A DNA stretch of 58,444 bases, taken from the NCBI GenBank assembly GCA_018398765.1, contig JAHBMJ010000053.1:1-58444 (forward strand). Direction: 5' to 3'. Shown here in pieces: positions 1-58,444 of this stretch. This stretch comes from Chromera velia. Lineage: Eukaryota. Under the pieces are notes generated by a model. It ran no database searches. It had not been told where the DNA came from and saw only the letters and a program-made list of their open reading frames with translations. The number at the start of each line of letters is the position of its first letter. Position 1 is the stretch's first letter. A program made the translations under genes and the position numbers.

Positions 1-612
1 AAAATTCTTCTGGAAAAGATGCAATGAGGAGGAAGAGGAGAAGAGAAACTTAACCTAAGAGAGCAAGGTATCATGCTTTCGTAAGGCAGTGCGGTCGGGG
101 CAGCAAGAAAAATTGATGCAGTGGAGTGCAGAGGGAGCACCTCGTCTTGATTCATAAGCAGATCGACTGAAGTATAACCTTGAACCCCAAAGCAGGGAAA
201 TCCCTCCTTCACCGTTTGAACGTGTGTCTGATAGGCAACATACAACAACAAGTACGTTCCCAATGGAGGCTGTCTCGCAATCTTTATACATGAAGTCTCG
301 GGACGAGACTTATGAGGGGAGGGGCACGTAGCATTATGATGGGGTCAGGAATCCATGCAGTGCGCGCATTACGAGCGTAGTGGAGAACATGCATTAATGA
401 TTAGAAAGCATGCATGCGGAAGTAAAGCTTTATGTAGAAGTAGCAGTCTTTGTAGGGAAAGCAAAGTAGAAGTGAAGACTCATGTATGACAGTACTTACC
501 CTATATGAACTAAGAGGAGATCTCTTAGGACGGTAGGAGCCTAGCTTCCCTACATAAAGTACTGGCAGTGAAGGCTTAAAGTAGTTTAGAGTAGAGTGAA
601 AGTCTCTACAGG

Positions 613-2311
613 CTGATCCTAAGGGTGATCCTAATAGTTTTAAATTTTTAAATAAAGTGATGACACCTCCACTTTAACTGTAAACTTTAAAATTTTCCCT
701 TTAAACACTTTAAAACTACCCTGCAAAGAACACGTTTTCTTTTAGTTTTAGTGTTAGTAGAGTATGGGGAGAAGGAACATACTTTCGGTGCCTACGGATA
801 CCTATGAAATTTGATGAAGTACCTATCCTAGTGGATCAATAAGACCTCCTACCTGCTCTCGTGAGCAATACCTCCGTTGGAGCAACTTGGTTCCCCACTT
901 AACAGTAAAGTAACTCGGCTTCCTTCATCACTAGTCTAAGAACAATGCAGCTCTCTATCTAGGTCTGTCTAATTCTGTCTGGTAATTCTGTCTACCCTCT
1001 GAAACCCTAACAATTACCCCCCAAGGGAGATTATGTTAGACTGCATCTCCCGAGTCAAACATTGCTTTCTGAAACAGTGCAAGACTACGAAGAGACAGTG
1101 ACCCAACGCACTTCTACATTTGCGGTCCACTCGATCATTCACTCCACAAGGCTACACACATTTCTCCAGTACACCCTCCATCTTTGAGAGTTCTTTCTAA
1201 AGCACTAAAGAGATTGCACAACAGAGACCACTGACTGCAAAACTTTCTTTCTCTTTTGATACTGAGCTTGAGAGGTCTCGTATAGCTGAAACTAGCTCTC
1301 GACCTCTTCGAACTATTCATAATTGCCCTTCCTTTCTTCATTTTTCTATCTTCCTTTCTCTTCTTCCGAAAAGGCCATCAGTAGAAAAGAAAAAAAAAGA
1401 GGAGGCTACGCCAAATAGACACTTTTTAACCTCCACGTTACCTCACAGAACAGAATTAAAAGGCAAGAAGACATACCAAACCAAATATGTCGATCACCTT
1501 CACCTCCGATCTTCTCTTCCACCATACAAGCCATCCATCGACCTGCCATGAATCACTTACAAGAACAACAAGGAAAAACAAAGCCCTAAAACGTCTGTCT
1601 AAACCTCCTCTACCACCCTGCTCGAAGAGCTACAACCGTCTCTCCCACTGATTCCTACTGCAGGATCCGAATTCAGTGAATGACAATAAATGCATAAAGG
1701 TGCAGTGCCACTCCTATCCACTCCCAACTCATACCTTTGCACCCAGGGCATAAGGCTCCTCAAAGCAGCAACCCACTCCACGTTGTCCAGAAAAGAAGAA
1801 TAGCAGGACTAGCAAGGGCCGATATCGCAAGTCTTTTTTCCGAGCCTTCTATCTCCTTCTTCATCTGAACTACACTGCCACTGCTACCTTCATGTTGAAC
1901 CTTTCTGCATCTCCGCCACACTCACAGCAGCTTCTCAACGATCCTCGCAGCAGCCCGCCTGGAGGAGCATCAATGTTAGAGTATGGCGAGAAGGAACACA
2001 CTCTCGATGTCTACAGAATCTGATGAAATACCTATCCTAGTGGATCAACAAGACCTCTTACCTGCTCTCGTGAGCAACACCTCCGTTGGAGCAACTTGGT
2101 TCCCTACTTAACAGTAAAGCAACTCGGCTTCTTTCATCACTAGAGCAATGCAGCTCTCTATTTAAGTCTGTCTACCCTCTGAAACCTTATAACATTTAGT
2201 TTTAACTTTTTTTTTCTTTAATTAAGTGTTTTAATGTTTTAAATTATTTATTTAAAGTGAAATCATCGTCACTTTAATGTAAATAAATATATTGGGATCA
2301 CTAGGGATCAC
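613..2311. repeat. Degenerate inverted-repeat (foldback/MITE-like) element interrupted by the LTR element
   Basis: 613-677 (TGATCCTAAGGGTGATCCTAATA...TAAAGTGATGACACCTCCACTTTAA) matches the reverse complement of ~2252-2311 (GTGATCCCTAGTGATCCCAATA...TAAAGTGACGATGATTTCACTTTAA). Confidence 0.55.
752..2194 (-). mobile_element. Non-autonomous LTR retrotransposon (TRIM-like or internally deleted derivative)
   Basis: Direct repeats 752-1012 (TGTTAG...CTAACA) and 1974-2194 (TGTTAG...ATAACA). Exact 5-bp TSD TTTAG at 747-751 and 2195-2199. A C-run at 1017-1022 gives a G-tract next to the LTR on the minus strand (PPT-like), which sets orientation. The ~960-bp interior has no intact gag/pol ORF. Confidence 0.9.
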
Positions 2312-3242
2312 TCCTAGCTGATCAGACGCCAAAAATCGTCAAAATAGCCATAACTAGCCCGATCTAGCCTAGTTTTTCTCTAACTACTATTATTGACTAT
2401 TATTAATTTGTAGACTGTAGATGTATATTCACTTACTTTCACTGCGCCTAACTACTATTTTGCTGAATTTTACTGCATTGTTTTTGCCACCGTTCTTCAT
2501 AAATCTCTTCCAATCTTCCTACATTTTAAATTTTTTTGGCATTATAATTTGGAATGCTGACGTAAGATGCTAGAGGTAATGCGGCGTACCAATAACTCCA
2601 TCTATTCGGCGCCGCAGTCTGCATATCCCAATGGTAAAAAGTCTCTTTTATTTTATTTTTCCGAATTTTTCCAATATTTTCCAACCAATTATATACCATT
2701 TTTTCCAGATTTCGAGTGTGCGTACATTAGCGTACATTAGCCTACATTGGTGTTACAATACTATAGTCCACAATTGGGTTTTGTTATGCATCTAATTTTG
2801 CCGTGACCTCGAAGTTCTAACTTGGGCGAGCAGCTTGACAAAAGACAAAGTTTGTGCAGTACATCTTCCGCAACGCGCACATTCTCGCGTGAATCGGTGT
2901 GATTAAATCAATTTGAGTTTTTCATAAGTTTTTCACAAAGTTGGAGGAATTTACGGGGAAATTTTCAGTTCTTGTGAATTAAATTTGAGTTTTTCTGGAA
3001 GCGTGCGCTCGAACAACTCCATGCATTTTTGTTTCGTGACGTCCGCGTTGGAAACGAAGAACAAAAGAAAAGAAAGTAAGTCGATTGTCGGACAAGAGGT
3101 CAAGAAATTCATTTTCTCGGACTCAACTCGTATCAAGACAGCATCCTCAGAAGAAGCCTGTGTACAAGCGCCGCCCTCTACGTGTCCTAAGCGAATCTGT
3201 CCGTTTCCACCGACAAACGCTCAAGAACAGTTATCAGCAGAG

Positions 3243-4373
3243 ATGTTCGCCGTCCGGAGACAAGCTGCGCCGGCGTTTTTCGCTTTGGTCTGTCGTCGCG
3301 TCTTTCTCTGGTCCCCCTTCCCATCTGTCTCTGTGTTTGGCGCCCCTCTTGTCCATTAATGCATGCTTCGCTACGTCATCTTTCTCGTTCCTCGTCCGAC
3401 TGTTCCGCCATTTTACTTTCTCCTTCATCTCTCCCGTCTCCTCCAAAGCCCTTCCTGTTTTGCACTTTTCTGTTTCGTCTCGCACATCGCCATTTTGCTC
3501 GCTTCTGCGCTTTGTTGCCCTTTTGCTTGTTCGACGCACCCCCTTCTGCTTTCTCCACTGAGCGCTTCTTCGCCCTCTGTGTGATCGACTCCCCACTGCA
3601 GCAAGCGAGACGGTTCCTGAACCTCCACGAATACCAGAGCAAGGCGCTGCTTGGAAAGTTCGGCTTGAATGTCCAAAAGGGTGAGTGGGATCCGCGGAGA
3701 GCTGGCAGACGGCTCTCGGGGAGAATAAAAGGGAGTGTAAAACACACATACCTGGTGAATTGTCGGATGCATCATGCTCTCCGCCTGTGTCCAATGTCTC
3801 TGCAAGTTTCTGCCTGCGAAAGTGCGTGTATGACTGCGCCTTTGCATTCTGTACCTTGGCTCTGCAGGTGCGGTCGCCGCCAATGCAACAGAAGCTCGGC
3901 AAGGTGTGTAACCGCCTCCCGCTCCCTCTGTGTCTGGCCCGTCGATCTGTATGTGTGTGTGTGCGTGTGTGTGTGTGGGTGGGTGGGTGCGTACAGAGGA
4001 GAAAGGCAAGGTTTCCTCTTTGATCGACCCCCATTCTTGTCTGTGCATTTGTTTGCGTTGCCCTGTTGTCCCTAGGGCTAGAGCGATCGCATGAGAAAAA
4101 AGGCGAAGGAAAATACAGGACGGGTTGTCTGTGTGTCTCTTTCCGCGTGCCTGGGTGTGTCTGCCTGCATTTCAGCATCTGAGGCAGAGCTCACCAAGGC
4201 CCGTCTATTGAGAGCATTGGAGTCTCTTCATGTACCTACTGCTTGTCTGTCTGGAACGAGAGCTGACTGATTTTGCCTGTCTGTGTATCGTTTGCATGTC
4301 CTCTGCATGCAGTTGCCGAGAGGCTGAAGACTGAGGGCGCAAAAGATCTTATTCTCAAGTCCCAAATTCTCGC

Positions 4374-4432
<59 letters not shown>

Positions 4433-6468
4433 GGAATGGGCGTTTGTGCGTGTGAGTGTGTGTGCGTCTGTGTGTATCTGTGGACTTGTGTGTGTTCTGT
4501 GTCCGTGTCCGTGTGTCGGGTTTCTTCCTTGTCGGTCGAATCGTTGAGGCGGGCAGACAGGCAAGCACGCAGGAATGCAGGTGGGCCCTTCTTTTTTGTC
4601 GTCCTGTCTTTGCGAGGCCATTTTGCGGGATGAAGATTTCCCCCCAAGTTCTCTTGACGGCCTTCTCCGTCTTCCTGTGTTCGTCTGAATCTGTGTCTGT
4701 CTGCTTGTACACCGGACTCCTTCTGTGTCTCTTCTTCAGGAGGGCGCGGCAAAGGAACTCTTTCGAGTGGTCTGAAGGGGGGAGTCAAGATCTGTGCAAC
4801 GTCAGCCGTCCTGTATTTATCTTTTCCACGCATCTGTTCATGCGGGTGTGCCCGCCCTTCTTGCTTCGCCTTGGAAGAAAACTTTCGTTTATCGCTCTGT
4901 CTCTGGGCGTGAGAACGAGGAGAGGAATGTGAGAGAAAGAGAAAAGAATGCTGCTCTCTCTCTCAGTACATCGCCGTCCCGTGTTTACTTGCTGGCACGC
5001 CTCTTGGACCCATACATTCAGTAGGGCAAAACGGTTCAAAAACGGTCCCCAATTTTTAACCGAAACGGGGGGGTTCCTTCCTTCCTTCCTGCATTCCTTC
5101 CAGGCCCGATGAAGTGGAGGGATTCGCAAAGCAGATGGTTGGGTACAAACTCATCACTCATCAGACAGGACCTGAGGTGAGTCTTTTCCTTTCTTTTCTT
5201 TTCTGCTCTTATCTTTGTCTCTGTTCTCTCTCATTTTTGTTTTTGTTTGGTCATGTTTCTGATAAGGGAAAAGAATCTTGACTGTTAGGGACTGCGTGAT
5301 TTGTTTTGGTAAAGTTTCAACAGGAATTCATGGACTGGCTGTTAGCACTTTTTCTTCTTCTTTTTCTCTTCTTCACATTGTCTTCTTTTCTGGAGGCTCA
5401 ACACGCAAACAAACCGGCCTGTGTTTGACATGAAGTCTTAGATTGAGTGAATGCTCGAGTAAGTGAATGAGTGATTGCGTGAGTGAGTGCAGGGCCAAAA
5501 CGTGAACAAGGTGTTGGTGCATGAGGGTGTAGACATCGTGAAGGAACTCTACTTGGCCATTGTCCTCGACAGGTCTGTCGGCAGGGAGGCAGACAGGAAG
5601 GGAGGTCTCTCTCTCTGTTTTTTTTTATTCCCCGATGTCCTCCCTCCCTCTCATGAGGGAGGGTGGGTGGGTGTTTTTGTTCCCTGTCGGCAGAAGCACT
5701 CGGTCTCTTCTCTGCAGACCCGGAGTAGAGAAGAGACTCGTACGGGGTCGCGTTTTGTTTGTCCGGCTGTTTCACATTTGAAGCGCTACGAGAGCCTCTG
5801 TTTTTTCCCCCTTCAAACAGTAGAATTTTTGCACTGAAAAATGATCCGTTTTGAAAACGAAAAGATGATGGAGTGATTGATGTTGTCTTTCCTTCATTCC
5901 CCCTCACGCAAAGAAAGGAATTAATACATCATTTGTGCATTTATGCCTGCAGGAAGTATGGGGGTCCTGTGTTGATTGCCTCCAAGGAGGGAGGAATGGA
6001 CATCGAGGAGGTGGCAGAGAAGAACCCGGACGCAATTCATTTGGTCTGTCTGGCCAACTGTTTGTCTGTCTGAGCCTCTGTCTGTGCATATATTCGTTTC
6101 ATGCATGGGCGGAAACGCAACTTGTGTCACTGATGGGATTTTCGGGAGGGGTTGTGCGGGGGGATGGAAGCATTTGCGAGTTTGACTGAGAGTCGGGGAT
6201 CTCGAATCAAGTTTTGTTCTTCTTTGCGCAATGAGCTGGCTACTTAATCCTGTTTCCTTCTTTTTCCTGCCCTGTCCTACAAATGTGTGTAAGGGACTGT
6301 GCAAGATAGTCCATGATGTCGTGGAGTTTGCTCTGCGAAGCTGTTTAGGCGGGTTTGTTTTTACCAAGGGGGCGGATGAGCTCCCAATGTGCTATCCCGT
6401 CTGCTGTCAAATGCGGGTGGACGAAAGGGTGCAGCCATTCTCCGTTTGAGTCTAGATCGATTGTACAG

Positions 6469-6503
<35 letters not shown>

Positions 6504-6895
6504 GTGCGTCTGCCTGTCTGTGTGTTTCCTTCAGTTTCCCGTGGACATCGTGAACGGAATGGACAAGTCCACCGGCCTGAAGGTTGCCGACGCACTCGGA
6601 TTCACCTCCGAGGCCCAGAAGAACGAGGTGGCGGCGCAGGTGGAGAAGCTGTACAAACTCTTCTGCGACACCGATGCCGTGCAGGTGGTCAGTCAGCTAG
6701 AGAGTGGGATGATCGTCCCTCCATTCGAATGCTCTATCTGCATGGGGTCTTGTGCTCATGTCGAAACGGAGAAAGAAGGTACGAAGGGAAGTCTGGAAAT
6801 ACGAGCAAATGAACGAACGAAGGAAAGAAGGGGAGGATCACACAAACGGACACGCAGCAACAGAGAAAGGTAGAAGATGGGAGATTCGAATGTGC

Positions 6896-6943
<48 letters not shown>

Positions 6944-9900
6944 GTATGTCCACGTCTCTTTGATCCCGTCTTTGTGTTCTTTGTGCCTCGCCAATTTGAC
7001 TTTCCCCCTCGACGCTGGCCGAATGGTATGGCTGCTGCAGGAGATCAACCCGTTTGCGTTGACAGATACTGGAGACGGTCAGTGGGCCTGCCTGCAGAAG
7101 CAGTTGCTGTTTACCCTCTTTGTCCTCTTCTTCCTTCCTCCCTTCGTCTCATGTTTGTTTTCCCTGTGTCAAGCGCTGTCTGGAAATGTATGGGTTCATC
7201 AGTCGAGAACCAAATGCAGCAAGCAGCAAGCCCATTCGGCACATCGATCTGGCCGTCTCTCTGCAGAGTTGCCGTCCTTCATCCTCTTCTCTGGTTTTCC
7301 CTACCTTCTCTTTTTAGAAATGTGTGCGTTCTCAGCATGTTTACGGCCCCTCTGTCTATGCGTCTGTGTGCACCCTCCCTCCCCCCCATTCATGCATGCA
7401 CGCGTGCGTGCAGTGTACTGCGTCGATGCAAAGATCAACTTCGACGACAATGCGGCATTCCGTCAGAGGGAGCTCTTCGATCAGGAAGGTGAGTCATCAG
7501 AGGGAAAAAAAGGGATCAGTGCGTCTCCCTCCCTGCATGCGCTTCTTTGGAAGGGCATGTCGCTCGCTCACGTGCATACTCGCTCTGCTTTGGAGGACCA
7601 GAGCGTGGGAAGGCAATCGTTTGGGCAGAGAAAAAAAGACTTTTTGACCTTTCTTTCTTTTCCTTTGTGCCCGTCCTCTCCTGGCCGCCTTTTCCCCCTT
7701 CAAGCAGCCTCTCTTCTTCCCTCCCCCCCCCCATGTCTGCAGACGAGGACACCAAGGACCCCAGAGAGGCCGCAGCAGAGAAGCATGCACTGAACTACAT
7801 CGGCTTGGATGGAAACATCGGCTGTCTCGGTCAGCTTTTAGATGGATGGATGCATGGCTGGATGCGCAGGGATGGAGAGGGAGAAACGCGGACATGAAGG
7901 ATCAGACACGAGCAAAGGCAGGGCGCCAGCAGAAGGGACGGAGACGGGTGCGAGGGACACTTGGGGAGGCCTCAGCGTGTCCGGACAAACGTTCGTCGGA
8001 CTCGTGTCTTGCAGAGCCTCCTTAATTGTTTTGTTTGATTGCCGCATGCAGTCACAAGACAGGTTGACAAGCGCTCTCCTCTTTTCTCTCTTCTGGTTGT
8101 CATTCCCTGCAGTGAACGGTGCCGGTCTTGCGATGGCAACGATGGACATCATCCAGCTGGTCAGTCAGTCAGTCAGGTCTCTCAAATATTCGGGATTCGT
8201 CGACTGTTTGAGTGCTGGGGAGACAAGATTTCCCACAGGCATTGCTGCGGAAGAAAAGAGACTGTCAGGTATCTTTTGGAGCTGTGGGCAGGGATACAGA
8301 ACTGCAGCGATCCGTCGTGGGCCTCTCTTGTCTGACCCTTCAGGTGTGACCTAGCTCATGCATGTGAATGCATGCATGTGCCTTCTCTCCCTGTTCCTCC
8401 CCTCCTCACTTTTCGACTGCAGCACGGAGGCACACCCGCCAACTTCCTTGACGTCGGCGGTCGGTCTTTCTGTCTGTGCGGTTTCTGTCGTTTCTGTCCT
8501 TTCAGTCGGAGTGAGAAGGAGAACCAGAGTAGGCAGGCAGAAATAACGAGAGCTAAGGAAAGTGGGAAGGAGCCAGTAGAACAAGAAGGCGTTTTGTCTT
8601 TCTCTGTGTGTCGCTTATCTGAATCCCGACAATCAAGATCTCATCATAGAGAGCGCAGAGTCAGAAACGAGAAAGAAAGATCTTCTCGTGCTCCTCGGTA
8701 TCCTGGATGGAACACGAGGCGTCGTTGTCTGGCCTTCTGTCTGAGCTCGACATCATCACGGGAAGGAGTTTTTCGCCCCTTTCGTCTTCTTCCGTTGCTT
8801 TTTTTTGTGTGTGTGTTTCTTCGTTCTTTTTCTCTTCCCGATTGATTTGGACTTCATTTGCGTTTCCGCCTTTCTTCTTTCTGCACACACCCTCGACCGA
8901 CGGCTGAACGAACAACAGGGAGCGCGAACAAAGACCAGGTCGCAGAGGCCTTCCGAATTCTTCAAGGAGACCCTCAGGTAGGGAGGCGGAAGCAGAGAAG
9001 AGAAAGCAACAAGGGCAGGGTGGGAAAGGGAGTAGAGATGCAAAGACGGGAGGGCGAGTGGATCCAGGGGAGGTGTCTTTTCTCTCTGTGCTGCTGCGTG
9101 ACTGGAAGGGGTAGTTGGTGATTCGATCGAGATGAAACATTGAGCGAGCTGTCATCGGTCCTCTCTTGACGTACCATTCCATTGGACTCTGTTGCAAGAA
9201 CACAGTTCATTGGTTGAATGAACATCGCCCATGTGCTCCCCACGCTCCAAAGAGCAGAAGTAGAGTCCATTCAAGCGATCGTACTGTGTGTATGTCTAAG
9301 CCCATGGTGGTGCGGTCTCTCCGACGTGCTTCACTCGTTTCCCTCCCCTTCTTCCTTCCTTCCTTCCTTTGTTCAGGTGAAGGCCATCCTCGTGAACATC
9401 TTCGGTGGAATCATGAAGTGCGACACCATCGCTTCAGGTCGGTCGAATCAGAAGTCAAATTGCCCAGTGGAACGAATTGAATGAGTGGAGCGGCTACGCA
9501 TTGGGCGAGTGAGAGGGATAAAGAAGAAGGGGATCGAAAGGGTGCAGAAGAGACGAGAAAAGGCAGAGGGCAACTCTGCAAAGGCAGACGGAGACACCAA
9601 GAGGTGAAGTTCCTATTGCCTTATTTCTCCACTGCCGTCTGCGTGTGTCTGCAGGAATTCTTGCGGCCGCCCAGGCTGTCGAGCTGAAGCTTCCCCTGGT
9701 GGTCCGATTGAATGGTTGGTCGGTTCGTCTCTTCAGTTAGATCAAAACCTTTGAATGCCGACAGGGGAGCCGTGCAGGATCAATTTCCAAACTCACGCAC
9801 CCGCCCCCCGGTCTTTTTGCTGCCGGAATCTCTTTCCGTTGCGTCATTTTCGTTGGTTGAGGTCTGATTCCATCTGCGTCCTCCTTCAGCCCATCTATGT

Positions 9901-10060
9901 ACGCGTGTTTCCCTGCGCGCGAGTGTACATGATTGGAAAAATGGCTGCAGGGACAAACGTTGACCTGGGAAGGAAAATCCTGGCGGAGAGCGACGTGAAG
10001 TGTCAGGTGATTGACGACTTGGACGAGGCTGCCAAAGCGGCAGTGGCAACCCTGAGCTGA
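3243..10060 (+). CDS. sucC: Succinyl-CoA ligase (synthetase) beta subunit, mitochondrial; 18 exons
   Basis: Phase-consistent GT-AG exons: 3243-3287, 3602-3680, 3868-3903, 4313-4375, 4740-4800, 5104-5176, 5493-5572, 5953-6043, 6535-6687, 7041-7077, 7414-7488, 7743-7829, 8113-8159, 8423-8459, 8919-8977, 9377-9437, 9655-9714, 9951-10060. Hallmark motifs [81 protein letters not shown] and VVRLNGTN. Presequence-like N-terminus [20 protein letters not shown]. Confidence 0.96.
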
Positions 10061-11698
10061 TCCGTCCTGTCGGATTCAATTCACATGAATGAAATTCAGT
10101 ATCTGCAATTGGCTGTCTGTTCGTCTCATCGCATGACTGCTTGACACATGTTCCAATGGAGAGAGGGAGCGAGCACGGAAAGTAAGTGAGGGCTTCTTCA
10201 AACAGAACGAAACGGAATGAAGCTGTTCTCTTCTGGAACAGCGCGTGAGGCATCATAATTCAGGTGGGGGACAGAAACGAAAAACCAGAACCTAGATGCA
10301 AGGGACAGTAACGGTGACAGTCACTTTGCGTCGTCGCACGAAGAAAAGAACGGGTTTATGGATGAATGAACACGACGTCGCAGCACAAGGTTAATACTAA
10401 TTTAAGGGCGGGCAGAAAGCCCGCAGGCAGAGCACATGAAGGAGGGGGCCCGTGCCCTCTCACTCTCACTTAGAAAGAAAGATGATCCGCGGAGAGAAAT
10501 GCAAAAAAGAAAGGGATTGTGGGGTTTTCTTTCTTTGTAGCAAGCACAGACCAGGGAGGGGACTGCAGAAGAAGTTTTTTGGGTCGAGCGACACAAAAAG
10601 CTTCATTGCGGTCGGGGCACTTTCCTCTATTTTTCTTCTCTTCTTTTCTCATACGTTTGCGTTCGGTTTCCTTTTTCGTTTTCCTGTTTCCGGGGCATTC
10701 GGCTCTCGAGATGTTCCTGGAATGTGACTTCCCCTCTGATAAAAAGACATGCCCGGTTTCTTTCTTGTGCGAGTGGGAGAGAGAGAGAGAGAGTGAATGA
10801 GTGAGTGAAAGGGGTGGTCAGTCAGTCACTTTTCTTTCCTTCTTTTCTTCTGGGAGACGCCCAGAGCTGAGCAAAATGTGGATCAAGAGCTGTATTTCTC
10901 ACATGGTCGTGCTTTCTTGATGCTGAATTCTTCGTGTTTGTTGTCCAAGTGCGGACAAAATAAGAATGAGAGCGGATTGCTAGTAGACGTGGGCGATCAG
11001 CCGCCTGTGGTGATCATCCATGGTCCTTTTCTTTCCCCTTTTCTCTTCACGTGGACGTATAACTGTGTTTTGTTCCGGTCAGGAAGCGCATCTACCTGCA
11101 GCATCTGATCGGTGCCTTCTCCTAGCTTCTGTCCTCCCCTCTTTTCTTCTTTCTGCTGGCTTTTATGATTTTCGCTCTCTGAGCAGCAGGCATCTAGAGA
11201 GCCGCGTGACGGTGAAGAACGTTGACTGTCTGGTTGCGTCGATCGGTGTATTCTCTTGACAAAAAGGCCACCACGAACGATGGGTTTCGTTCGCTACTCG
11301 TGAAGACTCATGGCGCGAATTGCGTCCTAGCTAATTCAAGCGTACTCGATGGAGTCCGTAACAGTCTCCTTTCAAATTGATGTTGGGTAGATCTGCCAAA
11401 TTCTTGGGGTCGATCAAGTCAGTGTCAACTTTAAAACAAAGAAAATGTTTCTTCTTTTGGTGTAAAATATTGATTACTAGACTAACTCAATCTTTGCTCT
11501 GACTATTGCTATCTAAATCAAGCTAATCAAACCTTTAAGCGTAGTACTACTTCAGTTCACTTGTTCTTCTACACCATTGTAAAACCAACGCCAGCGCTGA
11601 CAGCTGTTCACCATAAAGAATAGATAAAAAAATAAAAATTCTAATTATAGAATTTAAGACTAAGAATCAGTATTTTACTGTATATTTTGATTAAATTA

Positions 11699-12275
11699 CA
11701 CAGTACGGTTAGGAGTTACTACCGGGCCTCTTGGGGAGGCGGCGAGTTACCATCACTTTGGTAACCATGGGGCGGTAACTTAGGGGCCCAAGGGCCCCTA
11801 CCACTACCATGGTAGTTCGGGCCAAGACCCCGGCAAAGGATACAAAAAAAGCGTGACGCATGGATTAAAAAAAAATCTGTCTCCTTCAAATCCGTTTCAA
11901 CTTTCGAAAATCAATTTTTAAACGAAGGTCAACCTTACTTGTGGTCAAAATTATGGAATCGTTTCTCTTCTGTCCCCTGTCAGAGCAGACGGACAATTAG
12001 TGATAGAGTAATATCTCTGATATTATGATTATTATCTCAGATCTAAGACTTTAGCAACATTGATATAACAATGGTGTTTACTCTGTGGCCTTTGTTGATT
12101 GTAGATTTGATGGTAAAACTAGATAAAACAGGTTTAAAGATCACTAGTATTAGGAAAAATATGCAATACTACCACTACCATGGTCATCGTACTAAAAACT
12201 ACTACCGTAACCGTGAAATTGGTAACCCGGGCGGCCGCTAACCATCCTACTATCGTTACTCCTAACCGTACTATG
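11699..12275. mobile_element. MITE (Tc1/mariner-type, TA target site)
   Basis: TIRs CACAGTACGGTTAGGAGTTAC and, as reverse complement of the right end, CATAGTACGGTTAGGAGTAAC. TA on both sides (11697-11698, 12276-12277). Internal GGTAAC/GTTACC subterminal motifs; no ORF. Confidence 0.8.
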
Positions 12276-12465
12276 TAGATTGAATAATTAAAAACTGTAA
12301 CAAAATCTCATTGAAAAGAAAGTTTAAAAATGAAATGAAAAATCGGCTTATATTTAATTATTTATTTTTTTGTAAAATGTCCTCCGCCTAGATAATTGGG
12401 CGTGCCGTTCAGAATCACACTACTACTATGACTATATGAATATGACTATGACGCGCCATCGTCAT

Positions 12466-13320
12466 TAGTGCTAGGAAAAGGTTCAAGGTTCAAGGTTCAC
12501 TTCGAAGTAATGAACCTAAATCAGGTTTAAAAACAGGTTCAAAAACAGGTTCACTTTTAATTAATAGAAACCTCATTTTTTTGTGTTGTTTTATGCCTTT
12601 AAATTAGGCTTTAATGCATTTTTAGAACGTTTTATTATAGAATCTATGCCTTAGTAGTGTTTTTAAATAGTTTAAAACCGCGGACCCCAGCTACCGCGGG
12701 TGACACCCAAACATCTAGAATTTTTTTCAACAAAGAGAATGAAAAAGGGTTGTACAGTGAAAGAGGTCGGACCTATGGGTAGCCCTCTTGTAGCTGGGAG
12801 TTGAAAAAAAAAGATCCGGAAACGGCAGTAGCGGAAGCAAGCAGAGGGACTGCTGCTGGCACGAGTCTGAAGCAGCCCCTCCAAAAAGACATTATCAATT
12901 ACACTGTCGTGCAGACTGCTGTCAAACAAACTCTATACTTCCTCATTCCTTTAGTAGAGACTGTCTGTTTTGATACGGGGCCTTGTAAGTAGAAAACTTG
13001 GTAAGTCACGTGTACTTCTTCACTTCTGCAACCGTCAGCATGAATTTTCATGCTGACATATGATGCTGACATATGCTGACATGCGTCTGTCCAACATAAT
13101 AGATTGAACCGGCTGGGGACAGTTGCTGTACACGCGGCTCCGGCTCCTTATTTCACCTATATGGGCCGCAGGCGGCGCGGGCCTGGCCGGCCTTGTGCCA
13201 GTAGCCGCGCGTCTGGCCTCTAAAACAGGTTCAAAACAGGTTCAACAGGTTCAAAACAGGTTCAACAGGTTCACTTTTTCAGATTTGAACCTTTTCTCAA
13301 TGAACCTTTTCCCAGCCCTA
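12466..13320. mobile_element. Non-autonomous hAT-type DNA transposon
   Basis: TIRs TAGTGCTAGGAAAAGGTTCA / TAGGGCTGGGAAAAGGTTCA. Exact 8-bp TSD ATCGTCAT (12458-12465, 13321-13328). Arrays of (AC)AGGTTCA subterminal motifs near both ends. Confidence 0.88.
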
Positions 13321-14670
13321 ATCGTCATCCATATCCCGAGTTAGCTGGATATTTCTAACGTTAGGCAGGGAAAAGTTGTTATTTTCTAGGATGCCACGCT
13401 ACACTGCCGTGCTACTTATAATTAGCTTTTACCTCTATGACGTGCTTTGACTCCTACTTGTATAGAAAGGAGAGTACGCATTCGTAGAAAAAAAAAGGCG
13501 CGAGGGCGAGGAGTTGAGTCACTTGAGGAAAAACGAGTCTCTATACTAGATGTTTGCTGACATGCACCACCATGCAGAACTTGAAGAACAAGGAAAGTGG
13601 GATTCCGTACATGGAAGCACAAACGGCCTAGGTGACACGAGTGGAGAAAGACCGGCACCCTAATTAACTGGAGAAAAGACATGCACGGAGCTTAGGCGTG
13701 ACGAAGAGAGGAAATACAAACAAGGCATCCATGAAATGGGTGAGGAGAAGAGAGGGAGCGAGTGAGGAGGAAAGAAGAAATTGCAGAGGAGAAAGGACAT
13801 CATGATCGACAACGTACAGAGCATGAATAATGCAGAGCAGGAACTTGAAGAAAGTTCGCCCAGATTGCAGGGCATGCAAAGGGCCAAGACGCACGAGAAG
13901 AAAGGGACGGTGACATTTCAGAAAGGTAATTTAGAATTTGAGAGGGAGTCTCAGAGAAGACAATTTGGGCGAAGAGGAGAGGGAGTGCAAGCATGCTCGC
14001 TTGCTTGAATCCAAACCATGTTCCCCCAGCCGTTTAATTGGGCGTTTAAGCCCTGTCTTTGGGAAATCGACATGCATACGTGATGCGAATCAATCTTAGG
14101 ATACATGTTGAGATAGATGACGTTGCCATGTTCAACAGTTTCCTTCATGTCATGCAGTCTTACGATGACCATTTTCCTCCTCCATTTTTTCTCAGAGAGC
14201 CAAACGGGCCTCTCTCCCCCCCACAACAAAAAAAAAGTCAAAATGGAACGGGACCCAACGTTTTGAGTCCTCGATCACCCAATGCATACATTACGAGTTT
14301 TTGCATGGCAGCTGCTGTATCTGTCACACACACTTCATTTTATTCATTCATGCTTTTCCAGCGCCCATTCTCATTCTGAGGAGACGTACTAGGGAGGAGA
14401 GACCGTGGATAAGCAAGCAGGTCAGTCATATTGACGCGCTTTGAGTGAAAATATGGGCAGCTGAGACGCTTCTTCGCCTCGCACGCTTTCGGCTTCCAGC
14501 ATATGGCTTTCGCTTGTCCATTGTCTCTGTCTCTCTTTGTTTACAGCCGTAACGTCCGCCTGCTGTCTTTTCCTTTCCTTTCCTTTCTTTTCCTTTCCTT
14601 TCCTTTTACTAGCCGCCGGTCGACCATGCAAAGAAAATTTTAGAGAGAAGAGCCAGCGATGATGAAAAAC

Positions 14671-15304
14671 TTAAATTTGCGTGCGTCGTTGTTTCAAGGA
14701 TCCATCAGGTCCATTCCTCCGTTCGTACATTGAATACAAAATATCACATGCAGTGAATGCCAGGCAGCAAAAATCGGAAAATGAATTAAGTTTCCTTTTG
14801 GAGAGACAGACATATGAGGCGTACCAGCGCCACAGTATATGGCATACCTCTTTTTGCGCCTTGGAGAGCTTTTTCGAGTTTTCAACCTGAGGGAAAAATC
14901 TTTTCCTGTTCCCAAATCGTTTGTTGTAATGCAAGCACACGCATGCCAGTCGTTGATCTTAGTGAACATAGATTGATCCTCCTTCTTCCTTGTTCTCCCT
15001 GGCTTTCTGCATGCCCTCCTCCCAGTGTGCTGTTTCGAATACAAAACACTCTGCTTTGTGATAGAATGACGGACGGACGGACGGACGGACGGACGGACGA
15101 ACACGCAGACAGACAGAAAGGTCAGCATCTACTCCTTTCCTCCTTCTCGCGTCCGCCTCTGTACGTGTGTGCCAGGTTGACTATCTGACAGGGTCTGCAC
15201 ATCTGTGCACAGAACGGAAGAACATCCGAAAGTGCGCGCACTGACTTCCCATCCTTCCACTTCTTGATTACAAACGCGGACACTTCGCCAGAAAAGAACA
15301 AAAA

Positions 15305-15353
<49 letters not shown>

Positions 15354-15364
15354 AGAAAGACAAA

Positions 15365-15400
<36 letters not shown>

Positions 15401-17868
15401 AGCAAAGCTCGTTCGTTCTTTCATGCTTTGCTTGCTTCCTTCCTTCCTTCCTTGGCATCTTTCGTCCCTTTTTCTAAAATTTGAGCAGCAGGCCTTGCTT
15501 GTGAATTCTTCATGGGTTGAGTGCGTACATGTTTCTTTTCTTTTCAAATGTTGCTTGTCATTGGCATTCTCCAACCGAGTACATGAATGAAACTAGGTGC
15601 CTCTGTCCATGTAGGGATACGATTCCGTGAATAATTTGGTGTCTTTCACGTATTCAATTTGTCTGGTTCCTTTTGATTCTTTTTCAAGCGATCCCACCCC
15701 CTTCCCCCCCTTTTCCCTTCGTTTTAACGCTCTAGAAAAACATCCAATCATCCTGATTCTTTGATTGATTGCTCCGTCCATCCATCCAGCACCCGAGTGA
15801 TGATGCCTCCCTCTGCCTTTCCACTTGATCGCCTCAACCCTGCATGCCAGTGACTGACTGACTGACTGACTGAGAGCATCGATATGGAACCAGTGTCACG
15901 CAACCTGAAAACGGTGGTCACGCTTACATGACCGTGGTTGTTCCTCGTCGAGGCTTTTGACTTTCAAGCCGATCCCCCATTTTCTGTTTTTCCAACTCTT
16001 GCGAGTATTTAATTCTTTTCCGCTGTTTGTATCAATACATGCAGTCAGATTCGCACACGCCATGCAGAGAGAGAAGTCAACGGAGAAGTATGCAAGAAGG
16101 AGAGAATGGTCGCTGTATGAATGGTCAGTTTTCAAGATTCGACGAGGACAAAAATGCGTCTCGAAAGGGGGAACAGAGAATTTCAGAAAAGCGAGAGGGT
16201 TTGCATGTCTCCTCGTTCCCTATTTGCCCCCTCAGTTCCCTCCCGCCCTCTGAGAGACCTGACTCATTTTTATTTCTCCTGCCCTAAGGGGATCAACAAA
16301 CCTTTTCCACCTCAATCAGCTTGGGCTGAGATATTAGATGGAAACCGTGTGTCTCTCACTGCTCCCGGGGCGCCTCCAGCGGACCCAGGGAAGTCAGCTG
16401 ACCCCTTCCCATTCTCCTTCCGAGCTTCTTGATTGCAGAAAAAGAAAGTCTCCTTGACGGCTCCCAGGTCCATGCTGGCAGTTCGGAAGGACGCCTTCTT
16501 TTTCGAATCTCCAGAGCTGCGTTTGGCCTTGTTTCTCCTCTCTCGGACTGTCTGAAGAGGCGTCATGGCACTCACAAGCTGCACGCACGCACGCACACAC
16601 ACACACATACACACACACACACCAATACACACACACCAACACACACACACTCACACACACACACACACACACACACACGTATCAATGCATGCATACATAC
16701 ATACATACACATACAAAACAACTGATACCACAGACTGTCTACACTCCTTATAGTAATTGCATTTTTCTGTCTTTCTGAATTCTGGTCTGACGCCTTTCTC
16801 GTCGCTTACGGAAGCTGAGGAGGCCCATGAGAAGATTGCAAGAAACGGAAAGCGAAACCAAAGGCGCTGCAGGACGAACAAAGGAAGTGCTGAGGTAGAA
16901 CCAATCGTACCGTTGGTAGGCGAGTAGAACAGGAAGGACCTTGAAGATCGATCTGGGTTTTTCTTTTCTAGCAATGAGCAGAATGGATGCAGGCGGGCCC
17001 CCTTGCATATTCGCCGAAGAGAGGAAAAAAGGGGGAGAGTGGGGTGGACCGCTATGATGTATGTAGTAGACACCTTGAGAGTGCCCCTTTCTCTCCTACT
17101 GTCTCACCCTTGTCGGCGAATTCTCTGAAAGAGGGTCCGTGGTCCCGGAGATGGGTGAGATCTCCCCGCCCGGAGACTGCTCTCTGCCCAGCGCCCTCGT
17201 CGTGCCGCTGGTCATGTGAGGAATGAAAGGCTGCTGCAGACGAAGAAATATGAGGGAAAGAAGTTTCAAGCAGAGTAATTGGAGAGAAAGGAAAGTGAAA
17301 TGGAGGGAGGGTTAAGAGGTTACCTCTGAACCTGACCTGCAAGAGGAGAAGTTGGAATGAGTTTGCTCTTCATTGGGAGTTTCTTCGCTTATTTTTTTGA
17401 GTGGTCAGTCAGACAAGCAGAAAGACGGACAGGCAGGCAATCAAAAAAATCTGACAAATGCAAACAGACAGAGATGGATAAGAGTGGCACGTAGATAAGA
17501 GTGGCAATCAAAATCAAGGGGTGCATGGTTTTGTGTCTACCCAATGTACGTCTGCATTCTGTTCAAAAAGCTCACCACGTCACTGCCCCTTCGAATCGGG
17601 ATGAGCCCGCTGAGTCTCTTCTGCATCAGTCGTACGGATGCTGTGGGGGGACAGGTGAAGATCCGGGGAGGCGGTAGTGTGGAGGAGGAGTTCTGCTGGT
17701 AAGCGCGGTCTGCGTCTTTTTGCATCAGACTCGTCAAAGAAAGGCCCTGGAAGAGCACGCAGAAAAAGACAAGAGAGAAGGATAATGGGAAAGCGCGAAT
17801 GGATGACTGAAACGAAACGAAGAAAAAACAAAGGCAGAAAGGAAGAAAGAAAGGAAGGACGGAACAAA

Positions 17869-17908
<40 letters not shown>

Positions 17909-19462
17909 AACAAACACAGAAAGAAAAAAAGAAAGAAAGAACGATTGCGGGCTTTGTGGGCAGGATACACTAGCACAAAGAGACGGGGTCTTTCCATGGA
18001 CAGAAAAGCAATGCAAAGCACCTTGTGAGGAAAAAAAAACTAACTATCCGAGGAAACTCCAAAGCTTCGCACTTAGTTCTGTCTGTTTGTCTTGTACACG
18101 ACTCGGCGTACCGACTCGCTGACTCACCTCATGTTCCCTTGTGACAGATCCGGCAGGGCTGAAAGAATTCGTCATCGCAGAGGAGGCCCGGGTGGTCACG
18201 CTGGGCATCAGCGCAGCACACTCGGCATCCAAGTCGACGGCATACTCTGCTAGGGTCTGAGTAAGCACAGGCGCTCCACTGAGAAGTTTGGGCTCTGGCA
18301 CGGGAAAGTGGGGTGTGGTGGTTCGTGCAATCTTTTCTTTGTGTTTCGTGTCTGCTGTCTGTTGAAGCCTGTGTTCGGGGGATTGAGATGATTTCCCCTT
18401 TGAGCTTCGAGGGGAAGCATCCTCCAGGTTATCCCCGGAGTACTCTTTCGATGGTTGCGGTTTGACGCGGTGTTTTTTCCTGGCAGGAGAATTGGCGGGA
18501 CTGTCTGCTTCATTCTGCGTTGACGTCTGGTCTCCCTTTCCTGTGATTTTTGTCTTATGCGTTTCCTTCTGCGAGTCCTTCGGATTCGTTTTTGCTTCGT
18601 CCTCAGCCCCTTTCCCTGTCTTATTTTCGGCCTTTTCTGGGTGCCCTCCTATGCTCTTGTTTCCGTTCTCCTGCGCTCCCAAAGATCTATTTTTAGTCCT
18701 GTTTGGCTCCATCCATTCCCATGATAAACTTTTCTTCGTCTTGGTCTCTTTTTCTTCGTCCTTTGCCTCCTCCCCTGCTTTCCTCCTTCCCTCCTTTCCG
18801 TTCTTGCCTTCTTCCATCTCCTTCTGTTCCGCCCTCTCATCTGTGCCTCGTGTCCAGCAAACTTCCACCTTCTCCTTCACAGCACCTGACTCTTTCCTGA
18901 TGCCGCCCCCCCCCGTCACTTGGAAGGTCTGCAGGCAGAAAAAAATACACTCCTTTAATTCGATAGGAGAAATTTACTGCATGCACTGCTTGGAATTGCA
19001 GTCCCTCGACAGAGCACGGAGAAGGTATGTCGACTTATCTGCTCCATAAAAGGCAAAAGAAGGAGGCGGAAACAGAAGGCAGATTGTTGTATCCACAGCG
19101 GTTCTCTGTCTCGGCGACAGAAGAAGAACACGAAAATGACTGACCTTTGCAGGATCCGCGGGAATTCGCGGAGGCCTCCTCACTGGCTTGCCCGGTTCCT
19201 TCAAACAAACCATGGCGGTTTTGCAGTCAGGTCCTAAGTGGGCAAATGAGACTATGCCATCTTTCCCGCCTGGCCCTCCAACGAAGTCACAAGAGGAAGC
19301 ACCGGAATGCAACAAGGTGAATCCGATTGACGGTGCAACACGAGGAGACAGAGGGGTGTTGTCAAACGGCATACTGCTTGATTCGAAAGATTGAAGCTCT
19401 CTCCTGGCGTTTTCAACTTTCGACTTCTTCGGGCTTTGAGGCCGGATCAGCTGAATGGACAT
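14671..19462 (-). CDS. Multi-exon hypothetical protein (low-complexity K/E/S-rich N-terminal half); 3' exons uncertain
   Basis: Phase-consistent exons 19462-19145, 18928-18128, 17746-17576, a 13-nt micro-exon ~17336-17324, ~17233-17074, ~16952-16800 and ~16578-16402, with GT/AG boundaries and microsatellite-rich introns. Candidate terminal exon 14887-14671 (VENSKKLSKAQKEVCHILWRWY...TQI*). No domain recognised. Confidence 0.55.
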
Positions 19463-20108
19463 GCTTCACCTGTGGAAAGTGCACAGCTACACCTCAAACG
19501 AAGAGGGCAATATATATATTAATATATATAAGGACGAACAAATTGCTGGACTAAACGAACACCGGAATTTTGACTCCGGATCGACCACGAGCCATCACCC
19601 GTCAGCAGAAAGCTCCCGTTTGCGTCGTATCGTCACGTCTGGACCACCAGGCAGTGACACGTCTGTTCGAATGTGCTTGAGCTAGCTATAAGTAGCGTCT
19701 GGCTGTTGCTATATATATTTAGGGCGGAGTTTAGGGCTGTTGCTGACCGAAATGAATGCTTAATTCGATGCCATATCCAGGCAGGCCGCGGGCCCGGACG
19801 GGCCCGCGCAAGGGGCCGCGGCCAAATTCCCGGCCCGGCCGGGCTGGGTTCGGGTTCAGATGCGTATTGCTGCACTGTTGCACGCGCGAGTTGCACTTGC
19901 AACCTTGCAACACCTTGCAACGGCTGGCATGAATTTGCAGGCATGAAGTTGCATCGTTCAATTCATCATTGCATTCTCCAGAATTTACAGGCGACCACGC
20001 ATCCCTTAGTATCTACACACAGTTTTTGAACGGCAGTTGAACCTCGCTCCCTCTGTTGCTGTCTTTCGGAAACAATTCAACTGAGCCAATCCAAACAAGA
20101 CACAAACA

Positions 20109-20705
20109 ATGAGTATTCCGTACGGTCACGTGCACCAGGGTTATCTCAATGGTCATCAGCTTGGCTACAGACCACAACAGATTGCTTGGCAGATCGCCAA
20201 CCGCAACCCAGTCCAGAGAGGCAGCGGCCAAACTTTTACCGAGGCTGCTGAGAAGGCGTTTGAGAATTGGAAGGAGAAGGTGCCTCAGAATTTTACCGAG
20301 GCTGCTGAGAAGGCGTTTGAGAATTGGAAGGAGAAGGTGCCTCAGAATTTTGCCGAGGTTGCTGAGAAGGCGATTGAGGATTGGAAGACACTCTTCCCTC
20401 GACCTCGACAGGCGCAGACCAATGGGCAGAGAGGTAGACGGCCAAGAAGAGTGAAAGCGCAACCCAAGAGAGGATCTCGGAGAAGACAGCAATCCCTCCC
20501 TTCTTCGTCTTCTTCTCAGTCAAGTTCTGACGAGCTGGATCCTGAAGCAGCAAAGAACCTTGCTGTCGGTCTTATGGCCGTTGGTGCCGCGGGAGCCGTT
20601 GCATATGGAGCCAAGAAGGTTTACGACTGGTTCACAGAACGTCCTGAAGAGTAAGTTTGGCAAGAGATGATGCTGTTTGGTGGTGGTTGTAGTGGCGGTG
20701 GTAGT

Positions 20706-20747
<42 letters not shown>

Positions 20748-21381
20748 TATGTGTGTGTGTGTGTGTGCGTGCATGTATGTTGTGATAAGACGTTGGAATG
20801 GCCTTCTTCGCAATGCATCCCGGATCCAAACTCCTCTCTGAATACTCTGCTCATTTAAGATACACATGCATGCTTTGAACGAATGTACAAGATCTCACAG
20901 CGAATCTCTCTCGCATGGTTTGAAAGGCTATGCAAGAACTCATAGCGAATCTTTGCGTTGCAGCGCTTCCATGGGACCGGGTGGGGAGCGGCCGGTCAAC
21001 AGTGAACGGTTCAGGGAGCAGCCGCCTACAACCGCCGCAGCTCCTGCCGTCGCTCAGGGCTTTGAGGAGGAGTTGCAGTATGCTCAGCCACCCCGCTTGA
21101 CTCAAGGCTTTGTGGAACCGCCCCCTACTCACGTCGCAGCTCCTGCCGTCGCTCATGGCTTTGAGGAGAAGCAGCAGTTTTCAGTCTCGATGTTCCCCCC
21201 TGGGCGACTTGTCCTTGTGACTGGACTGCCTCCAGGTCATCAATTGAACGGAAAGAGGGGTGTCGTTCAGGGCTACAATCCTCTCACAGGAGCTGTGGAG
21301 GTTCGGCTCAATTGTGAAATGAACGGATTGGTATATGTGAATCTCAGGCCCGAAAATCTTGTGAGAAGCCTTCCAACTTAA
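20109..21381 (+). CDS. Hypothetical protein with 19-aa tandem repeats, one hydrophobic helix and a C-terminal SH3-like barrel; probably 2 exons
   Basis: The apparent stop of ORF 20109-20654 lies inside a GTAAGT donor (20651) followed by a (GT)n intron. Acceptors at 20891 or 20900 rejoin in the frame of ORF 20866-21381. The C-terminus FPPGRLVLVTGL...LNGKRGVVQGY...VEVRL...LRPENL fits the GL..LNG..G.V...V.L...P.NL small beta-barrel common in protist proteins. Confidence 0.6.
20234..20385 (+). repeat. Coding tandem repeat, 57-bp unit, about 2.7 copies (FTEAAEKAFENWKEKVPQN)
   Basis: Two identical 57-nt units followed by a third, diverged, partial unit. Confidence 0.9.
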
Positions 21382-22103
21382 TTGTGAGGTTGTTTGACCT
21401 CGACTTTGAATGGGATCCAGTGTGGTCTATGTAGTGTGACCGAAGAAATCTGCGTTTGATCGTTTCATTTTTGGAAGTGGGAATGGGGGTGATGGGCATT
21501 TTATGTCTTCTGCGATTCATGCTTGTCCACGTTTTGTACAATGAATGTCATGACAATTCCTGTTTTGTGGGTTATGAAGTTCTCTCTCTGTTTTCTGGGA
21601 TGCATTCTTGTATGGCATGCTTCCATGTCCATGCTTTGTAGATGACACTTCCTCCTGCGTAAATCAGTCTTCGTGTGGGGGTCTGAATTTTTTGTCATGT
21701 GACCAAGATGTTTTTATGAGAGGGAACATTGTTGTTGTACATTTTTTTGCTCAAAAATGGTTGTCTTCCAAAATTTATTGCAATGGCTCTTCCCCTTTCT
21801 GGCGGAACGATTTTTAGGTCCACTCATCTGCTCTATTGATGCAAGTCTCACTGATACATAGTTGTATGAAGTAGTTCTTCTTGTGCGTTACTTTTTGGTG
21901 AGTACTGGCTTCATGCAGTGTTTTTCAATCGAAATTTTGGAAGTTCTGTGTATTATGTGTGTCACGTACAGTCACAAAAGCGGCAGAATCGGACAATAAA
22001 GGTCATTGAACGCAAGTGGTTGAGCATTCACTGATTGAACATGTGTTCATGGCACAGGCCAGGCGGCCCAGACTTGTGCGGGCCGGCCAAGGAGGTCTGA
22101 TGC

Positions 22104-22192
22104 GTCTAGGCGCTTTCCTTGGAAGCCGCACGCCGGACATTCGGCGTTGGGGGGGGAGGCCAATAACCCCCTGTCCTATTCTATCCTATCCC
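22104..22192 (+). mobile_element. 5'-truncated 3' end of a LINE/SINE-like element (copy 1)
   Basis: ~60 bp matching 26653-26713, followed by a short TCCTA/TTCTA microsatellite tail. Confidence 0.55.
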
Positions 22193-23207
22193 AAGGTTGA
22201 GGTCAGTAGGAATTTAAAATTATTTAATAATGAACAGTATTAAGGATGAAGATTCTTCAACAAAACCTCAAACCAAATTAAGCAAACTTGAACAGAGATG
22301 ACAGTTTATGATCAGATGATATAAAATAATTAGTTTTTGATATTGGTACTGAAAGTACTGAAAAAGGACTGAAAACATCGTAAACAAAATGAAATTTCTG
22401 GTAAAATTTGGGGCCGGTTCGCTCTAAGCTTCGATAACTGGTTTAAAGGTTTTTTTTTGGTACAGTTGTTGCTGATTAACAACTCTTGGCGTCGATAATG
22501 TGTATGTAAAAGAATGAGCGTGCATTGGGTCCTAAGGCATATAAAGTATCCCTAGAAGTATTCAGACTACGCATGGCATATATAATATGGACTGGAACAC
22601 AAACAAAGGAGTACACAATTTTTATTTAATTTTTCGATCGCGCAACAGAAAAAAACAGCTAGAAAAGCAGTCCTGCATTACAAAACTGGAATGGACTCGG
22701 GACTCCAGGACGGCTTGGTGAACTGCCAGGACTATAGTATGCATGGTGAAAGATGGCCATGTATGGCTATGCCACATTTGCGTATGCAACAATGCAACAC
22801 TGAGTGCAGTGCAACAGTGCATGCAACACTGTGCAACAGATGAGCTATAGGGGTTGTCTGCATGGGTTCTTTTGACACATAGAATCGCGACATGCTCAAG
22901 TGCATGGAAACTTCAACTCGCTTCCCCGGGCACAGTTGATCAAATTTGCACGACTTAAGCCACTTCAGACTTTGCAGACTTCAGACTTTTACACCCACTT
23001 GGTCGATACACGATTGAGTCACGCCACAATCGGTTCTTGACGGTATCCATTCGATGGTGAGATTTGTCTTGAGTTGGGAGTCCGACCTTTCCAAATCAGA
23101 CGCCTGAACTCGAAGGGAGTCGAAGCGAGCCAGGAGTTGCAGACAACATTCCCCGTTGCTGTCTGCAGACCCTCTGCAGACCTGAGCCGACACGCAGTGA
23201 ATTTAAG

Positions 23208-26200
23208 ATGAGACAGATTTTCGAAATGCTTTCTCGTCCTGCTTCAGACCGTCTGTTTGGTCCCACAGTTTCCTCTTTTCTCCCGAAAAATTCTGCCCTA
23301 GGGCTCTCTCTAGATCACAGCAGAAGTCGGAAATGGGTTGATCAGCAATCAACAGGGCCGAGCAGGAGGGGCAAAGCTTATGCTGCCCGGGGTGTTGTCT
23401 CAGGCCCTTGGCTTCTGTCGTTCCCAAGTCATCTCCAAAACTGTGCACCAAGAGGGTCTCCGAACAACGATTGGGAAAGAAAACTTCAGACCGACTCCGG
23501 TTTCTTTCCTCTCGCAGGATCTTTTGTAACCTCTTCGGCTCTCTTCTTTGCTGAGAGAGCAACTGAGGTCATAAGTTTTCGTGCTGCTTGTGTGGGGTGC
23601 GTCAGCACACTCCAACATACTCCAAGGCAGTTCAGCACAGCAGCTGCTGTCTTTGCTACTTCTGTCCGGCTGGGAATTGTTGTGGATGAGGTGCGGACGG
23701 GCCTGGGGAAAGTAGCAAGTGCAGAGTGCTCCCAATTCGTCACAATCAGCCAGTCCTGGACTGAGAGGCTGGGCGCAATTGAGCTGGCGGTCGGTGGAAA
23801 GAGCTGTGATTCCTCCTGGATCGCAGGCGCGGAGACTTCTATCCCTGTATCCCGAAAAAGAAAACTTTGCCCACACGGGAAACAGAGCTACGTGTGTATA
23901 GACTGTGGTGGAAAAGGGCTTTGCGAGCATGGCCGTCAGAAGAACTATTGCAAGAAGTGCGGGAGCACACAAATTTGCGTGCATGGCCGCCAGCGCTCTC
24001 ATTGCAAAGAGTGTGGGGGGAAAGGATTCTGTGAACACGGCCGAAGGCGACACATCTGCAAGGAATGCAGAGGAAGCGCCATCTGTATTCATGGTCGTAT
24101 TAAGTACGTCTGTGTGGACTGTGGTGGAAGTGCTATTTGTGAGCATGGCCGTCAACGCAGTCAATGCCGAGACTGCGGGGGAGGAAGCATTTGTTCCCAT
24201 GGTCGGACGCGCTCCACGTGCCGCGAATGCGGCGGTGGTAGTTTCTGTGAACATGGTCGCCGACGTTCAGAGTGCAGGGAGTGTGGGGGTGGCAGCATCT
24301 GTGAACACGGACGCATACGTACAACATGTAGAGACTGTGGGGGGGGGGGTCTTTGTAGACACGGCCGATTACGTCCAAAATGCAGGGAATGTGGAGGGGG
24401 CAGCTTCTGTGAGCACGGGCGCCAGAGAAGCCTTTGCGCAGAATGCCAGAAAGACAATCCCGCTGTTTACCAAAGGCGAGAAAGGCGCAAGATTAGGTAT
24501 AGAGAGAACGTTGCCTACAGATTGGCATACGTAGTCAGAAATTCGGTTTGGAGATGCCTGACTGCTGTACGTGAAAGTAGATCTCTGCCCCAAACTAAGC
24601 ATTCCCACGAGTACCTCGGTTGCTCGTTCCCCGACCTCAAAGCCCACCTCGAGAGGGACGACTTCCACGGTAACCCCGGAATGTCGTGGGAGAATTACGG
24701 GAGTCTGTGGCACGTTGACCATATTGTGCCAATTTGGTACCGCGGGGCTGGGGGTGAGAAACCGGACACTGAGACTGTGATTTGTCGTCTCCACTTCTCT
24801 AATCTACAGCCGATGTGGTCAGAACAAAATCTGCGTAAGGGAAACAGGTATGTGGGGAAAGCATCAGCACTTTCCCTCACAACACAAAATCTCTCCACCA
24901 GGTCTGAATGTATTAGGCAGGAGACAGCCATGGGGGGTAGATCATCCGTGTCAACGAATCCGAGTGTCTTTGGCGGGTTCAGAGGCGTCCGAACCTTCTA
25001 CTCGTTGACTGCCCCAAATGCGTGCACAAGAGCAAATCGTTTCAGTCATCCTGCCACCCTGTGCGCTGGGGGGGTTGTTGCATCAACTGAGGGGGGGTTG
25101 GTGGGACAGGGACGAGCATACAGCAAGCGACTCAACTCCCCCTCAGTAACTCTTATCAGGCCCCTGTCGGCACTTCCGCCCTCCCCTTTGCCCGGCAAGG
25201 TAGACCGACGCATAGGCCCGGGTCCCCCTCCTTCCGGATGCTCTAGGCAGCGGGATGGGGGGTTAGTGCAAGACGAAACAGAACCCAGTCGGAGAGATGC
25301 AATGACAATTGGTGGATCCCTACAAGTAGTCGCACCACAACACGCTGCCCGTTCCGCAGCTTCCACACGTTCGCACTCCCAGGCTGCTCCGCAAAGAGCC
25401 CGTTGTCCCCATGGGAGACAGCAGTATGACTGCAAAGAGTGCGGGGGGAAGGGAATTTGCGAGCACGGCCGAGTTCGAAGGACGTGTAAAGCGTGTGGAG
25501 GGTCGCAAATTTGTGAACATGGTCGGGTTCGGTCGGCATGTAGAGAGTGCGGAGGACCCCAAATCTGCGTGCATGGGCGAAGACGCACCGTCTGTGTAGA
25601 ATGCAGAGGGGGGTCGATTTGTGTGCACGGCCGCATGAGGTACTTTTGTCCCGACTGCCGTGGAAAGGGCATTTGTCAACACAGGCGCCAACGCAGCCAA
25701 TGTCAGGAGTGTGGAGGGGGAGGGATTTGCGAACACGGTCGTGTCCGCTCCTCATGTAAGGATTGCGGGGGTGGGAGTTTTTGCATACACGGTCGTCTAC
25801 GAACCAGATGTAGAGAATGTGGCGGTGGCAGTTTTTGTGAGCACGGTCCTCGAAGAAGTGACTGCCGAATTTGCCAGAAAGACAATCCTGTGTTTGTAGC
25901 CAGGCAAGCACGACGAAAGGAGCTTGTTTTTCGGTTGACTCACACAGTAAGATCCGCCGTTTGGAGATACCTTCGCGCCGTCGGAGACGGCAGATCTCCC
26001 TCCCACAAGAAACGCTCCCACGAATACCTTGGTTGCTCGTTCCCCGACCTCAAAGCGCACCTCGAGAAGGACGACTTCCACGGCAACCCCGGAATGTCGT
26101 GGGAGAATTACGGGGGCTTGTGGCACGTTGACCATATTGTGCCCATCATGTTTGTGGATACCGATGGTCAGAGACCGGATGTAGACACAGTCATTTCTCG

Positions 26201-26294
26201 TCTTCATTTCTCTAATCTTCAGCCAATGTGGGGTGAGGAAAACCTTCGAAAGGGAAATCGGTATATTGGAAAGCCTCCTAGAATTCGTGTATGA
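23208..26294 (+). CDS. Intronless 1028-aa protein: two tandem modules, each an array of 18-aa Cys/His (CxH-x6-CxxC) repeats plus an HNH endonuclease domain
   Basis: Array 1: 11 repeats at 23865-24446. HNH-like domain 1 at ~24510-24860 (YLGCS...LERDDFHGNPGMSWENYGSLWHVDHIVP...NLQPMWSEQNLRKGN). Array 2: 9 repeats at 25401-25874. HNH-like domain 2 at ~25920-26291 (WHVDHIVP...NLQPMWGEENLRKGN). The ORF is uninterrupted. Confidence 0.9.
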   Translation: MRQIFEMLSRPASDRLFGPTVSSFLPKNSALGLSLDHSRSRKWVDQQSTGPSRRGKAYAARGVVSGPWLLSFPSHLQNCAPRGSPNNDWERKLQTDSGFFPLAGSFVTSSALFFAERATEVISFRAACVGCVSTLQHTPRQFSTAAAVFATSVRLGIVVDEVRTGLGKVASAECSQFVTISQSWTERLGAIELAVGGKSCDSSWIAGAETSIPVSRKRKLCPHGKQSYVCIDCGGKGLCEHGRQKNYCKKCGSTQICVHGRQRSHCKECGGKGFCEHGRRRHICKECRGSAICIHGRIKYVCVDCGGSAICEHGRQRSQCRDCGGGSICSHGRTRSTCRECGGGSFCEHGRRRSECRECGGGSICEHGRIRTTCRDCGGGGLCRHGRLRPKCRECGGGSFCEHGRQRSLCAECQKDNPAVYQRRERRKIRYRENVAYRLAYVVRNSVWRCLTAVRESRSLPQTKHSHEYLGCSFPDLKAHLERDDFHGNPGMSWENYGSLWHVDHIVPIWYRGAGGEKPDTETVICRLHFSNLQPMWSEQNLRKGNRYVGKASALSLTTQNLSTRSECIRQETAMGGRSSVSTNPSVFGGFRGVRTFYSLTAPNACTRANRFSHPATLCAGGVVASTEGGLVGQGRAYSKRLNSPSVTLIRPLSALPPSPLPGKVDRRIGPGPPPSGCSRQRDGGLVQDETEPSRRDAMTIGGSLQVVAPQHAARSAASTRSHSQAAPQRARCPHGRQQYDCKECGGKGICEHGRVRRTCKACGGSQICEHGRVRSACRECGGPQICVHGRRRTVCVECRGGSICVHGRMRYFCPDCRGKGICQHRRQRSQCQECGGGGICEHGRVRSSCKDCGGGSFCIHGRLRTRCRECGGGSFCEHGPRRSDCRICQKDNPVFVARQARRKELVFRLTHTVRSAVWRYLRAVGDGRSPSHKKRSHEYLGCSFPDLKAHLEKDDFHGNPGMSWENYGGLWHVDHIVPIMFVDTDGQRPDVDTVISRLHFSNLQPMWGEENLRKGNRYIGKPPRIRV

Positions 26295-26652
26295 GAAGCA
26301 ATACGGACGGAACTTTATTTTACGATTACAATTATAATAATAAAAACACAAAAATTATGAGTGGACGTTATAGTACATAACTCTAGACTCGGATGTAAAC
26401 ATTTATAAATTAATGGCTTCCTACTGCAGTTAAACTTTGACTCAGACTTAGAAATTCTGATTCATCTCCGGTATTCGACCTGTATAGACCTAGGTATAGA
26501 CCCAAGTACGTATAGGTATAGACGTTATATTAAAACGTACTGGTAAACCATGTACGCTGAAGTAAATAATTATTAATTATGATTGAACGTAGATTAAAAC
26601 CTGAGTAATTTAGTCTAGAATTTAGTAAATTTGATTGAATTTATAGCGCTCA

Positions 26653-26750
26653 GTCTAGGCACTTTCCTTGGGAGCTGCACGTCGAACATTCGGCATTGGG
26701 GCGGGAGGCCAATCCTCCGGACATAAATCCTAATCCTAATCCTAATCCTA
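26653..26750 (+). mobile_element. 5'-truncated 3' end of a LINE/SINE-like element (copy 2) with (AATCCT)4 tail
   Basis: Direct repeat of 22104-22164, followed by AATCCTAATCCTAATCCTAATCCT. Short tandem-repeat tails are typical of some non-LTR retrotransposons. Confidence 0.6.
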
Positions 26751-28548
26751 TAAGAAAAAAAGTGCCTCCGAGTCATGCATTAAAAATTGATGCATGAATT
26801 ACTGCTAAAAGCTAGCTTTAGCTTACTTTAACTAGGCTAAAAGATAGAAGCCTAGAAATAGTAGGCTGATCATACTGCTGAATCGAGGCTGATCTACGGG
26901 CTGATCTAGAGGCTGATGGCGATGGCGTAATAATAATGATGATGATCATGAAAACCTCTCTAAAAACCTCTGTAAATAATCAAAAGTCATCAATATACAT
27001 CAAACAATATAATTTAAATTCCTAGTCAAATTTAAATAATAAATCAATCAACTACTATCTATGTCAGCGCTAGACTGATTGATAGGTAGTATTACGGACT
27101 CTACTATAAACTCTTAATTCGCCGCGTCTTCGTCGTCATTTATCATTTTATATTAGTATTTTCTAAAACTTTTGACATATATATGCATAGTCACATCATC
27201 ATCATCATTAGTTTTTTTGATTGAAGCCCCTCAACTAATTAGCATAAGAAGGATTACTGTGTAAATTATTATTAAGACCTTTTTCATTACTCTATTTAAA
27301 CGTGTCTTCTAGCTGTGTCAGAAAGACAGTTTACTAGTAGGACAATTCCCAAATGTGCTAATACACAGTGTTACACATTAAATTTGTCCTACTAGGTAGT
27401 ATATAGCATATCAACGTTATGATAATGATGATGTATGGGGTTAAAGCCGGTGAGCCGTATAGGCTCTGTATATGTGATGTATCGAGATGTGTGTGTGTGT
27501 GTGTGTGTTTTACAAATGTCACTTGAAATGTGAGAGGCGTCTCACATAAATTCCAGCAAGAATTCGGGTCGGAAAGGTGCTGGCAAGCAGGCAGTGATTA
27601 CTGAGTCACATACGTTTACAGAGAGGAAACGCGGGTGAAACCGATAATGCAGGATCGATCCTTTGCATCTTCGTTCGATTGTCCATGCAGAAAGCAGTTG
27701 GACCAGACGGAGGAGAGAGACATTCAAGCAGGCACACCAGCACACTTTTCGTTTACAGAAAGTGGTTGATTCTTTAGATGCAGTGCGCAGCGTTGACTGT
27801 CAGAATTCTGGGAACAAGATTGAGTGAGATTACGGAAAATTTTTGCAAAAGAGGCAAGTGCCCCTCGAGGAAGATGCCGGCAGGCCTCTGAGAAGAGTCA
27901 CGAGAATATAGATACAAAGTGGACAGACACGTACATGCACTGGCAGGGTGCGATTCGACTCACTCGACAGATCAGCAGACTAAGTTACAAAGTGGACAAA
28001 AGAGGGAAGCTTCAGAGCTCCAGACAGAAAGAACAGAGAAATCAGAAAACACACGGCCGAACAAACAAACAGGCAAACCGCATCACCCTTCCATACCTTT
28101 CTGTGCGGAAGGCTCAAGGCAAGAAAAGTGAGAACACATAAAAAGCAAGGGAGCGCGTATCGCGCAGCTGCCCTCCTCTTTCCCGTCGACCTCTTCCCTT
28201 CTGTACCTCTTTCCCAGTCTCCCACAAATACAGTGTGTCAAGTCAAAAATAGAAAACAAACATTGTCGATTTGCCTTTGCCCCTCCTCTATACAGACAAA
28301 GAAAAAAGTGAAGATGGCAAGGTATGTCTTCCAATCTCATACTGTACCAAAGACATCAGTGACAGCAACAGAACAGAAAACACAAGACAAAGAAGGAAAC
28401 TTTCGAAGAATTCATTAAATAAGAAGAGAGAGGCACCACAGAGGAATCGCGGTTCATCTTGCAAAGTCACCCTTCACTTTTTCCCATGCACCCCCCTCTG
28501 TTTCAACCAAGAGCAATACTCGACACTTCATTCCTCCACCACTTTTCC

Positions 28549-31883
<3,335 letters not shown>

Positions 31884-32476
31884 TCATCATGCAAAGCCTT
31901 GCCATGGCTCGATCTTCGTGCCACATCGTGCCACTAAATTCGGCTTCCAAGTCCCGCGCCGCGCGGTCCTGCGGGGATCCGGATATCCATCCGGGCGCCC
32001 GGATCCCTCCGAGCCGCCGGGTGCGACGGGAGCGCGCCGCGGAGGCCGGTCGAGGAGCTCGGATCGAAAATCTCCCGAAAAAGACCATCTGGCGGCGTCT
32101 ACTCAATTTTCATCACTCTGAGGCGCTCTGAAGCACATTGAATGTAAAAGAAATTTTGAATTCTTTTCGTGTCTGCTTTCAAAAATATATATTCAAATTT
32201 AAACGTTTATCTACATTGCTCTATTTTAAAGAATTTTTTAAAGCCTTTCAACGGTACTTAAAATAACTCAAAAATAATCTTTTAAAAAAATCTTCCCTCT
32301 TCACCTAGCTAAAAATAGCTAAAAATACTAGTAAAAATAGTTAAACATATATTTAACATAACTTGATTGTAGGCTTATTTATACATAAGATGCATTAAAC
32401 TGGTGAGGGTTTAAACCTGGGTTTTGATAATTCAAATTAATTTAAATCATGACCCTCTCCTCTGCCAATGTGAGTG

Positions 32477-32740
32477 TGAGCCTTACACCTGGGCGCGCCG
32501 CGAAGAGGCGTGGCGGCGGCAAGCATGGCGGGACGCGCGCAACAGACTGAATTGTGCCAGTGATCAAAAAGAGCGTGTGCGCACAGCAATTGGTCTGAAT
32601 TATGTGTCGAGGTTATTTGGTATTAGCAGACTGACATTGAATAGCAGGACATTGACAGACTGGTCTACTTGTCAGACCTCCTTCCTTAAGAATCCTTAAG
32701 AGTCCCGTTATGCTCTAGAGCCCCGTACAAAGCTGACAGT
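32477..32740 (+). repeat. Dispersed repeat, uninterrupted copy (second copy is 38916-39031 plus 40834-40981)
   Basis: 32477-32592 aligns to 38916-39031 and 32593-32740 aligns to 40834-40981, with only transition mismatches seen. Confidence 0.92.
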
Positions 32741-32948
32741 TTAGTTAGCAGAGCAGGATCAACCACGGCTGCACAGACGTTCACGGTTACTGACAGCGAG
32801 GATTGTAGACCATCGCTGAAAGTTTCTGTTAAACCCGAATCACCACTGTTGATAGTACAGTTGAACCAACTATATGGTTTGCTGCTTACAGTGTCGAGAA
32901 ATCTGTAGAAACAGTTGGATGCTCTATTGGAAATTGTGCTGAGTCGTT

Positions 32949-34130
32949 TTGTTTATCATGAGCAGAGAAATTTTGGAGACGTTTGAGAAAGCTACGTTGC
33001 TTATCGATCGAGTGGACGAGCTTCGCCATGTGTCGGTAGTGGACGCTGCAAAGAACAGACATGATGTTTTTAGAAAATTTTTTGCAGTGGCGGAGGAGCT
33101 GGTGATGTTGTTCGGAGGTGGAGTGAGAAAGAAGGAGGAATCTGTGTCTGAGGTGGAACTCAAAGTAATCCATCAGACTGAGGCACCGTCAGTGGTGACG
33201 TTTGGGAAAGAAGGAACGAAAAGGACAAGGGGAAGTCGACGTATGACTAGAGCGCAATGGGATAGAAAGAATTTCTTATTCTAGAAGGTTGCACATAATC
33301 ATCTGCCTGCAGCTAGTATGGTACCCAAAATCACACCAAGCAGACCGCCTCGCAACAGCAGAGTCAGTGTGCAGACTGACATCCCCAGTGATCTTTCTCC
33401 GGAAGTGAGGGGAATATACCAGATTGTCCGGGACTGTCATACCAAGCAAACAGAAGCCATCGCAGTAGAACAGAGGGAGTTGTATCAAGTTTGAGGGGCA
33501 GAGCATTGTCCGACTGTCCCATTGGAGCCTGTGAAGGAAGAGAGTGTTGGGATAGTCGCTGTGAGCCCGGTGGACAGAAATAGAAGCAAGGAGCACAAGG
33601 GACGGTCTGAGAGAAACCATGACCGCCGCTACCGGAAGTGACAGCGACTGCGGAAGCGAGAGCTGAATGGGGTGCACACTTATCCCAGAAAGCACGGAAA
33701 GTGGATGAGCTGCAGAGAGCTTGAGACGGCTGTAAGGGCCATAGCCATTGCAGTGAGTGTACCTCACGTATAGTCTGAGCCGCTGAGGATTGTGGATTCG
33801 TGGAGCAGATGGTAGTATGTTAGAGGAAAGTCAGGTGGGATTTTCAATGATGACAACTGGGTGTCAGTACCGGAGACGTTTGGAGAGAAAGTGGCCAGAC
33901 AGAATGCAGAGTTGAGCAGCGTAGCAATGAGCCAGAAGGGAATTTACAAAAAGAACTCAAAGCGAAGGATCAGTTATGGTGGTATGATAGGAGAAAGAAG
34001 GCAGAGAGTGTGGTATGAGCATGGTATGACCCATGTACAGTGGAGAGTGCATGCCACTGAGGTTCAGCAAAAGCAGCAGTGGGCACAAAAGACGCTGCTT
34101 GGAATCAATCCTTGGATAGAGCCTTACTGA
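32949..34130 (+). pseudogene. Decayed coding sequence of unknown, probably transposon, origin
   Basis: Purine-rich, coding-like sequence read through scattered TGA/TAG stops (e.g. ELYQV*GAEH, RYRK*QRLRK, VPHV*SEPL). No family recognised. Confidence 0.35.
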
Positions 34131-36121
34131 TTGGGCAGAGGAACTTGATTGTGGTAATTAGAGATGTCTGGTCTTTTCTGTTTTTACTTATAATCATGAA
34201 TGCCGCGTTTTTAAACGCTGAATAGTGCCATAGGGGCACCGCGGCAGCCATACATCTCCAAGTCAGTGCACTCCTGGATTGTTTTTCTTTTGGTTGTGAG
34301 TTGAAGTTAGAAAATTTGTTTCCAGGGGAAAAAAGATAGAGTGTGTGGATGCATATAGGGAGAAGGGATCGAAGTGTGTGTGTTGAGGTGGTTGGTATGT
34401 CTGACTGTATTTCTCTCTATATATCCCGACTGTCTTGACTCTCTGTGATAGGAATTAGTCATGGGGGGTTGAGAACTGACTGTACTGACAATTGAAACTT
34501 TTGTACTAGAAAGTGACTTTTAATTTTCTATGTATCACACTAAATTTTATATAAAAAACTAAGTCTTTAAAGCACTTAGAATGATTTTATTTATTGTTTT
34601 TTACCTGCATGAAAGTATAAACAACTTTTAAAGATAAGGTTTAATGGGTTTGTGGTGTGTATGTTGGAAATTGTTGGACGTGAGTGAGGTGAAAGAGTTA
34701 TAGTATGTTGATATATCGGGGAGTGATTGCAGACTCTGTAAGCATATGACAATGCGCAGTGTAATACACAAACAAGCTAACTTTTACTTCTAATGGAATA
34801 CGCTGAATTCGTATACTGATGTAAGGAGGGAGTACACAGCGGGCAACCCCCATGAAAGGTAAGAATGAATATCAGCAAACAGATCTACCGATTTGACACC
34901 CACAGAAAGCAGTTCAACCAAACAAATGTTGAGCACTATGACCGTGCAAGAGGTAAATGCTTAGCTTCTGAAAGCCTGATCGATCGATGGCCTCTAGCCA
35001 GAGGGCCTTGCCTATGACCAGCCATCATAGCGTTCTTGTTTTTTCTAGGTGAGGCCCGGCACTGGCCACTGGGTTTTAGTCTACTCAGGAGCCCTACCTC
35101 CAAATTCTTATGCAAACAAGAGCTGCGCCTCACTCCCACAACTTCAGATCATCCGAGATTACCAGCTGTAATGCTTCCTCACGAAACGCAAGCACCGACA
35201 AACGGTCCTCCGAGAAAGGCTCAGTCTGACCTGCAGCACAGATATGCAAAAATTCATAAAGTGGCTCACCTTCTGGCCATCCAGAGCTGGCCCCCTCATC
35301 CAGAAAGCCTTTCCAGCTCCTCATCTAGAGCTTGTTAGAGCGCACGCATGGAAAGGATTCAATGGAAGCTTCACTGGGGCAACTTTGTAGGCCCCTTTGC
35401 GTGGAGACGGGCCGTGCCCTTCGTGATGGAAGATCAAAATTGCCCTCTCAGGGCAACCAGTAGAGTGAATGTCATAAACCTAAGAAAAAGTAAAGAAGCC
35501 AATCTTCTAGGCTTTCGATAAAGCCTACTTTTATCGCTGGAGAGCAAGTCTGTGTGATGGGAGAGAGGCGGTACTAGGTCGTGCTCTGATCGACTTGAAA
35601 CATTCGACGGAAAGCCGATTTTAGGAGCCGATTTTAGATCGGCCAACCATGTGACGGCCCCGGAAGGCAAGCTACACGTTGCAAACCAGGGCCCGGCCGG
35701 CCATCAAGGCCAAAAAGCACTTCCCGGCTGCACGTTGACCCATCAAAAATTTGATTCAAAATGCCGATCTGAAAAATTCTCAGTCAGGTCTTCAGAAAGT
35801 TCTCCTCCAGTCAGAAAGTCGGGTCAACAGAATGGGCCTCTATCCACAAAATCTCGTTGTCAAGCATTCTATTGAATTATATTGGAAAGCTTGACAACGA
35901 CGAAATCGTGTTCAGCTTGTTGTTCCAGAACCTCATTTTTGGAGGGGTTACAGATTCCGGAGTTTTTTCCCCCTCCGGTATCTGTGTTGGCTGGACACCT
36001 CTGGTTGCTTGTGGGAGTGGTTGCCTCAGTGCAAAGGAGTTGTACAATAACTAGAAGGGTTGGCAGACTGGTTTGGATCGCTCAATCAGGTCAGTTCGTT
36101 TTGTGTCGTTCCACCAGCAAC

Positions 36122-36348
36122 AGGGGGGGGTGGACCCTCTCGCAGGGGTACGAAGCGGGCCAATTTGGTACCCCTGGTGGAGGGGGGGGGTCCGACCTGC
36201 TCTGCAAGTTTGCGTCCAAAATGTGTCTAGGAGTGTTTCCTCGACACATTTTGGACGTAAACCTGCAGAGCAGGTCGGACCTCCCCCCTCCACCAGGGGT
36301 ACAAAATTGGCCCGCTTCGTACCCCTGCGAGAGGGTCTACCCCCCCCT
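36122..36348. repeat. Near-perfect GC-rich palindrome (foldback MITE-like), ~110-bp arms
   Basis: AGGGGGGGGTGGACCCTCTCGCAGGGGTACGAAGCGGGCCAATT... pairs with ...AATTGGCCCGCTTCGTACCCCTGCGAGAGGGTCTACCCCCCCCT around a ~5-nt loop near 36235. Confidence 0.92.
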
Positions 36349-36699
36349 CCCAATAAGGGAATTGAAAAAATCTTATTTGCAGAGATGAGCCTTCTTAGTG
36401 CATGCAGAAGGCTTTGTACGATGTCTGTGAGTGTTCTTGTGTGGCTGCAACCTGGCCATTGTGGTTTCTGAATGACTGACTGGTCTGCCCTCGGCAAGGC
36501 ACAAAACTGCCGTCTCCCTTTGCGTGTGTTGTTCACCCCTACCCCCCTCCTCTGCTCTTTGCAGGTCGTGGGTCTCCTCCAGGAGATGCTTATTTTATGT
36601 CTCAGTCCTTCTTCAACTCATCCAGAGGTAGGTCTTTGCATTTTTGTTAAGGCCGCAGTCTTCAGACTGCGAAAGGGAGTAGCGCCCCTACGTGCCGAG

Positions 36700-37435
36700 C
36701 CTATGTTTTTTTCTACCTGCCTGACTGCCTCCGAAATTTCGCCCTTCTTGCTTGCTTGACTGCCCTCTAGCTTTCGGCCTTTCTATCTGGCTAAATGTCT
36801 TCCCAATTTTAGCCTTTCCGCCTGCTCTATTGCCTTCCTAATTTCGGCCTTCGCCGTGCTCCCAATTTCGGTTTTCCTGCCTGCCCGATTGCCTTCCGAA
36901 TTTCGGCTTTCTTGCCTGCCTGACTGCCTTCCAGAGTTTTGCATTCCTGCCATGCTGACTGCTTTCCCATTTCGGCCTTCTTGCCTGCCTGTTTCGGTCT
37001 TTCTGTCTGCCTCAATGCTTTCCAAATTTCAGCCTTTCTGTCTGCGTGACTAACTTTGCAATTTTGGCCTTCTTGCCTGTCCGGTTGCCTTCCCAATTTC
37101 GGCTTTCCTGCCTGCCTGATTGCCTTCCCTATTTTAGCCTTCCTTCCTGCCCAACTTTCCTCCTAATGCTTCCTAATTTCGGTCATCCTGCTTGCCCGAT
37201 GGCCTTCCTAATTTTGTTCTTCCTGCTGGCCCGACTGTCTTTCCAAGTTCGGCCTTCTTGTGTGTCTGACTGCCTCCCAGAGTTCGTTCTTTCTGCCTAC
37301 ATGCCTGCCTTCCAATTTTGGTCTTCTTGGCGGCCTGACTGCCTTCCAATTTCGGCCTTCCTGGCCGCCTGATTGCCTTCCCGATTTCGGCCTTCCTACC
37401 CGTCCGATTGCTTTCCCAATTTCGGTCTTCCTGCT
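36700..37435. repeat. Degenerate minisatellite, ~34-35-bp unit (AATTTCGGCCTTCTTGCCTGCCTGACTGCCTTCC-like), roughly 20 copies
   Basis: Recurrent AATTTCGGC(C/T)TT and GACTGCCTTCC/GATTGCCTTCC motifs at about 35-bp spacing. Confidence 0.85.
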
Positions 37436-37587
37436 TTTATGTATCATTCTGATGCAAATTAAAAATACAGGTTGTATTTGCATGTATGCTTTTATGTATA
37501 TTCTGGCGATTTGACTGACTTTCTGTTTGTGTGCACGTATTTCTGCAGGTGGCATTCATGGGTGTGCATGTTTAATATATACTGAGA

Positions 37588-37589
<2 letters not shown>

Positions 37590-37624
<35 letters not shown>
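37590..37624. repeat. Poly(C) tract of 35 nt
   Basis: Read directly from the sequence. Confidence 0.9.
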
Positions 37625-37625
<1 letters not shown>

Positions 37626-39031
37626 TTGAGCAGTGCCTCGTATGAATTGAAAACAAAAGAGTTATGATCATGAGAAGAAATGCTTCAATCAGATCGATTC
37701 AGAGCCATTCAGATGCATTTCTTAGCGCTAATTTACGATGATAGGTACCAGATAATTTATGGTTTTAAAAAAATATATACTCTATATATACATTTTTTTA
37801 TTTCATTTTTTAAACATCTTACTAAGCTTAAATAGTCTTAAATAAATTATGAAAATCAATTAGTTTAAAGGTTAAACTATCTATTTTAATGTTTTGAAAA
37901 CTAAATTTTTCAAAGTCACTTTCCAGTACAAAGGTTTCAATTGTCAGTACAGTCAGTTTAAGGTAGTGAGATGGAAGGAGAAGGAGAAAAGAGGAGAAAG
38001 GAAAGAAACGGGATGAGAGGTGATTGCAGTGAATGCTGGGTGAATATAAATATGTTGTTTCTCTGGCTGTCTCTGTCTATTGTCTTCACTTTCCCTCTAG
38101 CTGTGTGTTTGTTTGTTTGGGTGTGATGGGGAGAGTGAAAGAGAAAGAAAGTAAGCCGAACGCGAAGGAGAAAAAAAGAAGAGACAGTACCAGAAACAGA
38201 AGCCCACTAACTCAAAGTCCATTCCAAAGAGAATTGAAAAGTTATGGTGCGAAGGAGAAGAGTGCAGGTGAGACAAGCGTCTCATGAAAAGAAGTTGCCC
38301 TTGGAAGTGAAAGCAAGTGAGAGAAGGCACACAAGCTCACAGAGTTCAGAGTCAAAGCGAGCACCGTTAGGCGACCACATTAAATTTTGCTCGTATGTGG
38401 TCCCAATTCATTCCGACTATCTGTCGCAGTGTTTGTGGTCCTCCGGTACCCATGCATGCAAATTGCCATGGCCCGGCTTGCAGAGGATTGCCCAAAAAAA
38501 TATGATGTAATATTATCGTATGCAGACATTGGAATTGAGACCCTGAGGTGATTGTGTTGTGTGTGTGGTCGAGCATATCACAGAGGAGTTGGTGTGTAGA
38601 TGGTTTGTATTGTCTACCATGTGAGAGCGATTGAGAGTCACTGAGTCAGTGCAAAGCGTGTCCGCTCAGTGTTTGTGTTTTAAGCAAATTTTAAAACGGA
38701 CTTCGGAATCATTTATGTTAGATTAGGCTTTGAAAAGAGGTCTGGCGGGCAGGTATGAGGAAGTGTAAGAAGGTGGGACAGCAATGTGATAAGCGCATTT
38801 CATTTATGTTCGAGTTTGCGTGTGAATGAATTCGTCAAGGACCTGGTGTGCATATGATATTATGAGGAAAGCATGGAACCGAGCGTGGACGTTGGCTTTG
38901 GCCGGGGGGCAGGTATGAGCCTTACGCTTGAGCGCGCCGCAAAGAGGCGTAGCAGCGGCAAGCATGGCAGGACGCGCGCGATAGACTGAATTATGCCAGT
39001 GATCAAAGAGAGCGCGCGCGCACAGCAATTG

Positions 39032-40833
39032 TAATGGAGATTCTAGGTAATCGATAGTCTCTTCCAACAGCTGAGATCTTATGTTGTCTGTGTACAAATG
39101 TGTTGGTAGGAGCACACGGTCAATCTATCATAATCTAGTACAATCCAACAGGCTGCTATCTGATTCAATTGGGACTTATCGAATACATGCTAATTAAACG
39201 ACATACAAAAAACGTATGCATGCAAAAGCCTTCGGAGACTGAAGCTTCGCATACACGCCGAGCTAAACATCAATAGCTCGAAATCAGTATGCCAATTAAT
39301 CGCAGTATTACTTCAATCCTTGGAAGCCGATGGATAGACTTTAGGCATGATTAAAGAACACACGTAGTATCCCGCGCGCGACGCCCCTCCGTATCTATAC
39401 CGCTGTCTTTTGTCTATCGCTGACGGTTGTCAGGTGCACTTGCAGAAGCAAACAACAACAAAAGGCTGTAACGTAGAAAATCAATCATATGTAGATTATT
39501 TTAGAACAAAACAAAGAAAGGACAAACGCGCCTTCCAAAGAGAACGAAGACCATCATCACCAGTCCAATGGACTGTAGACATGAATAAATCAAGTAAAAA
39601 CGAAACAGGCCATCTCAAAATATACAACTCCAAAAACAGAAAAATAAGTTTGTCAACCAGGACAACCGCAGGTGCATTACAAGAAAGAAGGGTCCAGATA
39701 AGATGAGAGGATATTAGGCCCCCCTTGGCCGAAACAGAAGGAACACAGGAGAAAGCATGCATCAAACACACTCTACGAAATGAAGGTAGGTTAGGAAAAG
39801 ACGACCATCCTCCAGAAATAGGCAACAGAGAAAAAGTAACCAAATCACGAAAGAAATTAATAAGAACATCACAGTTAGAATTAACAACAGTAAAAAGCAA
39901 AATCAAAGGAGATTCCGATAAAGAGAAAAGACGCAGACCAAACACCGTAGATCCTTTTTGACGCTCTAAAACGCACGCAGGACTGTAGAAGTCTTCCTCA
40001 AGTAACTTTTCTATCATAGAGTCATCTGGCCCGTTACTCATGCCACAGTTAGCCACAGTCAGACCTAAAAACAATCGTTCTATCGTCCATGTATCTTCCT
40101 GTCATCCATTTCTCCCCCCCCCCATGAAGGCCTCGATCTCATCAATGCTTTCCACGCGGCAAAAAATCGGGCCCCACCAGGAGAACAAGGACTCCCTTGA
40201 GGAAAACCTTCATGCTGTCTGACCATCTTCCCTCAAACTCAAATTATATTCAAAACAAAATCAAGATTAATTATACGAGTCAGCATATCAAGAAGGCAAG
40301 AAAGTGCATTCGTATAATTGCAGTGGAAAGATAAAAAAGCAACAGGTTTTAAGTAACGTCTCCGAGAATACCACTTCTCACCCTCCCCCGGGCCTGCCTC
40401 CTTAATACAAAAAGACTTATGGGTAGGCAACATAACAGAACGATATCTAGAGGAAGAATAAATAAAATGAACAAAGTTATTCAAACAAGAAAGGAAATCA
40501 ACTCTGGGTAGAGAGGGAAAAAATGCTTTAATGTCGTCCACCAGCAGACCAAGTCCACTCCGAGGCCAATACAAATTAAAAGAAAGACAAGAGCCACGAT
40601 CTGCAAGTCTCCCAAACCCTGAATTAAAGATCCCAACCTTATTCTGAAAAGCAAAGACAGAGTCAAAGTCACAATGCGGCGAAAAGTAAGAAAGACAGCC
40701 ATTCAAAGCCTTGCAAAGGAAAAAAAAAATCTCATGTCTGGCGTGTCTTTTATAAGATATCAATGGCCTGTACTTCAAATAAGACCACGGCTCAAGGAGC
40801 TCTCCCTCAACTCCCCAAGACTTACTATTTCCA
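39032..40833 (-). mobile_element. 5'-truncated, decayed retroelement with Penelope/TERT-like reverse transcriptase
   Basis: RT motifs in order on the minus strand across frameshifts: KYRPLISY (~40775), LVDDIKAFFPSLP (motif A, ~40545-40505), RQHEGFPQGSPCSP (motif B', ~40221-40180), TGRYMDDRTIVF (motif C, ~40100-40066). Boundaries are defined by the empty-site copy at 32592/32593. Confidence 0.8.
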
Positions 40834-42109
40834 GTCTGAATTATGTGTTGAGGTTGTTTGGTATTAGCAGACTAACATTGAATAGCAGGACATTGACAGA
40901 CTGGTCTGCTTGTCAGACTTCCTTCCCTAAGAATCTTTAAGAGCCCCGTTATACTCTAGAGCCCCGTACAAAGCTGACAGTGAGGCTCCTCACCCCTAGA
41001 ACTCCGGTCCAAGTATAGGGGTGTATGACACCGGGGGGGGGTTGGTGTGCAGCGCTACGAGAGCTGAGGGTGGATGCCCCCCCCCGGTATGATTCAGAAT
41101 GAGGTCATCTGAAAACGCCGGACTACAGATGGCGGGGGGGTATGAGGCATAATGGTAGATAAAAAAAACTTCTAACTTCTCAGCTATACAATATCCTAAA
41201 ATCTCTTTAACTATCTAAGACTATCTTAAAACTCAAAAACACTAATATATCTTAAACTATCAGACACTATTTAAAAGTGTCTTCAAACTAATTATGTTAC
41301 TAATATGTTACTAGCTTAGTTAACAATCGTATGCGATCTCATTCATGTACAACTTATCAATGACTGTGCAAGTCCTCAGTAATTTTTCGATCTCCGAACA
41401 GTGAGAGATGCTGAGAGGAGAGGGAAAGGCGATAGAGCGAAAGGCGATAGAGTCATACATGCATGTACTCGATCTCGGTCCATTGAGACACCATGTATAA
41501 ATACGATACACCAATTACGTACAAAGAGAAGGACTGAGGAAGGAGAAGAAAAGTTAATGTTGGAACAGTGTTACCTGACTACCCCAACGCGAAGTCACCC
41601 CGATACGTTCTGACAAGCCTATGGATTCAGAGCACCCACTTTGTCCTTCCAAGCGGGGGGCTTCGGATCTATCGCCTGGTGCACACTTGAAAGGCAGTGA
41701 GTTCGAGGACGAGAAAAGTCTCACTCACTCTTTAAAGGAATGTCGATCTTGCAGGGGATATACCACAAAAAAGATGGGTTGATAGCAGAAGAAGGGTCAT
41801 TGGGATCAACGCGGACAAAGTTCAGCAGACGAGGATTCAACAACACGATCTCTTCACACTGTTCCCTTTTTTTGTGAAGCTTTCTTCTCTTTGTATTCAC
41901 TCCAAAATACACCGACGGAAAGGCCGTCATCTTTCCGGCCTCACTCCCGTCTCTGTTCCAATCTACACTTACAAACTGACTTCCTTCTTGATCGACACGT
42001 GAAGAGAAAATCACTCTGTTTACCTCAGATCAGCTGACATCCGATTCAGTAGAGCAGAGCGTCTGCCACAATGCATGTCCGCAGGCTGAGAGTCTGCCAT
42101 AATACAATA

Positions 42110-42514
42110 TACCAAGCGCAACTCAATTTGGCATGATTACAATTGTGATTGCAAATGTGAAAAAGATTTTTATCGTACAAACAGTCTTTTAAAACTTGCG
42201 ATATATTTCTGATAATATTTGTAAAGTCTGTGCAAATTTTTAAGTTCGTACGCGAAACCGATTATGTTTGTGAAAAATATGAAAATTCAAAGTCAGGATT
42301 CGTTTTCCAGGGCCGCCCGACTTTGAATTTTCATATTTTTTGTAAACGTAATTGGTCACGCGTACGAACTTGAAAATTTGTACAGACTTTACAAATATTA
42401 TCAGAAACATGTTGCAAGTCTGAAAAAACTGTTTCCGCGATAAAAATATTTTTCACATTTGCAATCCCAAACGTAATTGGCTGTATGGGTTTCCAAATTG
42501 AGTTGCACTTGGTA
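42110..42514. mobile_element. Foldback MITE with ~185-bp inverted arms, TA-flanked
   Basis: TA|TACCAAGCGCAACTCAATTTGG... and ...CCAAATTGAGTTGCACTTGGTA|TA. Arms are complementary through to AAATTCAAAGTC / GACTTTGAATTT, with a ~25-nt loop at 42295-42319. Confidence 0.88.
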
Positions 42515-43552
42515 TACAATACAATGCATGCATGCATGCATGCATTAAAAAGCTGAACGTCAGCCTCGGTGGGCAACTCCGCATGGACACCGGGGGGGGG
42601 TATCCCTTCTTGCATGGGCCGGTAGCAGCGGACGCCGGGAGGGGCGGTGTCCGGCGCATCGAGCGCGAAGCGCCCGATGCCCGTCCCGCAATCCACGGGC
42701 ATAACGGAGCAAGCTTGGATGCCCCGCCCCCCCCGGTGTCCTAATAGGAGGATACACCCCTATGTCCAAGTGGCGGACCATTAAAAGACGTACAGGCTAA
42801 AAACTGCCTTCACAACCCCTTTGAGGGCCCTCATAGCCCCCCCTCCAACGGAGGACCACTCCAACGACCTCCAATGCACCCGCTCCCGCGAGTGCTGTTG
42901 AAGAAATGAGGAGCGCTTGGATAGAAGGGCCCTGGAGATCCCGTTAAGGATTCTATGCAGCGACAGCACCATATGGTAGCTTATCGCATGATCGCGTACA
43001 CGATCAGAGGGAAAACCACAGACAAGAAGAAAACCGTAGACAAGACGGAAACGGGCATTGCTTTAGAAAAAAATAAACTTAGGAACATCTCCCTGCTCGT
43101 GCGTCAGAAGAAGATCTCGCGCTTTGCAGCCACCGAGGCCCCCTAGAATCTCAGCTGTCAAGTCTTCTTCATCGGAAGAGGCCTGCCAAAAAATCACGTG
43201 CCTTAGGTATATTACACTGCACGTACAACGAGGAGGTGATAATAAGTTCAGAGACTACTTCATATGTAAGAGCTACAACAAGGCGAAAAGTTCCAAATTA
43301 CTGTAGAGAAAGAAGCAGCCAGGCGGGCAGCAGCTTCAAGACTGACAGAATTGAGCATGCAGCACGAAGGTCCAGATTGTAGGTATTAGAGATCATCTAC
43401 AAAAATTAAAGTCATTCGGACTGCAAAATGCGTATGCTACCAAGGGGGGGGGGGTCCTTGGGTCCTATCAAAATGAACGACTTCCGCAACCAGCAAAACA
43501 GCATGAGGTCAAGAATGACTTCTTTGTGGCTGTTTTCAAGCAGACCACAATC

Positions 43553-44642
43553 TCAAAGAATCGAACTCCTGGACATGTCAGATTGAGCCCCGAGGGTGGA
43601 GACTGACGGTGCGGCGACAACGTTTCGGATCTTGACCCAGTCAATGTCGTTCCCGGCGTTCTCCTTCAGAGGGGTCAGAAGAGGGATCAGACGAATGTTG
43701 TCGCACTCGAAAAAGTTTTGCATAGACTGTCCAGCCAGCTTCGTCAGATACTCATTGAACATCTGTAGACAGCATCAGGCAGCAGGTCAACTTTGAATCC
43801 GTATCTTGAATCATTCTTGTTGGGCTCACGGATTTTAAGGCTGAATAGATGAATGTGTTTTGCAATCATTTTGGAAAATTCTGTTTTGAATGTGCCTTTC
43901 GAGTCAAGCTTCGACGCATTTTTTGACCTTGCTGTGAGCGTTCACTCTTCGGAGAACTTAAGCTCATGTCGATTGCCTGCGACGGTAAGTCTCTCTCGTC
44001 TCTGTGTCTAGCTGCACAAATCTGCTCGTTCGATAGAGACTTTCTTCCCGGATGACGCTTCTTCCATTTACACCCCTCCGTCACAGACAGATGCTCACCA
44101 TCAGGAGTTCGAGCTCGCAAGTGGAAATTTTGATCTGCTTCAGGGGCTGCAAGTAGGCTGTGGCATATACAGCGTCAATGCGCATTGTTCGAAAGAAGCC
44201 CGTCGAAAAATTCACCCGCCCCCGAAGCCTCCTTTGTTCCTCCTTCCGAACTCCCATAGGGACTTTCGAATAGGTGTAGATACTGTCGCAGTGCTAGTAC
44301 TGCTCCGCTGGCTCCTTCTTCTGTCATGACCGTGAACTTGAAATCGGCTGAGTTCTGGTCAGCACACGGGACGTCGTAAAATAGAGTGCCAACCGGTGGG
44401 ACAATCTCCGCCCCGTCCGGCGTCGAGACAACCCATTCCGTGAGGGTTAGCCGAACTTCTGCAACAGGACTTCCTGGTGCTTCTTCAATGTCGTGCAAAG
44501 TCCGTGAAGGGAAGTGCTCTCTTCTTGTCGCAATGTATTGCAGCATTGATTGAACAGTCTCCATTGAAGTCATCCGATCTCCTTCCCAACGATGGAAGGA
44601 GCCGGAGTTTTTTCTTGGAGGTTCAATCGGAACAGTCGGCAT
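43553..44642 (-). CDS. Hypothetical protein or pseudogene (fragmented ORFs)
   Basis: 155-aa ORF 44642-44175 with natural composition, a second-frame continuation (RTMRIDAVYATAYLQPLKQIK) and a downstream segment MFNEYLTKLAGQ...SSIL* after an AG. Structure unresolved. Confidence 0.35.
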
Positions 44643-45423
44643 CAGCGCTCTTTCTCTCTGTCTTTTTATGTTTGCAGGTGTGAAGCAGACTTAGGATGTC
44701 AATAGGAGACCGTCTGCATCGACGCGATGTACTGAAGAATGCCAAGACATCACCATCCGCATTGCATGCAACACTGCAAGCAATTAATTTTTGCAGCGGT
44801 GCATGGTCCCGGAAAGTTCAGCCCACAGCTCTCCAGGAAAGCGATCTTGCAAGCCCGATTTTTTTTGTATCCTTTCAGAGAAGCACATCACGGATCATCA
44901 CCGTAGCTGGCAAATCAGCAGACAGGTGTGGAGAAGCGCCTTGTACATTCAATGTCTACCATTGCACGTGCATGTACGTACTGGTCCATTGTCTTCGGTC
45001 ACTGCGTAGGCGGTTGACTGGCTCTCTGGACTTTACTTTAAGAAGTGCGTGGGACAGCATGTGCGTGTTGTCAGACTGATCGTCTTCTTCGTCTCATGTG
45101 TGATTTAATCCTAGAAGCCGAGACAGCCGTTCAATGGAGTGAGGAGGGCCTGCGCGAGTAACTGAAGGGGAGGAGACAGGTTTCTAAACGCGTGGAGACA
45201 GGCCACTGGTCGGTTGCCCACTTTTCTGTTTATTCTGTTCTCGCCTTGGGAAGAGGGCTGAGGAGACGGGAAATCGACTGATCAAGTACGTGTGTTCTTT
45301 TGTGTCCGTTGCAGAAAAGAAGCCGCTCCCTGAGGTGACCACCCTTTCATAATTGTTGGATAAAGGCGGAAAGTGCGCCACAGACTCCTTCTCCGAGGAA
45401 AGAAAAAGAGAAAAGAGGACAAG

Positions 45424-48400
45424 ATGTGGGGGTGGCTGGCGCAGACGAGTGGGGATGTGGGGGTGCACTTCACTGAGTTCCTTTCTGGTTGTCTGGACTT
45501 TCTGAACCGTCTCTTCATTGATCCTATGGTCCTTCCAAACGACGGGTTTGGACTGGGTCAATTGTGCTTTCTGCTCCTCGTCTACGGGTACATCGCGTTC
45601 CTGGCTGCCAAGGTCATGACGATTGGGGCGGTGAGTAGACTGGATCGATGGATATGCATCTACTGGGGGCCGGCCTCTTGCTCATTCGGGGCTCGAGAGT
45701 GATGACTTGTTTTCTCCTTCTACCGATCCCACTTTTTGCTCTCCCCTTTGTGCCGCTCTTGTCTGAACAGGCCAGGTGGATCCTCCAATTTCCATCAGCT
45801 GCACGTATGGGGATTTCTGTATGAGAGATTTCTACTTCATTCGCTGTGCGTGCGATTGCTGTCTCCCTTTGTGTCTGGCTCCCCCTCCTCGTCTCTCTCT
45901 TTCTCTTGGAATGCTTCGCGATGGTCTTTTTATGTGCCTCTTTGAGTGCTGTGCGATGGTCCTTTTGTGTGCATCAGAGTTCACCTGAATGCACGTGGAA
46001 GGAATGTGGATTGGGCCAGTGTCTGGACGAGGGGAGACGCGAAATTGTACTTCTATGCTCCGATCTTTCCTCTGTCTTCGAGTACCTTCTTCTGTGTGCG
46101 CGTGACCGTAGCGCTTCTGCCCAAGTAGATGCTCACTCACTCACTTACCATCTCTCTTCATCCGTCGGGTCATATGGCCCTTCTCTCTCGCTGAAGTGAA
46201 GGGACCGTCAGACATCAAAGAGAGAGACAGTGCCGGTGCCAGGAAGGGATCGGCACTCCAAACTTTTCCGCCCTAGATTTCCTTTGGATTTTGGTTTCTT
46301 CGAATGAATTGATTGATGATTGTGGCATCCTTGAACGACTTGAGTCCATGAATTCATTCGTCTTCTGTCTTTTAATGTTCTTCTGCCAGGAGCTGATGAT
46401 GATGGTGCCTGCCTGGAAGCGCTGGGTTCCCCCAGTCGTCCTTCCCATCCTCAACGCCTTCCCTGAGGCCGTGCTCCTCTTCATCACCGGCTTCGTCGAC
46501 CACCCCAGGAGTGCGGTAGCGATCGGTCTGGGCACGTTGACAGGCACCACCGTACTCGCCATCATTGCCCCGACAGTGATTGTCATCCTCGCAGGGCGCG
46601 TGTCGGTCCTGCAGGTGCCTAAGGGACACGGAGACCCCGGGGGGAAGGAGGAGCTCGGACAGTCGGCAAAGGACAGGGTGAAGACCTCTCCGAGAGACGA
46701 GAAGGTGATGCAGGAAGGAGGTGAGTGCCTTCAGAGGGAAGGAGGGAAGGATTTGGCGTGTTGACATGGAACAAGTTCGACAGTGCAGATCGACTAGTGC
46801 TTGGCCTTCGAATATGTAATCACATTGACGTGTCCGATTTCTTCAAATGCCGATAGAGAACACTCAAAGTCTCAGGGAAAAGGTGACTGACGCCTCTCTT
46901 TGCTCACTGCCATCCCCCTGTTTCGTGCTGAGCTTCTCTCTGTCCCTCTCTCTTTCACACACACATACATACCCTCACTCACAGTCGCACAGAGCGGGGG
47001 GGGGGGGGAGGGATGGAGGCAGATTCAGATCCTGTGTCATGTTTCTTACTCATCAAATGACAGATGGGCCAATCGGCCGACCTCCTCTTGACCGAGTGCG
47101 TGAGTGAGTGAGTGCAGGATGGGTGTGCAACTACGACCCAGACTCCCACTGTGACATCATTGAGGAGATCAAGGCCGACCACAAGGAAGACTCCCACAAA
47201 GGTTCCGGGGGGGGGCACGGACACGGAGGCCACGACGCGCACGGCCACGGGCACGGGCACGGCCAGGGACACTCCTGCGGGTCTGCCCACCGGAAGCTTT
47301 TGAAAATCCACGACTGGTCCTTGACGCGCTCTGCCGTTGAGCCCAACGAAATCGTCTCACACAACGCCCCCCTTGTCCTTCTGTCCCTTCTGCCGTACAC
47401 ATTCCTCCTCATTCCAGCATTCATGGAATTCTATCAGGTCAGCAGGCTGATGCAAACACACACACACACACTCACACACAATCAGAGAGAGAGAGAGGCA
47501 GACAGACAGAGAGAGGCCAGAGAATGCACCAGACAGACAGAAAAGACAAGTCGCGCTCAGCTTGCTCCCTCTGTCAGTCAGTGAGTCTCTTTTCTCCCTT
47601 TCTCCCCTGTTCCCCCCCCTCGCCCGGCCCTCTCGATCGATTTATGATCGGCAACCTCATGTCGTCTTTTTGTGTTTTTGTCACATCTGCGGTGCCTCCC
47701 CTTCATCCAATTATTTTCAAACAGGCTTCGACTCTCTCTGACCTTCCGTGACTCCTCGTCTCTCCCTCCCTCCCTCCCTCCCTCAGGCCCCCGACGGCGC
47801 TGCGAATGTTGAGAGAGCCCTTCTCTGGACTGCCCTCGTGCTTTGCTACTTCTGCTTTGCCGTGTACGTCGTCTGGGCGAGATCTCAGGCAGACAACGAT
47901 CCCGTCACGCAGGCAAGAGCAGACGAAATGAGGGCACAGGCGCTGGAGGAGAATCGCCTCACCTTCAGACAGGTCCGCCAATGGGGGGCTGTAGGCAGTA
48001 GTAATGGATAAAACCCGTATGGGAATCCGAAGTGGAAATAAATTGTCCTGAAAGACGAAGAGGAATCAATCGCTTCACCTGCAGACAGGCAATAGAGATG
48101 ACATGCAAAGTGTGAGAGTGCGGGGAAAATGTCTGTCGCCAACAAGGAACGAGCATGTGCTGCGATTTAGATGGTGTCTCTCATTGTCTTCATTTTTTAT
48201 CTTCTCCCCGTGCACGACCTGCACCTGCCATGGGAGCACCCGAGTTGTGTCCCTGAGGAAACGCATCATACACTCAGTTTATGAACATGTTCGCTGCATT
48301 CAAGAGGATCTCTTATAAGAGATGATCAACAAATGGGAGAAGAATAACCTCACTGGTGCACAAAAACGGGTGACATGTTGAATCATGAACGCAGTCCACT

Positions 48401-49452
48401 TTGTCTTTCCCATCTGTCTCTCAGCTTCCTCCCTTCCTTGCTTGCTCCCTTCCTTTCTTCCTCCCTTCTGTCCTTCCTCTGTTTCCATACAGGTGGTGGA
48501 AGAACTCCTGAAAGAGATGGAAGACAAAAGAAAGGCCTTCGCAAAGAAGAAACACCCCGACGAAAGGACAGGCCATGAGGCCACAGCCCTCGATGATTCG
48601 ATTCCTGAAGAGACGCTGGAGGGAGTCATGACGATCCTCAGGCCCTACTTCGAGGAGCTGGATGCCAACAAGTCAGTGGCATTATTAATACATACACATG
48701 TTGAGTCTGCATTGGAAGCGAGAAATTGTGTCTGTCCTGATGTTTACCGTCTGATCCTCACCCTTTTTCGATTCCATCGAGACTTTCGATGCTCGTAGGT
48801 GCGCTTGTTTTTTTTTTTAAATATTTGCAGCCAGTCTGCCCCTGATGTTTCCCTTGATCTCTCTTTTTCGTTTTCTACGTCTTTCGTCCATGCATGGAAC
48901 AATTGCGAATTTCCTCCTTTTTTCTCTTTCTCCTTCTTGCGCCCTGTGAATCTTCTTCCATCCCTCAACCGAAGCACTCTCCTAACCTGACACTCCCTTT
49001 CCTTTTTGCGCCTGCTTCCCCTTCTTCCTTCTCTTTCCAGGTCGGGCTCTCTGAGCACTGCCGAGGTCTCCGTCCTCCTGCAGAGGTTGGGGGAGGACAA
49101 TTCAGATAAGGCCGTCCGGGCTTTCATGGACCATGTGGATGCAGACAGATCCGGTCAGTAGGGGAGGCAGGGAGCCAATCTGGAAGTCTGTATGTAATCT
49201 GCAGGCGCAGATGTCTGAGGAGATGAGTGAGCCTAGAGACGGTCCGGCCACGGGGCTTCGAAATATAACACACGCAACGCAGAGACATTAAAACTTTGTA
49301 AGTGCGAATCTGGGAGTATTTTCTTGAAGGGGTTTGTGCTGCACGTGCGGCTCCCTTCTCTGTTGACGCTTTCCTTTCAATTGATTTTGTCTGGTTCTCT
49401 CTCGACATGCCCTCATGCATTTTTTTTCTCGTGCTTTTTCTCTCCTTTCCTC

Positions 49453-49494
<42 letters not shown>

Positions 49495-50564
49495 CTTCTC
49501 TCCGTTCTTGTTTCTGCAACTCCTGCGCACGGACAGGCCAAGTCGACTTCACTGAGTTTTGTGTCGGCATCATCGACTTCATGGGAGGGAAGATCACGAC
49601 GACAGGACCAACAGGGCAGAGGACCATGACTTTGGAGGAAGAGAACTTCAACAAATGGAAGTCCTTCAGGTCTGTGGATCACTGTGTGCCCGGCCGTGTG
49701 TCAGTCAGAAAAGGCAAAGAAGAAGAGAAGAAAAAAAAAGAAGCACACCGTCTGCGTCAATGGACGCAGAGAGTTTGCTCATGAATGAACCAATACTTGA
49801 ACATCCAAAACAGTGCTTGGGGGTTGGCGGATTTGCCCTGTTGCAAAATGTGCGCCAGGTCACCCATGAAGGTGCTTACGCTTCCCCTCTTTCCGCAGCA
49901 TCTTGTCTCCTCCTTGACGTGCTCACACAGTTTCTCCCTCTTTTTCACTTCCCTTCTCGTGTGCTCACCAATTCCCTTTTGCAGCGCTTGTTTGTCTTCC
50001 TTCCTGTTAGTCTACTCTCATTCACTTTACGTCACTTCACTTCCCTCTACTGCAGAACCCATTCAGAAGAGCACGCTCTTGCGGCTGCGGGGATCTCTCT
50101 GGATGACGAGAAGGACCTCAACAGGGCGCTCCTGAAGATCAAAATCAAAGGGTGTCTCTACGCGATCGTCGGGGGCATTCTGGCATTCCTCATGGCGGAA
50201 CCGATGGTCTGTCTCTCTCTCTCGTGTGTGAGTGACCCCTCTGTAGCATGCTCAGTGCTCCTTGCAGACCTCTCCGTTTCTCTCTCTCACAAATCTGGTT
50301 TCGGAAAGAAGGGTTGTTATTTGAAACGCATGTGGTCCAGCAGTACATAGCACGGGAGGCGTGTCGAACGAATTGAAGATTGTAGAGATTTTGAAAGGAA
50401 CGGGCATGCGCAAATATGGCAATCAAGGGAACAGTTTACGAGAGAGCAAAGCTTAGAGGAATTTGAATGCTGCCTCGATCGTTGTGTCGAACAGCGAGTC
50501 GATTGGCCCTGGAGAGGGAGGAAAGGAAGGTCATAGATGAAAGACGTACCGGTTGTGTGTGTGT

Positions 50565-50607
<43 letters not shown>

Positions 50608-50664
50608 TGTATGTGTATGTATATGTGTATGTGTGTGCGTGCGTGCGTGCGTGCGTGTGTGAGT

Positions 50665-50708
<44 letters not shown>

Positions 50709-51459
50709 GTGAGTGTGTGTGTGTGTGTGTGTGAGTGAGTGTGAGTGTGAGTGTGTGTGTGTGTGTGTGTGCGTGTATGAAAATGGAAGAGACCCAGATC
50801 TCAAAGTTTTTTCTCCCGTTCCCTTCTTGTGCGTCTTACGTGTCCGTTTTCAGATTTTGGTTTGTTACAAGGGGGGCATCGTTCTCCAGACAGAAGGTCT
50901 CCACGTGAGCCCTTTCCTTCTGGCCCTCGTTGTCGTTCCCCTCGTGAACCTGGTCTCTGAGTTCTTCATGGCATGGGATCACGCGACCAAGCAGACAGTC
51001 GCAACAGCCACGTTGGTCTTGGGTGAGATGGAGGGGGCAACGATTGTCCACAACACCCTCTGTCTGGGTTCCCTCATTTTGGCGATTGTCAACTTCAACG
51101 TGAATCGCCTGGGGAAAGTGGGACCTCACGGGGAAACGTTCAACGAGATCCTCATGTGGACATACAAGGCAGAGACCCTCACATTGATTATCTTCCAGTC
51201 GACTGTCTTCATGGTCTTCTGGTTCAAGAAGCGGTGGTATCTGTACGATGTCATCTGGCTGTTGTTGATGCTGCCCTTCTGCCTGGGTCTTCTGTATGGC
51301 CTCGCTTGGGCATTCGGAAGGGGGGAAATCGGAGCGAAGGCCATGGAGCATGCGATGCACCATGGGGGGGGGGATCACGGAGGGGGGGGGATTCAACACG
51401 AGGGGGGGCATGGGGACCTTCAGGCCGCTGGGCACGGGGGCCATGGTCATTTCATTTGA
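45424..51459 (+). CDS. EF-hand-containing cation/Ca2+ exchanger (NCL/EFCAX type, CaCA superfamily); 9 exons
   Basis: Exons 45424-45630, 46390-46720, 47118-47437, 47787-47972, 48493-48671, 49041-49153, 49537-49669, 50056-50206, 50854-51459, all phase-consistent. Alpha-1-like LPILNAFPEA...GLGTLTGTTV; two EF hands DANKSGSLSTAE and DADRSGQVDFTE; alpha-2-like SPFLLALVVVPLVNLVSE...GATIVHNTLCLG; multiple TM helices. Confidence 0.88.
50553..50777. repeat. Compound (GT)n/(GCGT)n/(GAGT)n intronic microsatellite; similar tracts at 4376-4430, 6897-6938, 15308-15400, 16582-16710, 20708-20767, 58206-58285
   Basis: Read directly from the sequence. Confidence 0.95.
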
Positions 51460-53636
51460 ACAAACAACGCACGGGAGAAGGAAGGAAGGGAAGAAAGAAA
51501 CGCATTTTGGGGGGGAGGCACGGAGGAAGAGGGGGTGACATTTGGATGGCGTTGAAGGAGTGCGAGGGAAACGCGTATGTCTGTTCTGAAATCGAAAAGA
51601 TGTGAAGATGGGAGTGAGTGGCCGTTGGTTAAGGGAAGGAAGAAGAGGGCGGTGGGTAACTGGGTGGGTGACGGCTTCCTTTCCTTTTCTGACTGTTCAG
51701 GTATTCCCAAGCTTTCTCCGCGTTCTGCCTCCCTCTCTTTCTTCGCTTTGACTTGTTTCACTCACCCCTCCGTCCACTTTTCCTTCAATTTTCTTGCCTT
51801 TTCTTTTTTCCGTTCTCTTTTTCTAGTACCTGCCGGTCAGCTCATTTCCGCCTTTGGTTTTTGATGTTTTTCACCATCCTCTCGCCCACCTGCCTGCTTT
51901 CGATTCACGATCCACCTTCAATTTTTTCTTTTCTTTCCGAAACGTCCGCACAGAATGGGATGAATACACTCGCCCATTTTTTCCATTTCCCGTTCCAATC
52001 CGTCATTCCTTTCATTGAAACGAAATGCCCGAGAGCACACTACTGACATTTGCGTGCTTGCTTGATCGTTTACACAAAGACAGAGTGCTGCAAGTGGAGA
52101 CAAAAAGTCGAGCAGAGGAAAAAGAAGAGAGGAGAAGAGGTGCTCATTCACTGGGCAAGTGTAGGCTGTCTGATGCACGGACCTTCGTTTGAGCGCTCCC
52201 TCCTTTTTCGTCTTCTATTCTTCCGATGTCGACCTTCTGTTCGCGTATCATCGATCTCCACTCTCATCTGACTCACAGCGAGAGAGCAGCAACGCAAATC
52301 TCGTCGAACAGGCATCAACAGACAAAGACACAAGTCGGAAAAGGAGTTTGAATGGCAGTAGGGGTGGGGGTGAGGGAAAAAGGGGGCGAACGGATTATGG
52401 TATAAAGGGGGGGTAAGCTAAGCATAAGCAGACGGACAGAGAGGCGTGGCCAGGACTGTAGGTGTGCTGAGCTGCGCCAAGTTTAGTTCTCTGTCTGTTT
52501 TGGTTCGCTCTTTTTTCTTCTCCAGTCTTCTTTTTGCAGAGCATGACAAGGGAACCGTGTTTCGCCTCCAGAATTCATCGGTGTTCTTTAGAGAAGGGAG
52601 GAAAACATCAGAGATGGCAGGCAAAAGCCTTGTTTAGGACGTTGTTGAAGACGATGCGTAAGAGAAAGAAACACTAGCCCAGATTGTGAAACACTAAATT
52701 TGTTAATGAAAAACAAAAATGACTTTCCAATTTTTTTCTAATTAAGAATTAAGGGAAGCCGTGGTCCTCCAGAGACCGGCCTAGAATATGCCTTTTATTC
52801 ATTTCTCTTTCAGTTTATAAGCTCTCTCTCCGAGTCTTTTTTTCTCTTTGAGACTCTCTCTCAGAATCTCTCTTTCTCTCTCATTTTTCTTTTTTTCTTT
52901 TAATTTTAATTATTAGGAGCTACGGCGACTGGGCCTAAAGGGTTTAGAATTGAATTCAAAACTGAGTAGGGATTGAAAGCAGATGTATGAATAGAATTAA
53001 AAAAAACCATAGATTACTAGATATATTATAACAATGTTTTCTATATTCAAAAAAATATGTATTTGATTTATTCTAAAAGTTTGACATCAGGACTTAGGCT
53101 CTCCATTTACTCTCACACGCCGTCAGCGTCCCTCGGTGCCTGTATTTGCCTGTGTAGCAGCAATCACCCCGGCAATAACCCGGCAATGGCATAACTGAGA
53201 TCTCCTTGAATTCGCATATGTGCGTGCGTGCATGGCCCCGGAAATCAAGTCAGTTTTAATTGCGACGCACGCAGAGAAACTGTGGGCGGAGACATACGGA
53301 GACAGCATGCTTGGCCCGGAGACGGCATGCATGCATGGAGACGGCATGGCATGTATGAGACAGTCAGTTTGCTTTCTGATAGCAATGTGCATGTACCGTG
53401 ACGTCAGATGCAGATGAATCATGAACAGCAACCAACCGACACTTGCACCATCCGATTCCGAACAGCGCCTGAACGCTTTTGACCGGCTTACTTCCATGCG
53501 CAAGCAGAGTAGACGGGTCTGCTAGCTCCTCGGCAACCATGCATGGCGGCGCATACACCCAATAATCTTCTCTTCCACTTTGGAGCTTATGTCCACCTGG
53601 TTGTATTTCTTTTGAACAGTATCTTGACAACCTGCA

Positions 53637-55164
53637 ATGCCGAGCAGAGCGGACTTTATTTGTGGCTTGCTTCCTCTCCTGCTTACCACAGCCAAAGCCT
53701 GCAGCTCGGACCTTGACTGCTCCCTGAATGGCAGGTGCGTGTCATCAAACTGTGAGTGCTCCGACATCTGGACGGGCCTCGCATGCGACATCCTGAAGAC
53801 TTCACAGCCTGCGCGCATAGAGTCCTACGGGGGACAGAAGAATTTTGCTTCCTGGGGCGGCAACGTGATCGCGTTTGGCGGCAAATTCCACCTCTACGTG
53901 GCGGAGATGGTGGGCCAGTGCGGCTTGCAAACGTGGACAACGAACAGCCAGATCGTCCACGCGACCAGCGACACGATTGACGGGCCCTTCGAGAAAGAGG
54001 ATGTGGCTGTGGCGCCCTGGGCACACAATCCTCAGATAGTTCACGTTCCGTCGCACCTCAGGGCGGGAGGGGGTGATTTATTTGTGCTCTTTCACATAGG
54101 AGACGGCACGGGGAGTGAGACCCGGGATTGCAGCAAGAGCCTCCGTCACTGTGCCGTCTCCCCGTCTCCCAGCCCCCCTCCGAGAGACGGCCAGGCGCCG
54201 TTTCACACTGCCCCGTCTCCAGAGGGCCCCTGGACCCTTCAGCACCTCCCCTTCGACTGCAACAATCCTGCACCGATGCTTCGTACAGACGGCAGCTGGA
54301 TGCTGATTTGCAACGGAGGCGGGTGGGTCCTCTGGTCAGCACCAGAGCTTGCTGGGCCCTGGACGATTGCTGCGAAGCTTTCGAGACCGGCAGCGTCTCT
54401 GGGGGCGGGGGTGCATTACGAGGACCCGTTTTTGTGGGAGGACGACGGGGGGCACCTCCACGCACTGGGTCACGCCTACAACAACACGACACCTTGTGAC
54501 AAGTGAGACGGCATGCTTGAGCCAGATTCTTTGTACTTATTTGTGTATTCCGAATAAAGCCTCCTCGAAGTGAGGTTTCGCTGCCGTCTCTCCACATGTT
54601 TTCGTAAGTTTGGATGATGCGAGCAGTTTTGCATATCTGTATTTTCGAGTGTAAATGTATGTGTGCATGCACATGTATGTGCATGAGTTCAAACTATGTA
54701 CACAGTAGATGTGCACATGTATGAATGTATGTACGAAATACTATGTATGTTTGTGTGTGTGCATGTATATGTATGCATGTAAGTAAGCATGCATATATGC
54801 ATACATGCATGTAACGCTTCCATGCAGGTGTGATGACCTCCTGTTGTCTGTCCACATGTTCTCTGGGGACCAGGGCCGGGTCTGGGAAGTCTCTCCAAAT
54901 CAGCCGTTCCTCCATGAAGTGCGGGACAGGGACGGCAAAGAGGTGTCCTTCTCCACCCGCGAGAGACCCAAGCTGATCTTCACCGACGGGAGACCCACGC
55001 ACCTTGTGACGGGAGTAAGTCCCCTGGTCAACTGCGCCCCCACGCCCCGCGTGGACTGCAAGACGGCGCCTGGCGGGTGGTGGACCTTCACACTCATCCA
55101 GCCCCTCGGTGCCGCGGCGCCCTCGACAGAATCTGATATCACTACCACCGAAGCCGTCATCTAG
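53637..55164 (+). CDS. Secreted glycoside hydrolase, five-bladed beta-propeller (GH43/GH117-like) with N-terminal EGF-like module; 2 exons
   Basis: Exons 53637-54502 and 54828-55164. Signal peptide; CSSDLDCSLNGRCVSSNCECSDIWTGLACD; propeller motifs SWGG, HNPQI, NNPAP, EDPFLW, RERPKLIF. Confidence 0.8.
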
Positions 55165-55821
55165 GTGGGCCGGGAATCCATCGATCTTCCGTTATTTGCT
55201 GTCCGGTGGTCTGCGCCAGCCTGAGGCCACTCACCGTAGTCCATCGCCGATTCGGAAACACATTTTATCAATGATGGTCGGTGATGGTACATTGCAGCAC
55301 GGCGCCCTCTCCCGTTCTTCATCTCCTGTCTGCCCTCCGCGCGGACCGTGGGGAGGCGAGTGCAGCTGCCAAGCCAACCGCGCGGACCGGCACCCCGTGC
55401 CCCCCCAACTATATAAGGGCCAACTTGAATCTCACCCCTTTATCTTCAGTCATTCGAAGTTGACATTACAGCATGCAAGCAGGTCATGCGGTCTTTGAAA
55501 GTACATATAAGAAAATGGTTTTCTAGATGGTTTTTCCGATTTTTTAACTTGTCACCTGAATAATGTTTAAAAATATCTATGCATGTGGTTAGACATGTGG
55601 TGTAAAATAGATTTATGTAGATTCAACTACTAGATTGATTAAAAGAAGTTTGAACTTTACATACACTGTGCTGTTAGGAGTAACCAACTTAGTTTGGTTA
55701 CCGAGGCGGCCGTTAGGCCGCTCGGTAACCATTTTTATGGTTATGGTAATCCTGTAGAGTCACATTGATTAGCGTTGTTTCGGTAACCAAAACAGTGGTA
55801 ATCGTTCTTTTAAGCAAAACA

Positions 55822-56723
55822 CTAGGCGTAGGACATCAAAATCAAATAATAAAACATAACATCATTTTTTTCAGTTTTTTTTTTTTTATATTTGATTTTG
55901 ATTTTTTTTATTTTTGAAACTAGTTTTGAATTAAACGATCAAGACCTAGGTCAAGTCATTTCAAAACACTAGTCAAGATGTAAGTTCTAACTGTTTTGAT
56001 CTTTTTTATAAAAATCTACGAAACACTTTATTTACAATTGTTTTCATTGAGATCCATTGAGAGTAAAGACAATGACCTCAATCACAGCTTTTAGGCTTGG
56101 AGAACAGAATGAGGCTCTAGCACATCGTAGTGATCCGCTTCCACTTTCTGCTGCCAAAGCAAAAAAATTTCTTTCTTCATCTCCTTTTTACCTAGGACAC
56201 ACAGTCTTCTGTATATATCAGTTTCTTTTCCAAAGATGTGAATCCGCACGTCCTTCATGAATGAGAAGCAAATCATTTCCACATACCCACCCCATACACG
56301 CCCTTCAATGAGGCGACCTTCCAGAGCACGGGCATATTTATCTATGTCAAGACTCCGTCTGCCGGACAGGCCCTCGTCAGACAGAAAGCCGAGTCTCTTG
56401 ACTTCGTCGGCACAACAGAGCGTAATCCAACCTTCCTCCCCCCCGATCGGTATGCCAAACACAAGGGAAATGCAAAAATTATGTAAGTCAGCCTATCGTG
56501 TACAGACTAACTTCAAAATTTATCTCCATAAAAATCGATAAAATTGCTTTCAAAAATCCTAAAACAATAAATTTGAATTTTTGAAGACGTTTTTAGGTGA
56601 CCGGAAGGTCCTAGTAGTAACCTATAGGTCAAATTGTACATTTTTTGCATTTGAATCATATCGTCATTTTTTTTTTGTTTTGATTATTATTTTTGATTAT
56701 TGTTTTTAATATCCTACGCCTAG
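55822..56723. mobile_element. Non-autonomous TIR transposon with 8-bp TSD, carrying an OTU protease gene fragment
   Basis: TIRs CTAGGCGTAGGACATCAAAA / CTAGGCGTAGGATATTAAAA. Exact TSD GCAAAACA (55814-55821, 56724-56731). Confidence 0.85.
56091..56462 (-). pseudogene. C-terminal half of an OTU-like cysteine protease domain
   Basis: Motifs Y...WGGYVEM...VRIHIF...IFLLW...DHYDVL match the OTU WGG..E and HY(D/N) signature. The N-terminal catalytic DGNC motif is not seen. Confidence 0.7.
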
Positions 56724-57678
56724 GCAAAACAAATTAGTGGGTAAATCGAGTACCAAAGATAGATTTATTCTAAAGTTCTCTTATGTCTGATCGCTGCTTG
56801 AATTTTTTGTATGCCAACGCGTGCACGCAGATTATTTTCGCTATGATGCCTAGCTGGCGAAGATGAGTGCCTTAAACCACTCATTGTTTGCACTAGTGAC
56901 CAAGTAATCACAAACAGAATACAAACATCATAAGGCATGCACAATTGAATGAACAGCAATTAAGCAGCGCAACCAATATACATTGAAACGATCAATTCAT
57001 ACAAACACCAACAACCATAAACAGCATCAAGCCCAACACAATCAGAAATGAAAAGAAACAAAAGGGTGACGCCAATAACTTTTTTCTCCTCCATGTATGT
57101 TAATATGCGCAAATTATAATTCTTGTTGAAAGTTTTGTAGTACGAAGATCAAACTAGCTGGCAATTTAGAAATGAACCGTCACATAAGTATTAGCTGTAG
57201 CAACTGATCTAGCAACTGATTGTGCCCGTATCATCATGGGCCGTATGGAGTCAAACTATAAATTTAGCTACTAATCTTATTATTCTCTATAATTTATAAA
57301 AACTAAAAACTCTAGTAAAAACTATTATAAAAATTATATGTTTTAACTAGAATTGAAATGAATTCATATTCAATTCAATTAGTGGCATTATTGAGCGGCT
57401 GGGCTGCCATAGTTGGGCTCTAGCTATAGCTAGATATTCAGCTATAATAGCCTAATTACATAATAGCACTATTTGTGTAAAGTTTATAATAAATTGAGTC
57501 AGTGAATGATATTACAGACATTCATCCTATCCTCTCCTACTACTTCGATCATGCCACTGATTTTACTGATTTGAGTCACTAAAATTTAAAGTATGCAATT
57601 ATAAATATTATGTGGCCTCTTTCTTCTTCAATTTTTACTTCAAGTCAATTCTCTTTCCAGCGCATGAATCAAGTCGAG

Positions 57679-57952
57679 CTAGCTCATGATAACATCCCCT
57701 GAATCATCTTTCTCCTCTTTTTCTTTTTCTTTTTGACCTCCATCCTGAGATTTCTCCCTCTCCATCCGATCTCTCATCTCCGCAAATTCCTTCACGAACG
57801 TCTTGTCGAAGTGCGCAAACACCTCCTTCAGAAGCACCAGAGACTCCCGCAGAATGCTCACCGCAGGCCTTCCTGTGGTCTGCAGCCTGAGTGTGAACAT
57901 CGTCTGGCCACTCGGGTGGCTCGGCGTGTACCCGCAGTACTCGACCTCTGGG
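57679..57952 (-). CDS. POLR1D: RNA polymerase I/III shared subunit AC19 (RPAC2, Rpb11 family), terminal exon; gene probably continues beyond the window
   Basis: After a TGCAG acceptor: PEVEYCGYTPSHPSGQTMFTLRLQTTGRPAVSILRESLVLLKEVFAHFDKTF, matching the RPAC2 PEVEFCGY..PHPS......R.QTTG..A...L consensus, plus an acidic tail and TAG. The upstream EDHTLGN exon is not found in the window. Confidence 0.8.
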
Positions 57953-58245
57953 CTGCATGCAGTGCATTGATTGCATGAACGTGCACCCACAAATTACGAA
58001 TTGCGTGGGGGAAGGGGGCGGTGGGTGACTGTCCTGCATTTCGTGAGCACGGCCTTCGCGAGGAAGACAGGGTGCGGCAGGATTCATTCAAAGAGAAGAA
58101 TGCGAGGATCCTCGTCAAGTCGGACCGAAACCTTCCAAGGGTCGCAACACAAAGGGCACAAAGAATCTTCCCCTGTCGCGCGATCTCCATGCATGCATGT
58201 GTATACGCGCGCGCGCGCACGCGCACGCACACAGATACACACACA

Positions 58246-58286
<41 letters not shown>

Positions 58287-58444
58287 CAAGAGCGACGGAG
58301 ACAGACACACACAGACACACAGACTATACGGAGATGTTTCTTCTTCTCCCTCCTTTTCTTCATGTACACAACAGACAAAAAGACACACAGACACACACAA
58401 AGACACAGACATAGACACAGACACAGGAAGAGGCGGGGGGGGGG

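What the first reader, a model, noticed from the sequence alone, without database searches (positions are those of the whole stretch)
23208..26294. Natural TALEN/ZFN-like protein: variable 18-aa Cys/His repeat arrays each fused to an HNH nuclease, duplicated in one polypeptide
Seen: one uninterrupted ORF with architecture leader - 11 repeats - HNH - linker - 9 repeats - HNH. Both nuclease domains keep the beta-beta-alpha-metal pattern VDHIVP...N-x8-N-x2-K (WHVDHIVP...NLQPMWSEQNLRK and NLQPMWGEENLRK). Established: this is the residue pattern of the SpCas9 HNH domain (D839/H840, N854, N863, K866). The LGCS..L..HLE..F..GMSWENYG.WH.DH variant resembles HNH proteins of phages and large DNA viruses (from recall, not searched). 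Inference: the repeats form a modular nucleic-acid reader that addresses the nuclease. Single HNH domains usually nick one strand, so two reader-nickase modules in tandem could act as a single-chain paired nickase recognising two half-sites. I know of no functional characterisation of such a system.
Basis: partly seen in the sequence, partly recalled or inferred. Interest (0 to 1): 0.93.

Follow-up and report, generated by a model that had tools for sequence, protein, structure and literature searches.

The report
Doubled virus-type zinc-array nuclease in alga
A single reading frame in what is likely the genome of the alga Chromera joins two copies of a module common in giant viruses (a chain of predicted zinc-binding repeats ending in a predicted DNA-cutting domain); it likely works as a two-headed DNA nicker kept by the host, but relatives argue against a simple readable DNA code and no transcript of this copy was shown.

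Summary
Observation confirmed: one 1028-codon ORF, leader - 11 repeats - HNH - 181-aa linker - 9 repeats - HNH. The best relatives are labelled Chromera velia. The single module is a common, unnamed giant-virus gene. Of the 120 best hits, 42 have an HNH and 64 carry the same array on a PD-(D/E)XK nuclease. The same HNH also occurs behind I-HmuI-type NUMOD domains. Viral copies are optional insertions (2 of 68 loci at one site), like free-standing homing endonucleases; this scan has noted such viral genes before on other DNA. New here is the host version. The Chromera HNH domains form one clade, 7 of 9 held paralog models carry two HNH, the linker is conserved, and the two HNH diverged under purifying selection (dN/dS 0.17). 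No viral neighbours were found. Against a TALE-like code: viral orthologues at one site with 90-97% identical nucleases have 5-11 repeats and scrambled variable residues; that subfamily, however, has D-E where ours has D-H. DNA binding, cleavage, pairing and co-translation are untested. Verdict: a new variant of modular homing-type nucleases, doubled in a host; paired nicking is plausible but unshown.

The parts
23208..26294 (+). Single ORF, 1028 aa, two array-HNH modules; no intron is needed to read it
23208..23867 (+). 220-aa leader, Ser/Ala/Arg-rich, no family match; start codon uncertain; basic RKRK stretch just before the array (NLS-like, from recall)
   Evidence: open in 3 of 3000 shuffles; no significant match to paralog models
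23868..24446 (+). Array 1: eleven 18-aa C-x-H-x6-C-x2-C repeats (predicted zinc-binding)
24447..24860 (+). Helical segment plus HNH domain 1 (D504 H505 at 24717-24722; N532, N541, K544)
   Evidence: (phrog_1035 endonuclease VII, E 1e-9)
24861..25403 (+). 181-aa low-complexity linker, homologous to linkers of Chromera paralogs
   Evidence: 37% over 81 aa to P0006, E 3e-11 in a 9-protein set; weaker to P0002, P0004; no Atlas hit
25404..25874 (+). Array 2: nine 18-aa repeats, colinear with array 1 if repeats 7-8 of array 1 are extra
   Evidence: AlphaFold pLDDT 87-95 over the array
25875..26291 (+). Helical segment plus HNH domain 2 (D975 H976 at 26130-26135; N1003, N1012, K1015)
22104..22164 (+). 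Left copy of a 61-bp direct repeat (88.5% identical to the right copy); high-copy in RNA-type contigs; link to the gene unproven
26653..26750 (+). Right copy of the direct repeat (26653-26713) followed by (AATCCT)x4.2; like a retroelement 3' tail (from recall)

Best explanation
This is a tandem duplication, in one reading frame, of a giant-virus-type module (predicted zinc-repeat array plus HNH domain) that the host, likely Chromera, has kept and multiplied; each array likely grips DNA with loose, changeable preference and positions its own HNH to nick one strand, so the two heads would together break or doubly damage foreign DNA. Shown: the architecture, the family, intact catalytic motifs, purifying selection, mobility of viral relatives, and recurrence of the double form in paralog models. 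Inferred: zinc binding, DNA binding, nicking, virus-to-host direction, co-translation, and a defence role against invading DNA such as giant viruses.
For: Family: of the 120 best of 2071 hits, a motif sort gave 64 array + PD-(D/E)XK, 42 with HNH, 8 array only or short tail and 6 other. The same HNH sits behind PF22083 NUMOD domains in 9 of the 17 array-free viral HNH proteins scanned. Array and nuclease are therefore exchangeable parts, as in phage homing endonucleases (PMC5714182, PMC10448857, passages). Fold: AlphaFold model pLDDT 86.8. It matches Pithovirus LCPAC304 A0A481Z8I3 over its length (E 2e-26) and a Bodo saltans virus intron-encoded endonuclease (E 4e-7), and PacI, CAD and Cas9 HNH at Z 4.6-3.8. 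Mobility in viruses: inserted between overlapping YqaJ and SNF2 genes in 2 of 68 loci, with the helicase found and no array in 62. Other copies lie beside major capsid genes, TK, or in a polinton-like contig. Host retention: 15 Chromera HNH domains form one clade (SH-aLRT 100) inside a 98-supported group with 29 array-linked HNH. dN/dS between the two HNH here is 0.17 at dS 1.16. 16 of 18 Chromera HNH keep D-H...N..K. 7 of 9 held HNH-bearing paralog models have two HNH, and 3 keep a 157-182-aa spacer to the next array. None of 1497 ORFs from 80 viral loci matches the window outside this ORF. Paralog-like repeat and HNH pieces occur in RNA-type contigs of all 5 runs laid.
Against: No long, near-identical RNA contig covering this ORF, its leader or its linker was among the pieces listed (tables cut, runs only guessed to be RNA), so co-translation is unshown. 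Paralog evidence rests on predicted gene models, several of them misframed or spliced. Six non-Chromera proteins also hold two HNH stretches without these arrays, with one site often degenerate, so doubling alone need not mean pairing. One paralog has D-Y in its second site. dN/dS reports past selection only. The tree is the quick one, midpoint-rooted, with 3 short domains dropped and no clade test. Nothing tested bears directly on a defence role.
Confidence: 0.45

Rival explanations
1. Selfish homing-type gene: the protein cuts the empty allele or similar sites in the host genome and spreads itself, and the doubling turns a nickase into a double-strand cutter, as duplication did for monomeric LAGLIDADG enzymes.
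For: Viral relatives behave as optional insertions at fixed sites. The same HNH family includes an intron-encoded endonuclease (PMC5871332 passages). The gene needs no intron and is bracketed by the only two copies found in the window of a 61-bp repeat.
Against: No terminal inverted repeats, transposase or viral gene were found around it. The modules are old (dS 1.16) and arrays are colinear rather than freshly shuffled. Many dispersed, diverged paralogs are unlike single-site homing (general knowledge).
Confidence: 0.2
2. One reading: each repeat reads bases by a code in positions 6/8/9, and the two modules bind two half-sites and nick opposite strands, a natural single-chain TALEN pair.
For: Invariant scaffold, with the highest entropy at positions 6, 8, 9 across 1056 repeats. 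Between the two arrays here, those positions keep 37% identity in register against 15% background. The 181-aa linker is long enough to let the modules sit tail to tail (inference). Fast array turnover in viruses could be retargeting.
Against: Viral orthologues beside the same downstream gene (13 of 28 distinct loci) have 5-11 repeats and unrelated triplets. Median pN is 0.58 at positions 6/8/9 against 0.08 in the nuclease, over 61 close pairs. That subfamily has D-E, not D-H, so the transfer to this gene is imperfect. The same array also occurs with no nuclease.
Confidence: 0.15
3. Two tandem genes that merely lack a stop between them: module 2 starts at its own Met (575 or 699) or the RNA is spliced, or this copy is silent, so the double protein does not exist as such.
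For: Internal Met codons lie in the linker. Leader and linker have a similar composition. First and second HNH domains do not resolve into two clades. No bridging transcript was listed.
Against: The linker is open (30 of 3000 shuffles) and homologous and in frame in a paralog only 37% identical. The spacer length is similar in 3 paralogs. Leader and linker show no significant sequence match.
Confidence: 0.12
4. An RNA-directed or organelle-directed factor: the arrays bind RNA (as PPR, HPR or RAP repeat proteins do, from recall) and the HNH trims RNA or is regulatory; the Ser/Arg-rich leader would be a transit peptide.
For: The leader is rich in Ser, Ala and Arg, with a net positive charge. His-Me nucleases include RNases (general knowledge).
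Against: The named His-Me structural relatives found are mostly DNases. A basic NLS-like stretch precedes array 1. No targeting predictor could be run.
Confidence: 0.08

Closest known systems
Phage HNH homing endonucleases with modular DNA-binding repeats: I-HmuI / His-Me finger group 2 (NUMOD, HTH, AP2 arrays; PMC5714182 passages) and CapR zinc-finger HEGs of ICP1 (PMC10448857 passages)
   Same: An exchangeable repeated N-terminal module plus one beta-beta-alpha-metal domain; the same HNH family carries PF22083 I-HmuI NUMOD-like domains in viral loci; repeat number changes by recombination.
   Different: The repeat is an 18-aa C-x-H-x6-C-x2-C unit with no Pfam, PHROG or PDB match. The whole module is doubled, and it lies in a eukaryotic host genome.
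Giant-virus HNH proteins: Pithovirus LCPAC304 'DnaJ central domain protein' A0A481Z8I3, Bodo saltans virus intron-encoded endonuclease A0A2H4UUB1, mimivirus L246
   Same: Same fold; the Pithovirus protein matches array and nuclease (42% over 288 columns). The Atlas's nearest clusters are 98-100% viral.
   Different: These are single modules with automatic names only. No array-HNH-array-HNH protein outside Chromera turned up (limited sensitivity).
T4 endonuclease VII / F-CphI (DHHRN family; PMC6083498 passages)
   Same: PHROG 1035 'endonuclease VII' matches both domains (E 1e-9 and 1e-5); D-H active-site pair and distal Asn; F-CphI nicks one strand before the other.
   Different: The zinc-binding CxxC pairs of the Endo VII catalytic domain and the DHHRN pattern are absent from these HNH domains (sequence).
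Monomeric LAGLIDADG homing endonucleases (PMC13565253 passage)
   Same: Two copies of a nuclease unit in one chain, a precedent for a single-chain pseudo-dimer.
   Different: Unrelated fold; there the two halves pack into one active unit, whereas here they are separated by about 340 residues of linker and array.
Engineered ZFN/TALEN pairs; natural DNA-binding repeat proteins STAR, MOON, pTERF (PMC11417379 abstract and passages)
   Same: Tandem repeats with a few variable positions; array-then-nuclease order.
   Different: No code is shown here, and one indirect test argues against a fixed address. That paper's main text has no mention of HNH, Chromera, cysteine or virus; its supplements were not read.
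Cas9/IscB HNH domain
   Same: Same superfamily; top Foldseek PDB rows are Cas9 HNH domains (best E 0.16), VIA Z 3.8.
   Different: No RuvC domain and no structured RNA nearby (Rfam 0 hits at 21000-28000); not RNA-guided on present evidence.

Membership tests
HNH / His-Me finger nuclease | beta-beta-alpha-metal fold | tested here: met
   Model strands 242-246 and 274-278, helix 279-285. Viral HNH matches at E down to 1e-6 to 1e-7. PDB matches are weak but mostly His-Me nucleases. Pfam HNH models do not hit.
HNH / His-Me finger nuclease | Catalytic D-H and metal-binding Asn retained | tested here: met
   Both domains; D77, H78, N105, K117 invariant in 33 aligned domains.
HNH / His-Me finger nuclease | Metal-dependent nucleic-acid cleavage | not testable with these tools
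   Needs a biochemical assay.
Free-standing homing endonuclease | Optional insertion with filled and empty alleles | tested here: inconclusive
   Met for viral relatives (2 of 68 and 6 of 80 loci filled). Not testable for this locus: no genome is held and no chromerid DNA was found.
Free-standing homing endonuclease | Modular DNA-binding region exchanged among nucleases | tested here: met
   Array on HNH, on PD-(D/E)XK or alone; HNH on NUMOD or other heads.
Free-standing homing endonuclease | Cleaves the empty allele near the insertion site | not testable with these tools
   Indirectly doubtful for the D-E viral subfamily, whose arrays differ at one site.
TALE/ZFN-like coded reader | Fixed scaffold with few hypervariable positions | tested here: met
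   Entropy 3.2, 2.7 and 3.7 bits at positions 6, 8, 9, against 0.13 at the near-invariant G15 (C1, H3, C10 and C13 were fixed by the search pattern).
TALE/ZFN-like coded reader | Variable residues specify bases, so same target implies same residues | tested here: inconclusive
   Scrambled among viral orthologues at one site, but the real target is unknown; partly conserved between the two arrays here.
Paired nickase / single-chain pseudo-dimer | Two intact active sites in one polypeptide | tested here: inconclusive
   Both sites are intact in one ORF, and the double form recurs in 7 of 9 paralog models; co-translation is not shown.
Paired nickase / single-chain pseudo-dimer | Opposite-strand nicking at two half-sites | not testable with these tools
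   Needs cleavage mapping with single active-site mutants.
Endo VII / DHHRN family | CxxC zinc pairs and DHHRN residues within the catalytic domain | tested here: not met
   Alignment A2 shows no CxxC pair in the nuclease core; definition from PMC6083498 passages.
Endogenous giant virus / polinton-like element | Viral hallmark genes in the surrounding DNA | tested here: not met
   0 of 1497 viral ORFs match outside the ORF. Neighbours match FGE-sulfatase, EGF and GH43 or nothing. Spliced or very distant viral genes could be missed.

The most novel reading that the evidence does not exclude
The 18-aa Cys/His repeat is a new programmable DNA-reading unit. Chromera has turned a giant-virus selfish nuclease into a family of single-chain paired nickases, each with two addresses: a protein-guided restriction system against invading DNA in a eukaryote.
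Probability: 0.15. Interest if true: 0.92.

Novelty: new variant of a known kind. Interest (0 to 1): 0.6.

Why it matters
The 18-aa repeat is abundant (2071 hits), has no Pfam, PHROG or PDB match, and is joined in nature to at least two unrelated nucleases. At about half the length of a TALE repeat, it is an obvious candidate for a compact DNA-binding scaffold. The Chromera form adds two things: a eukaryotic host that kept and expanded a virus-type nuclease under purifying selection, and a doubled architecture that makes a natural paired-nickase design testable with four constructs. The family is hidden in annotation because gene callers read the arrays in the wrong frame (5 of 11 held Chromera models). 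If the arrays are only affinity modules, the finding is still a good example of capture of a viral selfish gene by a host, but of moderate interest.

Tried and rejected
Own-genome search: no genome is held, so flanks of paralogs and empty alleles could not be examined. The metagenome scan gave only 31-46% identical HNH domains and no chromerid DNA. The prokaryote-genome scan with alignment A1 could not run and was left. Expression: no RNA holder was listed; contigs of 5 runs show paralog pieces only, which is no evidence for or against. The 'joints' in those tables join repeats of paralogs, lack splice ends and were not taken as introns. The single-sequence fold was useless (pLDDT 35). The HNH homodimer prediction gave no answer (score 0.00), which is no evidence either way. 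PDB sequence searches found nothing significant. No structural match was reported for the array, which does not show a new fold. The 'DnaJ central domain' label is an automatic name; no J-domain or Pfam support. The two inverted copies in L001/L002 are a mirror-image contig, not a natural pair. A Cas9/IscB-like RNA-guided system was rejected (no RuvC; Rfam blank). An intact endogenous virus was rejected. The careful tree did not finish; the quick tree is used. Literature searches listed no paper on this repeat or on the Chromera family. Only an open-access library was searched and no supplements were read; those of PMC11417379 may list the repeat.
Full report
Observation. The ORF at 23208-26294 is real and stop-free. 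It reads as a 220-aa leader, 11 repeats, a helical segment plus HNH, a 181-aa linker, 9 repeats, and a second helical segment plus HNH. The repeat is C-x-H-x6-C-x2-C with exact 18-residue spacing. Both nucleases keep D-H...N-x8-N-x2-K. Leader and linker are open more often than chance gives (3 and 30 of 3000 shuffles). Pfam has no significant match for any part.

Host. No genome is held for the window. The best protein relatives are labelled Chromera velia CCMP2878, and the window is microsatellite-rich with host-like neighbours. I therefore treat it as likely Chromera. The exact protein is not on record. The +1 frame of array 1 matches the N-termini of 5 of 11 held Chromera models, so gene callers misframe these arrays.

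Family. Module 2 finds 2071 relatives. A motif sort of the 120 listed gave 64 with a PD-(D/E)XK tail, 42 with HNH, 8 array-only or short-tailed, and 6 other. In viral contigs the array-HNH gene stands alone beside major capsid genes, RNR/SNF2/YqaJ or TK, or in a polinton-like contig. The same HNH follows an I-HmuI NUMOD-like domain in 9 of 17 array-free proteins scanned, and its profile matches 46,391 representatives. An alignment-based AlphaFold model (pLDDT 86.8) matches a Pithovirus protein over its whole length and a Bodo saltans virus intron-encoded endonuclease. It matches PacI, CAD and Cas9 HNH weakly. No solved structure was reported for the array. This exchange of parts is the pattern described for phage homing endonucleases (PMC5714182 and PMC10448857, passages read). 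Earlier notes of this scan describe the viral single module on other DNA; they are AI notes and not support.

Mobility of viral relatives. At one site, YqaJ and SNF2 genes overlap. The helicase was found with no array in 62 of 68 loci, and 2 of 68 carry a 1.2-kb array-nuclease insertion, bounded in L161 by a 12-bp duplication that the gene overlap would require anyway. At a second site 6 of 80 loci carry it, and some loci carry an array-PD-(D/E)XK gene nearby. Both insertions belong to a subfamily with D-E in place of D-H.

Is there a code? But in the D-E subfamily, 13 of 28 distinct loci share one downstream neighbour, yet their arrays hold 5-11 repeats with unrelated triplets. Over 61 close pairs (nuclease pN at most 0.11, from 22 genes with at least 4 repeats), median pN was 0.08 in the nuclease, 0.58 at positions 6/8/9 and 0.18 elsewhere in the last four repeats. 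Array pS (0.6) also exceeded nuclease pS (0.32), which points to wholesale replacement. So there the array is not a fixed address for the insertion site: it is either a tolerant binding module or one that is retargeted quickly. The Chromera arrays differ: they are colinear between modules, with 37% identity at the variable positions against 15% background. The code question stays open, leaning against a simple code.

The doubling. 7 of 9 held HNH-bearing Chromera models have two HNH domains. The linker matches the in-frame linker of P0006 (37% over 81 aa) and more weakly two others. The spacer to the next array is 157-182 aa in 3 paralogs and 188 aa here. The two HNH domains here differ at dS 1.16, dN 0.20, and 16 of 18 Chromera domains keep the catalytic motif. 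In a quick tree (88 domains, 3 short ones dropped, midpoint root, no clade test) the 15 Chromera domains form one clade inside a group of array-linked HNH domains; first and second domains do not resolve. Searches of longer proteins returned only Chromera models (weak evidence). Six other proteins have two HNH stretches but not these arrays. No viral gene was found elsewhere in the window. A 61-bp high-copy repeat lies on both sides of the gene; its link to the gene is unproven. RNA-type contigs hold paralog pieces, but no listed piece spans this locus.

Mechanism. Most likely (0.45) this is a virus-derived module, captured once, expanded and doubled in the host. Each predicted zinc array would bind DNA and place its HNH to nick, and the long linker would let the two heads act near each other on foreign DNA. 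The rivals are a selfish homing-type gene (0.2), a strict coded paired nickase (0.15), two separately made proteins or a silent copy (0.12), and an RNA or organelle factor (0.08). Binding, cleavage, pairing, direction of transfer and biological role are all inferred.

Novelty. It works like a modular HNH homing endonuclease. It meets the fold, active-site and modularity tests, but homing could not be tested at this locus. It is not an Endo VII/DHHRN member and not part of an intact endogenous virus. Nine literature searches listed nothing on this repeat or this family. I read passages of nine papers (also PMC12220804, PMC12768974, PMC5871332, PMC6083498, PMC11417379, PMC13565253, PMC5513546) and no supplements. 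Verdict: new variant of a known kind, interest 0.6.

Noticed in passing
window 22104-22185 and 26653-26750: The only two copies found in the window of a high-copy 61-bp element, with degenerate (ATCCTA)n tails, bracket the gene in direct orientation; like a LINE 3' end from recall.
   Followed up: partly
window 36122-36348 and 42136-42477: Long near-perfect inverted repeats (111 nt at 95% with a 5-nt spacer; 162 nt at 86% with an 18-nt spacer), possibly foldback or MITE-like elements.
   Followed up: no
window 36699-37435: Degenerate 35-bp tandem array of about 20 units.
   Followed up: no
window 20109-20654 (+): 181-aa ORF with 2.7 copies of a 19-aa (57-bp) helical repeat and no convincing family.
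   Followed up: no
window 28549-30315 (-): Exon-like ORF with an FGE-sulfatase domain (E 6e-28); host-type neighbour.
   Followed up: no
L157:3382-5205: A prasinovirus-like locus with two adjacent genes sharing the 18-aa repeat, one ending in PD-(D/E)XK and one in the D-E HNH variant.
   Followed up: partly
L309-L347: A viral subfamily of 28 distinct genes in which the HNH D-H is D-E throughout the listed members while the nuclease stays conserved: an alternative active site, or an inactive but retained domain.
   Followed up: partly
P0053: The same array fused to a third nuclease-like tail with Cys pairs and an ERINN motif.
   Followed up: no
P0111, P0010, P0025, P0071, P0118: Array proteins with no nuclease, after a long N-terminal region (one has a Tudor domain, PF21743): possible host DNA- or chromatin-binding proteins.
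   Followed up: no
P0123-P0128: Metagenomic proteins with two HNH stretches of this family and no 18-aa arrays; one site often lacks D-H.
   Followed up: partly

What the first reader, a model, noticed from the sequence alone, without database searches (positions are those of the whole stretch)
23865..25874. Candidate recognition code: fixed scaffold with hypervariable positions in each 54-bp repeat
Seen: all 20 repeats follow [hydrophobic]-C-x-H-G-R-X-R-X-X-C-x-[ED]-C-G-G-x-x at exact 18-aa spacing, with C, H, C, C invariant. Position 7 varies (Q,Q,Q,R,I,Q,T,R,I,L,Q / Q,V,V,R,M,Q,V,L,R), as does the 9-10 pair (YV,NY,SH,HI,YV,SQ,ST,SE,TT,PK,SL / YD,RT,SA,TV,YF,SQ,SS,TR,SD). Both arrays open with a CPHG repeat ending GGKG and close with a CQKDNP cap. 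Inference: variation concentrated in one short loop flanked by conserved Arg resembles TALE RVDs or PPR code residues, so each repeat may read a base or short sub-site.
Basis: partly seen in the sequence, partly recalled or inferred. Interest (0 to 1): 0.85.

Follow-up and report, generated by a model that had tools for sequence, protein, structure and literature searches.

The report
Tiny zinc-repeat nuclease, candidate DNA code
An alga carries an intact gene, likely taken from a giant virus, in which two strings of 18-residue predicted zinc-binding repeats each lead an HNH-type domain predicted to cut DNA; two positions in each repeat evolve as if they pick DNA letters, which would make this a very compact natural counterpart of engineered zinc-finger nucleases, though no binding has been measured.

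Summary
The repeats are real: 11 + 9 units of 18 aa (CxH-x6-CxxC) in one 1028-codon frame. The repeat matches no family library or solved structure searched. It is common in giant viruses, fused to at least four nuclease types, and expanded in Chromera. Positions 7 and 10 change fast between new copies (dN/dS about 2.3-4), are conserved in collinear orthologues (0.25-0.28), and position 7 prefers Arg over Lys 84:8 even in AT-rich genomes, so the variation is not neutral. One viral subfamily beside the capsid gene fits a two-bases-per-repeat reading of rival capsid-start alleles (joint p 0.043), and carriers avoid that site. This came from an earlier scan note, was noticed post hoc, and did not replicate in two held-out groups or family-wide. 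No target was found for the window's arrays. Verdict: likely a modular DNA-reading repeat on a homing-type nuclease, closer to zinc fingers than to TALEs; a clean code is plausible but unproven. The scan found this family before on other DNA.

The parts
23208..26294 (+). Open frame of 1028 codons without stops; the true start is uncertain because the first ~200 residues have no homologue among the proteins held
   Evidence: 0 stops in this frame, 18-44 in the other five
23865..24458 (+). Array 1: 11 repeats of 18 aa, CxH-x6-CxxC, predicted zinc-binding; residues 7+10 = QV QY QH RI IV QQ TT RE IT LK QL
24459..24860 (+). Basic helix plus HNH-type nuclease 1 (WHVDH at 24708, HFSNLQP at 24792, NLRKGN at 24828)
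   Evidence: (phrog_1035, E 7.6e-9)
24861..25400 (+). Low-complexity linker between the two units, homologous to the linker of another Chromera paralogue
   Evidence: P0006, 38% over 93 aa, E 2e-9
25401..25886 (+). Array 2: 9 repeats; residues 7+10 = QD VT VA RV MF QQ VS LR RD
   Evidence: (pLDDT 90-96 over residues 1-130)
25887..26291 (+). Basic helix plus HNH-type nuclease 2 (WHVDH at 26121, HFSNLQP at 26205, NLRKGN at 26241); 66% identical to nuclease 1, dN/dS 0.19
22104..22164 (+). 61-nt direct repeat, left copy, on one side of the gene; link to the gene not shown
26653..26713 (+). 61-nt direct repeat, right copy, 89% identical to the left

Best explanation
The gene encodes two tandem units, each an array of 18-residue predicted zinc-binding repeats followed by an intact HNH-type domain, likely acquired from a giant-virus selfish nuclease, and the repeats likely read DNA sequence through positions 7 and 10. 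Shown: the anatomy, the intact catalytic motifs, purifying selection on the nucleases, the giant-virus distribution, the swappable nuclease partners, and the selection pattern at 7 and 10. Inferred: each repeat folds round one zinc ion; Arg/Lys at 6 and 8 grip the backbone; 7 and 10 contact adjacent bases, about two base pairs per repeat, with Arg for G, Gln for A, Glu for C and aliphatic residues for T. In viruses the gene would act as a free-standing homing nuclease that cuts a conserved neighbour gene in rival genomes, erodes its own target and is retargeted by repeat shuffling, as with PRDM9. In the alga the doubled form would address two sites or act as a one-chain paired nickase; its targets are unknown. 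Odds: sequence-specific reading by 7 and 10 about 0.65; a reprogrammable two-base code about 0.4.
For: Family: 1645 homologues. Of the 121 proteins classified, 50 have HNH and 46 PD-(D/E)xK tails; classic HNH and EndoVII-type tails also occur, as do T5orf172, SET, Myb, Tudor-knot and CW fusions. Viral neighbours include NCLDV capsid, A32 and YqaJ genes. At the DUF5824 3' end, 80 alleles show 42 downstream classes, and 11 of 34 adjacent ORFs carry nuclease or nuclease-associated Pfam families. Selection: 271 recent paralogous pairs give dN/dS 2.3-4.2 at 7, 2.4-3.9 at 10, 1.0-2.1 at 9 and 0.15-0.47 at 6 and 8; 47 repeats in 7 collinear orthologous pairs give 0.25, 0.28 and 0.33. Chemistry: in genomes under 33% GC, R:K is 84:8 at 7 against 274:383 at 6+8; Q:N is 86:7 and E:D 19:0. 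Covariation: E7-K10 2.3x, R7-E10 2.0x, R7-K10 0.25x, R7-D9 1.7x. Code: with a residue-base table fixed, arrays of the capsid-start subfamily score best at one register on non-carrier alleles in 7 of 7 cases (120-nt window) and 6 of 7 (450 nt). The joint p is 0.043, against 0.43-0.88 for four other geometries. GGTGGTGG occurs in 0 of 9 carriers and 42 of 69 non-carriers. Carriers use GGA/GGG in 19 of 27 Gly codons at the site but 6 of 156 further down the same gene.
Against: No binding data, and model coordinates could not be inspected. The family-wide scan of own flanks with the same table was null (84 elements, 8 geometries). Learned-code searches were null where a planted two-base code was detectable, and the one hint failed cross-validation. 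Held-out groups did not replicate: 10 DUF5824 arrays p 0.31 and 0.14; 7 carriers at the capsid 3' end p 0.49 and 0.31, with only L453 at 0.017; L130 and L155 beside the capsid start gave no hit. The positive subfamily is one clade, was spotted by eye after a lead, and its first three and last repeats fit poorly. Only 2 of 7 members are individually significant, and only 3 of 7 score their own allele below most rivals. Its nearest non-carrier also lacks GGTGGTGG. Against the fastest synonymous site alone, the dN/dS intervals at 7 and 10 include 1 (0.85-2.7). Fast paralogous and slow orthologous evolution is general for repeat proteins (PMC5120217). The window's arrays have no target in the window (p 0.08 and 0.89).
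Confidence: 0.62

Rival explanations
1. The array reads sequence, but as one context-dependent surface in which neighbouring repeats overlap, so no portable per-repeat code exists.
For: Position 10 of one repeat covaries with position 7 of the next (third strongest inter-repeat signal, z about 7). There are 638 different 7/9/10 triplets in 1523 repeats. The simple table fails outside one subfamily.
Against: The capsid-start subfamily fits independent two-base steps over six repeats. Whole blocks of repeats are duplicated and reshuffled between close relatives.
Confidence: 0.3
2. The array is a basic, non-specific clamp that tethers the nuclease to DNA; positions 7, 9 and 10 are exposed and merely relaxed.
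For: The arrays are basic (K+R 38 against D+E 18, and 33 against 14). Arrays at one locus differ freely: 76 of 91 same-length pairs with a similar nuclease are not collinear. The conservative dN/dS intervals include 1.
Against: Lys and Asn are rare at 7 even in AT-rich genomes, where drift would favour them. Orthologous arrays conserve 7, 9 and 10 (identity 0.64, 0.55, 0.64 against 0.13, 0.12, 0.14 for paralogues).
Confidence: 0.15
3. In the alga this copy is an inert viral relic with no present function, whatever its viral relatives do.
For: No long near-identical piece of this copy was seen in four presumed RNA assemblies. Several Chromera paralogues are predicted with the repeats out of frame. 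The gene has no introns.
Against: 1028 codons are open with all 80 zinc ligands and both active sites intact, although synonymous sites between repeats are saturated (pS 0.81). dN/dS between the two nucleases is 0.19 (0.10-0.30).
Confidence: 0.15
4. The repeats bind RNA or protein partners rather than DNA.
For: The repeat is also fused to CBM20, Kelch and lipase domains.
Against: Most partners are DNases of four folds, a DNA ligase and chromatin domains; the capsid-start signal is at DNA level.
Confidence: 0.06

Closest known systems
Free-standing homing endonucleases (intronless homing; F-CphI, T4 MobE; PMC6083498 passages)
   Same: Optional nuclease gene between conserved genes. Viral relatives sit at a hotspot shared with GIY-YIG, T5orf172, HNH and DUF559 genes, and one subfamily appears aimed at the adjacent capsid gene of non-carriers.
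   Different: The binding arm is a long array of one uncatalogued 18-aa repeat (median 8, range 3-17) that is reshuffled between close relatives. The window's copy is nuclear, eukaryotic and doubled.
C2H2 zinc-finger arrays, above all PRDM9 (PMC5120217 passages)
   Same: Tandem zinc modules; positive selection at a few positions between copies. The variable residues lie just before and within a short helix, recalling positions -1, +2 and +3 of C2H2 fingers (numbering recalled).
   Different: 18 aa against 28; CxH-x6-CxxC ligands; predicted 3-residue helix; likely two rather than three bases per unit; no Pfam C2H2 match.
TALE and PPR repeats; STAR proteins (PMC11417379 abstract and passages)
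   Same: Fixed scaffold with a few hypervariable residues in a tandem array.
   Different: Those are helical hairpins that read one base per repeat (recalled for TALE and PPR); this unit is a predicted zinc knuckle, and one-base models gave no signal.
MIGEs of Mimiviridae (10.1101/299784, whole text)
   Same: Multi-copy single-ORF mobile elements of giant viruses with a zinc-finger motif.
EsV-1-7 repeat (PF19114; PMC12477816 passage)
   Same: Cys/His repeat shared by giant viruses and algae, called a possible uncharacterised zinc finger, and fused to a transposase in Ectocarpus.
   Different: Different motif; no Pfam hit for the window's repeats. The two occur together in P0062 and P0186.

Membership tests
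TALE / PPR repeats | 33-35-aa helical hairpin repeat (recalled) | tested here: not met
   18-aa period; model has only 3-residue helices in the array; no Pfam hit
TALE / PPR repeats | One base per repeat set by the variable residues | tested here: inconclusive
   One-base models null; power for one base per repeat was modest or absent
C2H2 zinc finger | Cx2-4C-x12-Hx3-5H motif, 28-aa period (recalled) | tested here: not met
   Motif is CxH-x6-CxxC at 18 aa; no C2H2 family in Pfam up to E 1 for the array
C2H2 zinc finger | Base contacts from residues at the start of a helix | not testable with these tools
   Secondary structure puts 7 before and 8-10 in a short helix; no coordinates or protein-DNA model available
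HNH / beta-beta-alpha-metal nuclease | Asp-His, structural Asn and distal Asn metal ligand | tested here: met
   D244, N272 and N281 invariant and H245 at 90% or more in 46 sequences; intact in both units
HNH / beta-beta-alpha-metal nuclease | Fold match to solved members | tested here: inconclusive
   Foldseek best E 0.37, Cas9 HNH; VIA Z 4.7 CAD (rmsd 3.9, 109 aligned), 4.1 PacI (rmsd 3.6, 85 aligned)
DHHRN / Endonuclease VII family | DHDH flanked by CX2-4C and CX2C (PMC6083498) | tested here: not met
   The window has VDHIV and no flanking Cys pairs, despite the PHROG label 'endonuclease VII'
Free-standing homing endonuclease | Optional gene beside a conserved gene, with alleles lacking it | tested here: met
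   For viral relatives: DUF5824 site; capsid start, 11 carriers among 277 starts. Not testable for the window's copy, as no genome is held
Free-standing homing endonuclease | Cleaves the neighbour gene in genomes that lack it | not testable with these tools
   Indirect only: predicted site and local codon avoidance at the capsid start
MIGE | Homology to described MIGE ORFs | not tested
   No named MIGE sequence was obtained
EsV-1-7 repeat (PF19114) | Match to the Pfam model | tested here: not met

The most novel reading that the evidence does not exclude
This 18-residue zinc repeat is a new class of programmable DNA reader, the most compact yet at about 9 residues per base. Residues 7 and 10 specify two adjacent bases by a simple table; giant viruses use it to retarget four kinds of nuclease in a PRDM9-like arms race; and algae have adopted it as gene families, here as a one-chain pair of guided nucleases.
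Probability: 0.35. Interest if true: 0.92.

Novelty: new variant of a known kind. Interest (0 to 1): 0.72.

Why it matters
Few natural protein repeats are known to have a usable DNA code (C2H2 fingers, TALEs). A 54-bp module that reads two bases would be several times more compact, and thousands of natural arrays exist to learn from (about 4800 metagenome stretches estimated for one pattern). The capsid-start subfamily supplies a named enzyme-site pair, so the code can be tested directly. It would also explain how free-standing nucleases of giant viruses keep finding new targets, and point to an overlooked family of DNA-binding proteins in Chromera and other algae.

Tried and rejected
Library searches for the repeat gave nothing: Pfam, NCBIfam, PDB sequences and Foldseek on PDB. 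PHROGs gave only a weak unknown family (phrog_37414, E 0.0025). The ESM Atlas returned unnamed viral clusters labelled 'DnaJ central domain'; that label is automatic and no DnaJ Pfam family matched. VIA-align tested only the nuclease part and the repeat alone was not folded, so its lack of a known fold is not established. The phage collection gave no match (50,697 records, low-complexity filter on).

Code searches on own flanks: an apparent step-3 signal vanished under order shuffling. A z 4.5 peak is best read as coupling inside the arrays. Eight EM geometries were null except one, which reflected codon periodicity and failed cross-validation. The wide-flank EM had no power, and the DUF5824 EM had uneven power and no signal. 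The capsid-start fit on own alleles alone was not significant (18.2 against a null maximum of 22.1).

Expression: no RNA holder was listed. Contigs from four presumed RNA runs match the repeat and nuclease parts mostly at under 90% identity, that is paralogues; this is not evidence on this copy.

The representative-protein search and the complex predictor were not available, so nuclease dimerisation is untested. No terminal inverted repeats of note flank the gene.

Ten literature searches found no description of this repeat. The supplement of PMC11417379, which may list it among screened candidates, could not be read.

Full report
Observation. The finding lies in one open frame, 23208-26294 on the plus strand, 1028 codons. 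It holds 11 repeats from 23865 and 9 from 25401, each 54 bp, with C2, H4, C11 and C14 invariant and the variable residues exactly as listed. No other copy of the motif occurs in six frames of the window, and shuffled proteins give 0.011 motifs on average. The main omission is that each array is followed by a basic helix and a nuclease domain (phrog_1035, E 7.6e-9) with intact D-H, N and N residues. The two nucleases are 66% identical with dN/dS 0.19 (0.10-0.30), so the doubled gene has been under purifying selection. The host is inferred to be Chromera velia or a close relative: the best named hits are Chromera proteins. No genome is held.

Family. Unit 2 finds 1645 proteins among 2099 candidates. 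Of the 120 listed plus the query, 50 end in this HNH domain, 46 in a PD-(D/E)xK domain, 12 in little or nothing, 10 in other tails, and 3 are Chromera models with the repeats out of frame (classes by my own motifs). A DNA pattern for the repeat gave 123 viral stretches, many from giant-virus bins. Among 116 neighbouring ORFs scanned, six are NCLDV capsid proteins, five DUF5824 and two YqaJ. Of 184 closed ORFs, 60 are PD-(D/E)xK, 41 HNH of this type, 4 classic HNH, 2 EndoVII-like, 62 nuclease-free and 15 not firmly classed. Longer proteins join the repeat to SET, Myb, Tudor-knot, CW, Kelch, DNA ligase and, in many Chromera models, CBM20. All seven Chromera nuclease relatives show traces of the tandem layout. 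In a tree of 58 nuclease domains (a subsample; P0015 left out), the 8 Chromera rows form one group (100/100) inside a 28-row group of repeat-bearing viral and metagenome proteins (100/99). Transfer from virus to alga is inferred from this nesting and the lack of introns; the tree was not rooted and no clade test was run.

Structure. AlphaFold2 with 46 sequences gives pLDDT 90-96 over most of the array, with one pattern per repeat: a bridge at positions 1 and 7 and a 3-residue helix at 8-10. Arrays begin at CxH and end at CxxC, which suggests one zinc per repeat (inference). No solved structure matched the array by Foldseek. VIA-align matched only the nuclease, weakly, to CAD, PacI and Cas9 HNH. 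Viral models matched the whole unit, for example Pithovirus A0A481Z8I3 at E 1e-25.

Mobility in viruses. At the 3' end of prasinovirus DUF5824, 80 alleles have 42 different downstream sequences; 11 of 34 adjacent ORFs carry nuclease or nuclease-associated families, and this family is one of the occupants. Elements at that site keep a close nuclease (74-100% to L106) but have unrelated arrays. This fits free-standing homing nucleases as defined in PMC6083498 (passages), with rapid retargeting.

Are positions 7, 9 and 10 special? In 271 recently duplicated pairs from 197 array clusters, picked on other positions, dN/dS is 2.3-4.2 at 7, 2.4-3.9 at 10 and 1.0-2.1 at 9, but under 0.5 at 6, 8, 12 and 13. 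Against the fastest synonymous site alone, the intervals are 0.85-2.7 and 0.88-2.65. In the 7 collinear pairs among 91 same-length pairs, the values are 0.25, 0.28 and 0.33. PMC5120217 (passages) reports that fast paralogous and slow orthologous change is general for repeats, with averages usually under 1 and PRDM9 at 2.7; so the contrast alone is weak, and what counts is its focus on two positions. Position 7 holds Arg, Gln, Ile, Val, Glu and Leu at all GC levels. In 349 repeats from AT-rich loci R:K is 84:8 there against 274:383 at 6 and 8. That is the pattern expected of base contacts at 7 and backbone contacts at 6 and 8 (inference from recalled protein-DNA chemistry). Covariation is residue-specific, not just charge: R7-K10 0.25x but R7-R10 1.1x.

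Is there a code? My first tests on each element's own flanks were negative. An earlier scan note (e1-8336367) said that relatives beside the capsid gene read two bases per repeat. I then found a collinear subfamily divergent from the capsid start and saw by eye a fit to the common start sequence, using the table fixed (R/K=G, Q/N=A, E/D=C, I/V/L/M/T=T), with residue 7 as first and residue 10 as second base. On own alleles the best joint site was the start codon but not significant. New scans gave 277 capsid starts, 11 with a divergent array, among them members not seen before (L632, L641, and L586 with irregular spacing, which was not scored). On non-carrier alleles 7 of 7 scored subfamily arrays peaked at the same register in a 120-nt window, and 6 of 7 in 450 nt, two of them individually significant (p 0.01 and 0.02). 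The joint p was 0.043, and 0.43-0.88 for four other geometries. Repeats 4-9 match GG TG GT GG TY TW; repeats 1-3 and 10 fit poorly. Carriers lack GGTGGTGG (0 of 9 against 42 of 69; Fisher p 0.0005, not corrected for kinship). They use GGA/GGG in 19 of 27 Gly codons at the site and 6 of 156 from codon 41 on, in seven haplotypes, which looks like repeated escape. Against this: L130 and L155 gave nothing; the family-wide scan was null; 10 DUF5824 arrays (p 0.31 with the prior table, 0.14 with the refined one) and 7 carriers at the capsid 3' end (p 0.49 and 0.31; L453 alone 0.017) did not replicate; only 3 of 7 carriers score their own allele below most rivals, and the nearest non-carrier also lacks the motif. 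The window's own arrays have no significant site in the window.

Comparison and novelty. It works like a zinc-finger nuclease and is most likely a member of the free-standing homing nucleases, but the repeat fails the defining tests for TALE, PPR, C2H2, EsV-1-7 and the nuclease fails that for DHHRN. Ten literature searches found no account of it. Papers seen: PMC11417379 (abstract, outline, passages; supplement unreadable and possibly relevant), 10.1101/299784 (whole text), PMC12477816, PMC5371798, PMC6083498 and PMC5120217 (passages). The scan has noted the viral family before; new here are the doubled algal gene, the spread into algal fusion families, the position-specific selection and chemistry, and an independent test of the two-base idea with its failures.

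Verdict. The feature is real. Sequence reading by positions 7 and 10 is likely (about 0.65) and a portable two-base code is plausible (about 0.4). New variant of a known kind; interest 0.72.

Noticed in passing
L303-L306 (one 12.3-kb metagenome contig): Tandem cluster of at least 11 nuclease-free repeat-array genes, many ending in a short IDxLLKAASQI-like tail; candidate DNA-binding repressors with varied arrays.
   Followed up: no
P0180; also P0218, P0220-P0223: A SET domain followed by a C-terminal array of 7 repeats, the same layout as PRDM9 built from a different zinc module; the other five have SET with 2 repeats.
   Followed up: no
P0122, P0127, P0129 and about 15 other Chromera proteins: A family of gene models joining an N-terminal CBM20 starch-binding domain to a C-terminal repeat array without a nuclease.
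   Followed up: partly
L203-L282, 3' end of prasinovirus DUF5824: Insertion hotspot: 42 downstream classes in 80 alleles, changing at the stop codon, with GIY-YIG, T5orf172, DUF559, TnsA-like, GmrSD/HNH and NgoBV genes among the occupants.
   Followed up: partly
L226, L236, L258, L261, L262, L272, L276, L279: A nearly fixed four-repeat version of the array recurs near DUF5824, unlike the fast-shuffling long arrays.
   Followed up: no
L453, L462, L520, capsid 3' end: Six-repeat arrays with RR at repeats 2 and 4; two score best at the conserved M-S-G-M codons of rival alleles, and all three carriers have altered codons there.
   Followed up: partly
window 22104-22164 and 26653-26713: 61-nt direct repeat (89% identical) on either side of the gene, with no third copy in the window; the right flank is AT-rich (32-37% GC) and holds (AATCCT)4 at 26726.
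   Followed up: partly
window 36122-36348 and 42108-42516: Long imperfect palindromes (93% and 80%), possibly miniature transposons; 35-bp tandem array at about 36700-37434.
   Followed up: no
window 20109-20654 and 20866-21381: Two short intronless ORFs upstream of the gene; the first has a 57-bp repeat (2.7 copies) and only a sub-threshold Pfam hit.
   Followed up: no
window 28549-30315, minus strand: Neighbouring host gene with an FGE-sulfatase domain (E 6e-28).
   Followed up: no
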